Source of the DNA: an uncultured Desulfobacteraceae bacterium
GTDB lineage: Bacteria; Desulfobacterota; Desulfobacteria; Desulfobacterales; UBA5852
Direction of reading: 5' to 3'
Assembly (NCBI GenBank): GCA_942491115.1
Contig: CALNZV010000007.1
Coordinates: 194,605 to 258,604, forward strand
Length of the DNA: 64,000 nt
Part shown: in pieces, positions 1 to 64,000 of the stretch
Numbering within the stretch: position 1 is the first letter of the stretch
How the letters are laid out: each line of letters begins with the position of its first letter
Notes under the pieces: generated by a model
Seen by the model: the letters and a program-made list of their open reading frames with translations, nothing else
Told to the model about the DNA's origin: nothing
The model's database searches: none
Program-made: the position numbers and the translations under genes

Positions 1-663
1 ATTCGATCCCTCGCCGAAATCCTGAACGACTATCCCGAAACCGACACTGCCGAAAAGCAGCAATTCCTGACCATCATGATCGAAGAAATCCAGCGCCTGT
101 CCCGGCTTATCAACAAGATTCTCGATTTCCAGAAGATCGAATCGGACCGCATGCAGTGGCGGCAGGAGCCCGTCGACGTCCGACGGGTCATCGAAGATAC
201 CGTGGCGGCAACCTCCCAGCTCGTTTCCGCAAAGAATATCCGCCTCGACCGGTACCTGGCGCCCACATCCCCCCCGGTGATCGGCGACCGGGATCAGCTC
301 ATTCAGGCCATGGAGAACCTCATTTCCAATGCCGTCAAGTTCTGCCCTTCAAGCGACGGTCTCATCACCATCTACCTGATCCCGAACGACAATTTCCTTC
401 GAATCAGCGTCCGGGACAACGGAATCGGCATCGAACCGAAGGACCAGGCCATCATCTTCGAACAGTTCCGCCAGGTGGTTCCAAGGGGGCGGGGACGCCC
501 CCCGGGCAGCGGACTGGGGCTTGCCATCACCAAGCGCATCATTGAAGCCCACGGGGGAGAGATTTCCGTTTTCAGCCTGCCGGGAGAGGGGGCGACCTTC
601 AGTTTCACGATCCCTATCCCGGGCTCTGCCAGGGCCGTCGACGAAGCCGCCTCCGGGCGGTGA
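1..663 (+). CDS. Sensor histidine kinase, C-terminal part (5' end outside window)
   Basis: Frame 1 is open from base 1. HATPase_c-type motifs are present: ENLISNAVKF (N box), DNGIGI (G1), GSGLGLAI (G2). Confidence 0.85.
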   Translation: MRSLAEILNDYPETDTAEKQQFLTIMIEEIQRLSRLINKILDFQKIESDRMQWRQEPVDVRRVIEDTVAATSQLVSAKNIRLDRYLAPTSPPVIGDRDQLIQAMENLISNAVKFCPSSDGLITIYLIPNDNFLRISVRDNGIGIEPKDQAIIFEQFRQVVPRGRGRPPGSGLGLAITKRIIEAHGGEISVFSLPGEGATFSFTIPIPGSARAVDEAASGR

Positions 664-741
664 CCCGCCACAAGAGCCGAGGCAGCCCCACTCCGGAGGA
701 GATCGGCTGTAGGAAAGCCGTCCCAGTGGAAGAGAAAGGCA

Positions 742-1743
742 TCAGGGGGGGGGGACGCGGGAGAAGACATCGTCATCGAATCGCCCCTGATGACCGGCCT
801 TCAGATGGTGGTAGCCCGCCGCCGCCATCATGGCGGCATTGTCCCCGCAAAGCGTCACCGGGGGGATATGCACGGTAAGCCCTCGGTCCCCAGCCCTCTC
901 CCTGACCACTTCCCTTAACCGGCGGTTGGCGGCAACGCCGCCCACAATGGCCACCTCCCGGCACCCCGCGGCCTCGGCCGCCTGAAGAAGCTTGAAGGCC
1001 AGGACATCGACCACCGCCTCCTGGAAGCCGGCGGCGATATGGGGGGCCAGGGCGTCCAATTCTTCACGATGGTCCTTGGCGAAGCGGTTGACGGCGCTCT
1101 TGATGCCGCTGAAACTGAAATCGAACCGCTCCTTATCCAGGAAGGGCCTCTTGAACCGGACCCGCTCGGGATCTCCGTCGGCGGCCAGGCGATCGATCAC
1201 CTGTCCCCCGGGATACCCCAACCCCAGGACCTTGGCCACCTTGTCGTAGGCCTCTCCGGCGGCATCGTCCCGTGTCTGTCCCATTACGGACATCGTGACG
1301 GGGCCACGCACCAGGTAGAGGCTGGTGTGGCCCCCGGATGCCAGGAGAGCCACGAAGGGGAATGCCGGGGGACTGTGGGTCAGAAACAGGGATTGAATGT
1401 GCCCTTCGAGATGATTCACCCCCACCCAGGGGATGCCGAGCCCGAACGCGAATGCTTTTGCAAAAGAAAACCCGACCAGCAAGGACCCGACCAGTCCGGG
1501 GCCCTGGGTGGCCGCCACCCCGTTCAACTCGTGCCTTGCAAGCCCGGAGGCGGCGATGGCGTCTTCAACCACCGGGACGATGGCCTTGATATGCTGTCGG
1601 GAAGCCAGTTCCGGCACGACGCCCCCCCATCGGTGGTGCACCTCCACTTGGGACGCCACCACCGATGACAGAACGTGACAGCCGTCCTTCACTACCGCGG
1701 CCGCGGTTTCGTCACAGGAAGACTCGATACCCAGAACCATCAT
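742..1743 (-). CDS. tsaD: tRNA N6-adenosine threonylcarbamoyltransferase (Kae1/Gcp family)
   Basis: N-terminus MMVLGIESSCDETAAAVV and full-length collinearity with the TsaD family. 333 aa. Confidence 0.95.
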   Translation of the reverse strand: MMVLGIESSCDETAAAVVKDGCHVLSSVVASQVEVHHRWGGVVPELASRQHIKAIVPVVEDAIAASGLARHELNGVAATQGPGLVGSLLVGFSFAKAFAFGLGIPWVGVNHLEGHIQSLFLTHSPPAFPFVALLASGGHTSLYLVRGPVTMSVMGQTRDDAAGEAYDKVAKVLGLGYPGGQVIDRLAADGDPERVRFKRPFLDKERFDFSFSGIKSAVNRFAKDHREELDALAPHIAAGFQEAVVDVLAFKLLQAAEAAGCREVAIVGGVAANRRLREVVRERAGDRGLTVHIPPVTLCGDNAAMMAAAGYHHLKAGHQGRFDDDVFSRVPPP

Positions 1744-2024
1744 TGATTGTCGATCCTATTTAATCGGCGCCCGGCATCTCCGGGATGTCGGATGCGGTCA
1801 AACGACTCCGCAAAAAACCGGAACACCTCTCATCAGGAATTCCGGTGCCATCAGATGAATGGTTGCCTCAGGATTGCCGGTCTGTTTGTCGCGGTGCCGT
1901 TTTGGACCTCACGGGTCCGGTGGATTTGGGGGGTCACCCGGTACAGAGAGGGACATGCCGTTGGCCGTCGGCGATCCAGGCCAAGAACCGGCCCACCCGC
2001 CTGAGAATTCCCTTGAAAAAGCGG

Positions 2025-3092
2025 TCAGCAGGCCCGGAGGTCATCCGATACCACCCAGAGCATCCTGTTTTCGGGTTCGGACAGGGCGGTCACCTCCCCC
2101 ACCAGGAAGGCCTGCTCCTCCATGCCGTGGAGCCGGTCGAGCACCTCCTGAACATCCGCCTCGGGCACGACGGCGATCATGCCGAGGCCGCAATTGAAGG
2201 TGCGCCGCATTTCGGGTTCGGACACGTTTCCGGCTTCCTGGAGGTAGCGGAATACGGCCGGCACCTTCCAGCTGTTTTCGAACATGCGAACCCCGCAGGA
2301 ATTCGGTATGATTCGGAGAATGTTGTCCGGTATGCCGCCGCCGGTAATGTGGGCAAGACCGTGAATGGGAAGGTCCTTGATGAGATTCCGGACGGCATTG
2401 GCATATATCCGGGTCGGCGTCAGGAGCGCCTCTCCCAGAGGCATTTTCAGTTCGGAAACGTAGCTGTCCACGGTGAGCCCCAGATGGTCGAAGCAGATTT
2501 TGCGGACCAGGGAAAACCCGTTGCTGTGGATACCGCTCGATGCGATGCCGATGAGTTTGTCCCCCTGCCGGACCCCGGAGCCGTCGATGATCTTTTCATT
2601 GTCGACGATGCCGACGGCAAAACCGGCGAGATCGTACTCTCCTTCGTTGTACAGCCCGGGCATCTCTGCGGTTTCTCCGCCGATCAGCGCACAGCCGGCC
2701 TGACGACAGCCCTCTCCGATGCCTTGGATAACCGTTTCGGCGACCCTTTCGTCGAGTTTTCCGATGGACAAATAGTCAAGGAAAAAGAGAGGTTTTGCCC
2801 CCTGGACACAGATATCGTTGACACACATGGCCACCAGATCGATGCCGATGGTGTCGTGACGGTCGGTCATGAAGGCCACTTTGAGCTTGGTGCCGACACC
2901 GTCCGTGGAGCTGACGAGCACAGGATGGCTGTAGGTTTCCGTATTCAGGGAAAACAGGCCCCCGAAGCCGCCGATCTCACCCATAACGCCGACTCGGGTG
3001 GTGGTGTTGGCAATGGCCTTGATGCGTTCAACCAGACGGTTGGCCTTGTCAATATCGACACCGGCATCTGCATAGGTCAATCCCTCCGCCAT
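2025..3092 (-). CDS. purM: Phosphoribosylformylglycinamidine cyclo-ligase (AIR synthetase)
   Basis: MAEGLTYADAGVDIDKAN... typical PurM N-terminus. Start moved to the internal ATG at 3092, giving 355 aa. The ORF-track start at 3137 adds 15 non-conserved residues. Confidence 0.93.
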   Translation of the reverse strand: MAEGLTYADAGVDIDKANRLVERIKAIANTTTRVGVMGEIGGFGGLFSLNTETYSHPVLVSSTDGVGTKLKVAFMTDRHDTIGIDLVAMCVNDICVQGAKPLFFLDYLSIGKLDERVAETVIQGIGEGCRQAGCALIGGETAEMPGLYNEGEYDLAGFAVGIVDNEKIIDGSGVRQGDKLIGIASSGIHSNGFSLVRKICFDHLGLTVDSYVSELKMPLGEALLTPTRIYANAVRNLIKDLPIHGLAHITGGGIPDNILRIIPNSCGVRMFENSWKVPAVFRYLQEAGNVSEPEMRRTFNCGLGMIAVVPEADVQEVLDRLHGMEEQAFLVGEVTALSEPENRMLWVVSDDLRAC

Positions 3093-3428
3093 GGGGGCGC
3101 TCCTTTGAATGGGGGGTTGCGGGCAAGGCAGTCTCAAGAAGACTAACCGGTGTGCATAAAAAAGTCAAAACAAAATTTTGACATCATTAAGCGAATATTG
3201 TAAACAATCCTGTATCTTAGAGGACATTATCCACCGACGGAAACCCTGGGGCGGCCTTGAGTGGTCACCGCCCGGAGGAAGCGAACCTCCGGCCGATGAT
3301 GACCGGACCGTGCGCAACCGCTCGCGTTATCAGACCACCACCGCCACATGCACCCCTTTCCGCCGAGCCCTCCTGCAGCAGGCCTCGGCAGCGCTGCCAA
3401 TTGTCAACCCATAGCCAAAAGGGATCCG

Positions 3429-4601
3429 ATGACCGCCCGATTTGCCAGACTGGATCGACTGCCGCCCTATGTTTTCGCCAGCGTCAACGAACTGAAAATG
3501 GCCCGCCGACGGGAGGGAGAAGACATCATCGATCTCGGCATGGGCAATCCCGATCTGGCCACCCCCGACCATATCGTTGAGAAACTGGTCGAGGCCGCCC
3601 GCAAACCTCAGAATCACCGGTATTCGGCTTCCGCCGGCATCACACGGCTGCGCTCCGCCATTGCCGACTGGTATCGGCGTCGATACGATGTGGATATCGA
3701 TCCCGACACCGAGGCCATCGTCACCATCGGTGTCAAGGAGGGGATGAGCCACCTCGTGCTGGTGGCTATCCGCCCCGGGGACGTGGTGTTCACCCCGACA
3801 CCCACCTACCCTATACATCCTTACTCGGCCATCATTTCCGGCGGTGACGTGCGGGGCATACCGGTGGGACCGGAGGAAGATTTTCTGGACAACCTGGAAT
3901 CGGCCATTCGCCACTCCTGGCCCAAACCGAAGCTTCTGATCATCTGCTACCCCCACAACCCGACCACCGAAGTCGTGGATTTGGATTTCTTTCAAAATAT
4001 CGTGGACTTCGCCAGGGAAAACGATATTCTCGTCATCCACGACTTCGCCTACGCCGATCTGGTCTTCGACGGCCACAAGGCCCCCAGCTTCCTTCAAGCC
4101 AAAGGCGCCAAAGACGTCGGTGTGGAATTCTTCTCCCTGTCCAAGAGTTACAGCATGGCGGGCTGGCGGGTGGGTTTCTGTGTAGGCAACCGGGAAACCA
4201 TCTTCGCCCTCAAGCGGATCAAAAGCTATCTCGACTACGGCATCTTTCAGCCCATCCAGATTGCCTCCATCATCGCCCTCACCGAAGACCAATCCTGCGT
4301 TGGAGAAATCCACGCCACCTATCGGGACCGCCGCGACGCCCTCATCCAGGGGCTGGCGCGAACCGGATGGGACATACCGCCTCCCAAGGCCACCATGTTC
4401 GTATGGGCGAAGATTCCCGAGGCCTTCTCCCACATGGGATCGGTGGAATTCTCCAAGTTTATGATCCGGGAGGCCAAGGTGGCGGTATCCCCCGGACTCG
4501 GTTTCGGCGCCAACGCCGATCAATATGTCCGCTTTGCCCTCATCGAAAATCAAATGCGGATCAACCAGGCGGTCCGCGGCATCCGAAAAATCATGCGGTA
4601 G
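3429..4601 (+). CDS. Class I/II PLP-dependent aminotransferase (alanine/aspartate aminotransferase-like)
   Basis: [23 protein letters not shown]...DLGMGNPD and [14 protein letters not shown] (PLP-lysine context). Start set at the ATG at 3429. Confidence 0.88.
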
Positions 4602-4801
4602 CCCACTGCCGATCGAAGGACGGACGGACCGAAACGCTCCTCCCGGGCCGGGGGCGGCCGACGGTGCCCATGGGAGGCTCCCCTCCGCGGAACCGAAAGT
4701 TGCCATTTTTGCCGGGGGTCAATTAGCGGTTGACAGATCCTCCGCCGGTGTTGGAAAACCCTTCTACTTTTTCGCTTTAACGGACCGAAAGGGCTGGAGA
4801 C

Positions 4802-6118
4802 ATGACATCCATCAATATCGGGCTTCTGGGATGCGGAACGGTGGGGACGGGCGTGGCCCGGATGCTCATCGATAATGCGGATATATTGAAGCGGCGGGTC
4901 GGGGTCGATCTCACTCTCCGACGGGTGGCGGACATCGACACCGATACCGATCGAGGCGTCGCCTTTCCGGATGGGGTCTTCATCGGCGATGGGGCCCAGA
5001 TCGTGTCGGACCCGGATATTCATATCGTGGTCGAAATGATCGGCGGCGAAGGCATCGCCAAAACCCTCATGCTGGAGGCCATCAGTAACGGAAAGCATGT
5101 GGTGACCGCCAACAAGGCGCTCTTGGCCAAACACGGGGCCGAGGTGTTCGAGGCGGCAGCGGCCGCGGGGGTGGATCTGGCCTACGAGGCCAGCGTCGGG
5201 GGCTGCATGCCGGTCATCAAGACGATCAGGGAATCCCTGGTGGGAAACCGCATTGAATCGGCCACCGGTATATTGAACGGCACCTGTAACTACATCCTTT
5301 CCCGGATCACCGATGAGGGCATCAGCTTTGAGGACGCCCTGAAAATGGCCCAGGCATTGGGGTTCGCGGAAGCCGACCCCACCCTGGACGTGGAGGGATT
5401 CGATACCGCCCACAAGCTGGCCATCATTACCCAACTGGCCTTCGGCACCCCGGTGACCTTCGATGATCTCTTCATCGAGGGGATCACCCACATCACCCCA
5501 ATGGACATCGACTACGCCCGGCAGTTCGGATTCAGGATCAAGCTTCTGGCTATCTGCAAAGCGGTGGACGGGGGTGTGGAAGCTCGGGTTCACCCCACCA
5601 TGATCGATGAAGACAACCTCCTGTCCAAGATCAGCGGGTCCATCAACGCGCTGACCATCACCGGGGACGCCGTGGGGGATGTCATGCTCTACGGCCACGG
5701 GGCCGGAATGATGCCCACCGCCAGCGCCGTGGTGAGCGACATCGTCGACATCGCCAGAAATCGCATGCTGGGCGGTGACACCGGGCGAGTGCCTCTGCTC
5801 TCGTTTCAACCCGAAAGCAGGGTTCCCTTGCGAATTTTGCCGATGGACGAGATCACCACCCACTACTATCTCAGGATTCACGTGCTGGACCGCCCGGGGG
5901 TTCTCTCCCGGATTTCAGGCATTTTAGGCGAATCGGGCATCAGCATCCAGTCGGTCCACCAGAAGGGCCGGAAGGCACGGGGGCCGGTCCCCATCGTCAT
6001 GATGACCCACCGGGCCCGGGAGGCGGACATGCAAAAAGCCATGAATGCCATTACCGACATGGACGTGGTGGCGGAGCGGCCGGTACTGATCCGGGTCGAG
6101 GACGAAAACAACGATTGA
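4802..6118 (+). CDS. hom: Homoserine dehydrogenase with C-terminal ACT domain
   Basis: GLLGCGTVGTGV NAD-binding motif, a central catalytic domain and a C-terminal ACT-like segment (YYLRIHVLDRPGVLSRISGILG). Confidence 0.95.
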   Translation: MTSINIGLLGCGTVGTGVARMLIDNADILKRRVGVDLTLRRVADIDTDTDRGVAFPDGVFIGDGAQIVSDPDIHIVVEMIGGEGIAKTLMLEAISNGKHVVTANKALLAKHGAEVFEAAAAAGVDLAYEASVGGCMPVIKTIRESLVGNRIESATGILNGTCNYILSRITDEGISFEDALKMAQALGFAEADPTLDVEGFDTAHKLAIITQLAFGTPVTFDDLFIEGITHITPMDIDYARQFGFRIKLLAICKAVDGGVEARVHPTMIDEDNLLSKISGSINALTITGDAVGDVMLYGHGAGMMPTASAVVSDIVDIARNRMLGGDTGRVPLLSFQPESRVPLRILPMDEITTHYYLRIHVLDRPGVLSRISGILGESGISIQSVHQKGRKARGPVPIVMMTHRAREADMQKAMNAITDMDVVAERPVLIRVEDENND

Positions 6119-6401
6119 CGCCCCGGGGGGTCTCCGGTAGGCCCTGAAACTCGGCGCCGCCGGGGAAACGACCGCCGTGACCCTTGGGATTGGATCGATG
6201 ACGGCCCTCATGCCGACCCCGTGAGGCCCCCCATCGTGCCGACAGCAATGAAACAACTAGGAGTATCGCTCCCAAAACCAACGGTATCGGAAGACGGGGG
6301 AAAAGCCACCGCATCCCCAGGGGGACACCGTCATGCCGAATCCGGTGTTCAGCCGCCGGCAAGGCGGGTGCACCCGTTTCCGATACCCGACAGGATGCCC
6401 C

Positions 6402-7013
6402 ATGCACATCGTCTGCTCCGACCTGGAAGGCGTTTTTGTCCCTGAAATCTGGATCAACGTCGCCGAAAAGACCGGCATCGACGAGCTTAGGCTTACCACC
6501 CGGGACATTTCCGACTACAACGTTCTGATGAAAAAGCGACTGTCCATCCTCGATGCCAACGGTCTCCGCCTGAAGGACATCCAGGACGTGATCGCCACCA
6601 TGGAACCACTGGAGGGAGCCGGGGCGTTCCTGGACTGGCTCCGGTCGGTAACCCAGTTGATCGTGGTCTCGGACACGTTTGTCGAGTTTGCCGATCCATT
6701 GATGGCAAAACTCAATCGCCCCACCCTTTTTTGCAATTATCTGTCCGTCGATGACGCCGGCCGGGTCTCCGATTACCACCTTCGCCAGACCGATGGGAAG
6801 CGACGGGTGGCCGAGGCCATGAAGGCCCTCAATTTCACGGTTATCGCCATGGGGGATTCCTACAATGATCTCACCATGATTCGGGCCGCCGACCATGGGA
6901 TTCTTTTCCGGCCCCCCGAGGCCATCGTCCAGGATTGCCCGGATCTTCCGGTGGAAACCCGCTACGACGACCTCAAAATCCGCATCAGTGAGTTACTGGC
7001 AGAGGCCGACTGA
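6402..7013 (+). CDS. thrH: HAD-family phosphoserine phosphatase / homoserine phosphotransferase (ThrH-like)
   Basis: MHIVCSDLEGVF (DxE/DxD-type HAD motif I) and MGDSYNDLTM (motif III). 203 aa from the ATG at 6402. Lies directly downstream of hom. Confidence 0.78.
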   Translation: MHIVCSDLEGVFVPEIWINVAEKTGIDELRLTTRDISDYNVLMKKRLSILDANGLRLKDIQDVIATMEPLEGAGAFLDWLRSVTQLIVVSDTFVEFADPLMAKLNRPTLFCNYLSVDDAGRVSDYHLRQTDGKRRVAEAMKALNFTVIAMGDSYNDLTMIRAADHGILFRPPEAIVQDCPDLPVETRYDDLKIRISELLAEAD

Positions 7014-7015
7014 CA

Positions 7016-8509
7016 ATGACCCCGTCGATATTCTCTCTTCTGCCCCGTTTCAGGAACTGCCGACTTCTGGTCGTCGGGGATCTCATGATCGACGAATACC
7101 TTTGGGGGGAGGTGGATCGAATCTCCCCGGAAGCCCCGGTTCAGGTAGTGGGAGTCCAATCGGAGGAGTTCGTCCTCGGCGGCGCCGGAAACGTGGCCAG
7201 CAACCTGGCGGCCCTGGGGGCGAAGGTAGCGATCGCGGGGGTCATCGGCACGGCGGAGGACGGCGGGCGGCTGCTCGATCTTTTCAAGGCCCATGGCATC
7301 GATGCCAGGAGCGTCATTCCCGAGCCCGGCCGCCGCACCACTCGAAAGACAAGGGTCATCGCCTCGAACCAGCACGTCATTCGAATCGACCGGGAAACCC
7401 GCCGCCACATCTCCGAAGCCACCCTGAACAAACTGGGCAGTGCGGTGGAAGCAAAGATGACCCAGGTGGATGCGGTTCTCATCTCTGACTACGACAAGGG
7501 GCTTCTGACCCCTTCGCTCTTGAGAAAGATCATCGACGCCGGACGGGCGGCCGGAAAACCCATCATCGTGGACCCAAAGGGTATCGATTTCGGGAAGTAC
7601 ACGGGGGCCAGCCTCATCACCCCCAACCGAAAAGAGGCCAGCCTGGCCTCCGGTGTGATCATCCTGGGAGAGGACACCCTCGCCGAAGCCGCCGAGCAGT
7701 TGATGGCCATAACGGGCTCGGAACGACTTCTCATCACCTGCGGAAAAGACGGCATGGTGCTTTTTCGCCGGAGCGGGACTCGGCACCGGGTGGCCACCCG
7801 GTCCCGTCAGGTCTACGATGTGTCCGGTGCCGGGGACACCGTTCTCTCGGTCATGGGGCTTGCCATAACGGCGGGCGCCTCCTGGGAAGAGGCAACGGAG
7901 ATGGCCAATGCCGCCGCAGGGGTGGTAATCGGCAAGGTGGGTACGGCCACCCTGACCATCGGTGAACTGGAATCGGCGCTCATTACCAACGCCGGAAGCG
8001 TGTTTCAGAAAGAACATCGACTGGAGGACCTTGAGATTCTCTGCCGGGAGGTGCGCCGAACCGGTCGCCGGATCGTGTTTACCAACGGCTGCTTCGATAT
8101 CCTCCATGCCGGTCACATCCAGCTCTTTTCGGCCGCCCGGGCCGAGGGGGATTTTCTCATTGTCGCCATCGACGATGACGACTCCGTCAGAAAGCTGAAA
8201 GGACCCGACCGGCCGGTCATCAGCGAGAGGGCCCGGGTCCGTATCCTGAGCGCTTTAGACAGTGTGGATGCCGTGGTCGTTTTTTCGACGGATCAGTTGG
8301 AGCACTTGATCGAGCGGATCCGCCCCGACGTTCTCGCCAAGGGAAACAACTATCTCCCTGATGCGGTGGTGGGGAGGAGGATCGTCGAAAAGAACGGCGG
8401 CCGGCTGGCCCTTTTGCCCATCGACAGGGAGTGCTCGTCGGATCGAATTATCGAGTCCATCCGAAACGGGGGCAGCCGGGATGGCCGCAGGCGGCCGTCA
8501 TCGCCATGA
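7016..8509 (+). CDS. hldE: Bifunctional D-beta-D-heptose 7-phosphate kinase / heptose 1-phosphate adenylyltransferase
   Basis: N-terminal pfkB-type sugar kinase (LVVGDLMIDEY...GAGD) and C-terminal cytidylyltransferase (FTNGCFDILHAGH). Confidence 0.93.
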   Translation: MTPSIFSLLPRFRNCRLLVVGDLMIDEYLWGEVDRISPEAPVQVVGVQSEEFVLGGAGNVASNLAALGAKVAIAGVIGTAEDGGRLLDLFKAHGIDARSVIPEPGRRTTRKTRVIASNQHVIRIDRETRRHISEATLNKLGSAVEAKMTQVDAVLISDYDKGLLTPSLLRKIIDAGRAAGKPIIVDPKGIDFGKYTGASLITPNRKEASLASGVIILGEDTLAEAAEQLMAITGSERLLITCGKDGMVLFRRSGTRHRVATRSRQVYDVSGAGDTVLSVMGLAITAGASWEEATEMANAAAGVVIGKVGTATLTIGELESALITNAGSVFQKEHRLEDLEILCREVRRTGRRIVFTNGCFDILHAGHIQLFSAARAEGDFLIVAIDDDDSVRKLKGPDRPVISERARVRILSALDSVDAVVVFSTDQLEHLIERIRPDVLAKGNNYLPDAVVGRRIVEKNGGRLALLPIDRECSSDRIIESIRNGGSRDGRRRPSSP

Positions 8510-8826
8510 GTCTTTTCGAGGATCACAAGGAGGGGCTGGTCCTGAATGTCCGGGTTCAGCCCAAGGCATCCAGGAACCAAATCGCCGGTCCCCACGGCGA
8601 CGCCGTCAAGGTGATGCTCACGGCCCCTCCGGTGGACGGCGAGGCCAACAGGCAGTGCATCCAGTTTCTGGCCAAGGTGCTCAAGCGGCCCAAATCCACC
8701 CTAGACATCATCTCCGGGCTTACCAGCCGGAACAAGCGGGTCCTTATCCGAACAGGCCCTGGCGCCGATGAGGCGACCCTCAAAAAAACCCTGGAATTCC
8801 TCATCGCCCCAAACGAATCATCTTGA
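8506..8826 (+). CDS. DUF167 (YggU-like) protein
   Basis: LNVRVQPKASRNQI...APPVDGEANRQCIQFLAKVL matches the DUF167 pattern. The ATGA start/stop overlap with hldE indicates translational coupling. Confidence 0.85.
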   Translation: MSLFEDHKEGLVLNVRVQPKASRNQIAGPHGDAVKVMLTAPPVDGEANRQCIQFLAKVLKRPKSTLDIISGLTSRNKRVLIRTGPGADEATLKKTLEFLIAPNESS

Positions 8827-8868
8827 CAGCCATTTTTTAATGCATTATTTAACTATTCCCTAAATTGA

Positions 8869-8945
<77 letters not shown>

Positions 8946-8956
8946 TAAGTAAAAAC

Positions 8957-8992
8957 AGGGACTTAGAAGCAATTCTAAGTCCCTTGTTTTTT
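8957..8992 (+). terminator. Rho-independent terminator after the tRNA
   Basis: Perfect 12-bp stem AGGGACTTAGAA/TTCTAAGTCCCT with a 4-nt loop, followed by TGTTTTTTG. Confidence 0.7.
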
Positions 8993-9225
8993 GTCTTAAA
9001 ATTTTGACACCCACCACTATACCCACCAGCCAGCTTATATATCCAAGTAAACCCAGGTAAGAGCGATGGTTAAAAACGCAGCTTCCTGCGCATGGAGCCA
9101 GAATCTCGCAGCTACAACCTCAACTCTATCCACGCCGCATTAGACCCTTCACCCGTTCATAGATCAACGGTCTCACCATCAAACCATCCTCTTAACCAAC
9201 CAAAACACACCCCGACGCGCGGCCC

Positions 9226-11457
<2,232 letters not shown>

Positions 11458-11467
11458 TTTTGAATCA

Positions 11468-11482
11468 GGGTATTTAGGGGAC
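11468..11482 (+). repeat. Left-TIR stub of element copy 1, severed by the IS110 insertion
   Basis: GGGTATTTAGGGGAC equals the first 15 nt of the element left ends at 18591 and 19108. The continuation CGCCCTTTATATTT resumes at 13211. Confidence 0.8.
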
Positions 11483-13209
11483 ATTCTATATTCCCCCTGT
11501 CAACAAAAAAATAAAAGATGAATTATCAATAAGTTATCTTTTTAGTCGGAGCCCACAAACACTTCTCCCGTCGGTATTGTATGTCGGCGAGTTTCTCTCT
11601 TCTCGGCGAACTCATGGCCTGATCGTTACAGTTATCCGGTGTCCTGCCGGAAACGGCGGCACCCATCATTCCTTATCCAGGCTTGGAGTTCAGAGAGAGG
11701 CCCGGGGATTGTCCCTCCAGAGGTTATGGCCTCAACGTCCTTTATCGGGCTCTCTCGCCGAACAAACTGCTTTGATTGTTAAAAGCGCCGCTTACACTTG
11801 CAGCAGCGCGGGATCATAATCCGTATTGTCGCGCATCATGCACCAGGCAATCACCAGCATTTTGACGGCCAGTTTCACCCGCATCTTGGTCTTGATGCCG
11901 CGCTCGCGCTCCCGCCCCTGCAGGTAGCGCGTAAACAAAGCTCGGAAGCCGTCGTTGTGATACGTGGCAATTAGCGCTGCTTGATACAAGGCATAGCGAA
12001 GGTCGCCATTGCCGCGCTTGGAGATCACCGGCACGGCCGTATCACTGCTCTTGCCGCTGCGCTTGGCATTCAGATCGTAGCCGGCCAGGCGGATAAGCTG
12101 CTTCCTGCCGGCAAAGCGGTGCGGGTTGCCGATGCGGGCGATCACCTGGGAGGCGATGTAGGGGCCAAAGCCTGGGATCGTTAACAGCCGCCGGTAAGAG
12201 GCAAAGCCCCGGCAGATGCGCTCGATGCGTTCTTCGGTATCCTCGATGCGTTCGCGCAGGCCGTTTAGGCGATCCACCAGCTGACGGGCTTCGAACCGGG
12301 CGGCATCATCCACGGGGCAGCCGACCGACACCGCAGCAGCCTCGTAGATGCGCTGCAAACGCTTGACCTGCCGTAGGCCCCGATCCCGGTCGGTGACCCG
12401 CCGGAGAAAATCGTCAAAGGATATGGCGCTGATCGTGCGCGGGTCCAGACAGCTGCGCACAATGGCCAGATTCTCTTTAAGGCAGCTGCCCCACAAGCGG
12501 TCCATCTCGGGGAAGTGGCGGACCAGAAGTCCGTTGCGAATCTGCATGCGCACGCTGTGTTCATCGCGTTTGAGCCGCTTGCGAAGCGACAGCAAGCAGC
12601 GCAACGCGGTAAGCTCCGCCGAAGGTTGTTCGAAGAACTGGCATTTGCCCTGGGCCATCAGATCAGCCACATTGGCGCTGTCCTTGGTATCGTGCTTGTC
12701 CCAGCGGCCGTCGAGACTCTCGCGGTTGTCGGCAATGGCTTTGCTGGAGACCAGGACCAAAAACCGTCTCTGCTCCAAAAGCCAATTGGCCAATGGCTTG
12801 TGGTAATTGCCGGTGGGTTCCAATCCGAAAGCGACTCTTGTGCAGGAGTGGGTCACCATCAGTTGTTCAACGCGTTCGATGAGCTGTTCAAAACCGGTGC
12901 GGTTGTTGTCAAAGATCTGGCGCTTTAAAAGGGTCTTTCCGGTGGCGGTGCCGAAGAAGGCATGGTGGCGCTCCTTGGCCACATCGATGCCTACGAGCAG
13001 ATAATCCCGGCAGCCGCGCACAGTGGAGCGAAATTGACAGAATGCCTCATACCTGTTAGCTTCTTCGTTACTCATGATAGCCTCCTCGTAGCTCGTGTTG
13101 AAGGTTTGCCCACCTTTGTGTTACCTGGAGGCTATTTTCTTTTCAAGGCGATAATTACTTTTATTTTTACTACTCTTGGAGGTATATTCTCTAACTATTT
13201 CAATATATA
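11483..13209 (-). mobile_element. IS110-family insertion sequence (~1.73 kb), no terminal inverted repeats, flanked by AC on both sides
   Basis: Boundaries inferred by comparing the interrupted element TIR with intact copies. The two ends carry an outward TTGACA and a TATATA that would form a promoter on circularisation. The 309-nt non-coding end 3' of the transposase gene suggests an IS1111-like layout. Confidence 0.85.
11792..13075 (-). CDS. IS110-family DEDD transposase
   Basis: N-terminal LLVGIDVAKERHH (DEDD/RuvC-like domain) and C-terminal LLTIPGFGPYIASQV...SKRGNGDLRYALYQAA (Transposase_20-type domain). 427 aa. RBS GAGGAGG lies upstream. Confidence 0.93.
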   Translation of the reverse strand: MSNEEANRYEAFCQFRSTVRGCRDYLLVGIDVAKERHHAFFGTATGKTLLKRQIFDNNRTGFEQLIERVEQLMVTHSCTRVAFGLEPTGNYHKPLANWLLEQRRFLVLVSSKAIADNRESLDGRWDKHDTKDSANVADLMAQGKCQFFEQPSAELTALRCLLSLRKRLKRDEHSVRMQIRNGLLVRHFPEMDRLWGSCLKENLAIVRSCLDPRTISAISFDDFLRRVTDRDRGLRQVKRLQRIYEAAAVSVGCPVDDAARFEARQLVDRLNGLRERIEDTEERIERICRGFASYRRLLTIPGFGPYIASQVIARIGNPHRFAGRKQLIRLAGYDLNAKRSGKSSDTAVPVISKRGNGDLRYALYQAALIATYHNDGFRALFTRYLQGRERERGIKTKMRVKLAVKMLVIAWCMMRDNTDYDPALLQV

Positions 13210-13829
13210 ACGCCCTTTATATTTATACATTTACTTGCGAAGTCGTTTTTGATACTGATCGAGCATGCCAAGGCGAGCGCGAATCGACGCACCGGGTGCG
13301 ATCCACCATATCATTGTCAGGGGAATCGAGCGGCGCAAGATATTCGTTGACGACGAGGACCGCCATGACTTTGTAAAACGGCTGGGCGATGTGGTTGGGC
13401 CGTCGTCCAATCGATTCGCAAGACCGGTGTATTCTTGAAAAGCGACGAACGCATTTTGGGTAGCAGCGAATTTGTGGATAAGGTCTTGGCTGCTGCCCAG
13501 GAGGTCATGCAGAACAAGTATGCACTGGCTGCTAAGGGTATTGGTTTTGACGAGGTTGTGGCTGCGGTGTCGAGACGGTTGTCGATTAAACCGCAAGCGT
13601 TGGTGGGTCCTTGCAAAGAGCGCATCATTGTAAAGGCCCGGCAGTTAGTGTGCCACTGGGCTGTGAGTGAACTGGGGTTATCGATGACCGAAGTGGCGAA
13701 GAGGTTGGAGATATCCGTGCCAACGGTAAGTGCTGCGGTAAAAAAGGGGAAGCAAATTGTCCTCAGTGAAAGATTGGTGCTGGCTGATCTATTGAATATA
13801 GAAATATGAAGGGCGTCCCTATCGTTCCC
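13210..13829 (+). mobile_element. Copy 1 of the ~0.63-kb TIR-bounded element (right 620 bp; the left 15 bp is at 11468-11482)
   Basis: Near-identical to 19108-19740. The right end ATAGAAATATGAAGGGCGTCCCTATCGTTCCC is the imperfect inverse of the left end GGGTATTTAGGGGACGCCCTTTATATTTATAC (23/32 matches). Confidence 0.85.
13265..13809 (+). pseudogene. Internally deleted Y1 (IS200/COG1943-like) transposase with C-terminal DnaA-C-like HTH
   Basis: 57-aa N-terminal ORF (MPRRARIDAPGAIHHIIVRGIERRKIFVDDEDRHDFVKRLG) stops at 13436-13438. A second frame from 13435 encodes SDERILGSSEFV...WAVSELGLSMTEVAKRLEISVPTVSAAVKKG. The segment that normally carries the HUH motif and catalytic Tyr is absent. Confidence 0.75.
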
Positions 13830-13859
13830 GCTAATGCCAGTACCGACCGGGTACGGCGG

Positions 13860-14575
13860 GGTGACACCATTGGCTATGATGGAGGGGAATCTCTCTGGTG
13901 ACGGATAGAAGGCCACGAGACCCGTACACTGCGACGACCGCGGCTTGTCCTGAAGGTGGAATTCGAAGGATAAGGAATACGATATGACGTGGCCGGGATT
14001 GTCCAGAAAAAGACGCCGGGGGATACGTTACTTTGAATATGATGAGTAAGCGAAGACCGCCGAGATTACGGATCTTCAGAAGATATGTTTATACTAGATA
14101 CGGGAATGGAATCGGGCGGATAGCGGGTATTTCTGACCTTGGAACCGTGATTATGATTACGACGCCCGCGGCCGTTTATACAAGAGACGTAATCTTGAAA
14201 ACTACGTGTTAATGAAATTTTCTTTGGGGCAGGTTGAAAGCTATATATCCAAAGATAGACGTTGAGTTTCCCGCGGTGTGATGGGAGGATATAGAAGCAA
14301 AGAGTAAATTAGGTGCGGATATGGATTGTTTCGGTATGGCGTTTAATTTTGGATCGCCGTCGGATTTATAACCCGGAGGCGACACCATGATAGCAGTATG
14401 GATTGGGTGCTTGAGGTGGTAACGGGAGTAGATGGAGAGGTTTACCACGATGAAATGGAACGTGAGGGTGTAATTGGACGATTTCTGCCTATAACCAGAC
14501 TACCAGTATGATGCCTAATGCTAATGATAGACAATATCTGGGAATTTGATACGCTAGAAAAGTGGGCAACGGTGA
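13860..14575 (+). pseudogene. Degenerate RHS/YD-repeat region
   Basis: YD-type motifs are scattered over different frames and interrupted by stops, e.g. DYDYDARGRLY (14149-14181) and RYFEYDE-stop (14026-14049). Confidence 0.5.
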
Positions 14576-15651
14576 CGGAAGAGGGCAGCAAAGAAATATA
14601 CTACACCGGATCAACAGCTGGCTTGTGACGGAGACATACCAGATGTTGTGCAGGATGCCGCCGGCAACACAACCTCCATCGGCCAGATGGATCTGATCTA
14701 CAATCAACGGAATCGCTTGATCAGGGCCGAAGACAATGGGGTGGTGGTGGGGGAATACGAGTACAATGCCATGGGACAGCGGGTTACCAAAACCATAGAT
14801 GGGGCGACGACCGTATTCATATATGACTTTGATGGCAATATCATCGCCGAAAGTGACATAGACGGCACCTTGCAAAAGGAATATATTTATATTTTGGGAA
14901 ACCGGTTTGCCATGATCGATTCGGCAACCTATTATCTTTATTTTTACCATAACGATCATTTAGGCACCCCGATACTGATGACAGATGTTTACGGGGACTT
15001 GGTGTGGGAGGGCAATTATGCGCCCTTTGGTGATGTCGAGATCAGCGAGGCATCATCTATCGAGAACAACTTCAGGTTTGCGGGCCAATACTATGACCAT
15101 GAGACTGACCTGCACTACAACTACCATCGATACTATGATCCGGCCACTGGAAGGTATCTCACGCCCGACCCGATTGGGCTGGCTGGGGGGATTAATCTGT
15201 ATGCGTATACTGAAAACAATCCGATCAATCTGATTGATCCTTTGGGATTGGACACCACCACCAATAGACTTAATTTTACATTCATTTTTGGAGATATAAC
15301 CATAGGTAGGGCAACTGATGACAAAGGTAACTCTGGATTGGTTTTCTCCGCCGCATTAGGCTTTTCCGCTTCAGTGGGCGTAACTTACGGGAAAACTACT
15401 ACCAATGCGCTACTATTGATAGCCTCCAGGGATGGGGTTCCTCTGCCGGAATAGCCGCTGGAAGCCCCTTATTATTTTTGGGAGCTGAAGTTAATAAAGT
15501 AAAAACCGGGCGATTGAATGAGAATACTTACATGGGTGAGGATTGGGGTGTCGGCTTAGGAATCGGCCTACCATCAACAGGGCAGGTATTTACAGGGATT
15601 ACAGCTCTATATAAAATGGAAGCTGAGGCTGAAAATGTCAACTGTGATTAA
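14576..15651 (+). pseudogene. RHS repeat-associated core domain plus C-terminal toxin tip (5'-degraded, frameshift near 15420)
   Basis: YD repeats then the core motif FRFAGQYYDHETDLHYNYHRYYDPATGRYLTPDPIGLAGGINLYAYTENNPINLIDPLGL. No start codon, open only from 14576. The Gly-rich tail continues in another frame to the TAA at 15649-15651. Confidence 0.85.
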
Positions 15652-15961
15652 TTCATGGCCTATTTGGGGATACTTATTATTCTTTATTTATCTTTACTAT
15701 ATAATTGTAAAGTTCCAGAATACGATTTCTGATAAGTATCCGGATGATGCTGATAAACTTATTGGAACAAAAAGAATATGGGGGATCAATCAGAAATCCG
15801 GATTATTCTTTTTATGGGACAATAATATTAAACAATTAATTCAGAATGATCATGACGTAGTCAGCCTTAGAAGAAGGTGTGTAATATCTTTTTGGATTTT
15901 TCTTTCCTTGTTAATTGTTTTGCCATTCACGGACATTATTGGTGGAATACTATTCAGGTAA
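15635..15961 (+). CDS. Small membrane protein, putative cognate immunity protein of the RHS tip
   Basis: The ATG lies inside the last codons of the toxin-tip frame (typical toxin/immunity overlap). AT-rich. Two hydrophobic helices (WPIWGYLLFFIYLYYIIV, ISFWIFLSLLIVLPF). No recognisable family. Confidence 0.5.
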   Translation: MSTVINSWPIWGYLLFFIYLYYIIVKFQNTISDKYPDDADKLIGTKRIWGINQKSGLFFLWDNNIKQLIQNDHDVVSLRRRCVISFWIFLSLLIVLPFTDIIGGILFR

Positions 15962-16049
15962 TAATGCTTAATTTCTAATTGAGTTATCCATAAAGCTCTT
16001 TGAAATATTAGTTAGATATGCGGCCAATACTTCGAGCGAGACAGGTTGA

Positions 16050-16135
16050 TTACAATTACACAGATATAGATTAAGATTGGTAGGTATATTACGGACGATT
16101 GGGTTGGTGGGGGGATAATTGTATGCGTATGTCGC
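16050..16135 (+). pseudogene. Second, degenerate RHS core-end remnant (orphan cassette)
   Basis: 16079-16132 (ggtaggtatattacggacgattgggttggtggggggataattgtatgcgtatgt) aligns with 15149-15210 (GRYLTPDPIGLAGGINLYAY region) with small indels. Confidence 0.45.
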
Positions 16136-16615
16136 ATCAAAACTAATGATATATGGGTTAAATACGCCGAGAATATGAGGTTAGGTGTATTGAGGAGGAA
16201 CTTAGCCGTGATTATAGTCTGAGATGTGCTTATTGGCGGGAATGTTGTTATGGAAATTGGCGAGGAAGGCATTGGGTGGTGAATTGGGTATGGAGTCGGT
16301 TGATTGTAGATTGGTGGATGGGTGAAGATGACGATGATAGTGTCATATTTGGTTGAATAATCTGGAATGCTGATCGATGATGATGAAACATAAAGTGGTG
16401 GTAGAAAATTGACAAGAGAATGCGGATATTTTGGAAAACAAGACGTGAGGTCGGTAGAGCTTGGAGGCTAAAACGTGAGAACGGGTTACAATAATTCACA
16501 AACACGTATTATGAAGAGGGAAACGTGGTCGATAAAAAAGGTAAGTAATCGACAATTTGTTGAATTACATGCACTAATATTTTAACGAAAACGAGCGCTA
16601 TATGTCTAATAATAA

Positions 16616-17032
16616 TCGAATGAGTATAAGTTTGGAATCCGTGGAGATGCTTTGTCGCCTAATGAAATCACTACGGTCTTGGCAATTTCTCCGACAAAAG
16701 CATGGGAAAAAGGGGCTGTATACAAATCGAAATATCAAGATAAAGATGGTTCAGTAAAAAATCGTCAAGCTAATAGGCCCTGGGGCATTTGGGAGCTATC
16801 GTCGACAGAAGAGACATCCTCTGAAGATATTGAAGACCATGCCCAAATAATTATTAAGAAGTTGTATTCTGCACAAAATATAATCAAAGAGTTGATAAAG
16901 AAACCTAGTTTGCAAGTTTATATCAGTGTTTGGTGGCAACCTGAGGGCGGATATGGTGGGTTTACATTAACCGCAGATAGTATTAATAAACTTAGTTTAT
17001 TGTGTAGAGAGATGAATTTCTATTTTTCCTGA
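16616..17032 (+). CDS. DUF4279-family protein (putative orphan immunity protein); start uncertain
   Basis: FGIRGDALSPNEITTVLAISPTKAWEKG...WGIWELSS...DIEDHAQIIIKKL...GGFTLTADSINKLSLLCREMNFYF fits the DUF4279 pattern. No in-frame ATG; the track uses the TTG at 16652. An ATG at 16602 is out of frame, so a frameshift is possible. Confidence 0.65.
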   Translation, partial: SNEYKFGIRGDALSPNEITTVLAISPTKAWEKGAVYKSKYQDKDGSVKNRQANRPWGIWELSSTEETSSEDIEDHAQIIIKKLYSAQNIIKELIKKPSLQVYISVWWQPEGGYGGFTLTADSINKLSLLCREMNFYFS

Positions 17033-17070
17033 GGAACCGAATAGGGTCGCGCCCTAATTATTCGATTGAT

Positions 17071-17113
17071 ACGGCGGTTGGAGACATTCTTCTTTAACCG
17101 CCGTTTCCTTTTT
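17071..17113 (+). terminator. Rho-independent terminator after the DUF4279 gene
   Basis: 9-bp perfect stem ACGGCGGTT/AACCGCCGT with a 15-nt loop, followed by TTCCTTTTTG. Confidence 0.6.
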
Positions 17114-17503
17114 GGGGGAAGTGCGCAGGTCTGCCGCTGGCGGTTCATGGCCTGCAGGGAGCGAGCTTCGACGGCAAGGAGACATAATGTTGGTTATTAG
17201 CGAAGCGAGGGCAGGCGTCCGCGGGGCGGTGTTTTTGTTTTAACGCAAGCGGCTGCGGAGGTGCCACGGCGGATAAGGCGGCTTATGGCCGTGCCGAGTG
17301 AAGCGACTGCGCCGATGGGAGCGACGAGGAGGCCGCTGTGGCAGCCGGAGCACGGGCGGGCGGGGCATATAGAACAGACCCGATCCTTATTTGGGCGGAT
17401 GGGCGGGTATTGATCGTCAAATCAGACGCGGCTGCGAGCGCAGGCAGCGTAATCCGCCGCAGGCGGATGAAACCCGAGCACGCAGACGCCCCGCATCTTG
17501 TGT

Positions 17504-18025
17504 TCATTGCGGCTCGCATTGATCCGCCGCATAGTCTGCTTCACCGGCTTCGATGGCTGCTTTAGCCCGTTTGTATGCCCATTTAAACGTCTGCGGGCTG
17601 GACTGGTTAAGATCGTCCTTTTTTAGCAGTTCTTTATTTTTTTACGATGTCGATTGTTGATCGCTGCCGCCAGGTCGATTAAGAAGATGCGTGCTGGTTG
17701 CGAAGCGCATTATATTTATTCCCGGCCATGTGGTGGGCGTTTGCACGCTTGTTGGGGTTTAGAAACGTCATCAGCGCAGTCAGTGCTGTTACAATTATAG
17801 CGAGGTATCCCGCCAAAGAGGTGTTATCCTTAAACGCCGATGCACTTGCGATGGCCGCAAGTACAGCGGTCGGCAGCCCAGGCCAAAATGCATCAGTGAC
17901 CAGATGCGGGCAGTCTCAAAATGCCGCTTGGCGGAAAATAGAGTATCTTCTATTATTCGTTGCGTCTCTTTCTGGATAGCGACTCGAAGCTGGACATCCA
18001 TTTGCTCTAATCCCTTTTCATCCAT
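17504..18025 (-). pseudogene. SLATT-domain 2TM effector, frameshifted
   Basis: Spread over three frames: KRHFETARIWSLMHFGLG / LPTAVLAAIASASAF..LAIIVTALTALMTFLNPNKRANAHHMAGNKYNALRN / ELLKKDDLNQSSPQTFKWAYKRAKAAIEAGEADYAAD. The order and content fit the SLATT family. Confidence 0.6.
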
Positions 18026-18590
18026 AGGTCAGGAAATATCCTTCAAATATTTTCTTCCATTCTGCAAAAGCGCTGCTGGTGTATCCTTGGGCCTCATACA
18101 TCTCGGCCTTTATCGCTCTGTTGTACGCCGTCTCGAACCTGCTCTGGGCGTCTTTTACCGTAGAGACATAGTTTAAGCCGCTTACCTGTTCGTCGTTAAG
18201 GCCAGCAGGATCTATCATTTTAAATTTTATTCTTTCTCGCCCTTTATCGAATACATATCGCACCCCTGATGGATAGCTGGAAATCGTGACTCCGTCCAGG
18301 ATGCTTTTGACCATCAACTCCAGGTAAAACCCATAGAATGCGTTTGAGATGCAGCGGCTCCAGCCTTTTATCATCTTTACCAAGGGGACAAGGTTGCCGT
18401 TGTGCCAGGTGTTTGCTTGCGTCATTTGGCTTTCATGAACCGTTGGGTCGGTGGATATCCAGCGGCTGCTTATCGAGTCCGGAATCAGGTAGCCGCCACC
18501 CTGCCTGTAGAAATGGGGACGACATCAACCATAAAGTCCGTAAACGTGATGGTCACCGCCTGGCCGTTGCGACTTATCCTGGGGCTTTTG
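18018..18590 (-). pseudogene. SMODS/CD-NTase-like nucleotidyltransferase, 5'-truncated and frameshifted
   Basis: AVTITFTDFMVDVVPI (frame a), then GGGYLIPDSISSRWISTDPTVH...NGNLVPLVKMIKGWSR...FYGFYLELMV (frame b). The N-terminal catalytic part is missing where element copy 2 begins at 18591. The stop overlaps the SLATT start. Confidence 0.55.
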
Positions 18591-19107
18591 GGGTATTTAG
18601 GGGACGCCCTTTATATTTATACATTTACTTGCGAAGTCGTTTTTGATACTGATCGAGCATGCCAAGGCGAGCGCGAATCGACGCACCGGGTGCGATCACC
18701 ATATATTGTAGGGGAATCGAGCGGCGCAAGATATTCGTTGACGACGAGGACCGCCATGACTTTGTAAAACGGCTGGGCGATGTGGTTGGGCCGTCGTCCA
18801 ATCGATTCGCAAGACCGGTGTATTCTTGAAAAGCGACGAACGCATTTTGGGTAGCAGCGAATTTGTGGATAAGGTCTTGGCTGCTGCCCAGGAGGTCATG
18901 CAGAACAAATGTGCACTGGCTGCCAAGGGTATTGGTTTTGACGAGGTTGTGGCTGCGGTGTCGAGACGGTTGTCGATTAAACCGCAAGCGTTGGTGGGTC
19001 CTTGCAAAGAGCGCATCATTGTAAAGGCCCGGCAGTTAGTGTGCCACTGGGCTGTGAGTGAACTGGGGTTATCGATGACCGAAGTGGCGAAGAGGTTGGA
19101 GATATCC
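18591..19107 (+). mobile_element. Copy 2 of the 0.63-kb element, lacking the last ~112 bp and the right TIR
   Basis: Starts with the left TIR GGGTATTTAGGGGACGCCC. Collinear with copy 3 up to GAGATATCCG, then runs directly into the left TIR of copy 3. Small deletions lie in the N-terminal ORF. Confidence 0.85.
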
Positions 19108-19740
19108 GGGTATTTAGGGGACGCCCTTTATATTTATACATTTACTTGCGAAGTCGTTTTTGATACTGATCGAGCATGCCAAGGCGAGCGCGAATCGACG
19201 CACCGGGTGCGATCCACCATATCATTGTCAGGGGAATCGAGCGGCGCAAGATATTCGTTGACGACGAGGACCGCCATGACTTTGTAAAACGGCTGGGCGA
19301 TGTGGTTGGGCCGTCGTCCAATCGATTCGCAAGACCGGTGTATTCTTGAAAAGCGACGAACGCATTTTGGGTAGCAGCGAATTTGTGGATAAGGTCTTGG
19401 CTGCTGCCCAGGAGGTCATGCAGAACAAATGTGCACGGGCTGCCAAGGGTATTGGTTTTGACGAGGTTGTGGCTGCGGTGTCGAGACGGTTGTCGATTAA
19501 ACCGCAAGCGTTGGTGGGTCCTTGCAAAGAGCGCATCATTGTAAAGGCCCGGCAGTTAGTGTGCCACTGGGCTGTGAGTGAACTGGGGTTATCGATGACC
19601 GAAGTGGCGAAGAGGTTGGAGATATCCGTGCCAACGGTAAGTGCTGCGGTAAAAAAGGGGAAGCAAATTGTCCTCAGTGAAAGATTGGTGCTGGCTGATC
19701 TATTGAATATAGAAATATGAAGGGCGTCCCTATCGTTCCC
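19108..19740 (+). mobile_element. Copy 3 of the 0.63-kb element, complete (both TIRs)
   Basis: Left TIR 19108-19140 and right TIR 19709-19740. Same two-part pseudogene as copy 1 (C-terminal ORF 19346-19720). A few SNPs versus copies 1 and 2. The last 10 bp TATCGTTCCC is repeated at 19741-19750. Confidence 0.88.
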
Positions 19741-19781
19741 TATCGTTCCCCATTTTAAGCATCGGAATATGAGGAGGTAGC

Positions 19782-20715
19782 ATGCTCATTCAGGTTCCCT
19801 TCAGATCATCAACCAGGGTGTTAAGGCTTGGGGTAAGTGGAGATCAATGAATCGATCTTTGGTTCCGAATCTTAGGGGCGCAGACCTAAGCCATCAAAAC
19901 CTATGTGGAGTTGACTTTAGTAGAGCAGATCTCAACGTTGCCAATCTCAGGAATACAATGCTCTGCAAGGCTGATCTAAGTGGAGCAAACCTTTCTGAAG
20001 TAGACCTAAGCGGGGCAGATCTTAGTGGTGCAAAGCTCTTTGGACTAATTTTACAGAGGCTAATTTGAGCGGTGCAAATTTATCTAACGCATCCATCAAT
20101 TCCGCCTCCTTCGCAAAGGTGAATCTTTGCGATGTTGATGGATTAGATACCATCTATCACAGAGGGCCCTCTTCACTCGGTATAGACACGCTCATCAAGT
20201 CCAAAGGCAAAATACCAGAATTATTCCTCCGTGGATGCGGTGTTCCAGAATCAATAATCCAATACATTCCAACTATGATTGGCAGCGCGATCGAGTTTAT
20301 ACATGCTTCATAAGCTACTCCCATATAGACAATCCTTTGCCAAACGCCTACACGATACTCTTCAAGGAAGGGGTATCAGATGCTGGCTTGACGATCACCA
20401 GATGCTCCCTGGTGACGATATTTATGCGCAAGTAGACCGTGGTATCCGCCTCTGGGACAAAGTCCTTCTCTGTTGTTCTGAGCACTCTCTTAAAAGCTGG
20501 TGGGTGGACAACGAGATCGATATTGTTTGAAAAGAGCGCCGGTTGATGACGGATGAGGTAAGAAGTATTGTCTCTGATTCTTTGACCTTGACGGATACTT
20601 TTTAGTGACGCCTGGGAAGCGGCAACAGCAATAATCGCTGCTGCTGATTTACTGGATGGGAATCAGACAATGCAAGTTCGAGGCGGAGGTCGAGAAAGTT
20701 GTGAAGCGCTGAGGG
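19782..20715 (+). pseudogene. Pentapeptide-repeat / TIR-domain fusion protein, several frameshifts
   Basis: RBS GGAGG plus the ATG at 19782. INQGVKAWGKWR, then A(D/N)LSGA pentapeptide repeats, then TIR (CFISYSH...GIRCWLDDHQMLPGDDI...KVLLCCSEHSLKSWWVDNEI...FEAEVEKVVKAL). These are read across at least 4 frames. Confidence 0.7.
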
Positions 20716-20799
20716 CTGATACGGGGGTGAGGTGCCGGAGCGAACTTATCATTACCAAGGAGGTTGTGGCTACCAAGACCATATTACAGCCTGATCATG

Positions 20800-21686
20800 G
20801 TAATTTGGATGAGTGAGAGAATCCTGATGTGATTCAGATTTTAGGATGAAAACTCCAGAAAAAGTATCTTAGAAGGTGGATTTAGCGGGGCAGATCTAGT
20901 GGAGCGAATTAAGAAAACAAGACTTGTGGAGCGATTTTGCGGTGCAGACCTTGAGGACAACTCGGAAGCTTTTCCTGTATGCAAACTGAGGGAGCTAACT
21001 CAGGAGATCTATCTTTCGAAGCGAGCTTCATATGCGATTTTATACGGCGCTATCTCAGAGGGCATGCATTAGCGGATTTCAGAGCGGACCTCAGTGGGGC
21101 AGATCTTAAGCCTAAAGCTCGGGGCGAATTTATAACTGTGATGTTATGGTATTTTGTTGGGGTGTATACTCGAAGGCATCAAGGAGCAAAAAAACCTCAG
21201 AGTAACCCCTCCAAATGACCGGCGGTCTACATCGATAACCTCGAAGTCGCCCAGTTCGTTTACCTCCTCCTCAACAACGATAAGATTCGCAGTGTCATAG
21301 ACACCATTGGAGAAAAGGGTGTCCTCATCCTCGGGCGTTTCACGCCCGAGCGCAAAGCTGTCCTTGATGCCATACGGGACAAACTGCGAGAATTTGGGTT
21401 TGTCCCGATGATGTTCGACTTCGATCCATCTGACAAACGAGACTTCACTGAAACGATACGGATTCTCGCAGGAATGAGCAGATTTATCATTGCTGACATC
21501 AGTGAACCGAAGTGCATTCCCTTGGAGCTACAGGCAATTGTTCCTGACTATGCCATCCCTTTGGTACCGATTTTCCACGTCCAGCAAGAGCAAGAAGCCA
21601 AAAAGCCTTTCGCTATGATCAAAGACCTTCAAAAGCATGATTGGGTCTTCGATGTACTTGAGTATGAACATCGGGTATCCTCCTGA
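20800..21686 (+). pseudogene. Second pentapeptide-repeat protein remnant with a conserved-looking C-terminal alpha/beta domain
   Basis: Degenerate repeats (GADL.., ADLSGADL) in 20860-21216. Open frame 21219-21686 without a start: VLILGRFTPERKAVLDAIRDKLREFGFVPMMFDFDPSDKRDFTETIRILAGMSRFIIADISEPKCIPLELQAIVP. Domain family not identified. Confidence 0.4.
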
Positions 21687-21798
21687 TTCGTTTGAAGAGG
21701 AATCGTAACCCAGCTAGGATATGGCTGACAGCTTGTTGCTTCAAAAGGTGGAAGGTATACGAAAAAGACGACTTGGGGAAGGTAAATAAGGAACTTAT

Positions 21799-22779
21799 AT
21801 GACCTTTCAATCCCTGCTCGACTTCGTCGAGCGCAAGATGACCCTGTCCCACATTTATCAGCCCCTGATGCTCCGCATCTTGATCGAAGCTGGTGGGACC
21901 GCTACGATTAGACAACTTGCTCACGGATTCCTTGATCACGATGAAAGCCAACTCCAGTATTACGAGGATCGCATCAAAAAGATGCCCCTGCCGGTACTCA
22001 AACGGCGGGGAATAGTCTCTCGAGACGGTGACCTCGTCACCCTGAACTGCAAGAAACTGACTTTCGAGCAGAAGGCGCAGGTTCTGATGCTCTACGAACA
22101 GCGTATGCGTGAGTTCATCATGAAGCGGGGTATCGACCTGTGGGGTTACAGGCTCCTCGATACCGATCCTATCCCCGGTAGCCTTCGGTATCAGGTTATC
22201 AAAGAGTCGGATGGCAGGTGTGCGCTTTGCGGAGCCACCAAGAAAGAGCGCCCTCTGGACGTGGACCACATCATCCCTCGTTCAAAGGGCAGTAAAACCG
22301 AGTATGAGAACCTTCAGGTGCTATGCTCCAAGTGCAACCAGGAAAAAGGCAACAATGACGATACCGACTTCCGAAACGATGACCAACCCGAATCCATGCC
22401 AGACTGCACGTTTTGCTATAAGAACATCAAGTCCCGCATCATCAAGGGCACTGATAACGGTACCGTATTCGCCATCAAGGATGCCTATCCGGTTACCGAG
22501 GGACACACCCTCGTGATCCCCAAGAGGCACGTTGCCGAGTATTTCGACCTCTCGGATGCCGAAAGGCGTGATGCCGATAGCCTCCTGAAGTACCTGAAGC
22601 AGAAAATGACCAAGACAGATCCCAGTATCACCGGATACAACATTGGAGTGAATTGCGGGGAGTCGGCAGGGCAGACCATATTCCACCTGCACTATCACCT
22701 GATTCCCCGGAGGGATGGGGACACCGAGAACCCCAGGGGTGGGGTCCGAGGGGTGATGCCGGGGAAACGAAGCTACTGA
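21799..22779 (+). CDS. wHTH-like N-terminal domain + HNH endonuclease + HIT (histidine triad) fusion protein
   Basis: HNH: CALCGATKKERPLDVDHIIPRSKG...NLQVLCSKCNQEKGN. HIT: AYPVTEGHTLVIPKRH...GQTIFHLHYHLIPR. Intact 326-aa ORF in a region where nearly every neighbour is disrupted. Confidence 0.85.
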   Translation: MTFQSLLDFVERKMTLSHIYQPLMLRILIEAGGTATIRQLAHGFLDHDESQLQYYEDRIKKMPLPVLKRRGIVSRDGDLVTLNCKKLTFEQKAQVLMLYEQRMREFIMKRGIDLWGYRLLDTDPIPGSLRYQVIKESDGRCALCGATKKERPLDVDHIIPRSKGSKTEYENLQVLCSKCNQEKGNNDDTDFRNDDQPESMPDCTFCYKNIKSRIIKGTDNGTVFAIKDAYPVTEGHTLVIPKRHVAEYFDLSDAERRDADSLLKYLKQKMTKTDPSITGYNIGVNCGESAGQTIFHLHYHLIPRRDGDTENPRGGVRGVMPGKRSY

Positions 22780-22796
22780 ACCAACGGGAACCAACC

Positions 22797-24218
22797 ATGG
22801 CTGACGTATTCATCAGCTACGCGCGCGAGGATCTCGAACGGGTTCGACCCATCGTAGGTGCCATTGAGGACGCTGGATGGTCTGTTTTTTGGGACAGAAA
22901 ACCCCTGCGGGTAAGACATGGCGGCAATATATTGGAAAAGCGCTCGATGAGGCTAAATGTGTCATCGTTGTGTGGTCAAAATCATCGATAGAGTCTGACT
23001 GGGTAATGGAGGAGGCGGATGATGGTCGTCAGCGAAGGATACTGATCCCGGTTACGATTGAAGATGTGGTTCCTCCGCTTGGTTTCCGGTCAATACAACA
23101 CGAGAACTTGAGTGACTGGACAGGAAACCCGGAACACCGGAGGGCAAAAAGCCTGCTGCAATCAATCGAAGGGATCGCTGGGAAATCCCCTCAGGGAAAA
23201 TCGCCGGTTGAGACAGTTCAAAAAGAAACCACCGCAGAACCCTCCACCGAAACCGGCCTCCAAAGACAAAAAATCTGCCCCGAAGCGCAAGACCCGTTTC
23301 TTCTTCAAATTGGGACCGATGGTTGTCTCACTTACGGTCGCTGCCGTCGCCCTAACTGTCGGTTATATCTGGTTCGGTGACAAAGAGACCAGCATTGCCC
23401 CTTCAACTCGCCCGCTTCGCAAGAAAAGTTATCTGGCGATGTCAGTGACGGTGTTGGACTTGAGGCGAAAACCAAGGGTAAACCTTTCGAAGAGCTAAGC
23501 GAGGAAGATCCAAAAACACCCAGCGAACTCCCAAAATCCCTTACCAACAGCATTGGGATGACATTTGTAGTGGTTCCTGCGGAACATTAGTGATGGGTAG
23601 TGATGAATGAGACGGAGCAGCCGGTTACAGGTCACCATCCGGAACCTTTTTACATCCAGACTACGGAGGTGACTCAAGGGCAGTGGGCGGCGGTCATGGG
23701 GGAGAATCCCTCGCATTTCAAAGATTGAGGTGACGACTGCCCAGTTGAAAATGTGAGTTGGGATGGTGTCAAGGCGTTTATGCAAAACTCACGCATGGAG
23801 GACGGGGATACCGCCTTCCCACCGAGGCTGAATGGGAATATGCGGCCCGAAGTGGCGGCAAGGATCAGACTTATGCCGGCGGCGAGAACTTGGACGAACT
23901 GGGATGGTACCTCGAAAACAGCAATGGCCAAACCCACCCGGTGGGGCAAAAGAAACCCAACGGCCTGGGGATCTACGACATGAGCGGCAACGTGTGGGAA
24001 TGGGTGGAAGACGATTGGCATATAAATTACGAGGGTGCCCCGGAGGACGGTCGTGCCTGGTCGACAAACCCAGGGGCGCCGACCGGGTGATCCGCGGCGG
24101 CAGCTGGGGCGTCAGTGCCGGGGTCGGCCGCGCGACGACGCGCGGCAGCGGGACCGACATTCTTCGCGTCAGCGGTCTGGGCTTTCGTCTCTCCAGGTCC
24201 GTTACCCTTGGCCCTTGA
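22797..24218 (+). pseudogene. TIR - transmembrane - FGE/SUMF1 (formylglycine-generating-enzyme-like) fusion protein, multiply disrupted
   Basis: MADVFISYAREDL...WSVFWDRK / PAGKTWRQYIGKALDEAKCVIVVWS (TIR). TM helix LGPMVVSLTVAAVALTVGYIWF. FGE: LTNSIGMTF..VTQGQWAAVMGENPSHFKD[15 protein letters not shown]...[15 protein letters not shown]...[11 protein letters not shown]...RVIRGGSW. At least 5 frameshifts or stops. Confidence 0.8.
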
Positions 24219-24646
24219 GCCCTTGGACCCTTGGCAGGGGTTTGCCCGCGAAGCGCGATGAGAAAGCGAATAGCTGGCGTAGCGCCAGCCGCCAAGAGGG
24301 GGAATGGGGACGCTCTCAACAGTTACAAATTTATTGAGGGATAAGGCTACGCTTCTTATCCAATACGACCGTCTCTCCCCTGCTAACCGATTGGCTGACG
24401 GCCGTTGGTGACATACTCAATGGTTGAGATAAAAAGACCATGGTCATCCCGAATTCCCGGACCGCCCAGCAGCAAAGAAGACGTCTCGCGCGAACCGTCT
24501 GGCGATTTTAGAACAGATAGCTCCAGCCACGATGCCGACGGTAGAAGCTCACCGACGCAACCGGTAGGCAAACGCCGCATAGCGCTGCCCAGCGGCACCG
24601 ATCCGGTTTTCAGCAATAGGTGAACTCAAGAATCGTCGAGTCGTCG

Positions 24647-24742
24647 TTAATAAGGATTGGCCTTTTTGACGATCCGACCCTCTGAGTCAACCGTCGTAAG
24701 AAAAGATGTTTTCCGATGCAGATCGTTGCCTGAATAATACAT
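24647..24742 (-). pseudogene. N-terminal fragment of a second IS110-family transposase
   Basis: RBS AAGGAGG then MYYSGNDLHRKTSFLTTVDSEGRIVKKANPY-stop, matching the usual IS110 N-terminus (M.Y.G.DLHKK.S...D..G.IV). The downstream sequence is not recognisable. Confidence 0.5.
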
Positions 24743-25246
24743 TTGGCTACCTCCTTTGGGGTTGTGATTGGACTCACACCCTATCTTAGCAAATGCGCTA
24801 AGGGGAGGTGGCTTTTTCATATGATCAGCTTCCGGATATGTCACGTGTTGGCGTCGTTCATAGGTCTGGCATTCAAGGGGGGACGACTTGGGGGGATATT
24901 TTGGGGGTTTTTGCCATTCCGCGGGGGGACAAACCGCTCCCGGGGCTCTGCTACCGAAAAAGGCGCTAAACACTAAATATCATATATCATTTTGACTTTT
25001 AGAAAAAATTATCATGACATATTCGGGCAAACCCTTTCCCCTTCTCATCACCAATCCTGACCCACACACGACCTTTCTTATAACATCTAAAGTTTTTTAG
25101 CACCTGACACGATAATTATGCAGGCCGACCATAGATCCAAATCCCTCGATTCGATAGGCAACAGAAGACCCGCCGGGAAAGAACATCTTGGATGATGGCA
25201 TCGTTGTTCACTCAAACGCCGAATGGCGTCCTTCAACGCCTAATCA

Positions 25247-26659
25247 ATGACCATAAAAAGTAAAATAACCTCCTGGTCGACTCGCCTTGTGGTGGGCTAT
25301 TCCGTGGAGAGCGATGACCCCAATTATCGCCGCAGAATAATCATGCTCAATGTGATTACGTATATTGCCATCGCCAGCCTCATACCTTTAGGCGTCACAG
25401 CCCACACTTATGGGAACACTGTTCTCGGCCATCTTGACCACCTCATGGCTGGAGTGCTGATTGGGTTGCTGGTGCATCTTCATTTCAGCAGGCAGTACTA
25501 TTTTGCAGTGAGCGTCGGCAGCTTTTTGATGGGACTGTTTTTTATCTATTTATTTGTAACGGGTGGGCAAGACAATTCGGGGCATCTGTGGCTCTATACC
25601 TTTCCACTGTTTGTCAATTTTCTTTTAGGGGCTCGGAAAGGACTCATCTCCAGTTTTATTCTTCTCATTATCTGTGCGGTATATTTGTTTGCTCATCCCC
25701 AATGGTCATCAAAGCTGCAAGCATATCCTGATAGCTTCACATACCGCTTTATTGTGTCTTATCTCCTCGTCCTTATCTATTCATTTGTCTTTGAACAGCT
25801 GCGAGAAAGGAGTTTTAGTCAGTCATTGCAGAGGACCCAGGAGTTGGAAAAAGCCAGCCGGGCCAAGAGTGAATTTCTGTCGACCATGAGCCACGAGTTG
25901 CGCACACCACTCAATCACATCATCGGATTCACGGAACTTGTGATGGACCAGCATTTCGGGACATTGAATGAGACCCAGTCCGAATATCTCAACGATGTAC
26001 TGTCGAGCAGCAAGCATTTGCTGTCTCTGATCAACGATATCCTGGATTTATCTAAAATTGAGGCCGGAAAGATGGAACTCAGTATGAATCCCATCAATCT
26101 CTCGGATTTGCTGAATCGGTCTCTGCAAATGATCAAAGAGGAGGCCGAAAAAAAGCGCATAAGGATTGAGTCACAACTGGAGAATCTTCCCGATCCATTC
26201 ATGGCCGACCAAAGAAAGGTAAAACAAATACTCTACAATCTGCTATCGAACGCATTGAAATTCACACCGGAAGAGGGAAAAATTACGCTTTCGACCACGT
26301 CCCATCGGAGCATGGTGGCCAACGCTTCTGAGCCATTGATGGCTAATAGGCCTCGTGTCGCCGGACAGGCCAAGAACGACGGTGCTGAAAATTGGATCCA
26401 GGCGGTGGAAATCATTGTATCCGACACCGGTGTCGGGCTAGAAAATGAGGATACGGAACGCATTTTCGAGAAATTCGAGCAGATTGACGGCACTTATAGC
26501 CGAAATTTTCAGGGAACAGGTTTAGGATTGGCATTGACGCGCAATCTCGTCAATCTCCATGGCGGCAGCATTTGGGCAAGAAGCAACGGCGTCGGCACGG
26601 GTTCCAGCTTCCATGTCCTTTTACCAAGCAAGCCGATCCGATGTGAGGGGATTTCATAG
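25247..26659 (+). CDS. Membrane sensor histidine kinase (multi-TM N-terminus, HisKA, HATPase_c)
   Basis: About 5-6 hydrophobic helices, H box SEFLSTMSHELRTPLN, N box LLSNALKFTP, G2 GTGLGLALTRNL. No response regulator adjacent. Visibly AT-richer than the core genes. Confidence 0.9.
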   Translation: MTIKSKITSWSTRLVVGYSVESDDPNYRRRIIMLNVITYIAIASLIPLGVTAHTYGNTVLGHLDHLMAGVLIGLLVHLHFSRQYYFAVSVGSFLMGLFFIYLFVTGGQDNSGHLWLYTFPLFVNFLLGARKGLISSFILLIICAVYLFAHPQWSSKLQAYPDSFTYRFIVSYLLVLIYSFVFEQLRERSFSQSLQRTQELEKASRAKSEFLSTMSHELRTPLNHIIGFTELVMDQHFGTLNETQSEYLNDVLSSSKHLLSLINDILDLSKIEAGKMELSMNPINLSDLLNRSLQMIKEEAEKKRIRIESQLENLPDPFMADQRKVKQILYNLLSNALKFTPEEGKITLSTTSHRSMVANASEPLMANRPRVAGQAKNDGAENWIQAVEIIVSDTGVGLENEDTERIFEKFEQIDGTYSRNFQGTGLGLALTRNLVNLHGGSIWARSNGVGTGSSFHVLLPSKPIRCEGIS

Positions 26660-26984
26660 CGGCCCTTAACCGATCAATGCCAAATCAGCGCAGCCCCTTC
26701 TTTCTCGACAATCCCAGCGCCCCGCGTAACCGACGTCCAAACCGCTGGGGGGACGGCGGCAAGGGAGGAGAAATAGGAGATGGAGGGGCGGTGATGCTTT
26801 TAATGACATATCCGCACGCCCGGGGCGTCTAGGGCGCATCGATCGGCCCCGATCGTCACCCAGCATCAGGGCCTCCCGGGGGGTGGTCCCGGCTCCGCCG
26901 CTGGTTCCAGACGATGACAACTTGATTTGGCGCCGCCGACCTGTCTTTATACCCATCCGAAAAAGGCCAAGCCTCCATCGGCCA

Positions 26985-27953
26985 TTATTGAAGTATCCTG
27001 AACTCCCTGAACCATCTTTGCAGGCTTTCATGGTAAAAATGCTTGGCATAGGCGGGCCCATTGTAGAACCGGGCCATGGCTTCAAAATCCGACATGACCG
27101 GATCCGCCTGTTCCACCACGGCCCGTTTGCCGGCAATGAATCGGGCAACAAAAAGGACCTGCTCCTCCGTTGAGCTATAGAGCATGGCCTCCGCCGTGGG
27201 GGCCCCCACCCGGCGGTGGTTGAATCCCATGATCTGCCCCAGACCGATGCTCATCGACTGAACACGCAGCTCGGAGAAGGATGCGCCGGGGCTGGCGGTG
27301 TTCAGCTTCGACAGCTTATGCTGTTCGAAACGCGGTCTGGCGATTCCGGAGGTTTCCTGTTTGATGATGGCCAACACCCACTCCGGCCGGATCGACACCT
27401 CTTTTTCCCTCCCGATGGTCTCGACGGCCAAATGGACCGCTGCGCCATAGCGATCGAGAATGTCCCGGCAGTTTAGCCCGCGTCCCCGGTGAAGGCTGTT
27501 CAGGTGAAAAAGCGCATCATCAAAATTGCCGAAGGGGATTCGGTTCCTCGCCATAGCGCTCACGGCAACCTCGATCATCCTCTCGAGGGTGGGCAGGTCG
27601 AGGGTTACATCGGGAACCGCCGTAATCCTGCTGCGGGCGTTTTGAAACGAACAGGGATAGCAAAGCGCGTCGCGGGTCGCCCTGGATCCCAACCCATTTT
27701 CAAGTTGAAACTGCGCGATGCCGCGGTTGGTGCCTCTGCCGAAATCCCCGTCAATCAAAAACGCCCCCGACGATGCGGTCGAATATCCGAGGAAGACCAG
27801 CAGCCGTTGGACCGCTTTGATAGCCGATTCACCCGCGGATTGGCGCGTCAATGAAACATCCCCCCGTTCAAGTCTCTCCAGGTCGTGCCGCCATTTGTCT
27901 TCATCGGTATGGACGGAAAGTATCTGTTGAATGCGTTGATCATTTAATTCCAT
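26985..27953 (-). CDS. Peptidoglycan-binding domain + N-acetylmuramidase-family (DUF3380-like) cell-wall hydrolase
   Basis: PG_binding_1-like AIKAVQRLLVFLGYS...DGDFGRGTNRGIAQFQ. C-terminal WVLAIIKQETSG...SIGLGQIMGFNH...FARFYNGPAY. Start set at MELNDQ (27953). No signal peptide seen. Confidence 0.75.
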   Translation of the reverse strand: MELNDQRIQQILSVHTDEDKWRHDLERLERGDVSLTRQSAGESAIKAVQRLLVFLGYSTASSGAFLIDGDFGRGTNRGIAQFQLENGLGSRATRDALCYPCSFQNARSRITAVPDVTLDLPTLERMIEVAVSAMARNRIPFGNFDDALFHLNSLHRGRGLNCRDILDRYGAAVHLAVETIGREKEVSIRPEWVLAIIKQETSGIARPRFEQHKLSKLNTASPGASFSELRVQSMSIGLGQIMGFNHRRVGAPTAEAMLYSSTEEQVLFVARFIAGKRAVVEQADPVMSDFEAMARFYNGPAYAKHFYHESLQRWFREFRILQ

Positions 27954-28039
27954 GGTTGTCCTCTTTTCCGGTTCCTGTGGTATTTCCCAACCCGGCTGGC
28001 CCCCTGCCTTACGCCGGCATCGATCAGCCCTCAACCCGA

Positions 28040-28330
28040 TGGCTTTTTAATGGGCGCGTTGAACGTCTTCTGCCATCGGATGGCGCATCCGCCCGTGATC
28101 AAAACGGTTTGACCGTCAATCGTCTAAAGAACCAGATCACTGGCGCCGATTCTTCTGGCTGGATGAACCGCTGCAGCCCCGCATCCCCATCGCGGTATTT
28201 GGCTTCCAATGATACCATTATTTTACTGATCATGGGCGACGTCAAAATCCCGGGCATGTCGATCCATTCCCTTTGATTTTGATCCGGTTTTGGTTTTTCC
28301 GATACGCGGTTATGTAGAATCCACCAGTTG
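28040..28330 (-). pseudogene. Possible short-chain dehydrogenase (SDR) C-terminal remnant
   Basis: Minus-strand frames give IDMPGILTSPM...LQRFIQPEESAPVIWF and, shifted, SDL..IDGQTVLITGGCAI, resembling the SDR C-terminus. Broken by a stop and a frameshift. Confidence 0.3.
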
Positions 28331-28825
28331 GGGTTCTATGCGGCCCATGGGTATCGGTTCTGCTGCCAACCAAAACTCGCCACAAAGGCCGTGTAAAGAC
28401 GGTCGCTGACGGACTTTATAGCAGAACATATTGGCTGACAGGCAAAATCGAGGAATCTGAAACCCTCAGGTGGCAACCGTCTCAACGCGGCCTAAATGGC
28501 TCAGACAGCCGCCCGGCATCCGATCCGACACCCATTGGCCTTTCGATTTGGGCCATCTGGAGCGTTATCGATAACCGCATTCCGATATAATAAAATAACG
28601 ATGAGCCCTTTTCCGTCACAATCAAAAAACACCGGTCTCATCAGCAGTCTTTCATCGACTGACTGACATTGGTATTGGAACATTTTGGGAATTGTCATTC
28701 ACCAAATGAAAAAAGGCAGGGAATTCATCCCTACCTTCTTCGGTATTGAATCAAATCAATTTTGTTCAAGAATTTGGGCTTCCCAGTCACCGTTTAGCCC
28801 ATCAATCCAAAAGATATCGCCCCGG

Positions 28826-30454
28826 CTAAGGCTCGTTACAGGGATTACCGGGCGTCCCTGTACAGAAGAAGGTTTCCGCGATGGTCTGGTTCCCGTTGTC
28901 TGCGACGGCCATCACTTCGTACTTGTAAATTTTGCCATTTTCAATGAACTCGTCAGGGACCGCCACCCGATTAAAGCTGGAAAACGCCGGAAGGATAATC
29001 TTAAATTTGTTGCCGGAAGCCAAATCCTCGACCACGACGTGATAGTTTTCGATGGTGATCGGATCCGAAATGGGGCTTCGGCAAGCATCGCCGGTGTCGT
29101 TCAACGTCGAATTCACAGCATCCCACAGGATGTCGATGCCTGAGGGTCCCACGGTTTCTTCTGAGGGCGACAAATTCTGGGGGGCACAGGGAAGCTCGTG
29201 TGACAGCCTCGCCTCCCCGGTGAGTTTTTCACCCGCCACCGATTTGCTTTTGAATTGATATGTCCCCTCAGGGAATAGCGCCAAGAGTTCGGCCTGGGTC
29301 ATTTCAGAAAAATCCGGATCCCCGCTTCGCGAAAAGAGCTTCGTCAGGCCGATCTTTTTCAAATGTCCTTTGGCGGTGATATTGAAAACCTTCCTCCCAT
29401 CCGGGTTGACGACACTCATTTTCTTCCACCCCTCACCGCCAAGAGATACCTGAATGCCTGCCTTGCCATCCGTGAAGTGGGTTGCAATAATGAGCGCCGT
29501 GTCGTCCGAAGGAGAGGACGCCTCCCCACAGAATACCAAAATGCCGGTGACAGGGTCGTTAGGGACGGAGCCACTGCCGTTTTGGACCCGACAGCTCTGT
29601 TCGGGGTTATTGGGATTGGCGGTGACAGTGACGTCGAAGCTGCTACCTGGTATCAGGGGCGTGTCAAAGGTAAAGGGACCGTCGGCGTCAATGGTCAGGT
29701 CATCGCCGCCGTTGTTTTGCAGGACAAGGCCGCTGCCTTCGAGGCCCGTGACGATGCCGCCAACAGTGACCGACACGGGCGCCGGATCGTACCCTTCGAA
29801 TGACTCAAGAACATAGCCATCGATATTATTCAGTTTTCCTTCGTCGTTCCACCATCCCATATGATTGTATATATTATCGCCGGCAAGAGAATACATGGCC
29901 AGATAATCGCCACCTCCGCTGGGCTCAAAAACCGAAACGTCAGGCTCCCATGGGCGTGGGCCGTTTTGCCAGTTGGTGTACTGGCCGATGTCACCATCCG
30001 GCCAATTGCCGGTGCCGTCCCAGAATTTGCCTTGGTCGTCTACCCAATACCAGCCGGCACCTTCCGCTTGAGCGCTGCCATCATTGTAAAAGCCGCCGAG
30101 CCAATACTCGAGATTGCTGCTGAGCGGGTTGCTGCTGCTCAAATCGGGAAAGGTTTCGATGATGCTCCAAATAAAATCGTTTTCACCCTGTGTCTGGGAG
30201 GTTGCCAGATGGTAATCGACGTTCGAATCCCAGGTAAAGGCGGCGGCACTCCAGCTTTTGTTGCTGATTCCGACCGCATTGTAATCCACCACCATATAGT
30301 AATGGCCGGTGTCTGGGTTGTAATGCTCAACCAATTCCGTGCCGTTGAAGAGATACGCATGGACTGGGCCGCCGATCATAGCCGCAAAAACCAAGGCGGC
30401 TGTGAGGGCAATTGGCCATTTTCTGTGGCCCATGGCGATTCGCATTCCGTTCAT
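28826..30454 (-). CDS. Secreted protein with N-terminal C-type-lectin-like domain and C-terminal beta-rich domains
   Basis: Signal peptide KWPIALTAALVFAAMIGGPVHA. Lectin-like motifs EYWLGGFYND..GAGWYWVDD..YTNWQNG..EP. The remainder is Gly/Thr/Asp-rich and Ig-like. Confidence 0.6.
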   Translation of the reverse strand: MNGMRIAMGHRKWPIALTAALVFAAMIGGPVHAYLFNGTELVEHYNPDTGHYYMVVDYNAVGISNKSWSAAAFTWDSNVDYHLATSQTQGENDFIWSIIETFPDLSSSNPLSSNLEYWLGGFYNDGSAQAEGAGWYWVDDQGKFWDGTGNWPDGDIGQYTNWQNGPRPWEPDVSVFEPSGGGDYLAMYSLAGDNIYNHMGWWNDEGKLNNIDGYVLESFEGYDPAPVSVTVGGIVTGLEGSGLVLQNNGGDDLTIDADGPFTFDTPLIPGSSFDVTVTANPNNPEQSCRVQNGSGSVPNDPVTGILVFCGEASSPSDDTALIIATHFTDGKAGIQVSLGGEGWKKMSVVNPDGRKVFNITAKGHLKKIGLTKLFSRSGDPDFSEMTQAELLALFPEGTYQFKSKSVAGEKLTGEARLSHELPCAPQNLSPSEETVGPSGIDILWDAVNSTLNDTGDACRSPISDPITIENYHVVVEDLASGNKFKIILPAFSSFNRVAVPDEFIENGKIYKYEVMAVADNGNQTIAETFFCTGTPGNPCNEP

Positions 30455-31336
30455 GCTTTCTCCTCTGCTCGAATTCAGTCGCGCAATCGTGGTTGATCGT
30501 CAATCGTTTCACCGAAGTCAGCTTGTTTGAATTCGGCTGTCAAATCGGAGTCCATGAAACCAACATAGGGTTGCGATCGGTTATTGCCGATACGATAGGG
30601 CCATTCAAAATCCGGCCATTGGAAACGGACAGTATGTCAAATGGCCTCAATCGAGCCGAAATCCGGTTAACCATTAGAAACGGATGAGTGGTTTTTAGAT
30701 ATCACCAAACCGCCATCGGAATGACTCAATTGCAGCACCGCCGCTGGTCTTTAGGGTTAGCCACCCCGAATATAATGAAAGAGGGTGACCTCGTGCCATC
30801 CCCTGGTCTCGCCCACAAGGCCGGAGATGGCGCTTCTCGTCACCCTCAAATGGTCCGGGAAGATCTTAATCGTATCTGTTAAACCCATCAAGTGGAACAT
30901 CGGATCGATCTCTGGATACGTCGCAGCTCAAGCGTCACGGATTCGCGTGTCTCGTAAATGTGATACACCCCAATATCATTTTCCCCACAGTATGGAAAGT
31001 CTATAGGGTGTTTCCTGTGAAAGATCGCTGACAGCCCCAAAGGGGCTGATATACTGCCGTTTTAATACATACCTAAGTGAACCACAGATTCGTTTCTCTC
31101 CCGCGTCGCTGGTGGTTTGCCCCAGCTGTGCATATTCCGCCGCATTCCCCCCTAACGGTCCATTCCAAAACGAAAATCCCCGAAGGCACGATCATCGAGG
31201 GAAGCAACCCCTAAAGCTGCTCGTCCGGCAACCCCTTGCGGCTTGAATTGAGTCGGACCTAAGTGGTAGTAGCTGATAGCAAAACATGCTGGATCCAAGA
31301 TCCAAGTGGTCTTAACCCCTCATGTCGGGAGCCACC

Positions 31337-32137
31337 ATGAAAAGAAAAAACATTGTCTTCACCCTCTTGCTGGCGGGAGTACTGGTCCTTGCAATGTCCG
31401 CTTCGGCGGGCTCTATCCTTGACCATATCCTCCAAAGCAAGGAGCTCAGGATTGGCACGAGCGGCCAGCAACCCCCCATGACCGCAACCAACAAGAAGGG
31501 AGATATCATTGGGCTGGATATCGATATTGCCAAGGCGATGGCGGACGCCATGGAAGTCGAGGCGACGTTCGTCGTCTTGCCCTTCAGCGAGCTTCTCCCG
31601 GCCCTCGAGGCCGGCCAGGTCGACGTGGTGATTTCCGGGATGACCATGACCGCCAAACGAAACACGGCCGTCGCTTTTGCAGGGCCCTATTTTGTTTCAG
31701 GCAAAGGAATACTTGCCAAGGCTGAAAAATATGCCCGCCTACAAGAGGCCAGCGGATTGAATACACCTGAGGTGAGGGTCGCGGCCTTGAAAAGTTCGAC
31801 CAGCCAAGCCTTTGCCGAGTCGCTGATGCCCGAGGCAAAGCTGGTTCTAACCCAATCCTATGACGAAGCCATCGAGCTGCTCTTCGAATCGAAAATCGAT
31901 GTTCTGGTGGCCGATTTTCCCTTCTGCGCCCTATCCGCCTATCGCCATCAGGACAAACGGCTGTTCGCGGGCAAATCGCCCCTTACCTTCGAGCCCCTGG
32001 GCATTGCCATGAAGGAAGATACCCTGCTGATCAACTGGGTTCAAAATTTTTTAACTACTTTTCAGGGCAGCGGCCAATTGGAGAAAATACAGGCAAAATG
32101 GCTCAGGGGTGGCACGTGGGTGGATGAATTGCCATAG
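31337..32137 (+). CDS. ABC-transporter amino-acid substrate-binding protein (SBP_bac_3 family)
   Basis: Signal peptide MKRKNIVFTLLLAGVLVLAMSASA, then LRIGTSGQQPPM..GLDIDIAKAMA..DVVISGMTMT. No permease or ATPase gene adjacent. Confidence 0.85.
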   Translation: MKRKNIVFTLLLAGVLVLAMSASAGSILDHILQSKELRIGTSGQQPPMTATNKKGDIIGLDIDIAKAMADAMEVEATFVVLPFSELLPALEAGQVDVVISGMTMTAKRNTAVAFAGPYFVSGKGILAKAEKYARLQEASGLNTPEVRVAALKSSTSQAFAESLMPEAKLVLTQSYDEAIELLFESKIDVLVADFPFCALSAYRHQDKRLFAGKSPLTFEPLGIAMKEDTLLINWVQNFLTTFQGSGQLEKIQAKWLRGGTWVDELP

Positions 32138-32606
32138 TTCTTTTTAGCACTCCCGATCCCAATGAATGCACCTGGCAGGTGTGGGAAAACCGCCTCTCGG
32201 GCGATGGATGTCGTGCCGATAACCCGCCCGTGGTATCTCGCCATCCCTTTCCGGTTTGTATCCAGCCAGGGCGGCCCCTCCAATCGACACCCACCCCGAG
32301 AGATGTCATTGGAGCAGTACCCTGATGGGTCGTCGTCATCCCTGCCAGTTAGCCGCTGGTGGCATATGCCCTATCAGAACTCCCAGGCATCAGGCACGGA
32401 CCTTGACGGGCGCACCATGGGATGTCCAAAGCCGCACCTCCACAACCACCGATCACGGTTCCCTGCCCAATCGAGGCCAATGGCAGCGAATTCCCCACGG
32501 AGGCGACGGACGGTAACGATCCCCTGCGACCCTGTGATCCGAGTATCCTCCGGTCAACGGCCCAAAGAAGCACTGTTTGTTATTCCGGATATGGAAGGTA
32601 AGAGAG

Positions 32607-34016
32607 ATGCCGACTATCCTCCAGCGTAAAATGATGCGGGAAATGGAGACAAAGGATCTATTCAGGCAAGCCCAATCCTGTGCATTCGAATACGCGGATC
32701 AGCACCGTGAAAGGCCTGTTTTCCCGACGGATGAAGCCATTGCGTCCCTGAACGTGTTTGATGAGCCCATGCCTGAAAAATCGGCGGATCCATCGGACGT
32801 CCTAAAAATGCTCCATGACTACGGATCGCCGTCGACCGTCTCACAAATGGGGGGCCGCTACTTTGGCTTTGTCAATGGCGGCATCATACCCGCATCCCTT
32901 GCCGCCCGCTGGCTCTCTGATTTCTGGGATCAAAATTCCGCCTTGTATGTCATGTCTCCCCTCGCATCCAAGCTTGAGGTGATCTGCGAAGCGTGGCTAA
33001 AAGACCTATTCGGGCTGCCGGAGCGGGTCGTCGCGGGATTCGTCAGCGGCTCTTCCATGGCGATCTTCTGCGGTTTGGCTGCCGCCCGCTACCGGGTGCT
33101 TAAAGACAGGGGCTGGGATATCAATGACAGGGGACTTCGCGGGGCTCCGAACGTGCGGATTGTCGCCGGTCGGCAAGCCCACGGAGCGGTTGCCAAGGCA
33201 GTGGCTCTCCTGGGTTTTGGCACCGGAAACATCGAGTGGGTGGAGGCGGATGCCCAGGGTCGGATGATGACCTCCCGGGTTCCCGAGTTGGATGAACGCA
33301 CCGTCCTGATCCTTCAGGCGGGGCATGTCTCCTCAGGCGCTTTCGACCCCTTTGAACCCATTTGCGAAAAGGCCCGGGATGCAGGCGCATGGGTTCACAT
33401 CGACGGCGCCTTCGGACTCTGGGTCGCCGGCTCGAACACACTGAACTATTTAACGAAAGGAATGGAAAAGGCCAATTCCTGGTCGGTAGACGGACACAAA
33501 ACCCTCAACACCCCCTACGACAGCGGTGTCGTTCTCTGCGATGACAGGGAGGCCCTGGTGAATGCCCTCCAGGCCTCCGGCTCCTACATCACCTATAGTG
33601 AAAACAGGGACGGCATGCTCACCACGCCGGAGATGTCGAGGCGGGCGAGGGCGGTAGACCTGTGGGCGGCATTAAAATACCTGGGCAAGGAGGGCGTCGA
33701 TGCGCTGGTGACCGGTCTTCACGAAAACGCCGTCCAACTGGGTCGAAAGCTGGCGTCCGAAGGCTTTCAGATTTTAAATGACGTCGTCTTCAACCAAGTG
33801 GTCGTTGCTTGTGACAGCGACGACATCACCAACCGGACGATCCACCATATCCAGCAATCCGGCGACTGCTGGGTGGGGGGAGCCGTCTGGAACGGCAAAG
33901 CAGTGATCCGGGTCAGCGTTTGCTCCTGGGCGACCACCGAAGCGGATATCGCCCATTCCATCCGTGGATTTTCCGCTGCAAGGGATATGGCTGTAGCGTC
34001 ACTGAATTCCCCATAA
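32607..34016 (+). CDS. PLP-dependent decarboxylase (group II, aspartate-aminotransferase fold)
   Basis: HIDGAFGLW...SWSVDGHKTLNTPYDSG (PLP-lysine motif). Start uncertain (32577, 32607 or 32634). Confidence 0.78.
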   Translation: MPTILQRKMMREMETKDLFRQAQSCAFEYADQHRERPVFPTDEAIASLNVFDEPMPEKSADPSDVLKMLHDYGSPSTVSQMGGRYFGFVNGGIIPASLAARWLSDFWDQNSALYVMSPLASKLEVICEAWLKDLFGLPERVVAGFVSGSSMAIFCGLAAARYRVLKDRGWDINDRGLRGAPNVRIVAGRQAHGAVAKAVALLGFGTGNIEWVEADAQGRMMTSRVPELDERTVLILQAGHVSSGAFDPFEPICEKARDAGAWVHIDGAFGLWVAGSNTLNYLTKGMEKANSWSVDGHKTLNTPYDSGVVLCDDREALVNALQASGSYITYSENRDGMLTTPEMSRRARAVDLWAALKYLGKEGVDALVTGLHENAVQLGRKLASEGFQILNDVVFNQVVVACDSDDITNRTIHHIQQSGDCWVGGAVWNGKAVIRVSVCSWATTEADIAHSIRGFSAARDMAVASLNSP

Positions 34017-34295
34017 CCGTCGAATCCATTCTGGCCGACAGCCGCCCACACGGCATTCCCAGGGCGGTGTCGGATGCCGGCCCTCCGTCTTTCCCCGCCC
34101 ACACCTGCCGAATCGACCTCTTTTCCACCCATCTCACCCGCCCCTGCTCCACCGGCGGTGATCCTGATGATTCCCAAACGGCCGCATGGAATGTGACCCC
34201 CTGGGGCACACCACTTTCCGGCCGTGAAATTGTCGATTCTCTAAATCATTATTATCAATAGTATATTCGTCGCAAACAACCGGAGGGAAACGACC

Positions 34296-36254
34296 ATGAG
34301 TATTCGATATAAGCTTCTACTGATCCTTCTCGGGTTCAGCATCGTTCCCCTCTTGGTCTTTTTCTCGCTCAACGCAGGGCTGTCCGCAAAGATGGGACAA
34401 ACCATCAGCGATGTCGCGACGAAGCAACTGATCCTGTTAACCAGCCGTGGGTTGGAGGAGGTTTCAGAGAACTATGCCCTTGCCCTGAATCGGGAATTTT
34501 ATCGGATCGAAACCGCGATCCGCGGCGCATCCGAGAAGATCGAGGGCGGCTGGACGACCGCGCGCCCAGTCGATGGATTCCGTGGTACCGACGACAGCGT
34601 GCGCCAGTCGCAACCGATTCTTCAGCAGCTCTTCGAACAGCTGGAAACGGTCGACAGCGGCCTTCTTGGGGTCTATCGGCTGATGCCCGACGGCAAAATT
34701 TTCGCCTACCCGGAAGCCGGGTTCCATGAAGACGCCACCCGTCGGTTCCTCGGAAGAAAACCACACCCCGCACTAGGCGGAAAGCCGGCGCCTCTGAGGG
34801 TGGTCACCCGCAGCGTTAAAGCAGACCCCTCGATACCCACCGTCCTGTCGATCACGTTGTCGATATCCGGGGAACACCTCCAGCCGGATGGCGTTATAGG
34901 GGCCGATTATTCCATGATACGCCTGCTCGAAACATGCAGGCCCGCCTCCCAATGGACCCCGATGATGGAAACCCTGTTGGTCATCTGGACCGACGACGAC
35001 GTCCGGGGGTCTTTGCCACCGGCCGTCCTTTTCCGGGCAGACGGTAGACAGGCTGACCCCTCATGGCGCCCGTCCCCCTCCGCCTCACTCATGGACGGGC
35101 CGGAAATGGATACCTTTCTCCGTAAAAGCAGACGGTGGGGAAAAGGACATGCCGTATTGAATACCGACGGAACAGAGTCCATCTGGGCCTACGCCCAGGC
35201 CTTCCACAAATTCGGATTTGCCAGCATTCTGCCGACCCGTGAGCTACAGTACTTCATGACGAGGAGCCAACGACGCCTGATTCGGTGGCACGCCATGGAC
35301 ACCTTTTTGGCGGCGATGGCCGTGGTTCTGCTCATGCTGGTCGTCGCCGGCTTCCGCTCCCGCAGGATCCTCAGGCCTTTTTCTGCCGTCGTCGAGGGAT
35401 TCCGGCAGCTGTCAAAGGGGGATTTTTCGGCCCGCCTCTCCTTCGATGAGACGGACGAACGGCAACTCGTGGCCGACGCCTTCAATGACATGGCGGCTCA
35501 GCTTGAAACCAGCATGCAAATCCGCCACTCCTTGGAGGTGGCCCGGGAGGTTCAGCAAAACTTCCTCCCCTCCGCCCATCCGGCATTCCCGGGATTCGAC
35601 ATCGCGTCGACCGTCCGGTACTGCGACGAGACCGGCGGCGACTACATCGATTTTATCCAGAGGGGAAATGGAACCCTGGGGGTCGTGGTGAGCGACGTCA
35701 CCGGCCACGGCATCGGCGCGGCCCTTCTGATGGCAACGGCCAGGGCCCTGATACGAGGCCGCTGCGACATCAATGAAAATCTCAATGAGACCATCGGCGC
35801 CGTCAACCGAGAGCTGTCTGCCGACGTTGGCCCATCCGGAAGATTCATGACCCTCTTTTTCCTGGAGATCGATCCCATCGCTCGCCGATTCCAGTGGATT
35901 CGCGCAGGCCACGATCCCGCATGGCTGTTTGCCGATCAAGGCGAGACCATCGCCACCCTCGGCGGCGCCGGCATCCCTTTGGGCGTGGAGTCCCGCTATG
36001 CCTATCCGAAACCGTCCAGCCGGCCCTTTGGCAAGGGTGATGTGGTGGTCATCGGCACCGATGGGATCTGGGAGGCGGCAAACGCCGACGGCGTCCTGTT
36101 CGGTAAAGATCGATTCGAAGCCCTTGTGGGTCGCCACCTCGCGGAGCCGGCGGCCGACATCTGCCGGGCGGTGATCGACGCCGTGGCGTTATTTCAGGGG
36201 GATTGTCGGCAGGAGGACGACATTTCTCTGGCAGTCGTCAAGATCATGGAATAG
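34296..36254 (+). CDS. Membrane sensor with HAMP domain and PP2C/SpoIIE-type serine phosphatase domain (RsbU-like)
   Basis: N-terminal TM, periplasmic sensor region, second TM, HAMP (RPFSAVVEGFRQLSKGDFSARL). SpoIIE motifs: GGDYIDF, VSDVTGHGIGAALLM, TDGIWEA. Confidence 0.85.
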   Translation: MSIRYKLLLILLGFSIVPLLVFFSLNAGLSAKMGQTISDVATKQLILLTSRGLEEVSENYALALNREFYRIETAIRGASEKIEGGWTTARPVDGFRGTDDSVRQSQPILQQLFEQLETVDSGLLGVYRLMPDGKIFAYPEAGFHEDATRRFLGRKPHPALGGKPAPLRVVTRSVKADPSIPTVLSITLSISGEHLQPDGVIGADYSMIRLLETCRPASQWTPMMETLLVIWTDDDVRGSLPPAVLFRADGRQADPSWRPSPSASLMDGPEMDTFLRKSRRWGKGHAVLNTDGTESIWAYAQAFHKFGFASILPTRELQYFMTRSQRRLIRWHAMDTFLAAMAVVLLMLVVAGFRSRRILRPFSAVVEGFRQLSKGDFSARLSFDETDERQLVADAFNDMAAQLETSMQIRHSLEVAREVQQNFLPSAHPAFPGFDIASTVRYCDETGGDYIDFIQRGNGTLGVVVSDVTGHGIGAALLMATARALIRGRCDINENLNETIGAVNRELSADVGPSGRFMTLFFLEIDPIARRFQWIRAGHDPAWLFADQGETIATLGGAGIPLGVESRYAYPKPSSRPFGKGDVVVIGTDGIWEAANADGVLFGKDRFEALVGRHLAEPAADICRAVIDAVALFQGDCRQEDDISLAVVKIME

Positions 36255-36268
36255 TGGGTTTTCGACGG

Positions 36269-36700
36269 TCATGGCGCCTTCAGCTTTCCTTCGAACCAGC
36301 TTTCCTCATGGGCATCGAACCAGTACCATCTCTTCTTGGTCCACAGGAAAGTGGCCTCCGCTCGATCGTCCCTGACAACGCCTTTCCACTCGATCACCCC
36401 ATGGTCGGGGCTGACCACCACCGATTCAAAGTGGATGCCGTCGGTCTTTTGAACCGCCGTGTAAGGGGCGGTTTCGAAGCCATACTTGACGCAGGAGGTC
36501 GAGAGGAAGAGACCGTCCCGGAAGATGATCTGGTCTTCCCCATCCGCATCCTCTCCTTTCGGACCGGCATATCCGATGAAGACCATGCCCTCCAGTGGAT
36601 GCGAATCGTCGCTATCGGAAGCGGCGGGCACGGCGTTTTCAACCAGCAGGAAACCCGCTAAAAATACCAGACAAAAAACCGATGACAAGAATCTGTTCAT
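36269..36700 (-). CDS. Secreted hypothetical protein
   Basis: Signal peptide MNRFLSSVFCLVFLAGFLLVENA. 143 aa. No recognisable family. Confidence 0.5.
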   Translation of the reverse strand: MNRFLSSVFCLVFLAGFLLVENAVPAASDSDDSHPLEGMVFIGYAGPKGEDADGEDQIIFRDGLFLSTSCVKYGFETAPYTAVQKTDGIHFESVVVSPDHGVIEWKGVVRDDRAEATFLWTKKRWYWFDAHEESWFEGKLKAP

Positions 36701-36759
36701 GGCAACCTCCCCACCGATAAGGTCGAACCGTCCGACGGCACTGTTTGCCGGTTGTCACC

Positions 36760-37143
36760 TTAGGCCTCTGTTCTCTTCGGCATGAGATACCAAAGGACAA
36801 ATGCCACAAGAAACAAGGCCGGGATATCGCCCAGAAGGTTTGCCCTTTCGGTCTCATCGACGAGCGCTTGAACCAGCATTATGCCACCGTGGACGATGCT
36901 CGACCAGATCGTAAACCAAATGAGGCTTGCATTGGCCAAAGGGTCTTTCGCAGCCCGAATCAAAAAGACCCCCAAGACCGCGTATATGCCCATAATCATT
37001 TGCTCGTATTCGGGTTGCCGCGGCGTCCAGCCCCAGCCCGAAGGCCATACCCACATCATCATCAAGTAAATGCCGACGATGAAAATGACGCCAACCACGA
37101 TGAGCGCCGATTTAAGATACCTGAGTTTGTCTTTTTCATGCAT
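36760..37143 (-). CDS. Small integral membrane protein (3-4 TM), function unknown
   Basis: Start set at MHEKDK (37143). Hydrophobic segments SALIVVGVIFIVGIYLMMMWVW, IMGIYAVLGVFLI and LGDIPALFLVAFVLWYL. Confidence 0.5.
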   Translation of the reverse strand: MHEKDKLRYLKSALIVVGVIFIVGIYLMMMWVWPSGWGWTPRQPEYEQMIMGIYAVLGVFLIRAAKDPLANASLIWFTIWSSIVHGGIMLVQALVDETERANLLGDIPALFLVAFVLWYLMPKRTEA

Positions 37144-37402
37144 GGGGGGCTCCTCAGTTGCTATGGGACCTGTCAACAGACTAATGGAGCAGCTTGGATT
37201 GTCAAGGTGTCGGAGGGAATCGATACCCGCCTGGGGAGACCCCGGAACGGAAGATTCCATTGGCGGTAGGCGCTTGTTCTGCGAATTCTTAATCGTTCGC
37301 AAACAAAACGAAGGCAAATGTAGGTTTTCGGCGTTGTCTTGGAAGAAACCGGAGGGCTCTGCTCGGCAGGGGGGCCCGCACACCCCAAACATATCCATTC
37401 CA

Positions 37403-39460
37403 ATGGCTGGCTATTCCACGACCGAGGATCCATACCAGACACCCATCGGCCGGTTGACCGAATCATGCGACAGCGTCCCTCCGGAGTTGCGCGTCCGGAA
37501 GGTCAAGCGCCTGGTGGAGGCGAGGGGGCCCATGGCCGCCATGGCGGTCACGGATGGAGACATCCCTGTAGGACTGGTCATGAGCATCCATCTGGACCGC
37601 ATCCTGAGCCACCGCTACGGGGTATCCCTCTTCGAAAATCGTCCTATTCGCGATATCATGGATGCCTCTCCCCTGATCGTCGAGGAAGATGCCGCTCTGG
37701 AGGAGGTGGCCGATCTCGCCATGAGGCGGGACCGGCGAAAAATTTACGACCACGTGCTTATCACCAGCAAGGGGCGCCTGACCGGAATGGTGTCGGTTCA
37801 AACCCTGCTGCTGAGCCTGGTGGAAAGCGAGAAAGAGCGGACCATCGAGCTGGTCACAGCCAACCGAATGCTCCAGGAGGAAATCAGGGAGAGAAAATCC
37901 GTCGAGCAGCAACTGGTCCACTACGAACGAATCGTTGCGGCATCGAAAGACCACATGGCGTTAATGGATCGCAGCTACCGCATTATAGCCGTCAACGACG
38001 CCTGCCTGAAGCTCTTCAGGCAGCGGCGAAGCGAGGTGATTGGGCAGACATTGCCCTCGCTGCTGGGACAGAACGTATTCGATCGAAAGATGAAGACCCG
38101 GATCGATCGGTGCCTCGAAGGGGAATCCTTTCGATTTCAAAGCCACAACCATTTCTCCCAAGACCGCATCCGCCACCTGGATTCAGCCCTCTATCCCTGC
38201 ATCGAAACCGATGGTCATATCTCCGGAGTGGTGATGAACGCCCGGGACATTACCGAACTCAAAGAGATGGAGGCCGCCCTCAAGCAATCCCAGAAGATGG
38301 AGGCCTTAGGCACCCTTGCCGGCGGCATCGCCCACGACTTCAACAACATCCTGGCCGCGATTTCAGGCTTCTCCGAGCTGGCCCTTATGGAACTGCCTTC
38401 GGATTCCAGAGCGTCGGACTCCTTGAACCAGATTCTGAAGGCCACTTCACGGGCCAAGGAACTGGTCCGCCAGATCCTGTCTTTCAGCAGAAAAATGGAC
38501 CAGGAACGCACCGTGGTCGACTTTGGCGACATCGTGGAGGAGACCCATCAGCTGCTTCGGGCATCCCTGCCCGCCACCATCCGCATAGAGGTCGGGCAAG
38601 AAGCAGAGTCCACTGCCATCTTGGCCGACCGCACCCAGATGCATCAGGTCCTGATGAACATCTGCACCAACGCCGCTGTCGCCATGGAAGAAGACGGGGG
38701 CATCATCACCCTGACCCTGAGGAACCTTTCCCTGCCCTCCGAGCAGCACCCATCCATTCAACACCTCAATCCCGGCCGGTACCTGGAATGTGAGATCCGG
38801 GACGAGGGCAAGGGCATACCCTTCGACATCATCGACCGTATCTTCGATCCCTTTTTCACCACCAAGCCCCAGGGCAAGGGTACCGGTATGGGGCTGGCAG
38901 TGGTCGACGGGATTGTGAAAACCGTTAACGGGGCGGTCACAGTGGCCAGCAAACCCCTTGCCGGAAGCACATTCCGCCTGTTTCTTCCTTTGGCGGAACC
39001 GCCGCCCATGGAATCGTCGGCGGCAGCGGCAGCGCCATTGGAGGTTCTTCACGGCAACGGCAACATCATACTTATTGACGACGAGGAGGATCTGATCCGC
39101 ATCGGCACACAGATGCTGGAACGCTTGGGGTACAGGGTCAGGGCGTTCAGCGATCCCGCTAAGGCCATCGACGGGTTTTCAGGGGAACCGGACTGGTGCG
39201 ATCTGGCCATCACGGATTGGGCCATGCCCGGAATGAAGGGGGATCGCCTCACCCGGAAACTCAAGGAAATCCGCCCCTCCCTTCCGGTCATCCTGTGCAG
39301 CGGCTACGCCAGCCCTTCCGATTTGGCCGTGGGAGACTGCCGGCAGCTGGGGTTTGAGCGGTTTATCATGAAGCCCTTTTCCCTCAGCATTCTGTCAAAG
39401 ACCATCGGCGAGGTCCTGGGTGATCGGCACCCGAAGGGCCGGTTCGCTGCCCGGGCCTAA
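37403..39460 (+). CDS. Hybrid sensor histidine kinase / response regulator with CBS pair and PAS domain
   Basis: CBS pair (PVGLVMSIHLDRIL..., LTGMVSVQTLL), PAS, H box GGIAHDFNNIL, HATPase (GKGTGMGLAVV), C-terminal REC (ILIDDEEDL...ITDWAMPGM). Start set at the ATG at 37403. Confidence 0.88.
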   Translation: MAGYSTTEDPYQTPIGRLTESCDSVPPELRVRKVKRLVEARGPMAAMAVTDGDIPVGLVMSIHLDRILSHRYGVSLFENRPIRDIMDASPLIVEEDAALEEVADLAMRRDRRKIYDHVLITSKGRLTGMVSVQTLLLSLVESEKERTIELVTANRMLQEEIRERKSVEQQLVHYERIVAASKDHMALMDRSYRIIAVNDACLKLFRQRRSEVIGQTLPSLLGQNVFDRKMKTRIDRCLEGESFRFQSHNHFSQDRIRHLDSALYPCIETDGHISGVVMNARDITELKEMEAALKQSQKMEALGTLAGGIAHDFNNILAAISGFSELALMELPSDSRASDSLNQILKATSRAKELVRQILSFSRKMDQERTVVDFGDIVEETHQLLRASLPATIRIEVGQEAESTAILADRTQMHQVLMNICTNAAVAMEEDGGIITLTLRNLSLPSEQHPSIQHLNPGRYLECEIRDEGKGIPFDIIDRIFDPFFTTKPQGKGTGMGLAVVDGIVKTVNGAVTVASKPLAGSTFRLFLPLAEPPPMESSAAAAAPLEVLHGNGNIILIDDEEDLIRIGTQMLERLGYRVRAFSDPAKAIDGFSGEPDWCDLAITDWAMPGMKGDRLTRKLKEIRPSLPVILCSGYASPSDLAVGDCRQLGFERFIMKPFSLSILSKTIGEVLGDRHPKGRFAARA

Positions 39461-39654
39461 CTCGACCCCTTCCCCGGAAATCCAGCCACTCAGGCCCATT
39501 TCCATACATTTGTAACCATTTCATTCCGTTAATGAAAATTTCATTGTCCCCTAACGATCTCCTAACCGCGTTGGACGAGATATCACATGTTTCAATGTCT
39601 GCATGGATCGACCATTGAATCGACAATATACATTGGAAAGGTGGATTGATTGTT

Positions 39655-40026
39655 ATGGGATACTACGTTCACAGCGTCCCCGGGAGAATCCGGGTAAGAA
39701 TTCCAGAAATCAGACATCAGACCCATCTATGCAGGGAAATAACGGAGGAAATTTTGAATCACAGAGGCGTCCACGCAGTGGGCGCAAATCCGGTGACGGG
39801 AAGCGTCAAGATTCAGTACGATCCGTCAGTGGTCGACGAACAGCATTTTTTAAACCTGCTGCAGTATTGCGGGTATTTCGACGCCGAAAAGGCTGTCGAT
39901 CTCGATAGGACGATTACTTCGTCCGCAACCCGGACCGGGCAGGCCTTCGGCCGGGCAGTGGTATCCTGGGCGGTCGGTCGCGCACTGGAATCAAATGGCC
40001 TTGGCCTTCTAGCCGCCCTGATCTAA
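39655..40026 (+). CDS. Small HMA-like (ferredoxin-fold, no CxxC) protein with hydrophobic C-terminus
   Basis: VHSVPGRIRVRIPEI...GVHAVGANPVTGSVKIQYDP parallels the N-terminus of the P-type ATPase and ORF 45539-46042. RBS AAGGTGG lies 10 nt upstream of the ATG at 39655. Confidence 0.55.
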   Translation: MGYYVHSVPGRIRVRIPEIRHQTHLCREITEEILNHRGVHAVGANPVTGSVKIQYDPSVVDEQHFLNLLQYCGYFDAEKAVDLDRTITSSATRTGQAFGRAVVSWAVGRALESNGLGLLAALI

Positions 40027-40143
40027 AGCAACCACAACCCGTCGCATCGCTTCATCGGCTCCTTCCGCCATGGCCGCAGCAACGACGCCCGGGGGTTACC
40101 CCCGGGCGTCGTCGTTACTGAAAAAGGTGCCCCAATCAAAACC

Positions 40144-40338
40144 TCAGCGCCACTTGATAAACCGGCCGATCAACACCCCCCCCAGAAGGCCGGCAGCGAG
40201 AGTGGCCAAGGTCGGCCAAAATCCCACCTCACGCCGCGGCGCCTTGGTGCTGCCCTCCATAGTCGCCGCCGCGCCTTTCCGGCTCTTCCGGGCCAAGGGG
40301 TCCTCAACGGCATCCTTCAACGCTCTTTTGGGTGGCAT
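40144..40338 (-). CDS. 64-aa basic protein with C-terminal transmembrane anchor
   Basis: MPPKRALKDAV..KSRKG.. then FWPTLATLAAGLLGGVLIGRFIKWR. AAGGA RBS inside the parA-like 3' end, with a 4-nt gap to the parA-like stop. No family recognised. Confidence 0.45.
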   Translation of the reverse strand: MPPKRALKDAVEDPLARKSRKGAAATMEGSTKAPRREVGFWPTLATLAAGLLGGVLIGRFIKWR

Positions 40339-40342
40339 TGGC

Positions 40343-40972
40343 TTATCCTTCCTCGTAGGTCATCAATTCATTGCAAAGGTTGATTGACTCTCTGGCGGCC
40401 GCACTTCTTGGAGAATACCGGTGAACCGGCAGGCCAGCGATCATGGCCTCCACATAGGCGATCCGCTGGGTGATTTCGGTTCGGCAGGCCTCTATCCCAA
40501 AGCCTTCCATGGCCTCTCTCGCCTCCTTGCCGACCCGGGTATTGGGGATTTTCCTGGAAATCAACAGCAGGGATCTGCGCTTAAGGCCTTTCTTCCGTGT
40601 TCCCGAAAGTCTTTGAAGCGTTTCACGGCTGGACCAGATATCAAGGGGGCTAGGACCGACGGGGATGAGGGTCAGGTCTCCGATGGCCAACACCCGCTGG
40701 GAGATGGCCTCGAGGGCCGGAGGCGAATCGATGACGATATGGCCATAGCCCTTGCCTGCGGATCGAATCTGCCGGCGGTCGGAAAGCCCCGGCAAATGAA
40801 CGACGTCAAAGAACTTCTGCGTTTCCAACGAGGCCCACTGCAGCACACTTCCTTGGGGGTCAGCGTCCACCAACAGGACTCTCCTTCCATGCTCGGCCAG
40901 GGCGCCGGCGAGATTGACCGCAATGGTGGTCTTTCCAACTCCGCCTTTTTGATTGACGATGCCGATGATCAT
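40343..40972 (-). CDS. ParA/MinD-superfamily ATPase (small plasmid-type ParA-like)
   Basis: Deviant Walker A IVNQKGGVGKTT, LLVDADPQGS, VIDSPP. 209 aa. GGAGG RBS. Confidence 0.9.
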   Translation of the reverse strand: MIIGIVNQKGGVGKTTIAVNLAGALAEHGRRVLLVDADPQGSVLQWASLETQKFFDVVHLPGLSDRRQIRSAGKGYGHIVIDSPPALEAISQRVLAIGDLTLIPVGPSPLDIWSSRETLQRLSGTRKKGLKRRSLLLISRKIPNTRVGKEAREAMEGFGIEACRTEITQRIAYVEAMIAGLPVHRYSPRSAAARESINLCNELMTYEEG

Positions 40973-41006
40973 GGGATCCTCCCGCCCTATGCGAGTGTCG
41001 ATGCTT

Positions 41007-42200
41007 CTACAGGAAAGTCTTCAGCCGTTCCAAACGGTCGGTCCGCTCCCAGGGAAGCTCCATGTCGTCCCTGCCGAAATGGCCGTAAGACGCCAGCCGC
41101 TGGTAAAACCGGCCGCTGTTTTGCGCCGGAAGGTTTCGGAGGTCGAAATCCCGAATTATGGCCGCGGGCCTGAAATCGAAGTGGGTTTGAATCAGTTTGG
41201 CAATATCTTTTTCCGGAATCACACCGGTACCGAAGGTTTGGACCTGAAGGGAAACGGGCTGGGTGATGCCCAGGGAATAGCTGAGCAGCACTTCGCACTC
41301 GGCGGCCAGACCGGAGGCCACGATGTTTTTCGCCGCATGCCGCGCGGCATAGGCCCCGACGCGATCGATCCGGATGGGGTCTTTTCCGCTGAGAGCCTTT
41401 CCGCTGTGACGGGCATACTCGCCATAGGTATCCACGGCGTTTTTCCGGCCCGTGAGTCCAGAGTGGTGGGGTGGGCCTCCCTGGTAGGGACCTTCGGGGT
41501 TGATGTTGATTCGTGTCTTATCATCGGGTTGGATGTCGAGCTTTGCAAACACCGGCTCGATGACCGAGGCCATCATATCGCTCCTCAGGGTCCGGATGCC
41601 CGGCTTCCGGATATCCCTTTGATCGGCGACCAGGGTGACGCTGTGAATTCTTGTGGGCCGGCGGTCCCGATATTCGACCCCCACCTGGACTCTCCCGTCC
41701 GGCATAAGATAAGGCAGTACCTTGAGGCGCCGAACCGCAGTGAGCTGGCGAACCAGCCGGTGGGCGACCCAGATGGACATTGGCAGGAAAGCCGGGGTCT
41801 GATCGCAGGCAAAGCCGAACACCGTCACCTGATTTTTGGCTGGGATCCGGCTTATCTCAGGATCGGAAAGGAAGCGCTCGTCAAACCGCATTTTAGGGTC
41901 GATGGGCAGTACCTTCGGCGCCGTAAGGATGCTGCAGATTTTCTCGTTGAACTCCTCCTGGTCGTAGCCGATCTGTTTGATGATCTTTCGGGCCACGTGG
42001 GCGAAATCCATTGTCGTCTCCGACCTGAATCTAGCCGCGATAAATACGATGGCACTCGAAACGGCGCATTCGGCCCGCACCCGGGCAAACGGATCGTGGG
42101 TCAGAAATCGATCGACAATGGCATCGCTGATCTGATCACAGAGTTTGTCCGGATGCCCCTCGGTCACGGATTCGGATGTGAAGATAAAATGTTTAATCAT
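41007..42200 (-). CDS. Divergent S-adenosylmethionine synthetase-like protein (MetK paralog)
   Basis: FTSESVTEGHPDKLCDQISDAIVD and SGKDPIRIDRVGAYAARHAAKNIVASGLA are MetK-like, but several canonical motifs differ (see findings). Its ATG overlaps the ATPase stop (ATGA). Confidence 0.8.
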   Translation of the reverse strand: MIKHFIFTSESVTEGHPDKLCDQISDAIVDRFLTHDPFARVRAECAVSSAIVFIAARFRSETTMDFAHVARKIIKQIGYDQEEFNEKICSILTAPKVLPIDPKMRFDERFLSDPEISRIPAKNQVTVFGFACDQTPAFLPMSIWVAHRLVRQLTAVRRLKVLPYLMPDGRVQVGVEYRDRRPTRIHSVTLVADQRDIRKPGIRTLRSDMMASVIEPVFAKLDIQPDDKTRININPEGPYQGGPPHHSGLTGRKNAVDTYGEYARHSGKALSGKDPIRIDRVGAYAARHAAKNIVASGLAAECEVLLSYSLGITQPVSLQVQTFGTGVIPEKDIAKLIQTHFDFRPAAIIRDFDLRNLPAQNSGRFYQRLASYGHFGRDDMELPWERTDRLERLKTFL

Positions 42201-45200
42201 GGTTCCGTCCGGGTATGGGGGTTAGGGGAGGGGTGAAAGACCATAGGCAGCAGGGATGCTGCGGCGATCACGCCGAGATCCCCGATCCCCGTCGGGGCCA
42301 GGCCGAGCAGCCGCCTCAGGGGGGGAACGACGAAAGTCAACCCCTGAAAGGCCAGTGAGCCCCAGACAGCCATATTGAGGTAGGGGTTCGGGGGCAGCGG
42401 ATCCGCCGAATGGATGGCGCCGGATTCCCTGCGGCAGTTGAAGGCATGAAGGAGCTGGCCCAGGGTAAGCGCCTGGAATGCCAGGGTTCCCGCCCTTGCC
42501 CCCTGGCCATATCGCAGCAGTCCGTAGCCATAGGCCCCCAGGGCTCCACCGGATATGGCGGCTGCCGAGAGCATCATGGACCGGTACTCGTCCCCGGTAA
42601 AAAGTGGGGCGCCCGTGGGCCGGGGGGAACGCTCCAGCACGTCGGGTTCGGGCGCCTCCATTGAGAGGGAAAGGCCGGGAAAGATATCGGAGATGATGTT
42701 GATCCAGAGCAGCTGCATTACGTTCAGGGGAGAGCCGATCCCGAGGCCGATGCCGGCCGTCATGACCATGATTTCGCTGAAATTGGTGGCAAGAAAGAAC
42801 CGGACCGACTTTCGGATGTTCTGGTAGATACCCCGACCATCCTTCACAGCGATGATGAGGGTGTCCAGATTGTCCTTCTGGAGGACCACATCGGCCACTT
42901 CCCTTGCGATGTCAGTTCCGGACTGCCCCATGGCGATGCCCAGATCGGCGGCCTTGAGGGCCGGGCCGTCGTTGATGCCGTCTCCGGTCATGGCAACGGT
43001 CTTTCCATTGGCCTGGATCGCCTGGACGATTTTCAGCTTGTGTGCGGGGCTGACCCGGGAATAGACAAAGACGTGTTTGGCGATGGCCTGGAGCACCTCG
43101 GAATCCAGGGAGGTCAACTCGGCGGAGTCCAGAATCTCCAAAGGTTTGTGGCCGGCGATATTCAGGTGACTGGCGATGGAAAAGGCGGTTGGACTCTGAT
43201 CTCCGGTGATCATAATGGTGTCGATGCCGGCCCGGTGGAACACCGGAATCAAAGCGGAAACCCCTGGCCGAATCGGATCGGCCATGCCCACGAGCCCGAT
43301 CCACACCAAATGGCCGTTGACATCCGACGGTACCGCCCCTTTGAACGTCCCATAGGCAAGACCAAGAACCCTCAAGGCACCGCCAGCCATCTGGTCGTTT
43401 TCCGACTCGATCGCATCCCGCATCTGTCCGGACATTTCCTCCAATCGACCATGGACAAGGGCTTCACCACAGAGGCCCAATACCTCCATGGGACTGCCCT
43501 TGACAAAAACGACACCGCCTTCCGGGGCCGCGTGGCGAGTGTCCATAAAAAGCCGGTTTTCCGATCGATGGGTGATCTTGAGCATGGGATGGGACGCCCG
43601 GAGCTCTCGGACGTCGACTCCCGCCCTTGCGGCCAGGTGAACCAGGGCATTTTCCGTTGCTGAACCGTGAAGGAGGAGGTCTCCACTGCCGTCGATGCCG
43701 TTGATTTCAGATTCGTTGCACAGGGCGCAGCAATGGATAAGGGCCTTCCGATTGGCCGGATGGATCCTGCCGACAGCGGACCGCACGCTCTCCTGGCTGG
43801 CCCCGTCGACATCCGTTCGTTCCATGGAGGTGAACAGGCTCGTGACGGTCATTCGGTTTTCCGTCAGAGTGCCCGTTTTGTCTAAACATATGGTTTCGAT
43901 GGCGCCAAGGGTTTCGACCGCCTGAAGACGCCGGATGAGCACATGGTGTTCCCGCATCCGGCGAATGCCCAATGCAAAATTGATGGTCGCCGCCGCCGGA
44001 AGCCCCTCCGGCACTGCAGACGCCGCAAGGGATATGGCCGTTCTCAGCATAATCAGGAGTCCGTAGCCCCGCATCAGCCCCAGAACGAACACGGCCCCGC
44101 AAATCACCCCGAAGGCCATGACCAGTTTGTCTCCCATCACCCGCAACTGTCTTTCGATTGGCGTTTCGGGAGTTTGGGTATCGTCCAGCAGCTTCTGGAG
44201 GCGCCCGATCTCGGTATCCGGCCCTGTGGCCACCACCACTCCCCGGCCCTGTCCGCCGGTGATGAGGGTGCCCATGAAAGCCATGTTGCTCCGGTCGGCC
44301 AGGGGCGTTCGCTTGATGCGCAGGGTGCCGGGGGTTTTCAGCACCGGCATACTCTCTCCGGTCAGCATGGACTCGTCGATGCTGAGATGGTCGGAATCGA
44401 TGACCCTGCAGTCTGCGGCCACGTACATGCCGGGTTTGAACTCGATGATGTCCCCCACCGTCACGTCTCTGGCGGAGATGTCCGTGGCATTGCCGTCGCG
44501 AATGACGATCGCCCTCGGGTTGATGTAGTGTTTGAGGGAACTGATGGTTTGCTCGGCGCGCCGCTCGGTGACAAAACCGAGATAGGCATTGGCCGCGACC
44601 ACTCCCACGACCACGATGGCATCGATGACGCCGCCGGTCACCATCGACACGCCGGCCGCAGCCGCAAGCAGATACACCGGTAACGAGTTGATCTGCCCCC
44701 AAAGGATATCCCCTCTGCTGCGGGTGCGGGCATCGGGAAGGGTGTTTGCGGGAAGCCGCCGGAGGCGGTCAAGGACGATTGGCGTGGTCAATCCCCTGTC
44801 AAGGTCGGTATCCAGATGCTCGATGAGCCGACGGTGTCCCATGGTGTGCCATAGGGTAGTGTCCTGCTCAATCCCCCCGTCGGCATGGAAAAGACGCAGC
44901 GTGGTCTTCACTATCTCCTTATATCGCGAAGCCGTTTTTTCGGACGGTTCGGTCCCTTCTTTCGAGACCGGCGGGGAGGACGTCGCGGACGCTGCAAGGA
45001 AGGCCCGCTGTTCATCCAGAGATATCGCCTCTGTGGTGATTACCTGGTGGATTCGGTCGGCGAGGGAACGGCTGGACCATGCGCTGTCATACCGAAGGAG
45101 AAGGGTTCCGGTCGTATGGCTGGCGCGGATGCGTCGAACGCCGGGCTCTCTTTTCAGCCGGGCCTCCAGAAATCGCTTCATCAGGGAGGACCGGTGAAGC

Positions 45201-45367
45201 CCCTCGACCTTGAACCGCACCCGACCAGGAACCGCGTCGTGAACAGTCGCCACGGTCGCGGTCGGATTCCCGTCCTTTCGCCCAGCAGTGGGTTGGGTTA
45301 GGGCGGGGCTTCGCCCCGATTCCGGGCGGCCATGGGCCGGCGTCGTGAAGTCGGAGGTTTTCTTCAT
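42197..45367 (-). CDS. P2-type cation-translocating P-type ATPase with N-terminal HMA-like domain
   Basis: DKTGTLT, PEGLPAAATI (TM4), MITGDQ, MTGDGINDGPALKAADLGIAMG, C-terminal cation-ATPase helices. N-terminal VPGRVRFKVEGL...GTLLLRYD module without CxxC. Start at the ATG at 45367 or the TTG at 45391. Confidence 0.92.
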   Translation of the reverse strand: MKKTSDFTTPAHGRPESGRSPALTQPTAGRKDGNPTATVATVHDAVPGRVRFKVEGLHRSSLMKRFLEARLKREPGVRRIRASHTTGTLLLRYDSAWSSRSLADRIHQVITTEAISLDEQRAFLAASATSSPPVSKEGTEPSEKTASRYKEIVKTTLRLFHADGGIEQDTTLWHTMGHRRLIEHLDTDLDRGLTTPIVLDRLRRLPANTLPDARTRSRGDILWGQINSLPVYLLAAAAGVSMVTGGVIDAIVVVGVVAANAYLGFVTERRAEQTISSLKHYINPRAIVIRDGNATDISARDVTVGDIIEFKPGMYVAADCRVIDSDHLSIDESMLTGESMPVLKTPGTLRIKRTPLADRSNMAFMGTLITGGQGRGVVVATGPDTEIGRLQKLLDDTQTPETPIERQLRVMGDKLVMAFGVICGAVFVLGLMRGYGLLIMLRTAISLAASAVPEGLPAAATINFALGIRRMREHHVLIRRLQAVETLGAIETICLDKTGTLTENRMTVTSLFTSMERTDVDGASQESVRSAVGRIHPANRKALIHCCALCNESEINGIDGSGDLLLHGSATENALVHLAARAGVDVRELRASHPMLKITHRSENRLFMDTRHAAPEGGVVFVKGSPMEVLGLCGEALVHGRLEEMSGQMRDAIESENDQMAGGALRVLGLAYGTFKGAVPSDVNGHLVWIGLVGMADPIRPGVSALIPVFHRAGIDTIMITGDQSPTAFSIASHLNIAGHKPLEILDSAELTSLDSEVLQAIAKHVFVYSRVSPAHKLKIVQAIQANGKTVAMTGDGINDGPALKAADLGIAMGQSGTDIAREVADVVLQKDNLDTLIIAVKDGRGIYQNIRKSVRFFLATNFSEIMVMTAGIGLGIGSPLNVMQLLWINIISDIFPGLSLSMEAPEPDVLERSPRPTGAPLFTGDEYRSMMLSAAAISGGALGAYGYGLLRYGQGARAGTLAFQALTLGQLLHAFNCRRESGAIHSADPLPPNPYLNMAVWGSLAFQGLTFVVPPLRRLLGLAPTGIGDLGVIAAASLLPMVFHPSPNPHTRTEP

Positions 45368-45538
45368 CAGATACCACCATAACAGAAGCAAGGGAGAAAG
45401 GAGTACTCAGCGGCCGCTGCGGCCGACCTCGGAAGCGGCAGAGCAGAATCCGGCAGTCGTCAGCCTCCGGACGCAAAACGAACCCATCGGCACGTCTGAC
45501 GTCAATCCAATGCATCATACCTTGTATGCCGCCGGCTA

Positions 45539-46042
45539 TCAGTCGGCGGACGGAAAGGGGTCGGTGTCGATTCGGTCCAGGATGGATTTGGTGAAAATGC
45601 CGAACGCATACCAGAAAGCTGTGTACCAGGGAGGCAGTCGCAGATTGCCCCGGAGGATCTGAATGATGCCCGTCGTCATGAGTAAAACGAAAACGGCGCC
45701 GAAGATATCCAGCTCATCGTTGGTAAAGCGGCGTACGTGACGGTTTAGGGCACCGATAGGGGCGACCACATAGGCAGCGGAGGGGGCCGCCTTTCTGCGA
45801 CTGACTACCGTCAGGTCGAAAGACCGGGTTCGCTCCCCCATGTCCTTCGCCCACTCGGGCGAGGCCAGATCACCCGTAATCAGTATACTTCCGGTGATGG
45901 GCCTTGCGGCGGCAATGGCGCCCTCGTCCCTAAATCGCTTCTCCAAGTCCTCGAAAAAGGCTCTGTCACCCTTTCGAGAGGAGACCCTGATGCGAAGCCG
46001 TTCACCGGTATGATGAACGACCTCGGCTTCCGGCAGATTCAC
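45539..46042 (-). CDS. HMA-like domain protein with C-terminal 2-TM region
   Basis: HHTGERLRIRVSS...ARPITGSILITGD (third copy of the PGR-IR-type module), then hydrophobic FGAVFVLLMTTGIIQIL and WYTAFWYAFGIF. GTG start overlaps the upstream stop (GTGA). Confidence 0.55.
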   Translation of the reverse strand: MNLPEAEVVHHTGERLRIRVSSRKGDRAFFEDLEKRFRDEGAIAAARPITGSILITGDLASPEWAKDMGERTRSFDLTVVSRRKAAPSAAYVVAPIGALNRHVRRFTNDELDIFGAVFVLLMTTGIIQILRGNLRLPPWYTAFWYAFGIFTKSILDRIDTDPFPSAD

Positions 46043-46323
46043 GCCTTGGCCCCTTTGGCCGACACTTTTTTAGGCTTGGCCGATGAACCGCCCTTGTCAG
46101 AAAGCTCCGATTTGGCTTCGGCGGCGAGGTCCTCAAGGGTCTCCATGGTTTCGGCAGTGGCTGATTTAGCCTGCTCGTAGGCGATCAGACCGCCTTTGAT
46201 AATCGACTTGGCCACCGGCTTTAGCACGCCGGCAATCACCGGAACCACAATCGGTGTCAACAGCACAATGCCTGCTCCCGTGGCCAGGGTTCCCAAATTC
46301 ACGCTAGCACCCAATAATTTCAT
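46039..46323 (-). CDS. Small membrane protein, DUF5132-like
   Basis: N-terminal hydrophobic GAGIVLLTPIVVPVIAGVL, then an amphipathic KSIIKGGLIAYEQAK...LEDLAAEAKSEL and a Lys-rich tail. RBS AAAGGAGG. The family call is from memory. Confidence 0.5.
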   Translation of the reverse strand: MKLLGASVNLGTLATGAGIVLLTPIVVPVIAGVLKPVAKSIIKGGLIAYEQAKSATAETMETLEDLAAEAKSELSDKGGSSAKPKKVSAKGAKA

Positions 46324-46583
46324 TTAAAACCTCCTTTGTGAATATCTCCAACAGGGCACACGATCAACAGTGAACCAAAAGAATCATGCATGGGGATGGA
46401 GAACCCGACTGTGCTCCATCACTCTCAACTTAAGAAGGACATCTAACCCAAATGCCGCCCCGATCATCGCAGTCCATATCATCGGTGCGTTGGTGCAATT
46501 GATGGTGAGAGAAATAATTAAATGGGCGAAGATGGTGGTTTGAAGCCTTGATGAACGAATATACCGTAAAGTAATGGATATTA

Positions 46584-46611
46584 ATTATACTTACGAAACC
46601 GAAATCCACAA
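46584..46611 (-). promoter_or_regulatory. Candidate sigma70-type promoter of the six-gene operon
   Basis: Minus strand reads TTGTGG - 16 nt - TATAAT. This would give a ~250-nt leader before the start at 46323. Confidence 0.35.
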
Positions 46612-46734
46612 TAGTTTAATTGTTAGATTAATATTAGAATATCGTTAGCTTTTCACTTATTTTTAATTGTAATGAGAGTTGAGGGGAGTATTTCAACCCC
46701 AGATCGCAGCCTGATTCGTTAAGGCAATCCACTA

Positions 46735-46974
46735 TTGTTCTGTGGATTGGCTCCTGGGAGTTGGCGTGTATTGAGACAGCTCGCCCTTTCCGTGGTGCAG
46801 TCCAGACCCGGAACCGAGGTTATAGCCGTGCAGATCTTTCGATTTGCCGAAGGCGGTCTCTGGGGCAAACTCTCCGCATTGGGGATCATGATGATTGCCA
46901 TGTCGACTATGCTGGTCGCTGCCGCGTCCCTCACCGGGGCAAAACTGACACCTGTCAAAACGGAAGGTCAATAA
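46735..46974 (+). pseudogene. Possible remnant of an ABC-transporter permease C-terminus
   Basis: PGTEVIAVQIFRFAEGGLWGKLSALGIMMIAMSTMLVAAASL resembles the end of BPD_transp_1 permeases. No upstream body of the gene. Confidence 0.3.
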
Positions 46975-47230
46975 AGAGCAAGAGCGATCTTCATGGATCG
47001 GGAACGGATCCTTTGACCCTGCGACAGGGCAACCGCGTCCACGCCGTTCCCTGAGCCATGGAGGCGGTCGACACGCCTCCCCTAGTCGTCGTTTTCACCA
47101 GGTCCACTTCTTACAGCCGCGAATCCAAAAGGGCCGAATGCGTCTGTAACCGTCTCAGATGGTCAGAACGGCCGGGCCGTGTCCGACCAGCGACGGCTCA
47201 TACTCTGAGAATCTGAAACCGGATGTCTCT

Positions 47231-48172
47231 ATGTGGCAACTCCTGGGCGGCATATTTCTCGGATGGGGGCTGGGCAGCAACGACTCTGCCAACCTTTTCG
47301 GTACGGGTGTAGCGGCAAAGGTGGTTCAATATCGAACCGCCATTGTGCTCATTTCCATTTTCGTCGTGGGAGGCGCTTTGTCTGAAGGCTACAAAAACAT
47401 GAATACGGTGGGCGCCATGTCGATCATGACGCCGATCTCCGCGTTCATTGCCGCCTTCTCTGCAGGGATCTGCGTTGCCGTCTTTTCATACCTGTCCCTT
47501 CCGGTGTCCGCCTCCCAGGCCATCATGGGGGCGGTGTTGGGTATCGGGATGATTTCCGGCATCCCCGATTTCACTCGACTCTATAAGGTTGTTTTATGCT
47601 GGGTCCTCACTCCCATCGGTTCGATGGGGCTCTCGCTTCTCTTCTATCCATTCTTCGCCTATTTCTTCAGAAAAATTCTTTCCGACCTTAACCGCCGCAA
47701 CCGATTTCTGAAAACAGCGCTGATCCTGGCGGGGTGCTACGGCGCCTACTCCCTCGGTGCAAACAATGTGGCCAACGTCACCGGGGTCTACGTCGCCACC
47801 GGCATGCTGACACCCTTTCAAGGGGCGCTCATCGGCAGTTTGAGTATCGTATTGGGGGTATTGACCTACAGTCGAAAAGTCATGGACACCATCGGGAAAA
47901 AAATTGTGGAGCTGGACGGATTCTCTGCATTCATCTCGGAGTTGTCGGCAGCGGTGACCGTTCACCTCTTCACACAAATCGGAGTGCCGGTCTCCACATC
48001 CCAAGCCATTGTGGGGGGCGTGGCAGGAGTCGGCATTCTAAAGTCCGTTCGCACGGTCAAAAAGAACACACTCGTTGGGATCGCCATGGGTTGGATATCC
48101 ACACCGCTTACCAGCGGAATGGCCGCCTATCTGCTCATGCGACTGGTCCTGACGATGGGGATCGGCGCATAA
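47231..48172 (+). CDS. Inorganic phosphate transporter, PiT (PHO4) family
   Basis: GWGLGSNDSANLFGTGVAA and SLGANNVANVTG (the duplicated PHO4 signature), with multiple TM segments. Start at the ATG at 47231. Confidence 0.9.
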   Translation: MWQLLGGIFLGWGLGSNDSANLFGTGVAAKVVQYRTAIVLISIFVVGGALSEGYKNMNTVGAMSIMTPISAFIAAFSAGICVAVFSYLSLPVSASQAIMGAVLGIGMISGIPDFTRLYKVVLCWVLTPIGSMGLSLLFYPFFAYFFRKILSDLNRRNRFLKTALILAGCYGAYSLGANNVANVTGVYVATGMLTPFQGALIGSLSIVLGVLTYSRKVMDTIGKKIVELDGFSAFISELSAAVTVHLFTQIGVPVSTSQAIVGGVAGVGILKSVRTVKKNTLVGIAMGWISTPLTSGMAAYLLMRLVLTMGIGA

Positions 48173-48202
48173 AAATCAGAACTCGTTCGGGGGGAATCCA
48201 CA

Positions 48203-48850
48203 ATGATATTTAAAAAGGAGAAAGAGGTCATTGGGCAGATCAACAGCTTTCTGGATGAGTTGGAAAACTGCCTTCTGACTTCAGAGAAGACGATTCTGCT
48301 ATATCTTCAAGACAGTGTTAAAGAAGCCAAACGTCTGGCCCGGGAAGTTCGTAGAATGGAAACCCAAGCCGATGTGAGACGTTACGAAATCCGGGATAAC
48401 CTTTATCTGGGGGCTTATTTGCCTGGATTGCGTGAAGATATATATCACATCGTCGAGCGGATCGATAAAGTCGCCAATGCGGCTGAGGCATGCTGTAATT
48501 TTTTTCTAAATCAGAGGCCTTTGGTAATCGGCAATCTCAAGCCTCACTTTGCTTCCGTTACCCGGGAGGCATTCGGGGTGAGAACGCCTCTCAAGGACGC
48601 CGCACTGTATTTTTTCAACAGCGAATCTTCCATGGATGAGATTCGTCAATTTACCCAACAGGTATGCCTTGTTGAATCCGATGTGGATAAAAGCGAATGG
48701 GATCTCACCAAGCTCATCTTCACGTCGTCCCTGGATCGTGGCCATAAAATGCATCTAAAGCAATGCCTGGACAGCATTGTGGAAGTGTCTGACCGCGCTG
48801 AAGACGCCTCGGATCAGCTCGAATTGGCCGCCCTGAAATCGAAGGTATGA
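48203..48850 (+). CDS. DUF47 / PhoU-like phosphate-transport regulator (TIGR00153-type)
   Basis: Helical protein with E..AD..RR.I...L and VSD.AEDASD motifs. Usual partner of PiT genes. Confidence 0.8.
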   Translation: MIFKKEKEVIGQINSFLDELENCLLTSEKTILLYLQDSVKEAKRLAREVRRMETQADVRRYEIRDNLYLGAYLPGLREDIYHIVERIDKVANAAEACCNFFLNQRPLVIGNLKPHFASVTREAFGVRTPLKDAALYFFNSESSMDEIRQFTQQVCLVESDVDKSEWDLTKLIFTSSLDRGHKMHLKQCLDSIVEVSDRAEDASDQLELAALKSKV

Positions 48851-49006
48851 AAAAGGTATCATTCCCGGAACCTGAACTGCCAGGAAGAAAACGCCGAAAT
48901 GGCGTTTGGGTGACGACTGGATTTTCACGACCTGTCAATCGGTGGTGAATCCTTATTCACCACCCCACGGACGTCGAAAGGTGTTTATCTGCGGGAGCTG
49001 AGGGTC

Positions 49007-49996
49007 TCAGGCCCCGGCTCCCAGCGCCACCCCTCGTATCTCCTCCACCTCCGGCAGGACTCGGCTCCAGACGCCCCCTTCCAGAGGCCGCTCCCACAAT
49101 GCCCCGTTGGAGAGGATCACAAACAGACGCCCTTCCGAGAAGAAGAACCGGTCCACCATGTGCCGGGGCCATGGGGCATCCATGCTGTCGGAAAACGGAC
49201 GCCAATGGTTGCCCCCGTCGACGGTTCTCTCGATACGTCCCCCCCTCGACACACCGTCAGCGGGACCCGCGATGATGTGGTCGGGATCGGCGGGATCGAC
49301 CCAAACCGCCCGGACATAGTCGTCGTGCAGCCGAACCCATGATGCGCCGCCGTCCTTGGAGCGGTAAAGCCCCCCGCCGGTGGCAGCGGTGATCATCCCC
49401 GTGACCGGGTGGGCAGACAAGGAATGAACATCGGGATGAATCCCGGTGCCGAGATCCCGGTTCAGTTCCGGGTTTCCGTCGCTTCCGGGGACCAATGCCC
49501 AGGAGCCGCCTCCATCGGTCGAGGTCAGCACCCCCCCGACCTCCACGGCGGCGTAAAATCGATGGGGGCCGCCATGGCGACCAGCGCCGAAATCCCTGAC
49601 ACAACCGGCTGCCGGCGAGTAAGGCAGCTGCCAGCCGTGTTCGTTGCGAAGCCGGGAAACACCGGATGCCTCGTGCCACGTGGCCCCACGGTTCGTCGAC
49701 ACGTATATTCCCGCCGGCTCCGCGCCGGCCAGCACCGTTTCCCCAGGTCCGTCGACCCAGACCATCCACCGGACATGGGGAGTCGTGGTTCCGTCGGAGA
49801 CCGCCTGCCAGTGATTTCCGCCGTCGGTCGACCGCCAGATACCCTTCTCTCCCCCCGCCAGAATCGTCCCGTCGATCACGACCACGGTTTTTAGAGCCCG
49901 ATCTGAAAGGACATGCCGCCGAACTGTCCAACCGCCGTCCATCGGATCGGCAATGAAGAGTCCCGAGGCCGTTGCCAGATAGAGAACCAAGGCCAT
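49007..49996 (-). CDS. BNR/Ycf48-like beta-propeller protein
   Basis: Repeated S.DGG..W motifs ([40 protein letters not shown]). Start set at MALVLYL (49996). Confidence 0.7.
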
Positions 49997-50201
49997 TGTG
50001 CCCCCTCCCTTCGTCACTGGGGAATCCGCCGATGGCGTCACGACGACGCCTATTCGAATGGTAACGGTGAAACCGGTACCGTCAACGGCGATGGGGGCGA
50101 CCGTTCCCATCGGTCCTGGTTGCCAGAAGGCAGCCAACTGGGATATGGTAACCATCCGTTGTAAGGTTTTGATCTTAATAACGGTCACCGATGGAGGCCA
50201 C

Positions 50202-50798
50202 ATGAAACCGTCAACACGACTGTCGCCGCTTTGGATAACCGCCGTTGCCGCCCTCTGCCTGTCCGGCTGCGGATACAATCAGCTTCAGCAACTCGAAGAG
50301 GCCACGTTCAAAGCCTGGGCCGACGTGGAAGCCACTCTCCAGCGACGGACCGACCTCATTCCCAATCTGGTGGAAACCGTCAAGGGCTATGCCGCCCACG
50401 AGCGGGAAACCCTGGAGGGGGTGGTCGAAGCCAGGAAGAGGGCCGTCTCCGTACCGTTCTCCTCGAAGGACCTTTCCAATCCCGATGCCATGGCCTGGCT
50501 TCAGGCCGCCCAGGGAGAGCTGTCGTCGGCCCTGTCGCGTCTGATGGTGGTGGTGGAACGCTATCCGGACCTGAAGGCCAGCCACAATTTCCTCGACCTC
50601 CAGAATCAACTGGAAGGCACCGAAAACCGCATCGCCGTCGCCCGACAACGCTACAACCAGGCCGTTGAAGCCTTCAACGCCTCCATCCGAAAATTTCCCA
50701 ACAACCTGACCAACCGGTTTATCCTGAACCTTGACCGAAAAACCTATTTCAATGCCGACGGGGGACCCACCGCCGTTCCGACGGTCACCTTCCAATAG
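50202..50798 (+). CDS. lemA: LemA family protein
   Basis: Lipoprotein-like N-terminus (LCLSGCGYN), then [30 protein letters not shown]...RYPDLKA...[12 protein letters not shown]. Confidence 0.9.
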
Positions 50799-50808
50799 GA
50801 ACCCCACA

Positions 50809-51720
50809 GTGATCCTGGCTTGGCACAAGAGGATAAGGGGCGTCTGCACCTCTGCCCTCCTGGTGTGGGGGCTTGCCAGTGGTGCCGCAGATGCCTCCTT
50901 CTCCGTGCCGCCCCTCGAAGGCCGGGTTACCGATTCGGCCGGAATGCTGTCGTCGACCACGGTCCGACACCTGGATGCCGTTCTGGAGGCGCTCGAAAGG
51001 ACGGACGGCACCCAGATCGCGGTGGTGACGGTGCCCTCCCTTGACGGAGAAGCCCTCGAAGCGGCCTCCCTCCGGGTCGCGGAATCGTGGAAGATCGGTC
51101 AGCGAGGGCTCGACAACGGTGCCCTCCTCTTTATAACACGCAGTGACCGCAAGCTCCGGATTGAAGTGGGCTACGGCCTCGAGGGGCGTCTGACGGATCT
51201 GGTGGCCGGCCGCATCATTCGAAACGTGATCGTTCCGCGGTTCAGGGAGGGCCGATTCGATCAGGGAGTCATTGGCGGCGTGGAGGCCATGATCGCGGGC
51301 ATCAGGGGCGAGTATACGGCCGATGGCCCTTCCAAGTACCGTACCGGCAAACCCATTGCATTGGAGGCCGGAATCTTCTCCCTCATGGCGGCAGCGATCC
51401 TGGCGGGCGGCGTCGGACGAATCCGTTTGTTGCTTGGGGGGGTGCTGGGCGGGATTGCGCTGCCCCTGATCGTCCGCTTTTTCTTTGGGATCGCCTTTCC
51501 TGCCGTTCTTGCATTTGTCCCCATCGGCCTTGCAGGCGGCACGATCCTGTCGGCATTCGTCCGAAAACACGAAAAGAAGCGGTCGGACGCCGACCGGCGG
51601 CGGCGGTCCGTCTCCGGGCCTTTCTCGGATGGCTCAGGAGGAAGGGGCTTTTCATCCAGAGGCGGCTTCAGCGGAGGAGGAGGAGGCTTCGGCGGCGGCG
51701 GCGCCTCAGGGGGATGGTGA
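50809..51720 (+). CDS. TPM-domain (YgcG-like) membrane protein with Gly-rich tail
   Basis: VTDSAGMLS...LEALERTDGTQIAVVTVPSL...ALLFITRSDRKLRIEVGYGLEG, TM helices, C-terminal GGFSGGGGGFGGGGASGGW. A GTG start at 50809 is assumed. Confidence 0.8.
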   Translation: MILAWHKRIRGVCTSALLVWGLASGAADASFSVPPLEGRVTDSAGMLSSTTVRHLDAVLEALERTDGTQIAVVTVPSLDGEALEAASLRVAESWKIGQRGLDNGALLFITRSDRKLRIEVGYGLEGRLTDLVAGRIIRNVIVPRFREGRFDQGVIGGVEAMIAGIRGEYTADGPSKYRTGKPIALEAGIFSLMAAAILAGGVGRIRLLLGGVLGGIALPLIVRFFFGIAFPAVLAFVPIGLAGGTILSAFVRKHEKKRSDADRRRRSVSGPFSDGSGGRGFSSRGGFSGGGGGFGGGGASGGW

Positions 51721-52364
51721 CCGTGAAGGGGATTCTGACAGATGCCGACCAGGAAAAGCTGAGGGATGCCGTTCGGATGGCCGAGGCCCGGACCTCGGGG
51801 GAGATCGTCGTCATGGTGATCCCCGAGAGCGATCCTTATCCCGTGGCCGTTGTCACCGGCGCCGCCGTGGCATCCCTGGTCGCGGCCGCTGCCCTGACAC
51901 CGGTGGCGGGGGGCTTCTTCTGGATGGGTGAACAAAACATGTGGGTATTTCTGTCGCTTTTCATCGTTTTCTTTACCGGATTGCTCCCTCTGTTCATGGC
52001 CGCACCGGGCCTGAAACGGCTGTTTGTATCGAAACGGGAAATGACCGAGTCGATAAAAAAGGCGGCCATGGACCGCTTCTACCGTGAAAATATCCATGCC
52101 ACCCGGGAAGCCACCGGCGTTCTCGTTCTGGTGTCGGTCTTCGAGCGAAGGGTTCAGATTTTAGCCGATCGGGGCATCAACGATCGGGTGCCCTCCGACA
52201 CCTGGAACCGTCTGGTGGCAGACATCGTCTCCGGCATCAAATCCGGCGAGGCAGCGGCCGCTCTGTGCCAGGCCGTGGGCGGGATTGCCGATATCCTCGA
52301 ACGCCATTTTCCCTGTCCCCCGGACGATCGGGACGAACTGGAGAATCTCATCATCGAACCGTGA
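51714..52364 (+). CDS. TPM-domain (DUF477-like) membrane protein
   Basis: LRDAVRMAEARTSGEIVVMV..., two TM helices, GVLVLVSVFERRVQILADRGI. The start overlaps the upstream stop. Confidence 0.75.
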   Translation: MVTVKGILTDADQEKLRDAVRMAEARTSGEIVVMVIPESDPYPVAVVTGAAVASLVAAAALTPVAGGFFWMGEQNMWVFLSLFIVFFTGLLPLFMAAPGLKRLFVSKREMTESIKKAAMDRFYRENIHATREATGVLVLVSVFERRVQILADRGINDRVPSDTWNRLVADIVSGIKSGEAAAALCQAVGGIADILERHFPCPPDDRDELENLIIEP

Positions 52365-52621
52365 CCGGGACGGCCGGCAGCAAGGGTCCGAACGCGTCCG
52401 TCGGTTGACAAAACTGTCGCCAGCTTTTACACTTTGCCGTCGATTTTCGCCCTGTCTCCGGTTTTCTGCCTGATCGTTCCCATAGCGGCATGAACCGATA
52501 AGATAGCAGCCGACAGGCGTTTCCGGGGTGCCTCCGGAAACGGCCTCGCCCCCTACCGGGGTTGATTCGGTCCGGAAAGGCCGGCGCTACCCCGATCACC
52601 GACATCCGAGAGGCATCATCC

Positions 52622-53047
52622 ATGCAACCCGTTGATACCATTGGTGCACTGTCCCCCTGGGTTCCCGGCGTATTCAGTCTCGGGGTCTACACACTGGTGG
52701 TAGCGGCCCTCGTCGGCTTGCTGCTGGCGGCCTCTTCCTTCATCGGCAAGCGAAAGCCAACGGCAGAAAAGCTTCGCCCCTACGAATCCGGTATCATTCC
52801 AACGGGAACGGCCCGCCTCAAGTACCCGGTTCCGTTTTACCTGGTGGCCATCTTTTTTCTGATCTTCGATGTGGAGGGCGCTTTCATTTTCTCCTGGGCC
52901 ATCGCCGCTCGGGAGCTGGGCTGGGCAGGGTGGCTCCAGATCACCTTTTTCATTGCCGTACTGCTGCTGGGCCTCGCGTACATATGGGAAAAAGGGGGAC
53001 TTGAGTGGGGACCCACCCTGAAAAACGACCGGACAACCGGTTCCTGA
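52622..53047 (+). CDS. nuoA: NADH-quinone oxidoreductase subunit A
   Basis: YESGIIPTG...[22 protein letters not shown]. 141 aa. Confidence 0.9.
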
Positions 53048-55395
53048 GTACGACGGATTACCTGATCAACTGGTCCCGCCAGTACAGTCTATGGCCCATG
53101 TTTTTCGGGCTGTCATGCTGTTTTGTGGAAGAAGCCACCGCCCTGACGGCCCGCTACGACATGGCCCGTTTCGGGGCGGAAGTCATGCGCCCGTCTCCCC
53201 GCCAGGCCGACCTGCTCATCACCTCGGGAACGGTCTTCAAGAAAATCGCCCCGGTCGTCCTGCGCCTTTACGAACAGATGGCCGAACCGAAATGGGTCAT
53301 TTCCATGGGGTCCTGCTCCAACTGCGGGGGCATGTACGATGTCTACAGCGTGGTTCAAGGCATCGACCAGATTCTTCCGGTGGATGTCTACATTCCCGGC
53401 TGCCCCCCCCGGCCCGAAGCCGTGCTTCAGGGCCTCACCGTGCTCCAGAAGAAAATTATGAGCGAGGAGCGGCCGACCCGGAGCCTGTTCGGCCTTTCCG
53501 GAGGCACCCAGGGAACCGTCAGCCCCGTGCTGGTCGACGGTCAAACCAAGTCCCGGGATCCCCGGGGACCAGGGATGGAGAAAACCGCCATCCGGGGATC
53601 CGCCGTTACTCCGCCCTCGTTCACCGCCAGTCGAAGCGACCTCATGTGGTCGCCCCCGGCCCGACGGATCGAGGTTTCAGAAGCTGACGCCGGGATCCTG
53701 CAACAGCTTGTCGATCGTTTCGGAGACGCGGTCAAAGAGCCGTCAACCGTATCGGACATGCCCACCGTCGAGGTGGATCACCGCCGGGTCAAAGATGTGC
53801 TTCGGTTCCTCAAAACCGACGCCTCCACCCGATTCCGGCGACTGGAAGACCTGACGGGTATCGACGAATCCGCCCGCAAGGATCGCGATCGCTACCCGGA
53901 TTTCACCCTCGTCTATCACCTGCTTGCTTTCGAGCCGGCGACCCGGATGCGGGTAAAAGTGCCTCTATCGGGAACCCAACCGGTGGCGGAGAGCGTGACG
54001 GACCTTTGGCCGTCTGCCGCCTGGTACGAGCGGGAAGCCTTCGACCTGATGGGTATCGGTTTCGAGGGCCATCCCCATCTGAGACGACTCATCATGCCCC
54101 CCGACTGGGAGGGTCACCCCCTGAGGAAAAACCAGCCCGGGCGCGCCACGGATATGCCGCCATACACCACTGCCGACGCACAGGACAAGCAACCCTTGGA
54201 TGCCGGCGTCTACGTCACCTCGGCCGAGGGCCGCGAACAGCTCATCCTGAACGTGGGTCCCCACCACGTGAGTACCCACGGGCTCATGCGCTATATCGTC
54301 ACCCTGGACGGGGAGGAAATCACGAGCCTGGACATGGACATCGGCTACCATCACCGGGCAGTGGAAAAAATCGGCGAGCGGCAGCACTGGAACCAGTTCA
54401 TCCCTTACACGGACCGGGTGGATTACCTGGCCGGAGCCGCCAACAACCTGCCCTACGTCATGGCAGTGGAGACCCTTACGGGCATCGACGTGCCCGAACG
54501 GGCCCAGGTCATCCGGGTATTGTTGAGCGAGCTGTTCCGGCTCAGCAACCACTTGGTGTGGTTCGCCACCTACGCCCACGACCTTGGGGCCATGGGGCCC
54601 AACTTCTACACCTTCCGGGAGCGGGAGATGATTCTCGACATCGTCGAGATGATCACAGGGGGAAGGCTGCATCCGTCCTGGTTCCGTATCGGCGGCGTGG
54701 CGGCGGATCTGCCCGACGGGTGGAAGGAGGCCGTGGATCAGTTTGTAGGCATCTTTCCCAGCCGACTGGCAGAATACGAATCCCTGATCCGGAACAACCC
54801 GATCTTCAAGGCGAGGACCATCGGCATTGGAACGCTTTCCCTGGACGACGCCATCGATTGGGGCGTCACCGGACCCAACCTGAGGGCCTGCGGCCTTTCC
54901 TGGGATCTCAGGAAGGCATTCCCCTATTCGGGATACGACCAATTCGATTTCGAGGTGCCCACCGCCGCCGAAGGGGACTGTTACGCCCGCTATCTCGTTC
55001 GTGTAGAGGAGATGCGCCAAAGCCTGTCCATCATCCGGCAGGCAGCCTCGCTAATGCCAGGGGGGCGGGTGAAGACGTCGGATTACCGCTATGTGGTGCC
55101 CGATCGGAAAGATATGTTAAACGACATCGAAAGCCTCATCCACCACTTCATCAACGTCACCCGGGGACCGAAGATCCCCCGGGGTGAGGCCTATGCCTCC
55201 TGCGAGATCCCCAGGGGTGAGCAGGGCTACTATGTGGTGAGCGACGGCCAGGGCTATGCCTATCGGATGCGGGTACGGGGGCCGGGGTTTGCCAACGTCC
55301 AGGTCATGCCCCTGGTGGCCGTCGGCGAAACCATTGCGGACCTGATCACCATTATCGGGTCATGGGACTACATCATGCCGGATATCGACCGATAG
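53005..55395 (+). CDS. nuoBCD: Fused NADH-quinone oxidoreductase subunits B, C and D
   Basis: NuoB: [32 protein letters not shown]. NuoC: [17 protein letters not shown]. NuoD: [13 protein letters not shown]...[11 protein letters not shown]...YIMPDIDR. All in one 796-aa frame. The GTG start at 53005 overlaps nuoA by 43 nt. Confidence 0.92.
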
Positions 55396-55397
55396 CC

Positions 55398-55901
55398 ATG
55401 CTGCCGAAGCCCCTCAAAGCATCTCTCACCGACCGGGTGAATGCCGCAGAGCATCCCAAGGAATTGATCGTGGACGTCCTCTTCGCGGTCCAGGATCATT
55501 TCGGATACCTGTCCGATGAGGCCATGGCCGAAGCGGCCGCCATCATGGAAATGACGACCCTGGAACTGGAGGAGATTGCCACCTTTTACACCTTCCTCTT
55601 CCGGGATCCCCTGGGGCGCTATGTGATACATGTCTGCGACAGCGTCGTCTGCTGGATGGACGGAAGCGAGTCTCTTCGGGATCACCTGTGCGCAACCCTG
55701 GGCATCGAACTCGGCGGCACCACCCCCGACAGATTGTTCACCGTGCTGCCGGTCTGCTGCATCGGCTACTGCGACCGGTCGCCGGCCATGCTGATCAACA
55801 AAAAGGTTTACGGTCACCTGACGCCGGAGAAGATCGAGGGCATTTTGGAACGGCTTCGCGCCGAGGCCCACGAAAAGAGCGGGGAATCGCCGCCGACGTG
55901 A
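55398..55901 (+). CDS. nuoE: NADH-quinone oxidoreductase subunit E
   Basis: Thioredoxin-like 2Fe-2S pattern VCDSVVCWM...VLPVCCIGYCDRSPAM. Confidence 0.9.
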   Translation: MLPKPLKASLTDRVNAAEHPKELIVDVLFAVQDHFGYLSDEAMAEAAAIMEMTTLELEEIATFYTFLFRDPLGRYVIHVCDSVVCWMDGSESLRDHLCATLGIELGGTTPDRLFTVLPVCCIGYCDRSPAMLINKKVYGHLTPEKIEGILERLRAEAHEKSGESPPT

Positions 55902-55951
55902 CGGCCGGCACCCCCCTGAATCGAAACGGGACATCAACCACTGGACAGGGA

Positions 55952-57229
55952 ATGGGCTACCCCCAGGTACTGCTGAAGAATCGACAACCCGACCGTATCG
56001 CCACTCTGGAGGAATACCGGGCAAGCGGCGGCTATCAAGCCCTCGAAACGACCCTGGCCCGCCAGAGCCGCCAAGAGGTTCGGGAGAAGATCCAGGAAGC
56101 CGTTCTTCTCGGCCGGGGGGGGGCGGCCTTTCCCATGGGAATCAAGCTTCAGACCGTTGCCGAGGACGCCCCCCACCCCCGGTATCTGGTATGCAACGCC
56201 GACGAGATGGAACCCGGCACCTTCAAGGACCGGGTGCTCATCCATGCGGACCCCCACATGCTTATCGAAGGGATGGCCCTGGCCGGATACGCCGTCCTCG
56301 CCTCCAAGGGCATCATCTTCGTCCGTCCGGAATATGAAAACGCCGCCCGCATCCTGGAGAGAGAAATCTCGGTGGCGAAGGATGCGGGATACCTCGGGGA
56401 CAACATCCTGGGAAGCGGATATTCCATCGACATCGATGTCCACCGCAGTGCCGGCAGATACATCTGCGGCGAAGTCACGGCTCAGCTGAACGCCCTCATG
56501 GGCCGGCGCCCTAACCCCCAGCAGCCGCCACCCTACCCCACGGAGAAAGGACTCTGGGGCCAGCCGACGGTCCTCCAGAACGTGGAGACCCTGGCCAACG
56601 TGCCCCACATCGTCCGAAACGGGGCCGAGTGGTTCAAAGACCTGGCCCTGACCGACACCGGGGCCGGCACCAAGCTGTTCTGCATCAGCGGCAAGGTCAA
56701 TCGCCCGGGGTGCGTCGAGTTGCCCCTTGGGGTTCGACTGAGCGAGATCATCGAGGACCATGGGGGAGGGATGAAAAACGGGGCGGCGTTCAAGGCCTGT
56801 CTTCCCGGCGGCGCCTCCACAAGCTTCATGCCCCGGGAATATTACCACATCAAGATGGACTTCGAGAGCCTGAAGAAAGAAGGCCATCGACTCGGCACCG
56901 GTGCCATCATGGTGTTCGACGAGAACACCTGTCTGGTAGCCGCCACCGTCAACCTGATGGAATTCTTTGCCCGAGAATCCTGCGGTTGGTGCACCCCCTG
57001 CCGGGAGGGGCTGCCCTACATCAAAGACATTCTCACCCGCATCGAGAACGGTGACGGCAGGGAAGAGCATATCCCGATGCTGCAGCGCATGAGTCAGCAC
57101 CTGTGGAAGGCCTACTGCGCTTTTGCTCCGGGGGCCTCGTCACCACTGACAGGACTTCTCAAATACTTCGAGGACGAGATCCGGGAGCATATCTCCCAGA
57201 AGAAATGTCCCTTTAAGGCGTCATCTTGA
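55952..57229 (+). CDS. nuoF: NADH-quinone oxidoreductase subunit F
   Basis: GRGGAAFPMG (FMN site), NADEMEPGTFKDR, ESCGWCTPCREG (4Fe-4S). Confidence 0.93.
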   Translation: MGYPQVLLKNRQPDRIATLEEYRASGGYQALETTLARQSRQEVREKIQEAVLLGRGGAAFPMGIKLQTVAEDAPHPRYLVCNADEMEPGTFKDRVLIHADPHMLIEGMALAGYAVLASKGIIFVRPEYENAARILEREISVAKDAGYLGDNILGSGYSIDIDVHRSAGRYICGEVTAQLNALMGRRPNPQQPPPYPTEKGLWGQPTVLQNVETLANVPHIVRNGAEWFKDLALTDTGAGTKLFCISGKVNRPGCVELPLGVRLSEIIEDHGGGMKNGAAFKACLPGGASTSFMPREYYHIKMDFESLKKEGHRLGTGAIMVFDENTCLVAATVNLMEFFARESCGWCTPCREGLPYIKDILTRIENGDGREEHIPMLQRMSQHLWKAYCAFAPGASSPLTGLLKYFEDEIREHISQKKCPFKASS

Positions 57230-57231
57230 CC

Positions 57232-59724
57232 ATGCCCACTCTGACCATCGACAACAGGACGATCAGCGTCCCCGACGGCACGAAAGTCATCGACGCCGCC
57301 GAAAGACTGGGAATCATGATTCCCCGGTTCTGCTACCATCCCGCCCTTGGATCGGTGGGTGCCTGCCGGGTGTGCGCGGTCAAGGTGGTGGAGGGCGCCC
57401 TCAAGGGAATCCAGATGAGCTGTATGCTGGATGCCGAAAATGGAATGGTGATATCCACCGATGATCCGGAAGCCATGGATTTCCGCCGCCATGTCATCGA
57501 ATGGCTCATGGTGAACCACCCCCACGACTGCCCGGTTTGTGACGAAGGGGGGCATTGTCTCCTCCAGGACATGACGGTATCCGGGGGGCATGGGATTCGG
57601 CGATATGCCGGTCTGAAGCGGACCTATCCGGATCAGGATCTCGGCCCTCTGGTTCAGCACGAGATGAATCGCTGCATCCACTGCTACCGATGCTCGCGCT
57701 TCTACCAGGAGGTGACGGGCTACCGAGACCTCGGGGTCATGCAAAACGCCAATCGGATCTTCTTCGGCCGTTACGAGGAAGGCATCCTGGAAAGCCCGTT
57801 CGCCGGCAATCTAAGCGATATCTGCCCCACGGGCGTCTACACGGATAAGCCCTCCCGGTACAAAGGCCGCCGGTGGGACTTCCAGCGCTCCAATACCCTT
57901 TGCATTCACTGCTCCATGGGCTGCCATACCACCACCAGCGCCCGGTATCGGGAGGTGGTTCGTCAGGAAGCCCGCCGAAGCGACATTGTCAACGGATGGT
58001 TTATCTGCGATCGGGGTCGCTTTGGCTTTGCCTATGCCAGCGCCGACGACAGGCCCCGGGAGGGGAAGGTCGACGGTGGGAAGACCTCCTGGGAGGGCAG
58101 CATCCGGGCCGTCGCCGAACGGATCGATCGGGCATCCCGCCAACAGGGGGCCGACGCAATCGCCACAGTGGGCTCTCTGCGAAACAGCCTCGAGACCATG
58201 GCCATGCTGAGCCGCCTGTCCGCCATCAGGGGATGGCGGTCGCCGGTGTTCTGGATGAACCGGGAGTCGGCCGTTGCCACCGGCGCTGCGGTCTCCCGCC
58301 TGGAACAACCGATATCGGTAGCCCTTGGCGATATCGCCGACGCCGATGTCATTGTGCTGGTGGGAGCCGATCCTCTGAACGAATCGCCCATGCTGGCGCT
58401 TCACCTGCGGCAGGCCCGGAGACGAGGCGCCCGCATCTTCGCTCTGGATCCCCGGCCCATCGCCCTTCCTTTCGATGTCGACCACCTCCCGATCCCGCCG
58501 GCTCACCTGATGACGGTATTCGAGGCGTTAGTCAAAGCCGCCGTTGATTCCGATGCGGTTCGACAGGGGAGACTCGGTCAGGACCGCTACGACGCCCTCC
58601 GGACATTCAGGGGGAGTCCCCGGGAATCGACCGCTTGGATCGACGCAGCGGCGGGCGCCCTGTCCGGCAGTGAGCGCCCTGTCATCGTCTGTGGAACCGA
58701 CATGGGCGGCCCCGGCATCCAGCACCTGGCTGCGGACGCCGCCCTGTGGCTTCGGGCCGTGGGTAAAACCGCCGGTGTATTCTACATCATGGACGGCCCC
58801 AATGCCCCAGGCGCTGTTTTGATGGACAAGTCCCTGGAGGACATGACCTCTCTGATCGACGCCATCGACTCCGGATCCGTCACCACCCTAATTGCTGTCG
58901 AAAGCGACCCCCTGGGCCGCTATCCCGACAGGGACAGGGTTGCGAACGCCCTGAATCGTCTGGATCTGCTGGTCGTTCTCGACCATGTGCCCACGGCCAC
59001 CGGTGAAAAGGCTCACATTTTTCTGCCCACTGCCACCCTTTTCGAGGCGGGGGGCTGCTTCATGAATCAGGAGGCGCGTCTTCAGTCTTCCGACATCGCC
59101 CTTGAGGTCGGTACACCCATCCGGATCACCGGCGACGGCGACCACCCGCCCCGCCGATATGATACCGGCATCCCCGGCGCCGATATCAAGCCCGCATGGC
59201 AGACCTTGGCGATGATTGCCGATCGTGACGAACTGCCGGACAGCACGACGGTGCGTGAAACCATATGGAAGTGGATCGCCGGCACCCAGCCCCCTTTCGC
59301 CCATATTGTCCCGGCCGACGGCATCCCCCATGAGGGCATCGCCGTAACCCCAACGGCCGTCGATCAGCACCGTTTTCAACCGACCGTGACCGATCGGCCG
59401 CCGGCCACACCCGGGGATTTCGATCTCATCCTGACCGAGTGCACCTTCGGGACCGAGCCTCTCTCTTCTCTCTCCCCCCATCTCCAGCAGGTGGAAACGG
59501 CCCCCGCCTTAGCCATCAACCCGACCGATGCCGACCGGTTGGGCCTGACGGAGGGTGATACGGTGGAACTGACGGGTGGTTCCGGCTCTGTCCGGCTGCC
59601 CGTTGTCGTCAACAACAAAACGGCGGAAGGCGTTCTGGTGATGCCACGGCACCACCGGATCGACTGGCAGGTTTTCGGCCCCGGGCCCATTCGGATGCCG
59701 GCAGACCGGATACGGAAGGCATGA
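57232..59724 (+). CDS. nuoG: NADH-quinone oxidoreductase subunit G
   Basis: N-terminal 2Fe-2S CRVCAV, HPHDCPVCDEGGHCLLQD, CIHCYRCSRF, then a molybdopterin-oxidoreductase-like body. Confidence 0.93.
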   Translation: MPTLTIDNRTISVPDGTKVIDAAERLGIMIPRFCYHPALGSVGACRVCAVKVVEGALKGIQMSCMLDAENGMVISTDDPEAMDFRRHVIEWLMVNHPHDCPVCDEGGHCLLQDMTVSGGHGIRRYAGLKRTYPDQDLGPLVQHEMNRCIHCYRCSRFYQEVTGYRDLGVMQNANRIFFGRYEEGILESPFAGNLSDICPTGVYTDKPSRYKGRRWDFQRSNTLCIHCSMGCHTTTSARYREVVRQEARRSDIVNGWFICDRGRFGFAYASADDRPREGKVDGGKTSWEGSIRAVAERIDRASRQQGADAIATVGSLRNSLETMAMLSRLSAIRGWRSPVFWMNRESAVATGAAVSRLEQPISVALGDIADADVIVLVGADPLNESPMLALHLRQARRRGARIFALDPRPIALPFDVDHLPIPPAHLMTVFEALVKAAVDSDAVRQGRLGQDRYDALRTFRGSPRESTAWIDAAAGALSGSERPVIVCGTDMGGPGIQHLAADAALWLRAVGKTAGVFYIMDGPNAPGAVLMDKSLEDMTSLIDAIDSGSVTTLIAVESDPLGRYPDRDRVANALNRLDLLVVLDHVPTATGEKAHIFLPTATLFEAGGCFMNQEARLQSSDIALEVGTPIRITGDGDHPPRRYDTGIPGADIKPAWQTLAMIADRDELPDSTTVRETIWKWIAGTQPPFAHIVPADGIPHEGIAVTPTAVDQHRFQPTVTDRPPATPGDFDLILTECTFGTEPLSSLSPHLQQVETAPALAINPTDADRLGLTEGDTVELTGGSGSVRLPVVVNNKTAEGVLVMPRHHRIDWQVFGPGPIRMPADRIRKA

Positions 59725-59755
59725 CGGCCGTTATTAAAGGAATCGAAACCCGACC

Positions 59756-60757
59756 ATGATCGACTGGATAACCGGATTTCTCGTTCTCACCGCTAAACTG
59801 GGGGTCGTCCTCGTGGTTCTTCTCCTCGTGGCGGCTTACCTGGTGCTGATCGAGAGGAAACTTCTGGCAAGGCTTCAGATTCGCTACGGCCCCAACCGTG
59901 CCGGGCCTTTCGGCCTCTTTCAGCCCATTGCGGACGGCATCAAACTGATCGCCAAGGAAGACATCGTTCCCGAAATGGCCGACCGCATGATTTTCCTGCT
60001 GGCGCCAGCCGTCGTGACGGTGACGGCTCTTCTCATGTTTGCGGTGGTTCCCTTTGGCGAGGACATCACCCTTTTCGGCCGGCAGGTACCCTTGGTGATA
60101 TCGGATCTCAACGTGGGGCTCCTGTTCGTCTTCGCCCTGTCGTCCCTGGGGGTCTACGGCGTTGCTTTAGGCGGCTGGGCTTCCAACTCCAAATTCAGCC
60201 TGCTGGGGGGAATTCGCGGGGCCGCCCAGATGATCAGCTACGAACTGTCAATCGGGCTGTCCCTGGTTCCCATTGTCATGCTGGCGGGTTCCTTCAGCCT
60301 GGTGGACATCGTCAACGCCCAGGCCCGCTATCCGTATATTCTTATCCAGCCCGTGTCCTTTGTGATTTTTTTTCTTAGTGCCATGGCCGAAAGCAAACGG
60401 ATCCCCTTCGATCTTCCCGAGGCCGAAAATGAGTTAGGCGCCGGATTTCATACCGAATACAGTGGCATGCGCTTCGGCATGTTTTTTTTGGGGGAGTACG
60501 TTCACATGCAGGTGCTCGGGGCATTGCTCGCCGTCTTCTTTTTAGGGGGATGGCGGGGGCCCCTGCTGCCGGCACCGGTCTGGCTCTTCATCAAGATTAT
60601 CATCGTCTCCCTGGTCATGATCTGGATTCGGGGCACCCTTCCCCGTCTTCGATACGACCAGCTCATGGCCCTGGGATGGAAGGTGCTGGTGCCCGCGTCT
60701 CTCTTCAACATTCTGGCGACCGGAGCTGGCATCCTGCTTTTCGGGGGGCCGTCATGA
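59756..60757 (+). CDS. nuoH: NADH-quinone oxidoreductase subunit H
   Basis: LIERKLLARLQIRYGPNRAGPFGLFQPIADGIKL and PFDLPEAENELGAGFHTEYSGM. Confidence 0.95.
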   Translation: MIDWITGFLVLTAKLGVVLVVLLLVAAYLVLIERKLLARLQIRYGPNRAGPFGLFQPIADGIKLIAKEDIVPEMADRMIFLLAPAVVTVTALLMFAVVPFGEDITLFGRQVPLVISDLNVGLLFVFALSSLGVYGVALGGWASNSKFSLLGGIRGAAQMISYELSIGLSLVPIVMLAGSFSLVDIVNAQARYPYILIQPVSFVIFFLSAMAESKRIPFDLPEAENELGAGFHTEYSGMRFGMFFLGEYVHMQVLGALLAVFFLGGWRGPLLPAPVWLFIKIIIVSLVMIWIRGTLPRLRYDQLMALGWKVLVPASLFNILATGAGILLFGGPS

Positions 60758-61290
60758 TCTCTCTATTCAACGATCTGAAGGCTCTGGCCGAAGGCTTTGC
60801 CACCACCTTCAGGCACCTGTTTCGAAAACCGATTACCGAACAGTATCCCGAATACAAACGGCCCCTGCCCGAGCGGTCGAGGGCCATCATCGTCCTGACC
60901 CGGGATCCGGACGGCAGGGAGCGATGTGTGGCATGCTATCTGTGCTCGGCGGCATGCCCCGTCAGCTGCATCTCCATGCAGTCCGAGGAGGGGCCCCACG
61001 GCAGGCGGCAGGCCGCTTGGTTCCGGATCAACTTCGCCCGGTGCATCTACTGCGGTCTCTGTGAGGAAGCCTGTCCCACATCGGCCATCCAGCTAACACC
61101 GAGCTTTGAAAATTGCCGGCGGGACATCCTCCACTTCGTCTATGAAAAGGAAGACCTGCTGGTCGATCACGGGGGCAAAGACAAGGACTACAATTTCTAC
61201 CGGCATGCCGGCGTGGTGAGCGATGTGGGCCGCAAAGGCGAACACATCCAGGAAGACCGGCCGGTCAACATCCGCAGCAATATGCCCTGA
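60754..61290 (+). CDS. nuoI: NADH-quinone oxidoreductase subunit I
   Basis: Two 4Fe-4S motifs, CVACYLCSAACP and CIYCGLCEEACP. ATGA overlap with nuoH. Confidence 0.93.
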   Translation: MISLFNDLKALAEGFATTFRHLFRKPITEQYPEYKRPLPERSRAIIVLTRDPDGRERCVACYLCSAACPVSCISMQSEEGPHGRRQAAWFRINFARCIYCGLCEEACPTSAIQLTPSFENCRRDILHFVYEKEDLLVDHGGKDKDYNFYRHAGVVSDVGRKGEHIQEDRPVNIRSNMP

Positions 61291-61298
61291 AGGCGCCC

Positions 61299-61826
61299 AT
61301 GAATTCATTTTCGCTGATATTTTATGTGCTGGCCGCCCTGATACTGGCCACCACCGCCATGGCCGTGACCCGGAGAAATTTGATCCATGCGGTGCTCTAC
61401 CTCATCCTCTCTTTTTTCGGCTCCGCCCTGATGTTCTACCTCTTCGGCGCCCCTCTGCTGGCCATGCTGGAAATTATCATCTATGCGGGGGCCATCATGA
61501 TCCTCTTTTTGTTCATCGTGATGATGCTCCGGGTGGACGAAACCCAAGAGCCCCTTTTCCCGACCAGTCAATGGGTCCCGGCGGCGATCATGGCCGCCGG
61601 CTACCTGGCGGTGGTCTTCTCAATCGGCAGCATCGAAAGCACCCGGACCGATGTCCTGACGCCGGCCGTCGCCTTGCCCAAAGCCTTCGGGCTGCACCTG
61701 TTCAAGACCCACTGGCTGTCCATCGAAATCGTATCCTACCTCTTGCTGGTCGCCTTGGTGGGCGCCTTGTTTCTGGGCATCAATTCGGGCAGGAGGGGAC
61801 ACACCGGGGGGAGGAACGGATCATGA
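61299..61826 (+). CDS. nuoJ: NADH-quinone oxidoreductase subunit J
   Basis: AVTRRNLIHAVLYLILSFFGSALMFYLFGAPLLAMLEIIIYAGAIMILFLFIVMM. Confidence 0.9.
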   Translation: MNSFSLIFYVLAALILATTAMAVTRRNLIHAVLYLILSFFGSALMFYLFGAPLLAMLEIIIYAGAIMILFLFIVMMLRVDETQEPLFPTSQWVPAAIMAAGYLAVVFSIGSIESTRTDVLTPAVALPKAFGLHLFKTHWLSIEIVSYLLLVALVGALFLGINSGRRGHTGGRNGS

Positions 61827-62125
61827 GCGTACCTTTCAATCATGTGCTGATTCTGTCGGCCCTGTTGTTTCTGATGGGCATGGGGTGTGCGGTCTGCCGG
61901 CGAAACCTCATCATGATCCTCCTCGGAGTGGAAATCATGCTCAATGCCGCATCAGTGCTTTTTGTGGGCGCGGCACTGCTCCACCAGGAAATGAGCGGCC
62001 AGGCCTTTGTTATCTTTATCATGGCCATTGCCGCAGCCGAGGTTTCGGTTGGGCTGGCCTTGATCGTGGCCCTGTATCGTCGGAAGGCTTCCATGGACCC
62101 GGCTGACTATAATCTCTTGAGATAG
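61823..62125 (+). CDS. nuoK: NADH-quinone oxidoreductase subunit K
   Basis: 100-aa 3-TM protein, RRNLIMILLGVEIMLNAASV...AAAEVSVGLALIV. Only the last 303 nt of the long track ORF 61223-62125 are used. Confidence 0.93.
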   Translation: MSVPFNHVLILSALLFLMGMGCAVCRRNLIMILLGVEIMLNAASVLFVGAALLHQEMSGQAFVIFIMAIAAAEVSVGLALIVALYRRKASMDPADYNLLR

Positions 62126-62145
62126 CGAACGGATAAGCGATCCCC

Positions 62146-64000
62146 ATGACACCGCCCCCAATACCCATGAGCTCGCTGGCAGCGGCTATCCTGACGGCGC
62201 TGCCGCCCCTGGTGGCCTTCGGCGTCATCATGGTGTTCCTGAGGACGCGCCCCAAGGCTGCCGCCGCCACCTCCCTTTGCGGGGCAACCCTGTCCCTGGC
62301 GAGTGCTCTCTTTCTTCTCCTGACTCACTGGGACGCCCCATCGCCCCTGGTGTCGACGTCCCGTTGGCTGACCTCAGGGACGTTCACCCTTCCGGTGGGG
62401 GTTCTGCTGGATCCGGCCAGTCTTTTGATGCTGTTTGTGGTGACATTGATCTGTTTTCTGGTGCAGACCTACTCCATCGGTTACATGGCCGGTGACCCCG
62501 GTTTCGGGAGATATTTCGCCTACATGTCCCTGTTTGAATGGGCCATGACGAGTATGACCCTCTCCCCTACCCTTCTTCAACTCTACGTGTTCTGGGAACT
62601 GGTGGGACTGGCCTCCTATCTGCTGATCGGTTTCTGGTTCGAAAAATTCAGCGCCAGCGAAGCCGGGAAGAAAGCCTTTGTCATGACCCGCCTGGGAGAC
62701 GTGGCCTTTTTTCTGGGACTCCTCCTGGTGCTGTTCAGCCTCGGCAACGTCAATATCCTCGACATGAACCGGCCGGAGACCTTTCACCGAATGCCCATGG
62801 AGAGGCTCACCCTGGCATCCCTGCTGATCTTCGGGGGCGTGATGGGCAAAAGCGCCCAGTTTCCTTTGCTCACCTGGCTTCCCGACGCCATGGAGGGACC
62901 CACGCCGGTAAGCGCTCTCCTTCACTCGGCCACCATGGTGGCGGCCGGCGTATTTCTGTTCGCCCGCCTGTTTCCCTTCTTCAGCCTCTCGCCCACCACC
63001 ATGGGAGTGTGCCTCGCCATCGGCACCATCAGCATGCTCTTGTCTTCCACCATGGCCATGGTCGCCCGGGACATCAAACAGGTGTGGGCCTATTCCACCA
63101 TCAGCCAGCTGGGATTCATGATCATGGGACTGGCAGCCGGCGGCTATACGGCCGGGATTTTTCATCTGACCACCCACGCCTTTTTCAAGGCGCTTCTATT
63201 CTTGTGTTCGGGCGTCTTCATTCACGCATACGGCACCAACGACATGACGGAAATCGGCCGCAGGGGGGGGCGGGGGCTCCGCATTCCGATGCTGTGCATG
63301 GGTGTTGGGGCGGGGGCTCTGGCCGGACTCCCCCCCCTATCGGGCTTCTTCAGTAAAGAGCTCATCATGGGAACCCTGGCCGACCTGGACAACCCCCTGT
63401 GGCTCGGTGCCGGATTGCTGGGGGCCTTTCTTACCGCCTACTACACCTTCCGGCTGATCTTTTTCATCGCCTTCCCGTCGATCCTCGAGGAGGGAACCAC
63501 CGGGCATCAGGGGCACGAACATGATCACGGGGCGCCCGCCTGGGCGATGTCGGCCCCCCTGCTTCTCCTGGCCGGCCTCACCCTGATCGTCGGTTTCGGT
63601 CAATCCGCCATTGAGCGGTTCCTGCTCATGGGAGCCACCCCCCACGCTGGAGGGCACCACGGGTGGCTGCCCTATACTGCTGTGGGGTTGGCCCTGGGCG
63701 GCATCCTGATCGCCTGGATCGAGTTCGGGCGCCAGGGGGCGGCCCGGATCGGTTTTGTGGAACGGATGCCGGCGATCGAGTCGCTGTTTGCCAACCGATG
63801 GTACATGGACCGCTTCTGGCGCTGGTTTCTGGACATCGTGATCTACCGCATTCTTTCACGGACATGCACCAACAACGACCGAAAGGTCATCGACCGGGGT
63901 ATCGACGGGATGGGCTCAGGAACCATCAGGACCGGTCATCTGATGTCCCGGCTCCAGAATTCGATGTTTCAGTACCGGTTGGTCATGATGTTCCTGGTGA
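62146..64000 (+). CDS. nuoL: NADH-quinone oxidoreductase subunit L (3' end outside window)
   Basis: Frame 1 is open from the ATG at 62146 to the window end. LYVFWELVGLASYLLIGFWF, QFPLLTWLPDAMEGPTPVSALLHSATMVAAGVFL. Absent from the ORF track because no stop lies in the window. Confidence 0.9.
   Translation, partial: MTPPPIPMSSLAAAILTALPPLVAFGVIMVFLRTRPKAAAATSLCGATLSLASALFLLLTHWDAPSPLVSTSRWLTSGTFTLPVGVLLDPASLLMLFVVTLICFLVQTYSIGYMAGDPGFGRYFAYMSLFEWAMTSMTLSPTLLQLYVFWELVGLASYLLIGFWFEKFSASEAGKKAFVMTRLGDVAFFLGLLLVLFSLGNVNILDMNRPETFHRMPMERLTLASLLIFGGVMGKSAQFPLLTWLPDAMEGPTPVSALLHSATMVAAGVFLFARLFPFFSLSPTTMGVCLAIGTISMLLSSTMAMVARDIKQVWAYSTISQLGFMIMGLAAGGYTAGIFHLTTHAFFKALLFLCSGVFIHAYGTNDMTEIGRRGGRGLRIPMLCMGVGAGALAGLPPLSGFFSKELIMGTLADLDNPLWLGAGLLGAFLTAYYTFRLIFFIAFPSILEEGTTGHQGHEHDHGAPAWAMSAPLLLLAGLTLIVGFGQSAIERFLLMGATPHAGGHHGWLPYTAVGLALGGILIAWIEFGRQGAARIGFVERMPAIESLFANRWYMDRFWRWFLDIVIYRILSRTCTNNDRKVIDRGIDGMGSGTIRTGHLMSRLQNSMFQYRLVMMFLV

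Follow-up and report, generated by a model that had tools for sequence, protein, structure and literature searches.

An intact IS110-family element with an IS1111-like layout and a candidate guide RNA within the terminal repeat of a Y1 transposase element from an uncultured Desulfobacteraceae bacterium

Recombinases guided by bridge RNA or seekRNA are under development as programmable genome-insertion tools. In the IS1111 group, the long right end carries the bridge RNA, and the guides of IS621 comprise 7 nt on the left and 4 bp on the right (PMC11208160). In IS1111-type elements that encode a seekRNA, the non-coding region lies downstream and the abutted ends form a promoter (PMC11187229). 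Here, we describe an insertion sequence found in a 64,000-nt stretch of contig CALNZV010000007.1 of an uncultured Desulfobacteraceae bacterium (hereafter the window), whose nearest precedents are IS4321/IS5075 in Tn21 ends and the REP-targeting IS110 elements. We conclude that this locus very probably holds an intact IS110-family insertion sequence of IS1111-like layout whose RNA-guided insertion split the left terminal inverted repeat of a small Y1/helix-turn-helix element. The mechanism is already known, and the locus is a well-supported new example of it.

The IS occupies positions 11483-13209 on the reverse strand and, in transposase orientation, starts with TATATATTGAAATAG and ends with GGGGGAATATAGAAT. 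This 1727-nt insert interrupts the 28-nt repeat end GGGTATTTAGGGGACGCCCTTTATATTT. The outer half of the split repeat end, GGGTATTTAGGGGAC (11468-11482, forward strand), corresponds to the first 15 nt of the intact ends and includes a first core AC at 11481-11482, while the repeat end resumes directly past the insert as ACGCCCTTTATATTT at 13210-13224. The exact, uninterrupted 28-mer is found on the forward strand in copy 2 (18591-18618) and copy 3 (19108-19135) of the target element, and none of 100 dinucleotide-preserving shuffles produced a chance match to it. These results bear out what an earlier note on this DNA had proposed, namely that the insertion lies within the terminal repeat of another element, that AC stands on either side of the insert (11481-11482 and 13210-13211), and that copies 2 and 3 are valid empty sites. 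The split halves total 30 nt compared to 28 nt for the intact end, indicating that exactly the AC, which reads GT in transposase orientation, is doubled. Since the length of 1727 nt describes the IS body and counts neither AC, a circular form containing one core would measure 1729 nt. Searching the window turned up no further copy of the IS, of its ends or of its RNA.

The recombinase gene (11792-13075, reverse strand) is an intact ORF of 427 aa with AGGAGG upstream of its ATG. Pfam searches revealed DEDD_Tnp_IS110 (PF01548, 1.1e-23, 84.2 bits), the RuvC-like DEDD domain of the N-terminus, at residues 28-189, covering the full-length profile, and Transposase_20 (PF02371, 3.5e-17, 63 bits), which includes the conserved serine region, at residues 295-380 in the C-terminus. 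The NCBIfam model NF033542, 'IS110 family RNA-guided transposase', scored 194.4 bits against a cut-off of 140. The recombinase also aligns to the IS621 transposase (8wt6) in two local matches (E = 1.2e-14), in which the aligned motifs GIDxAKE, E-x-TG-x-Y, D-T-x-D and SG-x-S take the forms GIDVAKE, LEPTGNY, KHDTKDS and RSGKS, the last aligning with ESGSS of IS621. These comparisons confirm the assignment to the IS110 family made earlier from the sequence. An exact-protein look-up of the 427-aa recombinase found no record, the best match among 72,556 plasmid records shares only ~31% identity, and the nearest plasmid-borne relatives are annotated merely as IS110 family or ISRel25.

The non-coding parts of the element measure 309 nt on the 3' side of the gene (11483-11791) versus 134 nt on the 5' side; a longer 3' non-coding region that contains the guide RNA is the layout of IS1111-like elements. 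The termini are not inverted repeats, as had been noticed from the sequence, and the end overlap between them amounts to only 4-6 nt (TATATT/AATATA). A perfect 11-nt inverted repeat lies in subterminal position (11507-11517 and 13158-13168), 25 and 42 nt from the ends; it consists of A and T only, and none of 100 shuffles scored as high. Across 25 relatives, we found no subterminal inverted repeat conserved in place or sequence, most of the best matches being comparable to those of shuffles.

Within the 309-nt 3' end, positions 11543-11772 (reverse strand) encode a conserved structured non-coding RNA that is a bridge RNA/seekRNA candidate. Homologous 3' RNA was detected with nhmmer in 65 of 78 related loci. 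In the alignment, 93.4% of the cells of the five helices are paired and 15 pairs show compensatory changes; slid controls reached 29-45% pairing, and none of 500 shuffles attained the observed value. Two helices, the outer one of the donor loop and the long-range closing one, escaped RNAalifold and were added by hand and then tested. The structure is clear from the alignment, a single-sequence fold of the 3' end being uninformative alone (z = -1.49). A search of Rfam 15 over positions 9000-21000 at E <= 1 retrieved no RNA family except a chance miRNA match at 20073-20154, and thus the RNA assignment rests on our own alignment. The scaffold is nearly invariant, contains two internal loops, and bears only two hypervariable patches. 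Such an architecture is expected of a structured RNA, encoded by the element, in which one loop binds the target and the other the donor.

The first RNA loop carries a copy of the left flank and GT on one strand and the complement of GT and the right flank on the other. The left target guide patch, GAUAAAGGAC-GU (11735-11746, reverse strand), agrees at 11/12 positions with the top strand across the left flank and core (TATAAAGGGC-GT), and the right target guide patch, GGAGGGAC (11711-11718, reverse strand), complements the core and the right flank (GT-CCC, followed by a mismatch at +4). The window site is near-cognate, with one mismatch per guide: A stands against G at position -2 of the left side, and U against C at position +4 of the right side. 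Among the relatives, the left guide matches its target at 10/10 positions in L057, at 9 in L048, L043 and L010, and at 8 in L003, L016, L065, L066 and L032, and the right guide at 9/9 positions in L015 and at 7 in L013, L067 and L057. The left flank is poorly matched by the element's own guide in L002, L061, L008 and L023. Overall, own guides agreed with own flanks at 6.1 of 10 positions (4.1 for other loci) and at 4.26 of 7 (3.3), and for both associations none of 10,000 permutations reached the observed value. Judging from this guide/target series, the positions read extend from about -1 to -9 in the left flank and from +1 to +4 in the right flank. Guide and flank agree at position -2 in 90% of the other loci and at position +4 in only 55% of loci, suggesting that the latter is weakly read.

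The flanks of related copies differ, and they co-vary with the guide patches of each copy. Of the common target of ~14 nt that the earlier note had anticipated, the length stood (left ~7-9 nt, core 2 nt, right 3-4 nt), and identical 14-mer flanks did not. The same note had pointed to a mini-palindrome, GGGACGCCC, as a recognition feature. It forms a 4-bp hairpin of -2.8 kcal/mol, and 19 of 200 shuffles fold as well. We rejected it as a recognition feature because the hairpin is weak and not needed, since pairing with the RNA of the element itself would explain the choice of site.

The two guide-target mismatches in the window leave room for another history, in which the insertion was RNA-guided and the guide now encoded here was not responsible for it, either because a sister copy provided in trans a guide RNA that matched the site perfectly or because the guide patches drifted after insertion, the copy now resident being a relic. 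IS621 and ISEc11 are documented cases of action in trans (PMC11208160, PMC11187229). L002 may illustrate such a case, as its left guide UUUUAUGGAC is unsuited to its flank GTAGTCACCAAC, which resembles instead the guide of L005 (UUUCAACAAC) and the flank of L052, an element from the same genome as L002. In addition, four more candidate sites in the window are unoccupied. However, the 11/12 match on the left together with 5 contiguous positions on the right far exceeds the fit of guides from other loci, the mismatch at +4 falls on a weakly read position, and the copy retains its ORF, its RNA scaffold and the two halves of the promoter intact. We therefore consider it unlikely that a guide other than the resident one directed this insertion, and we favor guidance by the RNA that the IS encodes.

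The second internal loop appears to read the element itself. Its 5' strand contains the left donor guide candidate AUAAGGAAUGA (11666-11676, reverse strand), which matches the last bases of the element, ATATAGAATG. In 49 of 50 distinct elements, the sole variable base of this patch is the same as the base at -3 of the right end (G/G in 42, A/A in 6, C/C in 1). On the 3' strand, AUAAC and an invariant GUAAC (11625-11635, reverse strand) are right donor guide candidates proposed from the sequence, and would complement the core together with the opening bases of the element (GT-TAT). The left end does not vary among relatives. Furthermore, a -35 hexamer, TTGACA (11498-11503, reverse strand), lies 15 nt from the right end and is present in 45 of 50 distinct right-end tails, and a -10-like TATATA (13204-13209, reverse strand) stands at the start of the left end, which opens with TATATAT in 31/31 loci. 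The spacer from TTGACA to the left end, core included, is 17 nt in 38 elements and 18 nt in 10. Ends joined through one core would thus be expected to form a TTGACA-N17-TATATA promoter. According to this model, the excised IS would form a circle whose junction consists of the right end, one GT and the left end, and the promoter created there would drive expression of the recombinase and the RNA. The RNA would then hold the donor junction and the target together while the recombinase exchanges strands at the shared GT, an exchange that would leave GT on both sides without true duplication.

Because a 2-bp direct repeat around an IS, taken alone, looks like a target-site duplication, we weighed whether the AC pair could be an ordinary duplication resulting from staggered cuts rather than a core shared by donor and target. 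The ends of the window IS recur in L001, L002, L003, L005, L052 and L079-L083, and five close relatives from other genomes (84-89% nucleotide identity) have identical ends with GT on both sides. Five further metagenome contigs all read GT followed directly by TATATATTG. Among the relatives drawn from genome assemblies, all 31 with a locatable left junction and all 58 with a locatable right junction show the same element ends plus GT. This flank comparison concerns relatives in other genomes and not sister copies, the best protein match there sharing 91% amino acid identity; these relatives reside in uncultured Desulfobacterota, Nitrospirota and similar lineages. A duplication of the target would differ from site to site, and yet GT was found in element orientation at every located junction, in very different contexts. 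Moreover, each of the two target guide patches finishes with the core or its complement, the 17-nt promoter spacing is obtained only when one GT is kept between the joined ends, and the protein is of the DEDD/serine recombinase type and not a DDE transposase. Ordinary duplication is thus highly improbable, and our results support the earlier proposal that AC (GT) is a shared core; different ends and unrelated flanks, which that proposal had named as evidence against it, were looked for among the relatives and were not observed.

The remainder of copy 1 of the target element (13210-13830, forward strand) is made up of the second AC core, the inner stretch of the left terminal repeat, gene pieces, and the right terminal repeat (AAATATGAAGGGCGTCCC...). 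This element is small, internally deleted and RAYT-like, and is bounded by a terminal inverted repeat. The gene pieces of copy 1 are a 57-codon start of a Y1 transposase (ATG at 13265) and a Bac_DnaA_C-type helix-turn-helix piece. The copies in the window keep only the 57 N-terminal Y1 codons, for which no Pfam match was found, and their Bac_DnaA_C piece scores 31.6 bits for a cut-off of 31.5. Full-length homologues in L049, L009 and L016 match Y1_Tnp (PF01797) at 35-40 bits for a cut-off of 23, and score 60-62 bits with the NCBIfam model REP_Tyr_transpos, below its cut-off of 80.

Relatives of the IS hold the same position in such Y1 repeats at no fewer than 12 other loci. A Y1 gene starts 52-81 nt from the left end of the IS, in divergent orientation, in the window and in L016, L028, L042, L049 and L080-L083, and in L009 and L069 the IS is located at the 3' repeat of the Y1 element. 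Relative to the Y1 gene, the IS points the opposite way at the 5' repeat and the same way at the 3' repeat. In L043, the site belongs to a ~190-bp MITE-like derivative with an inverted partner matching at 19/20 positions. An inverted partner of the target site is clear only in L043 and L049 and weaker in L055 and L060, the rest of the sites being no better than shuffles.

A mis-assembly that joined the IS to the repeat end deserves mention since only ~27 nt of normal sequence (11456-11482) precede the IS; to their left, a poly-G or GA-only tract (~9190-11455) resembles an assembly or sequencing artefact and encloses a fragment of the same Y1 element (9650-9709) that dissolves into G, making the assembly unreliable at that spot. 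Nevertheless, a chimera is very hard to reconcile with exactly complementary halves of the 28-mer at both junctions with the core on each side, with a position, an orientation and a 55-nt distance to the Y1 start codon that recur in independent assemblies (L016, L028, L042, L049 and L080-L083), or with a guide-matched site, which a chimera would not recreate.

The recurrence of this IS clade at the same position in Y1 terminal repeats indicates that it behaves as a parasite of another mobile element. We tentatively propose, at just short of an even chance, that the clade present in Desulfobacterota, Nitrospirota and other uncultured lineages consists of specialised parasites of a single mobile-element family. 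Their hosts may be Y1 (RAYT-like)/helix-turn-helix elements bounded by terminal inverted repeats, together with MITE-like derivatives. Entry may always occur at a GGGGAC|G motif lying on the outer margin of the terminal repeat, with guides that may track the divergence of the host. The host family itself, with its HUH Y1 transposase and its 20-30-bp terminal inverted repeats, may represent an undescribed kind of IS.

For the source genome, the consequence is ordinary, namely an additional IS in a decayed island adjacent to tRNA-Met. More broadly, this locus and its ~60 natural relatives add an uncharacterised, divergent clade that shares no more than 31% identity with its plasmid-borne IS110 relatives, matches IS621 distantly, and offers a guide RNA on the 3' side, GT as the core and a compact scaffold. 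The relatives constitute a natural guide/target series that reveals which positions are read. They also document one mobile element repeatedly landing in the ends of another, which carries the precedents of IS4321/IS5075 in Tn21 and of REP targeting over to the Y1 elements of anaerobic and sediment lineages.

IS4321 and IS5075 are, like the element described here, DEDD-recombinase insertion sequences with a 3' non-coding region, whose insertion is confined to one orientation and one fixed position within the terminal inverted repeat of a different transposable element, without variable duplication. In contrast, their host is a Tn3-family transposon and not a Y1 (HUH, RAYT-like) element with a helix-turn-helix domain, we found no counterpart of their conserved 7-17-bp subterminal inverted repeat, and the clade described here, with its ~31% best plasmid protein match, resides in uncultured Desulfobacterota, Nitrospirota and similar lineages. 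With IS621 of the IS110 group (PMC11208160, PMC11208158; PDB 8wt6), the element shares its recombinase domains and catalytic motifs, a two-loop RNA in which the left guide equals one strand and the right guide complements the other, both including the core, guides of ~7-9 nt on the left and ~4 nt on the right, a promoter split between the ends, and a preference for repeated sequences. It differs from IS621 by an RNA located 3' rather than 5' of the gene, by a GT core instead of CT, by a long-range closing helix and an extra 3' hairpin in the RNA, and by a low sequence identity confined to two local matches (E = 1e-14). ISEc11, ISPa11, ISKpn4 and ISPst6 of the IS1111 family (PMC11187229) likewise encode a guide RNA in the downstream non-coding region and obtain a promoter from abutted ends. 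A hallmark of that group, the subterminal inverted repeat, is not evident here, and our clade is known from sequence alone. Finally, the seekRNA elements (PMC11187229) and ISPpu9, which inserts in REP (PMC12288879, PMC8450116), also target repeated or mobile DNA such as REP, attC and transposon ends, whereas the target class of the clade described here is made up of Y1/helix-turn-helix terminal repeats and their MITE-like derivatives.

The terminal repeat of a Y1 (RAYT-like)/helix-turn-helix element, unbroken as the 28-mer GGGTATTTAGGGGACGCCCTTTATATTT at 18591 and 19108 and at no other position of the window (chance expectation, none), is split in copy 1. GGGTATTTAGGGGAC runs up to 11482 and, after an insert of 1727 nt (11483-13209), the repeat resumes as ACGCCCTTTATATTT from 13210. 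Exactly AC is found at each side of the insert, neither AC being counted in the IS body. The window sequence confirmed the layout proposed in the earlier note, with matching coordinates. Going left from 11482, the sequence passes into poly-G and GA-only sequence beyond 27 nt. Both junctions are exactly as the relatives of the IS predict, though the poly-G tract hides the real left context of copy 1. This tract (9190-11455), about 2.2 kb of poly-G and then G/A-only sequence directly after tRNA-Met (8869-8945), includes 60 nt derived from the Y1 element (9650-9709, 97% identity) and has the appearance of an artefact of sequencing or assembly rather than biology.

One genome per species was scanned with the protein as seed, which yielded 78 loci with relatives of the IS (designated L followed by a number). 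Five of these, with 84-89% DNA identity, begin and end with the bases found in the element of the window and carry GT (AC on the plus strand of the window) on each side, in unrelated surroundings. Distant relatives (46-59% amino acid identity) start with TATATAT at the left end and finish with TATAG(G/A)AT at the right end, and GT lies outside the ends at every junction that could be located (31 left, 58 right). Furthermore, a metagenome scan seeded with the initial 25 nt of the IS revealed five additional left junctions, all reading GT|TATATATTG. Comparison with other copies, as suggested earlier and carried out here on relatives in other genomes, thus gave the same ends with GT on both sides, and the combination of differing ends and unrelated flanks was not encountered. 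Because the dinucleotide never varies with the site, the sequences indicate that AC/GT is the shared core, as had been claimed, and not a target-site duplication.

The element ends also carry the halves of a putative promoter. TTGACA (11498-11503) is found 15 nt from the IS right end and the left end begins with TATATA, so that joining both ends via one GT produces TTGACA-N17-TATATA. Of 50 distinct right-end tails, 45 retain TTGACA, and the spacer, GT included, is 17 nt in 38 cases and 18 nt in 10; TATATAT is retained in 31/31 left ends. Since the promoter halves and their spacing are conserved, these observations support the element boundaries and the retention of one GT core in a putative circular intermediate; such an intermediate with joined ends has been described for the family (PMC11187229).

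The insert carries one intact ORF, a transposase gene on the minus strand (13075..11792, 427 aa), and tblastn of its product against the window found no similarity outside the IS itself. The protein contains the Pfam domains DEDD_Tnp_IS110 and Transposase_20 and exceeds the cut-off for NCBIfam NF033542 ('IS110 family RNA-guided transposase'). In a local alignment with the IS621 transposase of known structure (8wt6), the catalytic motifs (aspartate/glutamate and serine) coincide. In transposase orientation, 134 nt of non-coding sequence lie 5' of the gene and 309 nt lie 3', as has been reported for IS1111-group elements (PMC11208160, PMC11187229). A search of the IS and its relatives for the subterminal inverted repeats that are a hallmark of IS1111 found none that are conserved; a perfect 11-nt A/T-only inverted repeat of the IS (11507-11517 and 13158-13168, 25 and 42 nt inside the ends) was not conserved in the relatives. 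We therefore provisionally file the IS in the IS110 family with an IS1111-like layout, without a subgroup.

Aligned 3' ends of the close relatives are near-identical but for two short patches. With a profile of the IS 3' region, a homologue was detected 3' of the recombinase gene at 65/78 loci, and hypervariability among these homologues is again confined to the two patches. The first ends with GU and copies the left flank and core. The window left guide GAUAAAGGAC-GU agrees with the flank TATAAAGGGC-GT at 11 of 12 positions, and left guides match their own flanks at 10/10 positions in L057, 9 in L048, L043 and L010, and 8 in L003, L016, L065, L066 and L032. The second patch ends with AC and is the reverse complement of the core and right flank (9/9 in L015; 7 in L013, L067 and L057); in the window, GGGAC pairs with GTCCC and the next position is mismatched. 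On de-duplicated loci, guides scored against their own flanks reached 6.1/10 on the left and 4.26/7 on the right, against 4.1/10 and 3.3/7 with guides of other elements, and 0 of 10,000 permutations attained the observed score on either side. The signal extends from -1 to about -9 on the left and from +1 to +4 on the right, and the guide lengths equal those reported for IS621 (PMC11208160).

The site in the window departs from its encoded guides at -2 and +4. The left guide of L002, UUUUAUGGAC, fits its own flank GTAGTCACCAAC poorly, while this flank is similar both to the L005 guide (UUUCAACAAC) and to the flank of L052, a locus in the same genome as L002. This hints that guide RNAs may act in trans between sister copies, that guides may be exchanged or that they may drift later. 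The mini-palindrome invoked in the earlier note to explain the choice of site fared less well, as the hairpin within the target is marginal and is not needed for explaining the site.

A 30-sequence alignment (A1) led us to propose an RNA with five helices: a long-range closing helix, and outer and inner helices of two internal loops, the first of which carries both target patches. This structure pairs 93.4% of cells with compensatory changes at 15 pairs, against 29-45% and 4-7 pairs for 3'-slid controls. No model of Rfam 15 matched the IS 3' RNA. The sole variable base of the 5' strand of the second loop equals base -3 of the right end in 49/50 distinct elements (G/G 42, A/A 6, C/C 1), which identifies this loop as the probable donor-binding loop. 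The left-end donor guide would be AUAAC or the invariant GUAAC, the left end being without variation in the relatives.

The IS interrupts the left terminal inverted repeat of an element of about 630 bp with three copies in the window (99% identity), all internally deleted: copy 1 (13210-13830, after the IS), copy 2 (18591-19107) and copy 3 (19108-19740). Their terminal inverted repeats are imperfect (18-33 bp), the right end AAATATGAAGGGCGTCCC being the inverse of GGGGACGCCCTTTATATTT, and what is left of their coding sequence is the beginning of a Y1 transposase (57 codons) and a helix-turn-helix of the Bac_DnaA_C type. Copy 3 follows directly on the last bases of copy 2 (GAGATATCCG, to 19107), so the two form a head-to-tail partial duplication of 520 nt rather than a nested insertion. 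A tandem duplication of TATCGTTCCC marks the copy 3 right end (19721-19750); this duplication and the abutment could be either real or an assembly effect. The right terminal repeats (13806-13826 and 19717-19737) read ATATGAAGGGC-GT-CCCT, matching the right guide at 4/4 positions, a better fit than that of the occupied site, and the left guide at 7/10, a poorer one. Together with the two empty left repeats, they make four unoccupied candidate sites within 8 kb.

Beside related IS copies, full-length homologues of 261-333 aa match Pfam Y1_Tnp and fall under the NCBIfam cut-off for REP-associated tyrosine transposases. These Y1 elements are framed by 20-30-bp inverted repeats starting with GGG(G)ACG (full-length in L049, L009, L016 and L083). 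To our knowledge, it is unusual for a HUH Y1 gene to be bounded by true terminal inverted repeats, and this may be an undescribed element type. The left end of the IS lies 52-81 nt from a divergent Y1 start codon in the window (55 nt), L016, L028, L042, L049, L080, L081, L082 and L083, and the IS occupies the 3' repeat in the orientation of the Y1 gene in L009 and L069. In L043, its target is one arm of a MITE-like repeat pair of about 190 bp (19/20). In L031 (4110-4345), the Y1 gene is cut after about 77 codons exactly at the IS right end, an insertion that appears to be within the coding region rather than the terminal repeat. Association of the clade with Y1 ends is frequent but not universal, because other members have other guides and occupy other repeats. 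In Nitrospiraceae genomes, for instance, a REP-like hairpin (ATTCCGC-N9-GCGGAAT) adjoins members with differing guides (L015, L017, L018, L020, L025 and L057); the first three have over 40 nt of left flank in common, so their target belongs to a larger repeat.

The main value of this case, solidly supported and of moderate interest, lies in natural guide/target variation and in a mobile element that has settled in the ends of a second one. Its nearest known counterparts are IS4321/IS5075, found in terminal repeats of Tn21-family transposons, IS621, ISPa11 and ISPpu9 in REP sequences, and ISEc11-type seekRNA elements, whose mechanism we infer for the IS of the window. New here are the clade, which shares at most 31% identity with plasmid-borne IS110 relatives, its GT core, the RNA scaffold in its details, and the kind of element that serves as host.

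Follow-up and report, generated by a model that had tools for sequence, protein, structure and literature searches.

Three copies of a defective TIRtron in an uncultured Desulfobacteraceae genome and their probable mobilisation in trans

RAYT-like genes flanked by inverted repeats have been described as TIRtrons, and their proteins as TIRYTs (Di Nocera, De Gregorio & Rocco 2013, PMC3733652). The repeats are found in genomes as singles, dimers and groups, and some of them, though only some, share the end motif GGGGWSAS (PMC3733652). A later classification placed most TIRYTs in subclass 2.1 of the TnpAY1 proteins, a subclass present in about 15% of the surveyed strains; its group 2.1.2, whose members carry Bac_DnaA_C or HTH tails and have no REPs nearby, was equated by the authors with TIRYT (Quentin, Siguier, Chandler & Fichant 2018, PMC6006769). 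Members from the Desulfobacterales, deletion derivatives with gene remnants, and tests of mobility are found in neither paper, and experimental transposition by a TIRYT has never been demonstrated (PMC3733652, PMC6006769): common as the elements are, whether and by what means they move has yet to be established.

Here we describe an element from a 64-kb stretch of DNA of an uncultured Desulfobacteraceae bacterium (hereafter, the window), which is a defective member of this already described family. As in TIRtrons, the family gene is a RAYT-like Y1 gene flanked by terminal inverted repeats and not by REP hairpins; a GGGG-type repeat start lies at a fixed distance from the gene, and elsewhere the repeats are found alone, as dimers or in groups. 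The family's outer motif, GGGGACGC, agrees with GGGGWSAS at 7 of 8 positions, position 7 being G and not A. Unlike the described TIRtrons, the window element lacks the catalytic core and is present in three copies. Matched on domain content, the family also resembles TnpAY1 group 2.1.2, having a long Y1 protein with a C-terminal extension like Bac_DnaA_C or HTH_23 and no REPs near; evidence of a mobile unit is absent from that study (PMC6006769), whereas here there is a defined 1091-bp unit together with derivatives.

The initial annotation, made from the letters of the window, had likened the element to REPtrons and MITEs. The analogy is apt, the family having already been named TIRtron/TIRYT and set beside REPtrons (PMC3733652, PMC6006769). 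Like a REPtron (a RAYT, or TnpAREP, with its REP or REPIN sequences), the family has a usually single-copy HUH/Tyr gene between inverted copies of a repeat that also occurs around the genome as hairpin-forming doublets, and that is targeted by IS110-family elements. It differs from REPtrons in lacking a GTAG-tagged palindrome and a significant hairpin at single ends, in the additional HTH domain of its proteins, and in the duplication here of a whole gene-bearing unit and not of repeats alone. Full-length relatives score above the Pfam Y1_Tnp cut-off and match NCBIfam REP_Tyr_transpos with E values of 1e-17 to 1e-20, but at 63.6–72.3 bits they fall below the equivalog cut-off of 80.

Copies of a 633-bp unit in the window

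Alignment and a repeat scan bore out the three copies that had been noted at the outset (A, B and C; Table 1). All lie in one orientation in a single 8-kb cluster, and, the poly-G tract aside, the repeat scan found no other long repeats in the 64-kb window. While copy C is complete, copy A is divided into a stub and a body by an IS110-family insertion inside its terminal repeat, and copy B is 3'-truncated by ~116 bp, right repeat included, precisely at the start of copy C, with which it forms a head-to-tail pair. Pairwise identity among the three is 99.2–99.4%. In alignment, A and C differ by 4 substitutions over 620 bp, and B and C by 1 substitution and three single-C deletions, all three within 25 nt of the N-terminal ORF; at three substitution sites B and C agree against A.

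Table 1. Elements, gene parts and neighbouring features in the window
Feature	Position	Strand	Remarks
Fragment of the element's N-terminal coding region, 60 nt	9650-9709	+	96.8% over 62 nt; in poly-G junk
Copy A, left stub	11468-11482	+	GGGTATTTAGGGGAC; first 15 nt of copies B and C identical
IS110-family insertion sequence	11483-13209	-	transposase CDS 11792-13075; DEDD_Tnp_IS110 and Transposase_20 domains
Copy A, body	13210-13829	+	rest of left repeat 13212-13233; right repeat 13793-13819
57-aa ORF	13265-13438	+	residues 1-44 (13265-13396), Y1 transposase N-terminus; last 13 residues, out-of-frame read-through
Deletion junction, copy A	13393-13395	+	~475 bp absent relative to 1091-bp relatives
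C-terminal reading frame, DnaA-C-like HTH	13393-13809	+	GWAVVQS...LLNIEI, then stop; listed ORF begins at TTG 13435
RHS tip	14648-15454		island gene fragment
DUF4279 gene	16652-17032		island
Copy B	18591-19107	+	left repeat 18601-18627; no right repeat (alignment)
Deletion junctions, copies B and C	18784-18786 and 19304-19306	+	identical to copy A junction
Copy C	19108-19740	+	complete, 633 bp; left repeat 19118-19144; right repeat 19704-19730
Extra tandem outermost 10 bp past right end of copy C	19741-19750	+	TATCGTTCCC; missing from copy A
Pentapeptide-repeat/TIR-domain gene	19847-20530		island; broken over three frames
HNH-HIT protein	21799-22779		island
FGE-sulfatase fragment	23758-24090		island
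Degenerate remnant of a different family member	24340-24625	-	residues ~61-82 joined to ~252-305; different internal deletion; degenerate right repeat
IS110-like N-terminal stub, 31 aa	24650-24742	-	MYYSGNDLHRKTSFLTTVDSEGRIVKKANPY, then stop; preceding remnant just downstream; compound remnant 24340-24742

The flanks of the copies are unrelated from the first base outside the unit, as judged by alignment and the repeat scan, and it is this divergence directly outside the unit that excludes segmental duplication. Extended flanks are not shared among the copies. The claim that the defective derivative had itself multiplied is upheld, within the 8-kb cluster, by the junction that the copies share and by their unrelated flanks. 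A search for duplicated or preferred targets, which had been suggested along with the flank comparison, revealed neither a target-site duplication nor a fixed target or flanking motif among 50 end pairs.

Could the copies have arisen without transposition, through tandem duplication within the island, unequal crossing-over, or gene conversion between copies already present there? That all of them lie within 8 kb and in one orientation makes local duplication or recombination a possibility for B and C, the truncated B abutting C head to tail; other loci of the family commonly have partial copies that are adjacent or nested (L028, L062 and L080), and short tandem duplications are frequent at family ends. 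Against this, the flanks of A and of the B/C pair are unrelated exactly from the unit ends, on both sides, and recombination would ignore such ends, while gene conversion presupposes that both sites already had full-length copies. We consider an origin of this kind distinctly unlikely.

A gene without its catalytic core, and its relatives

The copies share a single deletion junction, with ~475 bp missing relative to full-length relatives, confirming the proposal of one common internal deletion. The initial annotation had further described an N-terminal part of 57 residues joined out of frame to a C-terminal HTH part. The join is indeed out of frame; however, just 44 of the 57 residues are homologous to the transposase, and it is these residues 1–44 (MPRRARIDAPGAIHHIIVRGIERRKIFVDDEDRHDFVKRLGDVV) that are fused to GWAVVQSIRKTGVFLKSDERILG...LLNIEI and a stop. 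Alignment with the relatives places both the HUH motif (NHFHLLL) and the Tyr motif (LFQNRYKS) within the deleted segment in all three copies, in agreement with the earlier claim that the catalytic segment is missing. With both motifs deleted and the frame shifted, the copies are unable to cut or join DNA themselves; the loss in all three makes them a defective derivative and not a functional TIRtron. The sequence GGCTGGGC is found near both deletion breakpoints, but the join does not fall at it, and a junction made by microhomology was accordingly rejected. A programmed frameshift linking the two ORFs seems unlikely as well: inspection of the overlap by eye revealed no slippery heptamer.

What is left of the gene is readily placed. 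Y1_Tnp proteins of 306–340 aa align with 44 aa at its N-terminus and with ~140 aa at its C-terminus, and a protein search with the conceptual fusion returned Y1_Tnp proteins of 306–316 aa, named RayT by JGI. The 124-aa product of the window itself has no database record. The C-terminal ORF in the window scores 31.6 bits against Bac_DnaA_C (cut-off 31.5), compared with 36 bits for full-length relatives. Sequence and profile searches of the PDB gave a marginal match to DnaA domain IV (E 0.8) and none to the catalytic part.

In order to find relatives, a 25-nt end motif was scanned in 185,579 species genomes, which gave 17 loci, in Desulfobacterales MAGs and one Geobacteraceae MAG; the same motif yielded 79 additional loci in metagenome contigs. 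The spacing of convergent end pairs is 1091 bp in 12 loci; in two more it is 1094 or 1115 bp. Intact genes for Y1_Tnp plus Bac_DnaA_C proteins stand between family ends in 1091-bp units in at least 14 loci across genomes and metagenomes; they encode 336–340 aa and score above both Pfam cut-offs. Two further full-length units, of 1098 and 1090 bp, were reached via their proteins and are both frameshifted. A full-length master with the same termini, which the initial annotation had predicted, thus exists in other genomes. The 64-kb window itself, taken from a contig of 1.09 Mb, contains no intact family gene.

None of these relatives is close. Intact full-length proteins show about 52–63% identity to the window element, with none nearer in the protein search, and the relatives that are nearest by that search are themselves frameshifted or deleted. 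The closest is L100, a 714-bp unit with a C-terminal part 74% identical, from which residues ~55–173 are gone, out of frame and with a junction that differs from that in the window; the closest unit of full-length size reached via that search, L097, is frameshifted and has a C-terminal part 68% identical. Compared with all fetched loci, the window shows similarity at the level of the family (65–76%) and no close relative, and an exact scan of metagenome contigs for the junction gave 0 matches to further copies of this deletion derivative.

L100 belongs to a series of sizes. An 852-bp unit (L023) has lost residues 21–87; a 371-bp unit (L034) retains both ends, as do deletion derivatives of 218–263 bp (L044, L078 and L088). 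Among the small units, of 371, 263, 240, 236 and 218 bp, N-terminal coding remnants are present in those of 371, 263, 236 and 218 bp, and none was detected in that of 240 bp (L070). The same ends bound many gene-less doublets of 56–200 bp. In the protein database there are, in addition, core-deleted proteins that are in frame and have varied junctions (P0007, P0014, P0015, P0028 and P0038); in-frame core-deleted proteins with both ends are found at L101 and L103, and the two in-frame cases that were checked are repeat-bounded, at 745 and 735 bp. Together, the size series and the repeat-bounded core-deleted proteins show that loss of the interior with both ends kept is a recurrent fate in this family.

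Partial family copies adjoin full-length 1091-bp units elsewhere (L028, 7676–7813; L062, 4–465; L080, 19–345). These arrangements echo the B/C pair and suggest insertion into or beside existing copies.

Truncated transposases regulate or block the full-length enzyme in other systems, and the deleted copies might likewise have been kept for a function, the product of the DnaA-C-like HTH frame binding the repeat and regulating or blocking that enzyme. Variants that have lost the core but not the HTH have recurred independently, several of them in frame, and copies A and C have an open C-terminal frame. Set against this are the out-of-frame fusion in the window, where the sole start is a TTG inside the conserved region, the fact that, of the 4 substitutions separating A from C, 2 are non-synonymous, and the persistence of gene-less doublets devoid of coding capacity; moreover, finding in-frame variants by means of a protein search carries a selection bias. 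We hold retention for such a function to be highly improbable.

Terminal repeats and the IS110-family insertion

The end motif GGGACGCCCTTYATATTT occurs 5 times in the window, compared to 0.06 expected by chance, and solely at element ends. Imperfect terminal inverted repeats of 32 bp had been reported for all copies. The length is close: the inverted repeat in the window consists of a 27-bp core and ~10 outer bases that are less alike (GGGTATTTAG / GGGAACGATA). The claim fails for copy B, both ends being present only in A and C; the same 27-bp core bounds the 1091-bp relatives on both sides. Across the family the consensus end is GGGGACGCCCTTyATATTTyTATATTyA, of 27–28 bp, with conservation collapsing at -2 and +27. 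Pairwise identity averages 0.92 in the left repeat and 0.87 in the right repeat, compared with 0.645 in the interior. At each locus one end was set by the search itself; partner ends and the loci found via proteins were free of this constraint. The transposase ORF ends as ...LLNIEI within the right repeat, its stop codon being part of ATATGAAGGG, both in the window and, for example, at L040 7595–7621, which means that the last ~six codons are encoded by the repeat itself.

Each end had also been said to contain the small palindrome GGGACGCCC. Strictly, the sequence is not palindromic: an ACG separates its GGG and CCC arms. Single ends fold no better than shuffled sequence (z of +0.2 to +0.6), with just a 4-bp GGGG/CCCC stem, and the comparison revealed no subterminal hairpins of the IS200 or REP type at family ends; nor was a conserved GTAG found there. 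The gene-less doublets form long hairpins, with z of about -8. These features separate the family from IS200/IS605 elements, with which it shares the Y1_Tnp domain (HUH and a single Tyr) of its full-length members and the absence of a target-site duplication. Those elements have subterminal hairpins and lack inverted repeats, and the family is the reverse; their insertions lie 3' of a fixed tetra- or pentanucleotide, and no such target was found for the family.

Of note is a 'stutter' at the ends, in which part of the repeat begins again immediately beyond its true end and which is seen at 26 of 125 distinct ends (21%) compared to 1.6% of controls. The restart stops after GGGACG or after GGGACGCCCTTTA, and in 16 of the 26 ends 4–11 nt of flank are duplicated as well. 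The stutters are short tandem duplications across the junction of flank and repeat (L002, L003, L004, L015, L017, L020, L033, L068, L071, L077, L080 and others) and may mark a nicking site. The 10 bp that follow copy C were considered as the lost right end of copy B; this was rejected, for they match the tandem 'CGT(T)CCCTAT' stutter that recurs at many ends of the family.

A solitary repeat lies at what is apparently one locus in two different MAGs (L001 5089–5113 and L010 1753–1777), with similar flanks, from which vertical inheritance of solo repeats is possible.

The element that interrupts copy A entered the left repeat between GGGGAC and GCCC, with the dinucleotide AC on both sides (11481–11482 and 13210–13211). 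It has both domains of the IS110 family, and the sequence-specific insertion and shared core dinucleotide of that family. On an unrelated metagenome contig, a different family member has at this same position an IS that is 71% identical (L034 5–738); given the shared insertion point, this IS lineage seems to target the TIRtron repeat, much as REPs are targeted by other members of IS110. A search of the IS/element region against Rfam gave no match to a guide (bridge) RNA.

Multiplication in trans and the surrounding island

The 633-bp unit is, we think, probably a non-autonomous and internally deleted TIRtron derivative that has been copied as a unit by transposase acting in trans. In its autonomous form, a TIRtron of this family is ~1.09 kb long, with one gene between terminal inverted repeats of 27–28 bp that start GGGGACGCCC, and its product is a RAYT-like HUH/Tyr (Y1) nuclease with a C-terminal helix-turn-helix resembling DnaA domain IV. 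The ~475-bp deletion put the gene out of frame and took its HUH and Tyr motifs away, after which the unit would have been copied over its full length to one or more other sites, A representing one site and B/C another; later, one of the copies was struck by an IS110-family element that seems to target the repeat. Supply of the transposase in trans is what we infer from the copies, the presumed source being a full-length TIRYT protein encoded elsewhere in the genome, and because the repeats are highly conserved that TIRYT could be a divergent one. It would recognise the repeats as double-stranded DNA, plausibly via its HTH, since the ends are without the hairpins used by IS200/IS605 and REP enzymes, and would cleave within or next to GGGACG/CCC (the slash marking the point).

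The derivative is similar to MITEs and to deleted DNA transposons such as Ds of Ac and defective P elements: the ends match those of an autonomous element and the interior is lost, copies share one deletion, and sizes run in a series from full length to ends only. In the window, the unit has the ends of the autonomous element, no working transposase, and at least two copies with unrelated flanks, as expected of something MITE-like. It is unlike them in that they depend on DDE-type enzymes and make target-site duplications, whereas here the enzyme is a putative HUH/Tyr nuclease and there is no duplication.

Several observations count against multiplication in trans, namely the lack of an intact gene in the window and of a close full-length relative, the empty junction scan, the clustering of the copies, the absence of a target-site duplication or motif, and the doubtful assembly. 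A bolder account would make the TIRtrons of this lineage a working but so far unrecognised insertion-sequence family with a fixed 1091-bp autonomous unit, whose enzyme finds double-stranded 28-bp repeats through the DnaA-like HTH instead of hairpins and nicks at GGGACG/CCC, a point marked by the stutter and by the IS110 crossover; copies that have lost the core and kept the HTH would be trans-mobilised parasites and possibly regulators. In that extended form the account strikes us as rather unlikely.

Taken alone, the window is ordinary mobile-element debris in a junk-rich island. Its value, which is modest, is as natural evidence that TIRtrons move as units: a gene-dead copy has been duplicated end to end, which indicates that copying acts on the repeat-bounded unit and that a source in trans can provide the activity. 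To this the family adds a size series from 1091 down to 56 bp with the same ends throughout. For a direct test, the 633-bp unit and the 28-bp repeat offer a defined substrate, and a 340-aa protein offers a defined enzyme.

Local assembly quality is doubtful on account of two things: the poly-G and purine-rich junk beside copy A, and the clustered 1-nt deletions in copy B. The junk, ~2.2 kb at 9220–11456, starts just downstream of tRNA-Met (8869–8945) with poly-G and continues as purine-rich low-complexity sequence with normal-looking islands until it adjoins copy A. Its appearance is that of an artefact of sequencing or assembly, and a chimeric contig is possible at this point. The copy number might then be partly artefactual, one or two real copies having been inflated or rearranged in a poor, repeat-rich assembly. 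The junk abuts copy A and holds a corrupted fragment of the element, three single-C deletions fall within 25 nt of copy B, and frameshifts break the neighbouring genes; but copy A has three distinguishing substitutions, an IS insertion and flanks of its own, from which it follows that at least two distinct loci are real, and the junction, identical in all copies, is a 475-bp event and not an indel error. Inflation by assembly is in our judgement quite improbable as the explanation of the copies.

The copies lie amid an island of gene fragments of lower GC content (39–50%) that extends over 13830–24300 (Table 1), the frameshifts of which may be real decay or indel errors. Rfam, searched over the whole window and over the IS/element region, gave one tRNA and nothing else; ARAGORN called a 97-nt tRNA-Asp with anticodon ATC at 44555–44651 on the minus strand, absent from Rfam at the gathering threshold and probably a false call. 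Two pieces of the family had gone unnoticed in the initial annotation: the fragment within the junk, which is possibly a corrupted fourth copy, and, on the minus strand, the degenerate remnant that lies next to the IS110-like stub.

Follow-up and report, generated by a model that had tools for sequence, protein, structure and literature searches.

GmrSD, BrxU and SspE are single-polypeptide, island-borne systems in which a His-Me-finger nuclease of the DUF1524 (HNH-like) type is joined to a nucleotide-binding/hydrolysing DUF262 NTPase domain, and they have no cognate methyltransferase. A DNA reader combined with an HNH architecture characterizes a second group, ScoMcrA (SRA-HNH) and the Mrr-type IV enzymes. 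Histidine triad (HIT) enzymes are obligate dimers that act through a covalent histidine-nucleotide intermediate (His-NMP), and the HIT family includes aprataxin, a DNA 5'-deadenylase. Among HIT proteins, ThsC of Thoeris (PADLOC 'Thoeris type II') is the only one to have been listed with a defence system to date. This unexplained accessory is a standalone protein of about 150 aa encoded beside ThsA and ThsB, and it occurs in 2.4% of Thoeris systems (PMC8565338). No paper joining HNH and HIT in a defence or restriction context was found in the literature.

The gene described here lies in a 64,000-nucleotide stretch of DNA from an uncultured Desulfobacteraceae bacterium, which as a whole is referred to as the window. 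As predicted from sequence, its product unites in one polypeptide a winged helix (wH), an HNH endonuclease and a HIT nucleotide hydrolase/transferase of the Fhit/Hint type, the latter two both catalytically intact, and the family that it represents probably constitutes a novel type of anti-phage nuclease resembling restriction enzymes. The gene is laid out as follows.

21788..21793, forward strand: Shine-Dalgarno-like AAGGAA, 5 nt 5' of the start codon, read from the sequence
21799..22779, forward strand: complete coding sequence of the wH-HNH-HIT protein, ATG to stop, 326 aa plus stop codon
21799..22173, forward strand: N-terminal domain, aa 1-125, winged helix plus long helix (AlphaFold model, homolog conservation)
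22174..22392, forward strand: HNH (beta-beta-alpha-metal) nuclease domain, aa ~126-198 (Pfam, conserved motifs)
22393..22716, forward strand: HIT domain, aa ~199-306 (Pfam), with a Zn-type C203xxC206 and the triad H296-x-H298-x-H300-LIPRR
22717..22776, forward strand: conserved C-terminal tail, aa 307-326, with invariant columns D308, P312, G314-G315, R317, P321 and the terminal Y326

The open reading frame is intact, and the winged-helix-like, HNH and complete HIT parts ascribed to it in a preliminary description of the window were all recovered, the HNH and HIT domains with Pfam scores above the gathering thresholds. The motifs named there are present as well, namely C141xxC144, D156-H157, N171 and C176xxC179-N180 of a canonical HNH site and H296-L-H298-Y-H300-LIPR of a complete histidine triad. 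The start methionine corresponds to M1 in the alignment with 35 homologs. The inter-domain geometry is unreliable in the model of the whole protein (pTM 0.41).

Residues 141–194 match the Pfam HNH_5 profile with an E-value of 1.8e-15 (57 bits, cutoff 27.5) and the HNH profile with an E-value of 3.5e-14 (53 bits, cutoff 21.4). Residues C141, C144, D156, H157, N171, C176, C179 and N180 are invariant or at least 90% conserved over 36 sequences. Profile matches and catalytic and zinc residues both place the predicted domain in the HNH (His-Me finger) endonuclease superfamily. It is a classical Cys4 HNH (PF01844/PF14279), in contrast to the DUF1524 nuclease of GmrSD, BrxU and SspE, with which there is no sequence homology beyond the HNH core. 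The best HMM matches at the level of the HNH domain are Septu PtuB (E-value 2.4e-10) and the IscB/Cas9 type (IscB, E-value 9.6e-14), but the likeness is limited to the ~60-aa HNH core, and the locus has no PtuA ATPase, RuvC domain or guide-RNA context. Septu (PtuAB) places PtuB beside a PtuA ABC-type ATPase; no conserved ATPase neighbour was found in the homolog loci.

The Pfam HIT profile (PF01230) matches residues 219–306 with an E-value of 5.6e-20 (72 bits, cutoff 21.5), and H296, H298 and H300 are invariant across the 36 aligned sequences, such that motif and profile agree in assigning the predicted domain to the HIT superfamily. Comparison with the PDB, by sequence and by fold, gave as its best matches a mixture of Hint, Fhit and Ap4A phosphorylase with similar E-values. 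All NCBIfam matches of the domain are far under their cutoffs. The 20-aa tail that follows, modelled at low confidence (pLDDT about 42), marks by its sequence a distinct HIT subfamily; it is common to standalone HIT proteins, methyltransferase-HIT fusions and the phage family phrog_19494, and has no characterised counterpart. Many standalone members with this tail sit in housekeeping-looking contexts, and for that reason the HIT domain could retain an ordinary small-nucleotide role.

These standalone members also lend something to an alternative that we consider rather improbable, in which the protein is a DNA-repair or end-processing enzyme that removes 5'-AMP or nucleotidyl adducts in the manner of aprataxin, carries a structure-specific HNH, and is kept by mobile elements for their own maintenance rather than for defence. 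The place of aprataxin within the HIT family favours such a role, and aprataxin/Hnt3 likewise joins a HIT domain to a DNA-binding module in a DNA-break context. SRAP, HhH-GPD, Vsr and NUDIX genes are found in some homolog neighbourhoods, and proteins exist that consist of the N-terminal domain and HIT without HNH. However, aprataxin is absent among the 60 PDB sequence matches and 50 fold matches listed for the HIT domain, the best of which are Hint, Fhit and Ap4A phosphorylase. Unlike aprataxin/Hnt3, the domain is Fhit/Hint/Ap4A-phosphorylase-like with the signature HxHxHxxPRRxGD, and it occurs in bacterial and archaeal, island-borne proteins. An aprataxin-type deadenylase comprises an aprataxin-branch HIT domain and a C-terminal zinc finger; aprataxin was not among the matches listed, and the C-terminus is the Gly/Arg-rich tail and no zinc finger. 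On these comparisons the aprataxin analogy has no specific support. The distribution of the family is, moreover, patchy and island-borne, a repair-gene partner is never conserved, and most of the neighbours are genes of restriction or abortive infection.

The N-terminal domain returned no match in Pfam, PHROG or PDB sequence searches over residues 1–125. In a confident AlphaFold model (pLDDT 84, pTM 0.75), this region consists of a winged helix and one long helix. Its invariant residues are I19, Y20, P22, L23, G33, T36, R38, D48-E49-S50-Q51, Y55, M62 and P63. Fold comparison with the PDB retrieved generic winged-helix proteins only, with a best E-value of 0.03. A search of BFVD matched the whole domain inside a DUF262 protein and an AAA ATPase with TM scores of 0.66–0.69, at marginal E-values of 2e-3 and 2.5e-2; the modelled likeness to part of a DUF262 protein would be a further point in common with GmrSD, BrxU and SspE. 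With a profile of the domain, 1,451 clusters (50% identity) were recovered. Among the proteins that carry it elsewhere are N-Mrr_N-HNH_2 and RE_AspBHI_N-N fusions, N-HNH proteins with a different C-terminus, and the N-domain-HIT proteins, of which variant P0130 is on an 894-nt contig. The domain recombines with Mrr_N-HNH and AspBHI_N modules in the way of type IV restriction sensor domains.

As in type IV enzymes, a nuclease is here combined with a putative reader (wH-HNH) and with no obligatory methyltransferase, which is near about 6 of 42 homolog loci. The putative reader is an unassigned winged helix rather than SRA, SBD or Mrr_N, and the protein has an extra HIT domain, which sets it apart from ScoMcrA and Mrr. 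No homology of the N-terminal domain to a known modified-DNA reader (SRA, SBD, Mrr_N, McrB_N) was detected by Pfam, PHROG, or PDB sequence and fold searches, and its sole tie to type IV readers is an indirect one, namely that other proteins combine it with Mrr_N and AspBHI_N. Two further candidates were rejected. A phosphorothioate-sensing SBD or an SRA was considered as the identity of the domain, and neither is among the fold matches listed; homology to the N-terminal region of the split HNH partner described below has an hhalign probability of 0.4%.

The family comprises more than 120 full-length clusters at 59–89% identity, and relatives at 40–56% identity were detected in Bacteroidota, Alpha-, Beta- and Gammaproteobacteria, Synechococcus, Lentisphaeria and Nitrososphaerota. 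The family is widespread, unnamed and patchily distributed over many bacterial phyla and archaea. That it lies outside the characterised restriction families is upheld by PADLOC, NCBIfam and Pfam, which give domain-level matches only, and by a literature without a description of it; in PADLOC v2 no full-length match to a system-specific model was obtained for the fusion, the split partner or the variants. The ongoing selection proposed for the gene is evident as strong purifying selection (dN/dS 0.07–0.08), with values of 0.081 and 0.072 against the relatives L083 and L001, respectively. The per-domain dN/dS ranges over 0.03–0.14, the HNH domain showing 0.03 against L083, such that purifying selection acts on all three parts of the protein. 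The catalytic residues do not vary in any of the 36 sequences aligned.

The gene is part of an island at 8.9–25.2 kb of the window, which includes the following remnants.

14648-15454: RHS tail
19784..21686, forward strand: decayed upstream gene with pentapeptide repeats, a TIR_2 fragment and the C-terminal domain of a 398-aa neighbour in L001 (tblastn against L001, translation)
20279-20530 and 22877-23380: TIR_2 fragments (Pfam)
22797..24215, forward strand: downstream TIR_2 + FGE-sulfatase pseudogene (tblastn against the 498-aa L001 ortholog; Pfam on fragments)

Both genes flanking the wH-HNH-HIT gene are disrupted, in line with the broken neighbours reported previously. The upstream gene changes frame and is interrupted by an in-frame stop near 21216, and the downstream pseudogene, whose FGE-sulfatase fragment was confirmed, is spread over at least three reading frames with the first frameshift near 22885-22900. 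Genes beyond the island are long and intact, which argues that the decay is local and that a problem of assembly quality is unlikely; assembly error was accordingly set aside as the source of the broken neighbours. Two statements of the preliminary description held in part. Of the SMODS/SLATT, TIR and RHS remnants that it listed, TIR and RHS were found by Pfam but SMODS/SLATT was not, giving no Pfam match in the island and, as the only structure match, a non-significant one to CdnC (E-value 0.49). The gene is indeed undamaged but is not the only large open reading frame in that state, as the island also holds an intact 427-aa IS110 transposase.

The start codon of the TIR open reading frame, at 22797, does follow the wH-HNH-HIT gene by 17 nt as first described, and this proximity speaks for a reading in which the protein is an effector or regulator of Thoeris-like signalling, its HIT domain sensing or degrading an NAD-derived signal from the adjacent TIR protein. 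The two closest relatives likewise have a TIR gene nearby (+4 in L001, -3 in L083), and the HIT domain matches the PADLOC ThsC2 model (E-value 2.6e-9). That match, however, scores 35 bits against 72 bits for the generic Pfam HIT profile. The TIR gene in the window is a multiply frameshifted pseudogene while the HNH-HIT gene is intact, and the position and orientation of TIR vary among the three relatives. In L001, a syntenic relative of 83% identity, Mrr, a hypothetical gene and SRAP stand between the HNH-HIT and TIR genes. TIR occurs near these three closest relatives only (the window, L001 and L083) and was not found around about 40 other homolog loci. No ThsA-like gene is present, and adjoining functional ThsB (TIR) and ThsA, as expected of Thoeris, are not conserved across the homologs. 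ThsC itself differs in standing alone beside both partners, whereas here HIT is fused to a nuclease next to a non-conserved pseudogene. The neighbourhood data thus largely refute this reading, to which we assign a very small probability, and the TIR partner proposed earlier falls with it: the neighbouring TIR gene is no part of the system and has no functional link to the wH-HNH-HIT gene.

No partner gene is conserved across the approximately 42 homolog loci. Their surroundings, in a qualitative association, are consistently those of restriction, defence or mobile-element genes and not of housekeeping genes, which agrees with the anti-phage context first claimed for the gene. L001 has Mrr at +1, and SRA_ScoMcrA-HNH genes are located upstream of the gene in L092, overlapping its start codon, and at +1 in L098. 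Other single loci display NERD, an integrase and a transposase; Abi_alpha at -1 together with a type I R-M system; a conjugative-element backbone with NERD; IS elements and CBASS; Dcm, NOV_C and Vsr; or a BglII-type endonuclease. Pfam families within three genes on either side in a set of 17 loci are ResIII (5), SLFN-g3 helicase (4), MazG-like (4), GIY-YIG (3), GmrSD_N, DUF3427, PLDc_2 and integrase (2 each) and RE_HpaII (1), none exceeding 5 of the 17 loci.

Integrases, serine recombinases, transposases and conjugation genes often adjoin the gene, and in IMG/VR it is carried by 17 predicted proviral contigs, 9 of which have a large serine recombinase within 1–5 genes. In the window, DNA homology to the closest relative stops exactly at the 3' end of the gene. 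These observations would suit a free-standing HNH endonuclease that acts as a selfish or competition element, spreading itself or excluding rival elements or plasmids, with phage defence as at most a side effect. Yet there is no intron, intein or homing-site context, a full-length copy was found in none of 50,697 GenBank phage records or 72,556 plasmid records (PLSDB), and the conserved three-domain layout with a catalytic HIT is not seen in known homing endonucleases. We consider such an element unlikely. Phage- or plasmid-encoded full-length copies were sought and occur only on the IMG/VR contigs, which are mostly proviral. A shared integration hotspot was also considered and rejected, as the cpYpsA-SNase-HU flanks of the relatives are absent from the window.

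The partnership of HNH and HIT recurs independently as adjoining separate genes. A protein with a helical domain and HNH_4 adjoins a HIT+tail gene in 15 loci, and further split pairs occur, with the gene order reversed, on Polaromonas and Aromatoleum plasmids. The recurrence of HNH and the same HIT subfamily as adjoining separate genes in other lineages, in either order, supports a functional coupling of the two. Split systems have the HIT domain joined to a SAM methyltransferase domain, and in Acinetobacter the split-HNH partner is paired with a SAM methyltransferase alone.

Methyltransferases in both settings raise the question of a conventional R-M system, in which the protein would be the endonuclease subunit and the methyltransferase would have been lost from the decayed island. 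The fused and paired enzymes of the split systems point that way, and C5 DNA methyltransferases, often with Vsr and usually divergent, occur within a few genes in 4 of 17 GTDB loci and in L086, L096 and L097. A divergent C5-methyltransferase/Vsr module adjoins the gene in about 6 of 42 loci; such neighbours fit poorly with a 5mC-dependent enzyme and leave room for an R-M-type reading. On the other hand, about 36 of the 42 loci have no methyltransferase nearby, and where one is present another candidate endonuclease (NOV_C/DUF3883) is often alongside. Judged from its sequence, the HIT-fused methyltransferase belongs to the small class I enzymes and bears no signature by which a DNA methyltransferase could be recognised. 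Loss of the methyltransferase would make an orphan endonuclease lethal, whereas the gene here is intact and under purifying selection. A lost R-M system accordingly has a low probability in our assessment. Homology between the Acinetobacter methyltransferase and the Bacteroidales HIT-fused one was not accepted, as they have motif I alone in common. A phosphorothioate/sulfur connection was too weak to retain. It was suggested by sub-threshold matches of TIGR04096 to the methyltransferase domain and of NF045808 to the HNH of a variant, and by a PAPS-reductase gene that adjoins the HIT gene in phage phiSASD1, a pairing that recurs in only 1 of 30 viral loci.

With moderate confidence, we propose that the gene specifies a restriction-like nuclease for defence that is self-contained and horizontally mobile, a single-gene system in which cutting is coupled to HIT nucleotide chemistry. 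The protein would dimerise via the HIT domain, which is suggested because HIT enzymes do so obligately, and the long helix of the N-terminal domain may contribute. As in type IV restriction enzymes, the winged-helix module would recognise some property of foreign DNA, a modification or a structure being the likeliest, and the two HNH sites would cut the DNA. Nucleotide-gated or DNA-end-processing activity, as suggested in the preliminary description, is a reasonable hypothesis. Most likely, the HIT domain would couple cutting to nucleotide chemistry as a nucleotide-binding/hydrolysis switch through which the nuclease is licensed or reset, comparable in role to the NTP-regulated DUF262 module found in GmrSD, BrxU and SspE. 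That module is ParB-like, whereas the switch here would operate through covalent His-NMP.

A less likely role for the HIT domain would be to process nucleotidylated DNA ends. It is conceivable, albeit with a small probability, that HIT acts on DNA and not on free nucleotides in a cut-and-block-repair defence that makes the HNH breaks irreparable. HIT might strip the AMP that ligase places on the 5' phosphate, aborting resealing and leading to a futile cycle that burns ATP or NAD, or it might transfer an NMP onto the 5' phosphate and thereby cap the end. We know of no precedent for such a defence mechanism. If true, it would explain why the same HIT subfamily is found alongside HNH nucleases and phage DNA methyltransferases, and also the occasional fusion of HIT to the winged-helix domain alone.

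If the proposed restriction-like, nucleotide-coupled nuclease is real, a compact single-gene (~1 kb) family of immune nucleases would extend across bacteria and archaea, and HIT chemistry, with its covalent intermediate, would enter anti-phage defence. The family may also reveal a new DNA-reader winged-helix domain. Two active sites (H157 and H298) that can be separated within one gene make the family a clean test case for how nucleotide turnover is coupled to DNA cleavage, and the two-gene split forms, some with a methyltransferase and some lacking one, would be natural dissections of the same machinery.

The wH-HNH-HIT protein is encoded by a single ORF of 326 codons (window 21799–22779, + strand) running from ATG to stop, with an AAGGAA ribosome-binding site 5 nt upstream. 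Residues 141–194 match the Pfam families HNH_5 (E 1.8e-15) and HNH (E 3.5e-14) and residues 219–306 match HIT (E 5.6e-20), all three exceeding the curated thresholds. The HNH motifs are C141xxC144, D156-H157, N171 and C176xxC179-N180, and the HIT motif is H296-L-H298-Y-H300-LIPR; both CxxC pairs, DH, N and the histidine triad quoted in the preliminary description were all found. Among the PDB matches listed, the HIT domain is similar to Fhit, Hint and Ap4A-phosphorylase enzymes rather than to aprataxin. The first ~125 residues (the N-domain) have no sequence match in Pfam, PHROGs or the PDB. An AlphaFold model based on a 24-sequence alignment confidently (pLDDT 84, pTM 0.75) predicts a winged helix and, after it, a long helix. 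The three-domain architecture is confirmed. Because a PDB fold search with this model returned generic winged-helix proteins only (E2F-DP, the ORC winged helix, MarR/ArsR regulators and Sso10a; best E 0.03, none at or below 1e-3), the label 'winged-helix-like' is right at the level of the predicted fold, and the N-domain is without a specific known relative.

A profile search with the N-domain retrieved 1,451 clusters at 50% identity. Besides N-HNH-HIT, it occurs as N-HIT lacking the nuclease, as N-HNH whose C-terminus is of unknown type, as N-Mrr_N-HNH_2 and as RE_AspBHI_N-N. In mixing partners like this, the mobile N-domain behaves as the sensor domains of modification-dependent restriction enzymes do. 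Homology to a known modified-DNA reader could not be shown. Among predicted viral structures, the sole whole-domain matches (TM 0.66–0.69, marginal E-values) lie within a DUF262 (GmrSD-type) protein and an AAA ATPase on one contig.

More than 120 full-length relatives of about 324 residues, 59–89% identical, occur in public data, annotated only as 'HIT domain-containing protein' or wrongly as 'ATP adenylyltransferase'. Distant full-length members (40–56% identity) are found in Bacteroidota, several proteobacterial classes, Synechococcus, Lentisphaeria and Nitrososphaerota archaea. In a 36-sequence alignment the catalytic residues of both HNH and HIT are all invariant or nearly so, and the N-domain (I19-Y20-x-P22-L23, D48-E49-S50-Q51, Y55, M62-P63) and the C-terminal tail (R304-R305, D308, P312, G314-G315, R317, P321, terminal Y326) contain invariant sets of their own. 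Comparison with the two closest homologs gave dN/dS values of 0.08 and 0.07, and 0.03–0.14 domain by domain, such that each domain is constrained on its own; this purifying selection supports the selection proposed in the preliminary description.

The gene lies in a stretch of low GC content (43–53% versus 58–65% in the flanks) that begins after tRNA-Met (8869–8945) and stops before an intact histidine kinase at 25247. This island contains a poly-G/poly-C block, an IS110 transposase, IS200/RayT-like elements, an RHS tail, a DUF4279 gene, two TIR_2 fragments and one FGE-sulfatase fragment; the SMODS/SLATT remnants reported earlier could not be demonstrated. Comparison with L001, the 83%-identical syntenic locus, identified both flanking genes as pseudogenes: the upstream neighbour carries frame changes and an in-frame stop, and the downstream TIR+FGE-sulfatase gene is split across at least three reading frames. 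Genes beyond the island are long and undamaged, which shows the decay to be real and confined to it. The wH-HNH-HIT gene is indeed undamaged, but it is not the only such large ORF, as the IS110 transposase is also intact. Features of the window are as follows.

11792–13075, − strand: IS110-family transposase (DEDD_Tnp_IS110 + Transposase_20), 427 aa, intact
13231–13916, 18625–19287 and 19142–19720: IS200/RayT-like Y1 transposase element carrying a DnaA_C-like HTH, in three nearly identical copies; every copy is divided between two reading frames, and the last two are tandem or overlapping
14648–15454: C-terminal fragment of an RHS core, toxin tip gone
16652–17032: intact DUF4279 gene, about 1.2 kb past the RHS fragment; may be an orphan immunity-type remnant
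44555–44651, − strand: 97-nt 'tRNA-Asp (anticodon atc)' called by ARAGORN inside a 1064-aa ORF, probably a false positive

The poly-G/poly-C block (9100–11500) is more than 2 kb of low-complexity DNA right after tRNA-Met, with GC skew up to +0.6 and ORFs encoding poly-Gly or poly-Pro. Either an artefact of assembly or sequencing or a repeat of unusual type could account for it, and it may mark the integration end of the island.

Full-length homologs were compared at about 42 loci: 15 in GTDB genomes, 10 distinct ones in assemblies whose genes were annotated with Pfam, and 17 on IMG/VR contigs. There is no constant neighbour gene among them, and the genes around the homologs consistently belong to restriction, to defence or to mobile elements. 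Neighbours include Mrr at +1, a gene for SRA_ScoMcrA-HNH that overlaps the homolog's start codon, Abi_alpha at −1 in a locus that has a type I R-M system downstream, NERD, BglII-type endonuclease, GmrSD_N, DUF3427 with PLD, RE_HpaII, GIY-YIG-DUF2075 with MazG-like, Dcm, Vsr and NOV_C modules, and CBASS about 7 kb away. Mobility genes comprise integrases, transposases, conjugation genes and a polyvalent protein, and 9 of the 17 proviral contigs carry a large serine recombinase no more than five genes away. Neither 50,697 phage records from GenBank nor 72,556 plasmid records contain a full-length copy.

On proviral contigs L099–L101, L104, L105, L108, L109 and L111, HNH-HIT is cargo beside a ~440-aa large serine recombinase, resembling one in Bradyrhizobiaceae locus L005, and two small conserved ORFs (about 150–184 aa). 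A recurrent variable hotspot on Desulfobacterota-like metagenome contigs (L083, L089, L092, L093) is flanked by cpYpsA/DUF6794-SNase and an HU gene; its cargo varies among NUDIX, SRA-HNH, HNH-HIT, BglII-type endonuclease, Abi_alpha and a type I R-M system. Directly upstream of HNH-HIT, 3–4 unrelated genomes (L006 7418–9996 and 11235–11579; L010 7912–9929; L014) have a GIY-YIG + SLFN-g3/DUF2075 helicase protein together with a MazG-like pyrophosphohydrolase; these may form a defence pair of their own or be a favoured neighbour.

The TIR gene downstream of the window gene is not a conserved neighbour across the about 42 loci. Apart from the window gene, only its two closest relatives, L001 and L083, have TIR genes nearby, and the positions differ (+1 as a pseudogene in the window, +4 in L001 and −3 in L083). 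Their proximity reflects shared ancestry of one island, not functional pairing.

The HIT domain with its tail constitutes a distinct HIT subfamily, with a standalone form of about 125–135 aa and a phage form, phrog_19494 (E 7.5e-35). At 15 loci in Bacteroidales and Sutterellaceae, HIT+tail, either by itself or as a fusion with a class I SAM methyltransferase domain, is encoded directly downstream of a ~356-aa protein with a helical N-terminal region and HNH_4; on Polaromonas and Aromatoleum plasmids the order is inverted. The N-terminal region of this HNH partner has no detectable relation to the N-domain of the fusion. The partner family also pairs with a SAM methyltransferase alone in Acinetobacter, beside CRISPR-Cas I-F, and in Marinomonas is solitary, with McrBC beside it. 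HNH and HIT thus display the classic signature of functional coupling: they are fused in one lineage and kept adjacent in others. Because many standalone HIT+tail genes have housekeeping-looking contexts, the subfamily is not exclusively conflict-related.

L039 6923–8862: split two-gene module, also in L045, L047, L048, L055, L062, L064–L066, L071, L072, L074, L075, L080 and L030
L088 5974–7441; NC_006824 87953–89271: further split modules
L142 3363–5002 (Acinetobacter lwoffii plasmid): HNH partner and small SAM methyltransferase, directly upstream of the type I-F CRISPR-Cas locus

The split module, with an HNH_4 protein of about 340–356 aa in either gene order, is undescribed and not among PADLOC systems. 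The Bacteroidales HIT-SAM methyltransferase fusions of 365–373 aa bear an extra C-terminal HTH-like extension, and on a Marinomonas plasmid (L144) the solitary partner also adjoins a WYL gene. On phage contigs, standalone HIT+tail lies 1–3 genes from DNA methyltransferases at 9 loci; these are MboIIA/DpnA-like and Dam-like in L115–L117, L121 and other IMG/VR loci. HIT+tail is directly downstream of a PAPS-reductase-fold gene in phage phiSASD1 (L087, gp3–gp4) and three genes from one in L122. The phage contexts suggest a role in DNA modification or counter-defence clusters.

The data show the architecture, intact active sites, purifying selection, mobility, an island setting and a repeated HNH-HIT linkage; the mechanism is inferred. 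wH-HNH-HIT has about an even chance of being a nuclease of defence or restriction-like type that depends on both active sites for its function. Since HIT domains are obligately dimeric, it would be a homodimeric, restriction-like nuclease, in which the winged-helix module would target the nuclease and HIT nucleotide chemistry would be coupled to DNA cleavage. Most plausibly HIT would act as a licensing or reset switch, like the NTP-regulated DUF262 module of GmrSD, BrxU and SspE in logic, but not in ancestry. Action of HIT on DNA ends, by deadenylation or by capping of 5' phosphates to block religation, is less likely than such a switch and, if true, would be more novel.

In PADLOC, NCBIfam and Pfam, the fusion, its variants and the split partner have only domain-level matches, and full-text literature searches turned up no paper joining HNH with HIT in restriction or defence. 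The sole HIT linked to defence is ThsC, which accompanies 2.4% of Thoeris systems as an uncharacterised accessory (PMC8565338). The observation in the preliminary description is confirmed, and its interpretation stands as to defence-type context, selection and uncharacterised status, but not as to TIR linkage. We class wH-HNH-HIT with the single-gene restriction-like nucleases of defence islands; what is new is its catalytic HIT module and its putative N-terminal reader domain, which has no specific known relative.
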